Notes under the pieces: model-generated
Told to the model about the DNA's origin: nothing
Seen by the model: the letters and a program-made list of their open reading frames with translations, nothing else
Database searches by the model: none
Translations under genes and position numbers: made by a program
Shown: piece by piece, positions 1 through 23,874 of the stretch
Position numbering within the stretch: position 1 is the stretch's first letter
How the letters are laid out: each line of letters begins with the position of its first letter
Source: Macrostomum lignano
Taxonomy: Eukaryota
Direction of reading: 5' to 3'
Length of the DNA stretch: 23,874 nucleotides
Assembly: GCA_002269645.1 (NCBI GenBank)
Contig: NIVC01005170.1
Coordinates: 1 to 23,874 of the forward strand

Positions 1-89
1 CTGCCAGAGTTTGGCATCCGAATGGCATAGGAAACAATTCGCAACGCAAGTTGACATCGGCTCGGCAGCTCTAGGAGCACCGTTGATGA

Positions 90-245
90 TTCGGGAGCTC
101 GACTGGCTGTGGCCGCTTGTGGCGCTGCGAGCTGGCCAAGGCTGGCTTAGTGCTGGGCGTTCGGCACCGGATTGTACTGAGGCCGCCGTTTGAAACTTTG
201 GAAATTGCATGCTACATTGTAGCCGCCTCTAGCAGCATGGCTATG
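90..245 (+). CDS. Probable penultimate exon (3' part) of a single-pass membrane protein; 5' boundary uncertain
   Basis: Stop-free frame 90-245 (...GVRHRIVLRPPFETLEIACYIVAASSSMAM) ends at a strong donor ATG|GTGAGT (246-251). A phase-0 join to 694 creates a continuous 24-aa hydrophobic helix IACYIVAASSSMAM/VLIGLAAGLI. An in-frame TGA at 87-89 leaves the acceptor or an upstream indel unresolved. Confidence 0.4.
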
Positions 246-693
246 GTGAGTCAAAACTGTTGTTTCGTTTTGCCTTAATGATGTTGTCCTGGCCTGGGCT
301 GCGGACCCTCCGCAGCAGGCCCAGTATGCGTTCTCCCACTGACTAAGCAGCACCGATTGCTCCCCTCACTGACTCACCCGAGTCACCCCCACTGCACGCC
401 CCCATTGCTTCATGCTACATATCTCCTGTACGTTTGTGTTCGTGCCACAGCACGCCTATACGGTTCGGGCCCCAGAGCCCAGAAATATAACGGTAAACAC
501 GACCCCCTCAGTCTCTCCACATTTGTACTGACTGCCTGCCTGCTCACGGGATCCGCTCCCAGGCAGAGCTTTGAACTAAACTCCAAGACTCACTTTCAAG
601 TCATTACAGATGTCTTCGCAGGTTCTTACGGAGTCTACTATTATAAAAGTCTTTCTGAACGAAAATTTAGTGAATATCCTACCAAATTTCCAG

Positions 694-1191
694 GTGCTCA
701 TCGGCCTAGCAGCCGGATTAATTCGTATCTTCATCCGCACCCGCTGCTGCACCCGCGTTGTACACATCGTGGAGGCTCAATCGGTGCACAATCTGAACGC
801 CTCGCCGTTGCAAACTCGCCGCCGACGTCAAGAAGCCGCCGATGCCGTTGTCGGCCTCGATTTGACAGCTGAAGGCGGCGACATTGAATCCGACATGGCT
901 GTGGAACCCTGGCTGGATGGCCTGAATCCGAGCAGCAGCGGCGTCGGTGCCAACATCCGCGATCGGATGCGCGACATCAACGACCAGCTGCGATTACGCG
1001 TCACCAACATGCGAGCGGGCTGGACCAGCGGAGTTGAGCACGTCAAAGGCCAGATGCGCAGCATGGCGGAGTTCTGCGGAGTGAACAACCCACCGTTGGA
1101 CCAGACGGTCAGCGTGGTCAGTGTCTACACTGATCCGGACGGCAGGCAGGAGCCGATGGAGCAGCACTTGCATCTGCTGTCATCGGTGTAG
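694..1191 (+). CDS. Terminal exon of a probable type I membrane protein (end of TM helix plus cytoplasmic tail)
   Basis: Acceptor TTTCCAG| at 693. Exon reads VLIGLAAGLIRIFIRTRCCTR...HLLSSV* (hydrophobic stretch, basic residues, CC pair, C-terminal S-S-V). GC-rich coding-like composition falls to AT-rich sequence after TAG 1189-1191. Confidence 0.6.
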   Translation: MLIGLAAGLIRIFIRTRCCTRVVHIVEAQSVHNLNASPLQTRRRRQEAADAVVGLDLTAEGGDIESDMAVEPWLDGLNPSSSGVGANIRDRMRDINDQLRLRVTNMRAGWTSGVEHVKGQMRSMAEFCGVNNPPLDQTVSVVSVYTDPDGRQEPMEQHLHLLSSV

Positions 1192-1687
1192 CGAAAATAT
1201 TGTCGATTCGGTGGAATATTCTAGATCACTAGAATGCCATGTTATATGTAATCAATTTCTTTCCTAGAAAGTTTTGAAAAATACTTAGTGTAAATCAGGA
1301 TAAAATTGGTATCTACAGATATTTTGGCGTTCAAACTCCCGTTGCTCTTAAGTATCCTTCCAGTATCCCTTGAGTACTACACCTGCATGAATCTCCTAGT
1401 TACACCTAAAAGAGTCGAATTTCCGTTTTAGTTACGATAGACTATAGAAGGTACATGCATGTATATCAGGCGATTAAATCTGGCATGCAAAAGCAAAAAA
1501 GAGGTTGCTACGAAAGGTTTATTAGAAAATTAATGTTTTCAGAATTATTTTCCCCGCACCATAAAATCTATACTTTGTATTAAGACGCCCTGTAATAAAT
1601 ACAATGTACGTAGACTTGTAGTTAGGTTACTCATTAGAAAACAATAGCTTGGGGATTTCTGTTTAGATGTTTTAACGCCATCTAGCT

Positions 1688-1796
1688 TCAGCCAATGAGA
1701 GAGCAGTAAGGAGAGAGTTAGGCGCACGAAACTCAGCCTACTAGGGGGGGGCAGGCCAGATCTACCTCAGCCAATGAGAGAGCAGTAAAGGAGAGA
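1688..1796 (+). promoter_or_regulatory. Duplicated ~29-bp module carrying CCAAT boxes
   Basis: TCAGCCAATGAGAGAGCAGTAA(A)GGAGAGA at 1688-1716 and 1767-1796, 79 bp apart. AGCCAATGA fits the NF-Y consensus. No associated gene identified. Confidence 0.35.
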
Positions 1797-2167
1797 AGGC
1801 AAAGTCACACACAAGCGGGCAAGCGGAAAGCCAAACTGGCCTGGATGTGGACTGAGGCGCCATCATTTTTCTCTCTTGTCCCTTTGCACTCACTAAATTA
1901 ATTAATTTTTATTAGCAATCTTCATCTGGAATTCATTAATTTTTGTAATAATTTGGATCTTGGACAGTTTGGATGAAGATGCTATTTTTTGGGTTTGCTT
2001 GTAGAAAGCCGAAGGCGATTGCTGCAGCTTTAAAAATGTTTAAATATTATAAACTTTAATCAATAATTATTTTACGACAAAACCGATAATTTTGATACTA
2101 AGAAAAAGAGTAGATGATCACTTCTTTGCAAGTGGCATATATACAGTTATCCTAGAATGTGTGATTA

Positions 2168-2488
2168 CCATGGTCAGGATCTTGTACCGGTGTACGCCGG
2201 AACGAAAATTGCTTCCGAAGCTCATGTACGCCAATGTACGCCAACGAACTTTTTATGGCACAAAAAATACGCCAAAATAAAATTACAAATTACGACCAAT
2301 ATTAACCGCTTGAAAATTTTTAATATTTAAAAAATTAATAAGTAAAAACTGGTAAATTTTTTTCTAAACCGTATAATACTAGTTCATTTTAACTATATTT
2401 GTTTTACTTTTAACTTCTTAGGAGACTATGCCAAACGTAAACTTACGCCGGAATCTTCCAGCGTACATGTATACCACCCAGAGTCTGG
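2168..2488. mobile_element. Putative non-autonomous DNA transposon (MITE-like, ~320 bp)
   Basis: Direct repeat GTGTGATTAC at 2159-2168 and 2488-2497 (8-10 bp TSD depending on boundary). Degenerate terminal inverted repeats: left CCATGGTCAGGATCTTGTACCGGTGTACGCCGGAA versus reverse complement of right CCAGACTCTGGGTGGTATACATGTACGCTGGAA. AT-rich non-coding interior. Confidence 0.5.
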
Positions 2489-2545
2489 TGTGATTACAGC
2501 GAAAAAGTTCGCTGTACTTTTAAACGCTGTTTTAAATGCAGTGTA

Positions 2546-3865
2546 CGAGAGGTGATCAAAAAGTTCTGCAAGTGACCTCACAACTCTGCGTTACAGCAGC
2601 CGATGCGTCTAATCAGTGTCACTTTCCCTCAAAGTACTTTCCACCACAGTACTTTGCACCGTTGCATGCGTGTGAACCATGTCTGAAAGCAGTCATGATA
2701 CTCAGAAGTTAGTATACCCTGTAGAGCTGAATGTACCACTTGGGCAAGGTCTTGTATGCGTGAAATGGCCTCCCAGAAATGACGGATTTGATCCTCGGGA
2801 ACAGCCAAAAGTCGCATGGTGCTAGGTCTGTAGAGTAGGGTGGATGAGGCAGCAGCTGGACCCCCTGCTGCTCCAGGTACGCCATGGTTGAAGCCGCCCT
2901 GTGCGGTGCCGCATTGTCATGGTGCAGCAGGAGTCGAGGTCCATGCCTGGTTCGCGCACGTTCCTGCCGCTCCTGCAGCACGCCTGGCAGAGCAGTGTCT
3001 GTGTAGTACCTGGCAGTCACTGTGGCACCCGCTGGAAGGATGTTCACTGATACAACGCCCTGAGAGTTGAAAAAAATGGTGAATATCCGCTTCCGACTGC
3101 GGAATCCGGTCTTCAGCACCTCGGGCCTAGGCTCATCTTCTGCCAGCCAGACCATGTTGGACTGCTTATTCTTCATGGTAAATAAGTAGATCCAAAATTC
3201 GCCTCGTGTGATGACATCCGACAGTCGTCGTGGGCCATGAGGGTCAAAAATTTGCACCCACAAGCGACAGATGCGCACCCTCTCTGCTTGCTGCTCCGGA
3301 GTGAGAAGATGGGGTACCCACCGAGTGCAGGTCTTTGTGTGGCCCAGTTGCTCATGCATAATGTTATGAGCACTTCCATAGCTGACACCAAGCTCATAGG
3401 CAAGGAATCTTAGCGTAGTGCTCCGATCCTCACGAATTATTGCATCGGCACGGGCCACGACATCTTGGGTCACGGATGTCCGGGTCGGCCAGACCTCGGT
3501 TCATCGATCGTTGAAGCTGTCCCGGCCTTCCGAAAAATGGCGCAGCCAGCGGGCAACCGTGTCAAATGATGGAGCAGAGTCAGCTAAAACATTCACCAGA
3601 TCGGTATGAATCTCAGTCGCTCGGCAGCCAAGTTGCATGCGCATAAATATGTAGAAGCGAACACTGTCTTTTAATGTTTCCATCAGCTACTGAAATCACA
3701 TGGAAAATATATGGCTGTGAAATTTGACTAGAGCACATTGGGAAGCCAAAATTCATATAAATATAACAAACAGATATAGCCGCATATGTGTAAGTTTTTA
3801 GCTTTTGCCGATTTTATAACTAAAAGCTATAACAAGAGGTTGCAGAACTTTTTGATCACCCCTCG
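2546..3865 (-). mobile_element. Tc1/mariner DNA transposon (mariner, DD34D), 1320 bp, decayed
   Basis: 26-bp TIRs CGAGAGGTGATCAAAAAGTTCTGCAA (2546-2571) and TTGCAGAACTTTTTGATCACCCCTCG (3840-3865), one mismatch. TA on both sides (2544-2545, 3866-3867). Transposase remnants inside. Confidence 0.95.
2619..3683 (-). pseudogene. Mariner transposase pseudogene
   Basis: HTH region, WVPHLL (WVPHEL motif), HDNAAPH and YSTDLAPCD with 34 residues between the 2nd and 3rd Asp. The first catalytic motif reads TRGEFW instead of TGDExW. Frameshifts near 3485-3510, ~2764 and ~2655; the repaired C-terminus is ...GGKYFEGK* (TGA at 2619-2621). Confidence 0.92.
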
Positions 3866-5011
3866 TACCGTGCCTGCAGCTGTCACAGTGTAAATGCACT
3901 TTATAACAACCCGGAATGCTAATGTCAATTCTTCATATCGCACGCTATCTGTGATAAATCGCTAATTTATTTACAAATTCATTCTGTCGCTCTTTACGGT
4001 CGAAAAAAATTAACATTTTTTATTCAATTGTTAATCTTAAATTGTTTTGCTGTCATTCGTAGAATAGGTTAAAAAAGCTATAAAAGCCTAGCCTAAAATA
4101 AAATTTATATTACATTAAAATAAGCTGCAACATTACAACCCTGTGAGCAAAAACTAAATTTCCATACAGGATACGCGCAGTTGTGAGTGTAAAGTCATTT
4201 TTAATTGTTAAATGTTAATATTTTTTATTTAGAGTAAATTATAGCGTGTAATGCATTGTTAGTTGGACCCAATTCTTTCAAGTTTTTGTGTAATTCTTTC
4301 AAATAATCATTTGTGCTTATTCATTTCGGCATGGTACATGTAACTAAATTAACGCGTATACACACATTTATAACTCTTGAAAATATAGAGAGACACGGGA
4401 TATTTCCGGCTTTATTTATCGATTAGTCATCTAACGGCTACACCTCTCTTTACACATTCTTTGCCCCTTATTTAAAGAGATATAGTTATCTGACATAATA
4501 TCAAGGTGACTTTAGTCCGCTAAACCTGAAAACGACGAAAAATTATGAATAAAAGAGTGATCATATTTCGATTAAAATCCAAGGCAATTGTTTTTTATAT
4601 ATTTTCTAAAAGTTACTTTTAACATGCTTCGTTGGCTACTCTAAGTACACGTCAGTTCCATTACGGGCTTAGAGTGCTTGCATGCAAACTAAAACTTTTA
4701 AAATTAGGCTAACGCTACTAAATCACAAATATTTAGACAATAGTAAGACTTAGAAATAGTATTTGTACGCCAATTTCGTCTAATTTAATAAATTGTCGTC
4801 AAAAAGTTCAGAATCTGATTTGCCGATATGTATCGAAAATAATTTATTTCGTTACAAGTGAATATGTTAGTTATCAGTTTACGATCTTACGTGTTGGCAA
4901 CATACGAAAATATTTAGAGAGTAATATCTAGTAGTATAAGTGTTAAATTAGTACTATTATTAAGCCCAGTAAAAGCGTTTTTTAAATCAGTGAAATACGA
5001 AGCAAAAGGAT

Positions 5012-5100
5012 TCCGGTGAGACGGATTTGAACCACCGACCTAAGGATCGCTGCATATTGCACTCTACAGTCCTCCGCTCTACCAACTGAGCTATCACCGG
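5012..5100 (-). tRNA. tRNA-Tyr-GTA: tRNA-Tyr (anticodon GTA) with a 16-nt intron
   Basis: Minus strand CCGGTGATAGCTCAGTTGGTAGAGCGGAGGACTGTAG[AGTGCAATATGCAGCG]ATCCTTAGGTCGGTGGTTCAAATCCGTCTCACCGGA. 7-bp acceptor stem CCGGTGA/TCACCGG, C1-G72 and A73, A and B boxes, anticodon at 5067-5065, intron 5063-5048 at the canonical 37/38 position, TTTT Pol III terminator at 5007-5004. Confidence 0.95.
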
Positions 5101-7318
5101 GGCAGAAGGAGATGACTCAGAAAGTATACTTAATCAGTTAGCAAATTATTTTTTCATTTTAGAATTCAGGTTTAGGCTTTATTACATGAGAGAGAACTGG
5201 CCCATCAAAGGGAGTAAAATAAGCTTTGTCTTTAGAACTACAGCTTTAATCACTTTAATCATTTTAATCACTTTGCAAAAAAGCAAAGGGATCGTTTTTT
5301 AATTTAAACACTGCCTAAATTGGCTGGGTTTGGACTACACCTAGGGCCCTAAGGCCTAAAGCATCTTTAGCTAGTTTTTCGTCAACTCGTCGACGTCAAG
5401 GCGAACCGAGAAAGTCGTTATTTCCATTCTCTTTCGCCTTTTTGCTAATGAATTTCAAAGGCCTGGATCTGGATGCTTTGCATGAGCACCTTGTGTGTGG
5501 GCCAGGCCAAGAGACGAAAGCCGGGTCCGCGGGAGCCTTTTTTGGCAGTTTAAAGCCAGTTTGCGGATAAAAATGATGACGGGATGTCGCGAATCAAGCA
5601 GAAAGAAATCTATCTAGGTCTAATCTGTCAGGAAATCAGAACAAAAGCGATGAGAACTGCAGCTGAAGGACGGATTTATGGACACCCCCAGGACTAATTA
5701 TAGGAATTGTAGCAATTTAGTAATTTGTTATAATCGTTTAACATCACGAACAATTATGTTTTTTCGTCCTTACATGATTTGAAATTTAATTAATGCACTG
5801 CACAGTGGGGGTCCCAAGGAGCTTACTATTTGAACTAACTGCTGTTCGACACTACTCTGACGCCCCATCTTGAGTTAGGCTAAAGCTGCATTCGATTTGA
5901 GACTGGCGCCGGCACATGAGCTACGTACATGTATATAGGAACTTGAGAAAGATTTGCACAACATACAAATGGAATCAGTATCCCTTTTGTATAATTGGAT
6001 TAAGTTTCTCTTACACGTGACACGTGTTTTACGAGAGTGGACGACTACGTGTGTACACGGAACAGCTAGAACAGATGGTAAAACTTTCCTGTATTTAATT
6101 AATTAGGCTTGTTACATTTATTTTACGAATATAGATATAGGAATATAGAAATTTACGAATATCTATTTTACCTAATTGTGAAACGCTGCATCCACGACAG
6201 TGCCCTTGCCATGTCACTTCTATAACAGCTAAACTTTTATTAGAATTCAGCTTTGTTACATTAATATTTTCGGCGACTACTTAAATGTACTTAATATTTA
6301 CAGAGTATTCTCGTAGTACTTTACAGCTGCTGTTTTTGGCAGCAAATTTTGTGATGCTTCCTTCATAGATAACAGGAAGTCCAATTAGCGCAACAACGTT
6401 TGTTGACCGGAGAAAGTTTTCTTTAACAAGTTCGACTGCACTTGGAGACATTCAAACATTTGGAGACGGATAGCTAGCTCTCTGGTCAAATCGCTCTGGG
6501 ACTGTAATTCGAAATGAGCACTAAAATGTATCGAATGCCTACAACGGAAGCCATTCATTATTAAGCTTTACTTCTGTCTAAGATTTTTGGGCGTGGCAGT
6601 CTGGAAATCAATTACAGCATACAAAAATATTGATAAATTATCAAGGACTTAATTCAACAAATTTTTATTGAGTAAAAGTTTAGAGAAAGGGATTACGCCG
6701 TTTAAATTTAAGCTCTGGACCCTTTTAATGGATTACTGAATTGGAAACTTTTCGCAATATTGCGCTTCCTTTAATTTTGCCCATCAGTGAACTCGTAAGG
6801 ATTTAAGGGTTTTTATTAAACGAAAATCAGATTCTGCAGAGCTCTGAGGATTGAACAATCAATTTTCCAAACGTTTCTAAAGCCGCCTAAAGTATGTGCT
6901 TAAGTCATTAACTAGCGTTTACATCCGGGAACTGCAAGCGTCAGTGTTCGAGCGGATCTGATGTACCTGCTGAAAGTGTGCCTGCATGATAGAGCAGGTG
7001 TTTTACCATCATTCGATGGAAATGATTAAGCCGTACTTTGACAGATTTTTAATTAAACTGCAATCAATTCTTTTATTTCTGATTCAAGATTCACAGAGAA
7101 CAATAAAACAATTAAAATGAATCTTCAATATCCTGATTGGCATGAATACACGCATGAATTCACTTTGTCAGTTTGAATTCAAATTTGACAATTGGACAAC
7201 AGCGAATACTTATTAACCAAATTAACTTTATCAAACAGTGCTGTCACAGGCTTCTATAAAAATTATTAATATTATGTTATTTGATAGAAATTCACAGGCT
7301 TTCTCGCCCAATCTATCA

Positions 7319-7680
7319 TGAGTGAGTGAGTGAGTGAGTGAGTGAGTGAGTGAGTGAGTGAATGAGTGAGTGAGTGAGTGAGTGAGTGAGTGAGTGAGTG
7401 AGTGAGTGAGTGAGTGAGTGAGTGAGAGGGTGAGTAAGTGAGTCAGTCAGTCAGTCAGTCAGTCAGTCAGTCAGTCAGTCAGTCAGTCAGTCAGTCAGTC
7501 AGTCAGTCAGTCAGTCAGTCAGTCAGTCAGTCAGTCAGTCAGTCAGTCAGTCAGTCAGTCAGTCAGTCAGTCAGTCAGTCAGTCAGTCAGTCAGTCAGTC
7601 AGTCAGTCAGTCAGTCAGTCAGTCAGTCAGTCAGTCAGTCAGTCAGTCAGTCAGTCAGTCAGTCAGTCAGTCAGTCAGTC
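7319..7680. repeat. Compound tetranucleotide microsatellite (TGAG)~27 + (AGTC)60
   Basis: (TGAG)n 7319-7426 with one TGAA variant, a short imperfect junction, then perfect (AGTC)n 7441-7680. Confidence 0.98.
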
Positions 7681-8865
7681 AACAATCCGTTGCCGCTGCG
7701 GTGAAGTTGGTGACTGCGAGTGACTTGTCGAGATCAGCGAAGACAGCTGGCTGCCGAAGGCATCCGGGCGCAGGCGGCAGCTGAGCTCCAGGTTCTCGGT
7801 GGACAGGGCCGCGGCCTCGCCAGCTGCACCTCTGGCTCTGTTGATGTCGATGTCGTAGGGCCGGTAGCCACGGCAGCTGGGCGCGGATGCGCCGCAGATA
7901 ATGCGACTTCTGGCGGCCGCCGGTCGCCGTCCGGAGCAGTGAGCCAGCAGGGCTCTACGAAACAGCCTGGTGGTGCTCACGTACACCAGGAAGTTCACCA
8001 GACTGTCGAGCTGGGTCAGCAAATTCACAGAGCGCACCAGAACGGAATTCTTCAGCCGGATGTAGGCGAACACGGCGGTCGGGAGCTCCAGGGCGGCGAA
8101 CGCGAAGGCCAACAGGATGACAACGCGAGCCGCGTGCTTGTCGCGACGGGCTAGCGCGGAGGGACGCGTCAACTTGTGCGAGCAGCCTGCGCTGCCTTGG
8201 CCTTGGCCGCCTCCAGCAGCTCCCGAGCACTGCTGCGGACGCTTCCTCAGTCGATCAGCGATGAGCAAGCCGGAGACGAGCACCAATAGGAACGGTACCG
8301 AGGTCTGCAGAGTGTAGAACACGGTGGCGTACTTGGTGACCAGGTGCGACTCAGTGCAGGCCGAGTCCAACTCGCTAATGATGGCCAGCGGCAGGATGGG
8401 AGCGGCCAACAGGCCGAAGGTCAGCATTGATCGGCGACCTTTCAAGATGGCCTCGCCAGTTTTAGCGGATATCGGACGAATGACGGCGTTGAGACGCGAG
8501 ATGGCGATCACTACGACAGTCCAGTTGCGCATGGTCAGAAACGCTCGCAGGCAGCAGCCGATGACCAGCCGGGACGCCCCGTGTTCGACTCCGCAAGTCA
8601 GGCGAATCATTCTTCTTGCACCTAATCCGGCCAGTTCGAAGCAGACGTTGAGTCCGATGCTAAAGTTGAACAGGAGCTCGAATACGCTCAGGTAGCTAAG
8701 CAGATGACGAACTGTGGCACTCATCTCGCGACTGCCAACTGTCTGAAAGAGGAATAGAGCGTAGCCGCTCTGGACCAGGTTCAGTGCCCCCAGTCCAAGA
8801 AATGCACCGTTGAACAGCGAGCTGACAACGGCATCATGCGGAGAGGTTGAAGAGTTTGTTGCCAT
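7675..8865 (-). CDS. Intronless rhodopsin-class (class A) orphan GPCR, 396 aa, peptide-receptor-like
   Basis: N-terminal NSS sequon and seven hydrophobic segments with recognisable variants: TM2 [10 protein letters not shown]3 end [12 protein letters not shown] (DRY-equivalent), TM5 [15 protein letters not shown]6 [10 protein letters not shown]7 [10 protein letters not shown]. Uninterrupted ORF. Confidence 0.88.
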
Positions 8866-9611
8866 CGGGTTTGACTATTGATTGCTTTATTCTTATAAAC
8901 TGCAGTCTTGAATTGGAATGCGGCCAGTTTTAACTTAATTATGTAGGGCTGGGATTGAGGACTCAAATGCAGACAGCCTTGTATCCGTTTGGCCTCACCA
9001 TTCACTGTTAGTTTGATCCAGTTATTGGGTTTGAGCTGCTGGGCCAATCGCAATTGGCTCGATCGCATCAGTGAGCCGACTTACCTAGACAAGGAAGACA
9101 ATTATGCTGGCTACGTGACTACTGATTACTCGTAGTAAGGCTCACATTTCAGCTTAACAGTGCCGTAGAGGCAGGCTAGTGGGCTGAATGGCGTGCCTGT
9201 TTAAACGAGTAGCACAGTTGCTTTTTTGATTTTCAAATGGGCCGCGTTTAAAAGCAGCAATAAAAGGCATCCAACGGGCGAGCCTGTTTTGGATGTGGTG
9301 TCACGGAATGATCTCTTCCTTGCTCGACCAAGGAAAATGATCACGGAATAATAGTTGAAGGATGTCGCATCGCAATGCCGCAATGCCTACGACATCGAAA
9401 TCGTGTGGCACACAGCGCTGATGCAATTGTGCACATGGAGTCCTGAGCAGATACTGTAGACCAAGGACCACTAGAAGTTACGGTTGTATCAAAACGTAAC
9501 ACTTTCTTGTTTGCATTTCAGCTGAACTTTAAGTATATGATAATAGTATATTACGGCGCCCTCTGTTTTTCCCTCCCCTCCCCTTAAAGCATGGGTATTA
9601 CTATTATTGTG

Positions 9612-10560
9612 CCATAGACATTTGTGTCCTTGACAAAGTGGGACAGGAAATACGAGTAGAAAGGGGGTGTGGGGGCGAAGCCATCACCAAAAGCCATAGA
9701 CAAAACACGAAATAAGAATTTTTGCTGTAGTACAGTACTAACTTAAGAAGAGAAGAGAATAGAGTATACTGTATAGAGAATAGAATAGAATAGAGAATTG
9801 AAACTTATCGCACCACAGACTGCATACGGTTTGACTAAGACAAAACTAGATCTAGAAGCATGATCAACTATAGCAGTATCGCAGAGGGCGAGATAAGTGG
9901 ATTGAATGCTGATGAATTGGAATTTGTAACTCATTAATCTGCTGGACGCAGCCATGAATCGGCTGTCTCACAATACGACGGACTTCCATCGGTCGACTCG
10001 AGACGCATCAACGAGTTCCTTCTGAACGTGACGGAGTTTCCTGAAGTGGACGAGACGGACCTCCAGAAGATAACTAATCTGGAGAAGCTGCCGTTGTACA
10101 ATCAACAGAGAAGCAGACGGACATCTACTCTAGAAGACTGAAGGCTTTTCTGAGTGAAAGAGGTCTTTCAGGTATGTAGCAGGTAAGTTTAACTGCTGGA
10201 TTGATTAAATTGACAATTGTCGTTTTGTTTTTGTTGCATTTATGTTCTAGTTTTCACATGTTTCATGCAGAGTCGTTCTACAAATAAAGCGGTTGTGTAA
10301 CTGCCCACTAATTTGCATTAAAGTAAGTTTGACATAGACAAGTTTGATATTTCTTTCCTGCAAGCGGGCTTAAATGTAGTCTATGGCATTAAAAGGCAAG
10401 AATAAGTGCCCAGCGGGCACAAAGGTCATGGTACAATCGCCATTTAATAAGCATTCTATGTTCAGAATGTCCGAGGCATTTACGCTCGTAAATGGTCCCG
10501 AGGCGAGCGAAGCGAGCCGAGGACCAATGAGTGGGGCCAAGGACATTTTGACCATAGACA
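9612..10560 (+). mobile_element. Putative Crypton-like non-autonomous element A
   Basis: Direct repeat CCATAGACA at 9612-9620 and 10552-10560; inner inverted 8-mer TGTCCTTG (9625-9632) / CAAGGACA (10538-10545); frameshifted recombinase-N-terminus-like fragment inside; shares a subterminal GGGGGTGTG...GAAGCC motif with element B. Confidence 0.45.
9954..10171 (+). pseudogene. Fragment resembling the N-terminal region of Crypton/DUF3504-type tyrosine recombinases
   Basis: With two 1-nt frame corrections (after ATG 9954 and near 10083) it reads M(E)SAVSQYDGLPSVDSRRINEFLLNVTEFPEVDETDLQKITNL-EAAVVQSTEKQTDIYSRRLKAFLSERGLS. This resembles the F..x.EE.L..I......NT.K.T......F..FL.ER pattern. Ends at donor G|GTATGT (10172). 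Confidence 0.45.
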
Positions 10561-10583
10561 GCTTAATTTAATGGCTATTATTT

Positions 10584-11989
10584 TATATGAAATCAGATTG
10601 CTTATTTTTGGAATATTCCATCTGGCAGAGCCACTGCAGGGGGTGTGAAGCCCCCAAAGTTGAACCATAAACTTTTATGTAGAATTTCTCAAAACAGCTT
10701 AGAATTCTCATACAGTCTTAAATCTTTCTCGCGGGCCAAAGACAATGTTTTAGTAGGGATTTTCTTAAGACAGTCGGCAAGTGAAAGAATGTCTAAAACG
10801 GAGAGAAGCGAGTACGAAAAAATTAGTCTAACTGCTTTAGCGAGGATTCGTGCTGTTCTATTTGCTATGGCTGGCGCTGAGGAAGTCGTTGAATTCTTTG
10901 ATTTCTTCCGCTCATTTGAGAATTCACCTACAGCTGATGCGGTGCGTCCATCTTTACCTTCGACAAGCCGTATGGGTGAGTTGCTTGATTTGACCGACTT
11001 GGAGTTCCAGGATGTCTGAGAATCATCGGTCCCTCTGCCAAGGTGATTGATGGTCTTGGATTGCGTCCAGTGCTTCACAAGGCATCTCTGGTCCAGAAGC
11101 AAACCCGAGCAACGGTCCCACCGGTGAGCTTGTCGCTTCTGATGAGCCGAGGCCAAATACACGCGTCTGAAGACGATTACGATCATAGATAAGTCAAACA
11201 AGTGGGGAATGATGTATTTATTACTCAGTTCATGTCAAGCGAGAGGAAAGTTAAGATAAAATCCTGCAACGTACTTACCAACGACTTATCCAAACAAAAA
11301 ACCACAATAAGTATTCCTGACGACTTACTTGACTTGACTCTGCCGGACATGGATTTTAATCTTGACGTGCTCATGGTGGCCGAAGGCGACAAACAACGTG
11401 ATGGAGTGGTTTTGAGTCGGCATGCGATGATGAGTTGAATTTGCAACTGAATAAAGCGACATCTGAAAAGACTAAAAAGAAGGCTGATTGGATCGTTGGC
11501 GTATTCAAGCATTGGCATGAGCAGAAGACTGCTTGGTGAACGGGTGGTGGTCCATCGTTAATGGTCCTGAAAGATCTCTCGGAGATGACGAAGCAAGATC
11601 TGAATTATCTTCTGAAGTACTTCGTTATGGAAGTACGCAATCAGGATGGAGGACGGTACACTTCCACCACTCTGAAAGACTTTGTGTCCAAGATTCAATG
11701 GCACTGGCGCCGTTAACTCCGAGAGTCCTAGTCCTAAGAAGATGCGAATCGAGATCTGTGGCGAATCAAATAAGGTGACGATTACTTTCGATTAACAATG
11801 CTTGTTTTTCGAGAACTTAATGACGAAGGTGCAGTTCTTCGTTCGTTCTTCGTTTCTTACACGTTATTTCGTTCTAACAGAAATTCTAAGGTACTCGGCC
11901 AAATAAATTTCTTTCGCATCAAATAAATGCTTTTCTTAGTCTATGACCGGGCCTAACTGGGTAATAAATAAGCAATCGGATTTTATATG
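10584..11989 (+). mobile_element. Crypton-like tyrosine-recombinase transposon B, internally deleted (1406 bp)
   Basis: 6-bp terminal direct repeat TATATG (10584-10589, 11984-11989) immediately outside 18-bp inverted arms AAATCAGATTGCTTATTT (10590-10607) and AAATAAGCAATCGGATTT (11966-11983), 17/18 complementary. Decayed DUF3504/Crypton-type coding sequence inside; AATAAA signals at 11902, 11922 and 11963. Confidence 0.72.
10867..11795 (+). pseudogene. Decayed Crypton/DUF3504-family tyrosine recombinase lacking the catalytic domain
   Basis: Frame 11411-11698 reads FESACDDELNLQLNKATSEKTKKKADWIVGVFKHWHEQK...(TGA 11537)...LKDLSEMTKQDLNYLLKYFVMEVRNQDGGRYTSTTLKDFVSKIQ. This matches the ELNY.L..FV.E.R..DG..Y...TL motif of ZMYM2/3/4, QRICH1 and Crypton proteins. 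It then jumps to a C-terminal-like tail NGTGAVNSESPSPKKMRIEICGESNKVTITFD* (TAA 11793-11795). The acidic low-complexity N-terminus is broken by stops and frameshifts. Confidence 0.75.
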
Positions 11990-13185
11990 CTAATAAGTCT
12001 AAATCAGTTGCACATAAAATATACTTTTTCGCCACGCTTTGTGAGTTTTATTTCTCTTTTAAGATGACACAAAATTTATATACGAGCTACATGTATCTGT
12101 AGACATGTGGGACATGTGGGTTAAACTTCTGTGGCACAAAGTTAGTGCATGTTTCTTTTAAGAAGTTAAATAGAATGCTTCTTTGAAGACAACAGTCGCC
12201 AAATACGTAAAGGGCGGGCTTTCAAATAGCTTCTAGCGGTCCATGAGTCAGATGCGCTCACCGATAGAGGCTTTTTGCAACCGGGAGAAGCCTTTAAAAA
12301 TGAACTGATCAATGTTTTCTAATTTTAGAATCAAACGAAAAATAGTAAAATTACTCGGCTTTTCATAGAAACAATGCTTATTGACGGTTTTTTATTTTAC
12401 TTTAAAAAATTAATTAATAATAGTTCTGCTGATCATTAAGCCTCTGCTTGGAATATATCTGACTCAATGCAGTTCACAGTTAATATCTTATCTATTAAGT
12501 TTAGCACTAGACCCTCTTCGAAAATATTTATACCTTTCTTGAGAAGCACTTACAGCTCTTGGACTGGGCTTTCTGTCGCGCATCAGAATTTCCTTTGAGT
12601 TGACGAGAGAGGAGGCGGGACAGTTCTCTTCATCCCTTTTATCCCGAATCCCAACAAGATTGAGTGAAGCCCGTCGACTGAAGATTATCTTTCAGTCAGT
12701 CGGGGCATCTGAAGAGACGGCGGAAATATGAATGACAGTGATCTAGGCAGCACTGCAGCTTGACGGACTTCAAAAAGAAAAAGAATAACCTTTTGGTGCA
12801 TTCCAAAGCGGAAACAGAATTGCTTTTTCATCATTGGGCGAATGAATATCCCAAAGTAAAATGGATATTGACTGGATATTTGATTTTCATATTTGACCGG
12901 CTTCCGGGATGCTACTTGCCTCCCCTCGCTTGAAAGCTCAATGATAGCCTCATTCATTTTTACCAAAGAATGCGTACCAAGAATCTTGAGGAGCGATAAA
13001 TTGACTGTTGTAGCGCTGCGTGTTTCAAGTAGTCTGGTGGCTTGATCTTAAGAATGTATTCACGTTTAGATTATCACTGATACGATGGAAATATCGCAGA
13101 TACAACAGTTTCACAGATACTTCAGCGCCACCGATACATCAATGGGACAAAATACTCCAATGTCAGAGGCACTCAAGTGTTATAT

Positions 13186-14240
13186 ATGATGCGTCAGTGT
13201 CACAGATGATGCGTCAGTGTCACAGATGATGCGTCAGTGTCACAGATGATGCGTCAGTGTCACAGATGATGCGTCAGTGTCACAGATGATGCGTCAGTGT
13301 CACAGATGATGCGTCAGTGTCACAGATGATGCGTCAGTGTCACAGATGATACGTCAGTGTCACAGATGATGCGTCAGTGTCACAGATGATGCGTCAGTGT
13401 CACAGATGATGCGTCAGTGTCACAGATGATGCGTCAGTGTCACAGATGATGCGTCAGTGTCACAGATGATGCGTCAGTGTCACAGATGATGCGTCAGTGT
13501 CACAGATGATGCGTCAGTATCCCAGATGATACGTCAGTGTCACAGATGATGCGTCAGTGTCACAGATGATGCGTCAGTGTCACAGATGATGCGTCAGTGT
13601 CACAGATGATGCGTCAGTGTCACAGATGATGCGTCAGTGTCACAGATGATGCGTCAGTGTCACAGATGATGCGTCAGTGTCACAGATGATGCGTCAGTGT
13701 CACAGATGATGCGTCAGTGTCACAGATGATGCGTCAGTGTCACAGATGATGCGTCAGTGTCACAGATGATGCGTCAGTGTCACAGATGATGCGTCAGTGT
13801 CACAGATGATGCGTCAGTGTCACAGATGATGCGTCAGTGTCACAGATGATGCGTCAGTATCCCAGATGATACGTCAGTGTCACAGATGATACATCAGTGT
13901 CAAAGATACATCAGTGTCACAGATGATACGTCAGTGTCACAGATAATACGTCAGTGTCACAGATGATACATCAGTGTCACAGATGATACGTCAGTGTCAC
14001 AGATGATACATCAGTGTCACAGATGATACATCAGTGTCACAGATGATACATCAGTGTCACAGATGATACATCAGTGTCACAGATGATACTCAGTGTCACA
14101 GATGATACATCAGTGTCACAGATGATACATCAGTGTCACAGATGATGCGTCAGTGTCACAGATGATACATCAGTGTCACAGATGATACTCAGTGTCACAG
14201 ATACATCAGTGTCACAGACACGACGTCAGTGTCAGATGAT
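13186..14240. repeat. 20-bp minisatellite (CACAGATGATGCGTCAGTGT)n, about 52 units
   Basis: Near-perfect 20-bp period 13201-13900; 17-20 bp variant units (ACG/ACA in place of GCG) toward 14240; no spacers. Confidence 0.97.
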
Positions 14241-15001
14241 AAGCCAGTGCCAATGTCACAGATCGTTGATATTATAGCATTTCAGATAGCATTTTCTATT
14301 TTTCAGATGATTAATTTTGAACGAATAAAGTTCGTTTTGTACGATTAGAACTTTTTCGGCAATTATTTGCAAGTAAACTACTCCTGGCTGTATTACACTC
14401 ACTCCTTCGCAGTGCACTGCACACATATTGAGAACAACAACAACAATTTAATCTTAGAATGTTACCACATCCACCACATCTACTAAACGCCGCCAAACTG
14501 CAGCAAATAGCCGCAGAATGGCTACCCCCTCTGGTTGCTAGCCCGCCACCCTGTCGAGTTTACCCATAGCCTTGAGTGCTTGTCGGGCAGTCTAAGGACA
14601 GTTTATCTCGTATCAAATCTGAATTTGCTACTCATTTGGCCAGCCTTATCGCTGCCGCCGCTGCAGTGGCGATATTCACCTCTCCTTTTTTTAATTCAAT
14701 TGAAACCGAGTGCTTCATAAGAGTCTTTCTCTGGCCCGGGTCTCCTCACCTGTAGCCGCCTCAGTTCAGCTCGAATAGACTCAAACGCGTGCATAAACAT
14801 TTTCTTGCACTTAATAACTTGTACGTGACTGGACTCTGGCAGGTATTCGGTCCATCTTGTCTTTTGCTCTCTCTCTATTTCTCTACCCATTATTCTCTCT
14901 CGCTCATGGCGCAACCGATGTGAATTAGAGAAAAAAGAGCAATCGTGCTGCAGAATTTCATAACTGCACATTATCAGTCTAAATTTAATGTGCCCGCCTA
15001 C

Positions 15002-15003
<2 letters not shown>

Positions 15004-15066
<63 letters not shown>
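15004..15066. repeat. (CT)~31 microsatellite
   Basis: Perfect CT dinucleotide run. Confidence 0.97.
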
Positions 15067-15070
<4 letters not shown>

Positions 15071-16074
15071 TCTTCACTTTCTCACCCAGAGATATCACCA
15101 TAGCAACCAGCTTCGTTCTCGACGGCGCTCGGGTGGGTTGGTGCCAAGGGCTAATCGCTGTCGCAAATGGAAGCGGGTGCGTGCAAATGTAAATAGGCGA
15201 ATTCTCTGACTTACTGTTCTATCATTCCTTTCATTAGTGGCCTTCCAATCGGAGTTGAGAGAAGAGATTGAAAGAAATAGTAAAAACAAGGAAAAGTTGG
15301 GGGAGGGCCGTTGAGGTGCGCGCTGCGTTTTAACAGTCACCCCCTACTGAGAGACTGCTCATTACGCCTTGAGCTGCTTTCGTCTCTTTTAATTTTCCAT
15401 CCCTGTCTATTTCTTTTGTAGTTTGTCCGTCTATTTTAGACTCTTCCATAGTTTCTAGCTCGCATAAACTAGCAACGAGAGTCAAGAGACAGTTGAATTA
15501 GTGAGAGATCTAGATTTATCTTTATAGGTCGCTTCTGAATAAGGCGTCGTTAAGCCTCGCTCCCACCCAACTCTTTTCGAAGCACAAACGTTATAAAATA
15601 AAAGAGAAAGCCGAAAGAATCACGTGCAAACTAGTGAAAAGGGGGGCTGACAGGATTGTCTTTGAAGCAGAAATCGTTTCGGCAGTCAACGGCAGTCAAA
15701 GCGTGTCGCTTCAGCAATGAACTTCAATCAAGACGCTGTGAGTTGCACGCGTAGGCGGATAGTTCTCTGAGTCATTTTGTCTAGAAAAAGTATTGTACTT
15801 TTCCATGATTGCTAATTCGTGACGTCTGGCCCTCTGGAAGGGCATAGAAATCCTCTCTAGAGTGTCTTAGACCTCTAGTAGCTCGTACAAGATGGCAAGC
15901 CTCTGAAAACCCTCTGAAGATTGTTAGAGGTTTCAAGCTGAAAATGGGCTACCCTCTGAAAGACTGTCAAGAAACTTTGAGTGGTAATACGCTTACAGTA
16001 AACGTGTAGCAAATGATGTATTATTTAAATTATCCTACACACATTAGTGCATGCCTGAAACAATGTCACTTTAG

Positions 16075-16191
16075 GATGAGGCTACCGCGGCTGCGGGAAA
16101 ACAGTCGCCAGGCCGGAAGAGCTTCGGCTACAGGGCTATCTTTCCCAAGCTGCTAGGCGATCAAGTTATGACTGGCAGAATGGATGGTCTG
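16075..16191 (+). CDS. NWD-like gene, first identifiable exon (candidate start ATG 16168)
   Basis: Acceptor TCACTTTAG| at 16074, donor CTG|GTAAGT at 16192. 117 nt open in phase 0 (DEATAAAGKQSPGRKSFGYRAIFPKLLGDQVMTGRMDGL), joins in frame to 16463. Confidence 0.55.
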
Positions 16192-19100
16192 GTAAGTTTA
16201 GAGTGGCTTCTTAGTCTGTAGAATAGTGGTTTCAGCTAATACTGAATTCGTGCTGGATGCACTTTACAAAAAACTGCAGGATCACTACGGTCATTGGAAA
16301 CTGTTTCGCCAGAGTCGAGCAATGGGAACGGAGCGGCAACAGTTGGTTATTAGTCACATGAAAGTAAGTTGTAAATATTAACGTTATTGTGTTATACTCT
16401 TGTTTACTTACATGCTGTACTTGTACTTTTTCCAACTGATCGCACCTCCCAATTTTCACCAGCGTGGCCTGCGCCATCGCCTCGATCGTCGGTTCGCGGC
16501 TATCCAGGAGAGCAGCGAGGCCAGTCGTGGCGTTATCAGCGACGGCCCAACGCCCGACGGCATTGCAGGTGGCGGCGGCGGTGGCGGCGGTGGCAGCGGT
16601 GGCGGTGATGTACTTTTAAACGGAAGACTAGCTGCGGAAGGTACAAATGCATCAGCCTCGGAGCCTCTGGCATCAGCTCGCGCTGCCGAGGTTACGCCAC
16701 GTCCGAGGCCAGCAGACGAGCACGAGTCGCTAGAGTCCGACAGGTCCACCGTACTGTTTCAGCGCTACTCGCAGTACGGCGTACAGCGCTCCAACTCCAC
16801 ACTCAGCACAGCGGGTGTCATCCCGGTCGACTTTCTTCATCCGGAAACTGAGTCTACGCCGCCGGCCGCCGGACCGGCCACGTTGGCGGCCGATCCGCAA
16901 CAGGACGAAAAAGTAAAATCGCTGCTGGACAAGGAGCTGACCTTCGTGAACACGTTTGCCGTCGCTTCCGAACTGGAAGAAGTCCTCAGCAGGCAGTCGT
17001 CCTCCATGACGGCCCTACCACCGATCGGGGCTCGAACTCGGGACGACGCCAAGACTCTGCTACTGTATGTGACGTCCAGCTTAGGTGATTTTGATGCCGA
17101 GCGAGCGGCTATGGCCGAGCATCTTGTGCCACATCTGCGGGACACTGCGCGCAGCTTTGGTCTGGACTTTCGTCTGATTGATCCGCATTTTGGCTGCCGG
17201 TTTCACGCCTGCGACAACCACGAAGATATGAAAATCTGTCAGGAGGCTCTTGCCAAGACGAAGCTGTATAAGGATCGGCTAAATCATGTGGTATGTCGGA
17301 TGCGTCTTTCTAGCGAATTAACTTTAATGCACAGTAATTTGATCGAAACTGGTAACTTTCGAATGCATGTAGTCGGATACCGGTGTGTTTGATCAAAAGG
17401 GATGTCAGCTTAAACTGCGGAATAGAAATTAAAGTCGGCAAGAACTAGCAAACACTGGAAACGCCAGGAAGGGAGGTTGATGGTGCATGTCTTGGCGTTT
17501 CTAGTCGACTGCTCTGACAAGTTAGTCCGCTTGGTCCAGAGTTTTGCTTCGGGCTTCTTCGGATAGGTTGACATCCCCTTTGATTAGTGAAGAAATTTAT
17601 TATTATTGAGTACTTGCCTATGTATAGTTAGTGCATAGCTTAAGCAAGTGATAAATCAAGTATATCGGTTCCCTTCCTCTCAGATCCTACTCGGAGACAA
17701 ATTCGGCAAGCCGAGCAGCCCGCCGACCATTGATCGAGCCGAATTCGAACTAATCCGGGGCGAATACAACTCGGCCTACCAGAAGCTGCAGCAACTGCGA
17801 GTTGAGCGTCAAAAAGAGCTGGAAGAGATGGAGACAGAGCGCAAAGTCCAGGAAGAAAAGCGCAACAGAGCCGGCGCAGACGATGATGATACGGATGATG
17901 ATTTTGAAGACGCCTCAACTCGTCGAAACAACCGGCGGACAAGCGTCAACAGGCGCCGGAGCAGCGTGAAGCCGAAGCCGAAGGCAAGCCTCACATCGGT
18001 AGCGAAGACGGTGGGCCGGGCGATGCTTATTCGCAAGTCTCAATTGGAGGACAACATACGCAGCATAGAGCCCTACTTGCCTAGCGAAAACTTCCTGGAT
18101 ACCTGGTATTACCTGGATAGCAGTCGCGTGCCAGTAGTTTACCGGCTAGCGCAGGTCAGCAGCGTTCTGCCGGAATTTTCCGCTTACAGAATGCAGGTTC
18201 AGGACCAGTGGCAGCGGACGGACCAGCAACTGTTGGCCACGCTCACCTTCTGCTCGCGTCGACTAGTGAAAAATGACGTCATGCCCGAGTCTGAGAGCAC
18301 CATCCTTGCCCTAAACAAGACGTCCGTGCTGGAGCAAGAGTTGCGCCAGACCGTGCTTCGATCGCGTGGCAGCCACTCGGACGCTCTGATGTTTGTGCGA
18401 ACTTTTGACAACTTGAAAGATCAAGTAGGCCAGCCACTCGCGGCCTTATATACGGACATTGAGCCGGGACGTGACGAGGTCGACTTAGAGGCTGCGCACG
18501 CTTTTGTTACGGTCAAACGGGATCTGGAATTGATGGTGTGTCAATGAACCGAGCGTTTTACTATGGTTGTAAACAATTTTAAACCAGGCAGATTCTATCA
18601 CTACCAAATTCAGTTTAGCGTTCTGCTTTATTATAAAAAACTTGCTGAAAATTTCACCCTCAGGTGCCAGAAGACATCATCCACCGGGCTCAGATCAGTT
18701 GGATCCCAGAGGGCGGCGTCAATCCCGAGCGGTCGCGCATTCACGAGAATCACGTGAAAAAAATCTGCGCCCAGATTATCCGCGTCCTAGAGCCGCAGAT
18801 TCGTCAAATTGGACTGGATCTGGAGAGGCACCAGACTGAGCAGCAGAGTCTGATGCACACTATTCAGGAGAATGAGAACTACTGCCTGCAACAGTAATTA
18901 TATTCATTGCTTTATTTACTTAAAGCAAGTTCTCCGAATAGAGCATATGGTTCAGAGCATGTATCAGGGCATATGAACTCAACTAACCAACCGCTCTTTA
19001 CCCGATGCGCAATAAAAATACGCTTTGGTGGAGGTGATTAATTAGACAAGTGCAGCATGCAGAACTAAGTAAGAAAGGGAAAAGTATGCAGCACTCTTAT

Positions 19101-22100
19101 TCGGTGAACTATGGTACAAACTCAAGGCCGATTAATAAAGGCCATGCATCCATAGTACATTTTTCTGATCTGCCCGGTCTCACTCTATTCATAGTTATGA
19201 AAGACGTGTAGCCAAAACAAACTAGCTTTGATGCGTTTGTATTACTTACAGTAGCTTCTAAGTATTAAGCTGTGATTCTTTTTTCAATTTTCTCTCAGTG
19301 CTGCTGAATGCTACGGCCGCAAGACCATGCTAGCCAAGATGAAGGCGTACCTGAACTCGGACAGCATGATCCCCATGGTGGTGCACGGACCGTCGGGTAG
19401 TGGCAAGACCACTTTGATGGCGAAATGCTTCTCAAAATTGAAAGACTGGCTGCCGGAGAGTTCGACTTGTGTTGTTCGCGTTGTTGGAGTGTCCAGCAGG
19501 TCTGGGAACGTCCGCTACCTGTTGGGAAGCATCTGCCGAGAATTGCTGTTAAAGTGGAAAGAACAAGGCGACCCACCGCAGGTAACGAGGCTTTATTAAT
19601 TTTTATTTTAATTGACTCTGACATGGATTCGGGTTTCTTAGGGTCCTTAAGCCTGGTAGTTGTTAAGTATGTTACCTCCAGGTGACATGGTTTACCTCCA
19701 GGTGACGTGGGTTACCTCCAGGTGACGTGGGTTACCTCCAGGTGACGTGGGTTACCTCCAGGTGACGTGGGTTACCTCCAGGTGACGTGGGTTACATCCA
19801 GGTGACGTGGGTTACCTTCAGGTGATGTGGGTTACCTCCAGGTGACGTGGGTTACATCCAGGTGACGTGGGTTACCTCCAGGTGATGTGGGTTACCTCCA
19901 GGTGATGTGGGTTACCTCCAGGTGATGTGGGTTACCTCCAGGTGATGTGGTTACCTCCAGGTGATGTGGGTTACCTCCAGGTGATGTGGGTTACCTCCAG
20001 GAAACATATTCCCTTATTCTAGGTAGAGCGAGTTTATTTAGCTCAAACTAGCCAAGTGAGCTATAGTCTAATGAGATGTAGATGTCAAATAAAAACCTAC
20101 ACATAATGCCTAGTACATATTTGATATTTCACTAATTCGTTTATAAGTGACTGGTTTTTAAATAGGTTCTATGTGCGCATCTATCTAAAACCTTTTTCAC
20201 CAGCTAACACTTAAACTTGTCTGCGTCTTTCTATGGGGCTGATTTGAAATTTCAATATAATCTGGAATTTTATTTTCCAGAAACGTTTCGCGAGCAATCC
20301 AGAGGAGATGCTGGTACAGAGTGTTTCAAATTTCAAATTTATTTATGCGTTTTTAACCTACTACAATGATCAACTTCGAATGCTATCAGAATTAATTAGC
20401 AACTTTATTCTTGTAATTGTAAATTCCGGATTGACTATCTAATCAAGTTAATTACAAAATTTGACCAGATTTGCACACATTCATCTCACTAACCTGTTTG
20501 AATAAGAACTATGACAACAAGTATATATTTATCTATGCTTGCCGTAATCATAAAGATATTATTCCAGACCCGAAAATTTGTTAATTGTTTAATGACAACA
20601 TTTTTACGACTTTCGATTCAAATTCTCAACAGTTGTGATTTACAATTGGGAACATTGTCAGTTTTCCTGATGAAAATAAAAACACGTTTGAGGGCTATAT
20701 GTATAATACTCTAACTGTTTCAAATGTTTGCAACAGTTGACTGCAGCAGCAAAGTCAATCAAAACCGTCTCTCCTACACGCAGGATTTCGCTGGCCTGGT
20801 CAACGAGTTCACTGCTCGACTTCAACAGGCCTCTCGCGACCGTCCGCTTGTCATCTTGCTGGACTCCCTGGGCCAGCTCACCGAAGAGTACCAAGGTCGT
20901 CGGTGCCACTGGCTGCCGAAGGTGTTGCCGAAATACGTCAAGGTGATCGCATCAACGGTTGGCGACGAACGGGTCGGCGTGCTGGGCCAGCTGAAGAGCA
21001 TGTACTCAGACGCCTCCCCGGATCACTTCATGGAGATGGAGCAGCTGACGGTCGAGGAAGCTGAGAAGATTTTGAGTTCGTGGCTAGCTAAAGAAGGCAA
21101 AACACTGACCACACCGCAGCTTGAGCATGTACTGTCGGCTTTTAATTGCGTGCCGTTGCCTCTTCAGCTGCGACTCAGCTTCCACGAATCCTTAAACTGG
21201 CCGCCCAGCTTCTTGCCCCGAGAATTTGCAGCCAAGACTCTGAAACAGTCGGTGACATTCTACTTGAGCCGACTGGAGTCTGGATTCGGCGATTTGCTTG
21301 TTAAACGAGCGCTCGGATACCTGACGGCCGCCAAGAACGGCTTGACAGAAGCAGAACTACTCGACATTTTGTCGCTCGACGACCACGTGATGGACGTGCT
21401 CAACTTTCAGTTTCATCTGCCTGTGCGTCGCTGCCCCCCGATCGCTTGGCTGCGCCTGCGAAACGCACTCGGTGAATTCTTGACAGAAAAATCCGTAGAC
21501 AACTGTGTCACTATCGTCTGGGCATTCAACATGTTCAATGAAGCAGCCGCGGAGCGCTACTTGAACCAGAAGGAAGCCGGTGCTGCACAAGGCTCTCGCC
21601 GAATACTTCGACGGAATGTGGGCCGGCAACAAGCGAAAGCCGCACCTGGGCAACGAGGCCGGCTCCAACCGCTTTGTCAGCTCTCAGCCATACTACTTCG
21701 AGCGTCAAGAGCCGCCGGGTTTCGTCTGCAACGACCGAAAACTTGCCGAGCTGCCTTGGCACCTGAGAGAGTCGCAGCAGTTTGAATCGTTGAAACAAAA
21801 GTGCCTGTGCAACTTTGATTTCATTCTGGCCAAAATGTTGGCTTCGTCGGTGCGACATGTGTTGGATTTGTACGAATCTGTGCTAAGCGCCGAGCCTCGT
21901 GACAAAGACCTACGACTGATATCCAACTCTTTGTACTTGTCTCGAGCCGAGCTGGAGCTAGACCCGAAGCAACTAGCGTCACAGCTTCTTGGACGCATCA
22001 CGGATGTGCTCAAAGCTGATCGGCCAAAGGCTCCAGCAGATCCGAAGAAGTACCCATTTGTGCACGCCCTCTTTTATCGCGCTCGGCGCAACAACGTTCC

Positions 22101-23874
22101 CACTCTTGTCCCATCAAAGTCGTGCATGACAACGCCTAGCGAGATTGTCCTTGATCTCCTGCAGGGACACCGACTGCCAATCACGGCTGTCTGCATCAGC
22201 GAAGATGGAACCACGGGATTCACTAGCTCGCAGGAGGACACAATTAAAGTGTGGGACTTGACGAATAGTAGAGTCGTAAGCACTATTGAAGGCTCTGGCA
22301 GTCAGGTACTGTCCATGACGCTTGGCCGTCAGGAATCGGTGTTGATCACATCGGAGTTAACATGCGTAAAGGTGTACGCAGTGAAGATAGGCTGTCTGCT
22401 TTTCACCATTCCAGTTCAGGATGATCCTTGCTCTGTTGTCGTCAATGGAGACACAAACAACTTGGTTTGCTTTCACCAGGGTATCTGCGTGATGCGCACT
22501 GGAATTTGGAGCGCTTAACTAAGGTCTGCGACAAGACGTTAACAGAGACAGGACTGCACCAGGATCGCACCGTGGTTGTCTCTACCCGATGCAACGCAGA
22601 TTTAGTTCTGTACGGCCTTAGAGGTTCCAATTTCGCTCGTGTTGTCCACTGCCGCAGTGGACAGGACGTACTAAAGCTGTCCTGTCTTGACAAAGCGTCC
22701 CTAGTGACGGCTGTGCAGACTAGTCGCGAGTATTACATTGTAGCTTGCCAGGCTACCGACTTGCACACTCGCGTGCACATGTTCTTCTTGGAGCTATTTG
22801 ACACCGGAAAAGGCAAAAGCGTCCGACGCATCAAGGGTTGTTCATCTGACAGTGTAGTCGATGAGCTAATGCTAACTAACATTCAACAGCACGTGATCTC
22901 CTTGAATCCTATGCGAGACAAGAATATGACTGATATTGTGGCATGGAACCTGGAGACCGAGGAGCACAAACACTTTACTCGTCACCCAGGAATTTCGTCA
23001 ATTGGTGCTGTTTACGATTTTCGTCGTGTGATCACGGGCTCGCTGGCCGAGAACGCCCTTCGCATGTGGAACGTGCAGCAGAACATGCAATCCGCGCCGC
23101 AAAAGACCGAAAGCCTCGTAAATCTGGCTGATATAGTTATCGACGCAGGTAACAACCGGTACGCACTGACAAAACTTTCCGACAATAGCGTAATTCACGC
23201 TTGGAGTCTCAGCGCGAATAAATTCTCCGGCAAAGTTGTTAAATCTGCCAAAAGCATCGCTGGGCCCAATGACATGGTGCTGATGGACAGGCACTTTGTC
23301 ATTGTTCTAGCAAGACCAGGTTTCTCGCCTAAGGTGCCGAACGCAAAGTTCGTGTACCAGACACTAACTATCTTCGATATTCAAAAGCAAAAATTTCACT
23401 GTCAATTTAAACAACGTACTCATTGTACCGTGCGCCTACGAGGAATATCACGTGATTCATGGCAACCAGCTGTTGTGCATAAATGAGTTTCACACCAACT
23501 TTTTGGTGTACAGCCTAGAGTCTGGTGAAATTATTCGCCGAATTAAGCCAGAATTCTCGTTTGACCCTAACAAGAAGCGGCCGTCCGCCCTGCTCGAGGG
23601 TAGCGTGCTGCAGCGCGAAAACGAAATGTTTGAAGAGTTCATCAACAGTCGAAAGCAGACGGTTTTCATGACACCCTGGGACGCAGAAACGAGAGCAAAT
23701 CGGCAAAAACTCGACGCTATCGAAGCGAGTGGGAGGAGAAAAGCAACGAGCTGACGAGCTTGAGCAGGAGAAAGGAAACGGCATCGCGGACTTCCTAATT
23801 AGCAAGGACCAGTCCACCGTTGTGTCCAGCTTTTTTGCTCACCACATCTGCGTATTCAACTTGTCCAACGGGAC
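16075..23874 (+). CDS. NWD2: NACHT and WD40 repeat protein (NWD1/NWD2-like STAND NTPase); multi-exon, 3'-truncated by the window edge
   Basis: Exons join in frame over GT-AG introns 16192-16462, 17291-17683, 18536-18663, 18894-19298 and 19582-20783. Product has a DUF4062-like N-terminal domain, Walker A GPSGSGKT, Walker B LVILLDSL, the ALGYLTAAKNGLTEAELLDILSLDD winged-helix motif, and WD40 repeats. NWD1 versus NWD2 orthology is not resolved. At least five frameshifts lie in the last exon. Confidence 0.88.
16463..17290 (+). CDS. NWD-like gene exon: low-complexity extension with poly-Gly plus first half of the DUF4062-like domain
   Basis: Acceptor TTTTCACCAG| at 16462, donor GTG|GTATGT at 17291. 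LLLYVTSSLGDFDAERAAM...GLDFRLIDPHFG resembles the RIFTSSTFTD...ERNALM...GLEFQVVDMRWG motif. Confidence 0.85.
17684..18535 (+). CDS. NWD-like gene exon
   Basis: Acceptor CCCTTCCTCTCAG| at 17683, donor ATG|GTGTGT at 18536. Contains ILLGDKFG...EFELIR and FLDTWYYLD...PVVYRL motifs. Confidence 0.85.
18664..18893 (+). CDS. NWD-like gene exon
   Basis: Acceptor TTTCACCCTCAG| at 18663. Phase-2 donor CA|GTAATT at 18894 completes His (CA+T) with the next exon. Confidence 0.82.
19299..19581 (+). CDS. NWD-like gene exon with the NACHT P-loop
   Basis: Acceptor TTTTCTCTCAG| at 19298, Walker A GPSGSGKT at 19387-19410, donor CAG|GTAACG at 19582. Confidence 0.9.
19671..20001. repeat. Intronic 20-bp minisatellite (GTTACCTCCAGGTGACGTGG)n, ~16.5 units
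   Basis: 20-bp period with one 19-bp unit. The 16 GGTGA-containing halves are 8 TGACGTGG, 7 TGATGTGG and 1 TGACATGG. Confidence 0.97.
20281..20313 (+). CDS. Candidate 33-nt in-frame microexon of the NWD-like gene (KRFASNPEEML)
   Basis: Strong acceptor TTTTATTTTCCAG| at 20280, donor CTG|GTACAG at 20314, phase 0-0, stop-free. Confidence 0.4.
20784..23874 (+). CDS. NWD-like gene long exon (Walker B, helical and winged-helix domains, WD40 repeats), interrupted by small indels
   Basis: Acceptor CCGTCTCTCCTACACGCAG| at 20783, phase 0 (DFAGLVNEF). Homologous reading continues across frame changes at ~21575, ~22500, ~23407, ~23682 and ~23741, ending in ...GIADFLISKDQSTVVSSFFAHHICVFNLSNG at the window edge. 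Confidence 0.85.

Follow-up and report, generated by a model that had tools for sequence, protein, structure and literature searches.

Does a 1.4-kb unit with matched inverted ends, found in the 23.9-kb stretch of DNA analysed here (the window, 23,874 nucleotides), indicate how animal Cryptons mark their ends? End recognition and movement of these elements have been open since their description, and Kojima and Jurka (2011) found no terminal repeats (PMC3212892). None have been reported for animal Cryptons, one survey of 50 copies included (PMC3212892), CryptonA of Glomeromycota likewise yielded none (PMC13465315), and a 2026 study of CryptonA in fungi still left the boundaries undefined. The features of the unit and its flanks are collected in Table 1.

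Table 1. Features of the 1.4-kb unit and its flanks, in window coordinates.
Feature	Position	Strand	Basis
Foldback F, 145-nt imperfect hairpin	10435-10579	+	DNA fold
Left direct-repeat copy, TATATG	10584-10589	no strand	read from sequence
Left inverted arm X, AAATCAGATTGCTTATTT	10590-10607	+	repeat search, arm scan, shuffles
5' region, no detectable homologue	10608-11404	+	Pfam; blastp against 193 relatives
QRICH1-type (PF25561) N-terminal domain remnant of a CryptonA-type protein	11405-11707	+	Pfam, tblastn
Internal deletion junction, frame change	11708-11717	+	tblastx, tblastn
Conserved C-terminal tail SESPSPKKMRIEICGESNKVTITFD, with TAA stop at 11793-11795	11718-11795	+	tblastn, alignment A3
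3' untranslated region	11796-11965	+	read from sequence
Right inverted arm X', AAATAAGCAATCGGATTT	11966-11983	+	repeat search, arm scan, shuffles
Right direct-repeat copy, TATATG	11984-11989	no strand	read from sequence
AAATCAGTTGC in the right flank, 11 nt past the repeat	12001-12011	+	read from sequence

The original prediction took the unit for a Crypton-like transposon enclosing a peptide with a recombinase motif. Its Crypton origin was borne out by an exhaustive search of a representative library, which returned 196 homologues of the peptide (best 54% identical, E = 4.8e-29). The peptide is real, but in a profile search it matches PF25561 (E = 5.2e-7; 30.2 bits against a cut-off of 30.8 bits), not DUF3504 itself but the QRICH1 domain found on its N-terminal side, and an in-frame TGA at 11537-11539 interrupts it. 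By tblastn, this N-domain remnant was aligned with P0001 at 53% identity (E = 4.7e-35) and with P0166 at 52% (E = 8e-29). Residues 133-423 of P0166, about 291 codons that make up the whole DUF3504/tyrosine-recombinase domain, are missing at the junction that follows; the deleted stretch corresponds to L127 205-1062. The recombination system once described as invisible in the track of open reading frames is accordingly not hidden there, its recombinase domain having been deleted from this copy. The tail in which full-length relatives end (...KKMRIEICGESNKVTITFD, then the stop) is retained in the window, is 58% identical to that of P0166 (E = 1.6e-5) and is conserved in alignment A3.

The 5' region includes degenerate, frameshifted N-terminal codons, and from about 11160 it is similar to the 5' UTR of L132, a contig from a related transcript (11161-11198 against L132 10-43; score reached by 1% of 300 shuffles); internal duplication tested within this region was non-significant. 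The 3' UTR carries AATAAA twice (11902-11907, 11922-11927) as well as a TAGTCTATGACCGGGCCTAA motif (11937-11956), and 11919-11969 resembles the 3' region of L130 (score 28; null maximum 25 in 300 shuffles). The coding remnant is thus of Crypton type with its catalytic domain deleted, and loss of that domain, together with the stop and the frameshifts, makes the copy dead and non-autonomous. Derivatives with internal deletions that keep 5' and 3' parts are known in CryptonI-1N1_RPro and CryptonA-1N1_OL (Kojima and Jurka 2011, PMC3212892). The window copy is not a domesticated DUF3504 host gene: it has no intact conserved ORF, and the stop, the frameshifts, the 291-codon deletion and the bracketing inverted repeats are unlike such a gene.

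Several neighbouring stretches were considered as further Crypton fragments and rejected. A Crypton-like N-terminal motif picked out by eye at 9955-10170 had no match among 193 relatives, and neither a 76-aa ORF at 10797-11016 nor a peptide at 11202-11438 matched those relatives or Pfam. A box-II-like match on the minus strand at 9184-9300 reached only E = 1, and the surrounding translation adds nothing. Self-comparison of the 23.9-kb window revealed no second copy of the family, and neither 10 ORFs of the window nor its GPCR ORF had an exact counterpart in the sequence collection searched.

Full-length relatives of the encoded protein are 410-475 aa long and combine QRICH1-N (PF25561) and DUF3504 (PF12012) with a weak Phage_integrase match. 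R215, K249, R348, H371 and Y379 are invariant in an alignment of 11 relatives, in which the position of the first catalytic His is occupied by H, Q or T. The profile of this alignment matched the human QRICH1 structure 9hjt (E = 6e-18) and the archaeal tyrosine recombinase XerA (5hxy, E = 0.015), with NxSLR...GH...Y of the relatives in register with HxLRH...GH...Y of XerA. The ORFs of the relatives are short, lack introns, occur in several copies and retain Arg, Lys, Arg, His and Tyr. The M. lignano copies among them are intact, at 97.5-99% identity, and encode a 441-aa protein (PAA85249.1). QRICH1, ZMYM2/3/4, KCTD1 and KIAA1958 have an N-terminal domain and a DUF3504 fold homologous to those of the relatives, but these are conserved host genes with extra domains, mostly without catalytic residues. 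A word-index protein search gave no match, either for the 101-aa peptide or for a conceptual translation joined across the frameshifts; the index misses relatives that are seen by exhaustive search.

The ends of the unit were examined next. TATATG followed or preceded by 18-bp arms had been predicted at 10584-11989, and the positions and non-randomness of these sequences were confirmed. The arms are complementary at 17 of 18 positions as an inverted pair; the repeat search extends this to 23 nt at 91% because the flanking ATAT is self-complementary. The direct repeat in full is the 10-nt ATTTTATATG, at 10580-10589 and 11980-11989. Its first four nucleotides (ATTT) are the end of the right arm, and in the left copy ATTT precedes TATATG. 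Such a 4-nt overlap with the arm would be expected from microhomology with the target and not from duplication by a staggered cut. Allowing up to three mismatches, the arm occurs at two sites only in 23.9 kb (expected 0.04). One other inverted repeat of this kind (18 nt, at most one mismatch, partners within 5 kb) is present, the TIR pair 2543/3868 of a mariner. The arm and direct repeats are real and non-random: none of 300 simulated windows contained such an inverted repeat flanked by a 6-bp direct repeat, and none of 2000 shuffled element bodies matched the right arm. Beyond the repeats, in the outer flanks, neither inverted nor direct similarity is significant (for the inverted similarity, about one-third of 1000 shuffles scored as high), and the view of the arms as stems of a longer pre-existing palindrome was rejected for this reason. 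In the right flank, AAATCAGTTGC equals the start of arm X (AAATCAGATTGC) minus one base; it may represent a degenerate half-site or simply coincidence. Scanning metagenome and viral contigs with the arm gave more than 120 and 6 hits, respectively; all were single arms without further similarity, and we regard them as chance matches for that reason.

Judged from their sequences, inverted arms with a short AT-rich bracket recur in three related families, which share a layout of foldback (about 100-150 nt), arm X, ORF and inverted arm X'. Arms in these relatives are 13-17 nt long. In the M. lignano family the left arm is TTAACCTACTGAAAG (4855-4869) and its right-terminal partner CTTTCTGTAGGTT(AA); all four copies have this pair, which 5 of 2000 shuffles matched. 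The corresponding arms of family C are TTAAAATACTGTT on the left and AACTGTATTTTAA at the right terminus, and L131 has a perfect 17-nt pair that none of 2000 shuffles matched. The outer four nucleotides are TTAA on both sides in all three, the counterpart of TATATG in the window, with the exception of one M. lignano copy (L133) that has TTTT after X'. Conceptual joining of the ends would give CTTTCTGTAGG-TTAA-CCTACTGAAAG and others. No target-site duplication was seen in four M. lignano copies or two family C copies, which fits a tyrosine recombinase and not a DDE enzyme. PiggyBac-type ends (TTAA with CCTA..GAAAG, M. lignano) were considered and rejected, the left flanks being without TTAA and target-site duplication being absent. 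Copies of the M. lignano family and of family C sit in different flanks and bring their arms with them, and both families end on the right precisely at X'; by analogy, X' at 11966-11983 would be the right terminus of the window element. DNA similarity between the window and the M. lignano relative loci was not found.

CryptonA, the animal lineage, has a single enzyme, a tyrosine recombinase of DUF3504 type carried after a QRICH1-type N-terminal domain. Our preferred reading, to which we give a probability of roughly 0.5, sees in the 1.4-kb unit a dead CryptonA-type copy with an internal deletion, with the arms as half-sites and a TATATG-type core as the place of crossover. Both ends are retained, as are the 5' region, N-domain, C-terminal tail and 3' UTR, the last including its poly(A) signals, and the copy could move only with recombinase supplied by an intact relative. 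Arms X and X' would be the element's own putative recombinase-binding half-sites. Recombination across the bracketing AT-rich sequence (TATATG here, TTAA in the relatives) would release a circle carrying X'-core-X, and the reverse reaction would insert this circle at a target with matching core, so that each side would bear the core with no staggered-cut duplication involved. A circle and a short shared sequence likewise make up the mechanism proposed for Cryptons (PMC3212892). TATATG would be the crossover region, though the single copy of the family seen, with its flanking direct repeat of 6-10 bp, could also fit a target-site duplication; the circular intermediate is presumed, and the adjacent foldback would be a preferred landing site outside the unit.

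That foldback bears directly on where the left end lies. Foldback F, with a GCGAAGC mini-hairpin as its apex (10507-10513), ends 5-10 nt short of the left arm and folds at -31.6 kcal/mol (z = -6.1), and none of 200 shuffles folds as well. Foldbacks are found in matching position in the M. lignano family, family C and L131, so that an architecture of foldback, arm, ORF and arm recurs; foldback and arm X adjoin to within 0-5 nt across the four families, with strong structure in each (z = -6 to -17). The GCGAAGC apex is present in three families and is an extraordinarily stable DNA mini-hairpin (PMC13037366). Sequence alignment of the window and M. lignano foldbacks was non-significant; what they have in common is position, size, fold and short motifs. 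By inspection, the window foldback starts with GTACAATCGCC, which is similar to GTATACATTCTCC at the left terminus in M. lignano. When copies are compared within M. lignano or within family C, they become alike from the left edge of the foldback onward, some 100-150 bp to the left of X. Since the foldback lies inside the shared unit in these relatives, a left boundary at 10584 may be some 150 bp short, and the boundaries 10584-11989 and the simple 42-bp circle junction of the original prediction may be wrong. Foldback F may either belong to the element or serve it as a landing pad.

It is possible, if doubtful, that the mobile unit is the foldback plus X...X' (about 10435-11983), with the left TATATG as an internal linker and the right TATATG as flank. 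The site would then be a long palindrome, X'-foldback-X, and the circle could extrude a hairpin or cruciform from GCGAAGC and so join the arms. The inclusion of the foldback in the region shared by copies of both multi-copy relatives, with X' as their exact right terminus, argues for this, as do the stable apex, the closeness of foldback to arm in four families and the likeness of the left-terminal sequences. Apex flip/flop variants in M. lignano follow the two copy sub-groups, which also favours a foldback that moves with the element. However, the 10-nt identity is left unexplained, self-complementary ATAT covering just 4 of its 10 bases, and any left-terminal signature would have to be read from one copy. 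A degenerate foldback-like sequence at 9600-9705 has no arms and suggests that foldbacks also exist alone. Against the core-crossover reading in turn, the actual junction in the relatives would be X'-foldback and not X'-core-X, L133 departs from TTAA after X', and published surveys are without terminal repeats in animal Cryptons.

Were the unit instead a DDE cut-and-paste transposon that had captured or been fused to a Crypton fragment, TATATG would be a target-site duplication. Terminal inverted repeats with a flanking duplication are the textbook signature of such elements, internal-deletion derivatives are typical of them, and the mariner-Crypton MarCry-1_FO offers a composite precedent (PMC3212892). 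We nevertheless consider this origin improbable. Pfam searches of the element, taken through all other frames, found neither a reverse transcriptase nor a DDE transposase, leaving no transposase remnant in any frame, and all coding similarity is to Crypton-type proteins. The Crypton-type 3' region reaches the right arm, so there is no room for host-element sequence; three Crypton relatives have arms at the corresponding place, and two of these lack target-site duplications; and overlap of a direct repeat with an arm is unusual for a target-site duplication. The ends of the arms are not known to resemble the terminal motif of any DDE superfamily.

A quite improbable history is that the arms are the halves of a small pre-existing palindrome with its own TATATG duplication, into the centre of which a Crypton fragment landed. 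Foldback repeats are abundant around these elements, and insertion at a palindrome centre would give this exact picture, yet the inverted similarity stops at 23 nt and is absent from the outer flanks, and the arms of the M. lignano and family C copies stay with the element while its flanks differ. Coincidental repeats around a decayed Crypton-like or domesticated DUF3504-gene pseudogene are hardly credible, because although this AT-rich region might yield chance repeats, some 18-nt inverted repeat (at most one mismatch) occurring in about 10% of simulated windows, the simulations and shuffles above did not reproduce the arrangement, the repeats exactly bracket 5' region, ORF and 3' UTR, and three relatives have the matching layout.

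Read as a CryptonA-type copy, the unit can be set beside known systems. It agrees with CryptonA in that the relatives encode a single DUF3504-type tyrosine recombinase with a QRICH1-type N-domain and no second enzyme, and have no target-site duplication. It differs in the 18-bp inverted arms and 6-10-bp direct repeat of the window copy, and in the 13-17-nt arms in TTAA with a foldback by the left arm of its relatives. Short terminal direct repeats had been ascribed to Cryptons at large, which is right for fungal and stramenopile elements; for animal ones the literature reports none (PMC3212892, PMC13465315). CryptonF and CryptonS have terminal direct repeats of 4-6 bp, thought to be the recombination substrate, with a proposed circular intermediate, but carry GCR1_C or another C-terminal domain, and inverted arms are not described there. 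The four Crypton groups are not treated by their authors as securely monophyletic (Kojima and Jurka 2011, PMC3212892).

Starships of fungi are likewise eukaryotic tyrosine-recombinase transposons, some with terminal inverted repeats and short direct repeats that reflect target identity and not duplication; a circular intermediate is reported in one preprint (bioRxiv 10.64898/2026.09.21.753150). Unlike the window unit, they are giant, cargo-carrying, confined to fungi and equipped with a DUF3435 captain in place of DUF3504. Conceptual joining of the window ends gives the 18-6-18 arm-spacer-arm site that had been predicted, a confirmation of geometry only: as in loxP (13-8-13), dif (11-6-11) and the lambda attP core, inverted arms surround a spacer, here asymmetric and of 6 bp, and the integrated form resembles attL and attR. 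The window arms are longer (18 bp) than those of these sites and the likeness is one of geometry alone; moreover, the circle of the relatives would hold a 100-150-nt foldback between the arms, if this is part of the unit.

Integron attC and CTX-phage attP are imperfect palindromes that form folded tyrosine-recombinase sites. The conserved foldback with its mini-hairpin apex is of similar palindrome size, and may be compared with them by analogy. On such a folded-site reading, the recombinase would act on folded DNA as integron and CTX-phage recombinases do, and the M. lignano apex flip-flop would be a trace of this. That the ends are composite, uniting inverted arms, an AT-only core and a 100-150-nt GCGAAGC foldback in a hairpin- or cruciform-assisted arrangement undescribed in eukaryotic transposons, seems to us unlikely.

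The window copy is an ordinary dead relic, functionless alone, whose arms led to a recurring layout: in four families, foldback, arm, ORF and inverted arm follow one another with a short AT-rich bracket. Matched inverted ends that recur in relatives suggest how this poorly understood class of Cryptons marks its ends. If the layout is functional, it provides concrete substrates for study of the mechanism, arm-core-arm with or without the foldback, and the intact, recently active flatworm copies would be a candidate pair of recombinase and site. Should the folded-site reading be true, the M. lignano copies would readily supply a site-specific recombinase that is of animal origin, active and provided with a readable target.

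Within a window of animal nuclear DNA, the Crypton-like element at 10584-11989 lies in intergenic sequence between a GPCR ORF and an NWD1-like gene. Copies of TATATG bound it on either side, and the arms directly inside them, X on the left and X' on the right, are complementary at 17 of 18 positions; both features read in the sequence as originally described. A repeat finder reported a longer inverted repeat, 23 nt at 91%, owing to the self-complementary ATAT in the flank. The true length of the direct repeat is 10 nt: ATTTTATATG starts with the last four bases of the right arm. Only two sites in the window matched an arm with ≤3 mismatches, both of them known, where 0.04 were expected. Elsewhere in the window, only the 29-bp terminal pair of a mariner-type element is comparable as an inverted repeat. 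The repeat structure of the element is non-chance. Eleven nucleotides past the right repeat, AAATCAGTTGC (12001-12011) matches the opening 12 nt of arm X except for one missing base; it could represent a degenerate half-site in the target, or match by chance.

Features of the window and arm layout in related Crypton loci; shuffles are those that gave a match.
Feature	Position	Strand	Details
Window, TATATG copies	10584-10589; 11984-11989
Window, foldback	10435-10579
Window, arm X	10590-10607		AAATCAGATTGCTTATTT
Window, arm X'	11966-11983		AAATAAGCAATCGGATTT; 0/2000 shuffles of element body
M. lignano (L134), foldback	4706-4854
M. lignano (L134), arm X	4855-4869		TTAACCTACTGAAAG
M. lignano (L134), arm X'	6543-6557		CTTTCTGTAGGTT(AA); right terminus; 5/2000 shuffles
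Family C (L129), foldback	4149-4252
Family C (L129), arm X	4253-4265		TTAAAATACTGTT
Family C (L129), arm X'	7617-7629		AACTGTATTTTAA; right terminus; 43/2000 shuffles
L131, foldback	~193-330
L131, arm X	333-349		TTAATTCACTTTAATGA
L131, arm X'	2174-2190		perfect 17-nt inverted copy; 0/2000 shuffles
Window, mariner-type element	2543-3868		29-bp terminal inverted repeats, 97% identical
Window, decayed mariner transposase ORF	2712-3500	minus	PF01359, E = 2e-8
Window, (AGTC)n microsatellite	7321-7681		90 copies; overlaps 3' end of GPCR ORF
Window, single-exon rhodopsin-family GPCR ORF	7675-8865	minus	PF00001, E = 3e-6
Window, 20-bp minisatellite	13186-14234		53 copies, 95% matches; unit differs from 19671-20001 array
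Window, multi-exon NACHT/WD40 gene with NWD1-type winged helix	16382-23800, ~16.4 kb to window end	+	PF25469, E = 5e-17
Window, 20-bp minisatellite	19671-20001		17 copies, 95% matches

The insert is Crypton-derived, as shown by a PF25561 match, a broad set of homologues and a conserved C-terminal tail. Its peptide had been said to carry a diagnostic motif. The peptide is real and of Crypton type; it matches PF25561, the QRICH1 domain that precedes the tyrosine-recombinase-type domain DUF3504 (E = 5.2e-7; 30.2 bits, slightly below the 30.8-bit cut-off), and not DUF3504 itself. Searched exhaustively, 1.84 billion representatives yielded 196 proteins at E ≤ 1e-3, the top homologue being 54% identical (E = 4.8e-29). 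Positions 11405-11707 align with residues 35-136 of P0001 and 39-132 of P0166, two homologous CryptonA-type proteins, and this N-domain remnant contains an in-frame TGA (11537-11539). The final 26 residues of P0166 (SESPSPKKMRIEICGESNKVTITFD) align in a different frame with 11718-11792, followed by a stop at 11793-11795. P0166 residues 133-423 (all of the DUF3504 domain) are absent, and no homologue of the remainder of the element was detected with Pfam or by comparison with relatives. Two AATAAA signals lie 3' of the element's stop. Given the in-frame stop, the frame change and the lost DUF3504 domain, the window copy is a dead internal-deletion derivative. The recombinase said to be invisible in the ORF track has been deleted from this copy, not overlooked by the ORF finder. 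In the locus of P0001, the nearest relative of the window's N-domain (L128, SRR30276804), a stop directly follows ...QYHW (497-502) and the ORF picks up again further downstream; the window deletion starts where P0001 stops. Breaks or frameshifts may recur at this position, or it may mark an intron boundary.

Full-length relatives (410-475 aa) carry PF25561 followed by DUF3504 (PF12012), with weak Phage_integrase matches. Across an alignment of 11 relatives, R215, K249, R348, H371 and Y379 were invariant, while the first-histidine position was H, Q or T. The profile of this alignment matched the human QRICH1 structure (9hjt, E = 6e-18) and, more weakly, the archaeal tyrosine recombinase XerA (5hxy, E = 0.015), with NxSLR...TGH...Y of the relatives in register with HxLRH...GH...Y. 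Because of these invariant catalytic residues and the XerA register, the clade looks catalytically competent, in which it differs from most domesticated DUF3504 genes (PMC3212892; PMC13465315).

No second copy of the window's family was found within the window by self-comparison, nor by two word-index protein searches. None of the window ORFs was present in the protein collection, and arm scans of metagenome and viral contigs gave isolated chance matches only. The cluster of P0011, another CryptonA-type protein, belongs to the flatworm M. lignano, where it is a multi-copy family of nine or more 441-aa proteins sharing ≥90% identity. Four M. lignano genomic copies (L133-L136) are 97.5-99.2% identical across 1807-1850 bp in unrelated flanks, with ends GTATACATTCTCC... 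(left) and ...CACTTTCTGTAGGTT (right). Family C (two loci, L129 and L137, from a single ENA assembly) is 3.5 kb long. No target-site duplication was found in the four M. lignano copies, where GT or TAGGT microhomology alone was seen, or in the two family C loci. In L136, host DNA forms a direct repeat on either side of the copy (~165 bp, 96% identical; 4578-4738 and 6558-6724), which could be the trace of a circle reintegrated by homology or of a local duplication.

The predicted arm-core-arm geometry is real in the window and recurs in M. lignano, family C and the single contig L131. Since three other families have the same layout, the inverted arms are, on sequence comparison, a feature of the Crypton clade and not peculiar to one locus. 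In 4/4 families an imperfect hairpin, or foldback, of 100-150 nt lies directly left of arm X, with stabilities far above shuffles (z = -6.1, -11.4, -14.3 and -16.9). Its apex is GCGAAGC in three of the four (10507-10513 in the window), a DNA mini-hairpin of extraordinary stability (PMC13037366), and GCC-TTC-GGC in family C. The foldback forms the left end of the M. lignano copies, and their right-terminal 13 nt are an inverted copy of internal 4857-4869, which starts directly after the 150-nt foldback; this arrangement holds in 4/4 copies. In the three relatives, each arm has TTAA as its outermost four bases, and (T)ATAT(G) brackets the window arms. The bases after X' in M. lignano are TTAA in three copies and TTTT in one. 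The apex is inverted among these copies (GCTTCGC in L133/L136, at 4778, versus GCGAAGC in L134/L135, at 4777), a flip-flop polymorphism that follows two sub-groups.

The motif CCATAGAC/GTCTATGG is clustered near the window element (9612, 9694, 10380 and 10552; variant at 11939). M. lignano loci carry a 4- to 10-fold excess of it, part of it in an 83-bp satellite in L135, and its distance to the Crypton ends is often 45-116 bp; the loci concerned, besides the window, are L133-L136 and L130. This hints at an origin of the window in a Macrostomum-like flatworm, or at a preference of the element for such repeats. A degenerate foldback-like sequence lacking Crypton arms at 9600-9705, with two CCATAGAC around GGGGGCGAAGCC, may be a solo copy of the foldback family.

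In fungi and stramenopiles, Cryptons end in direct repeats of 4-6 bp that are seen as the substrate for recombination, and these elements are proposed to pass through a circular form (PMC3212892). In animal Cryptons, Kojima and Jurka found no direct or inverted terminal repeats, 50 copies of one family included (PMC3212892), and neither repeats nor boundaries were identifiable for CryptonA in the 2026 Glomhopper paper (PMC13465315). The premise that Cryptons have short terminal direct repeats, taken as established, is therefore no more than partly right when applied to animals. An element of CryptonA type bounded by clean inverted arms would represent a new structural variant.

We favor, at a probability of about 50%, the original reading of X...X' as the mobile unit. 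The short bracket (TATATG in the window) would be a putative crossover core that the target also carries, with the foldback, outside the unit, serving as a preferred landing site. Such a shared core would explain why every family has the bracket on either side. The window's 10-nt identity, reaching 4 nt into the arm, and the variation at the final two bases after X' among M. lignano copies would follow likewise. A unit made of the foldback plus X...X' is possible but doubtful. Placing the foldback inside the unit is the direct result of copy comparisons in both multi-copy families, and apex orientation in M. lignano follows the copy sub-groups. The circle would then hold the foldback between the arms, which would meet only upon foldback extrusion. 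The left boundary at 10584 may be ~150 bp too short.

Specific evidence stands against each of the three remaining explanations. That a DDE element captured a Crypton fragment is improbable; the multi-copy relatives, whose ends lack a target-site duplication, are consistent with a tyrosine recombinase and speak against a DDE enzyme in the clade. Insertion into a pre-existing palindrome is more improbable still; neither inverted nor direct similarity carries on into the outer flanks. Coincidence is scarcely credible; 0/300 simulated windows combined a comparable inverted repeat with a 6-bp direct repeat on its flanks.

The proposal of a Crypton with a loxP/dif-like site is thus partly supported: by the Crypton-derived insert and the recurrent geometry, but not as to the recombinase, which the window copy lacks, nor as to the cited background, which fails for animal Cryptons. 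That copy is itself a relic of an ordinary kind. What offers a lead, of modest novelty, is the end architecture shared across families, which can be tested directly on the intact M. lignano copies.
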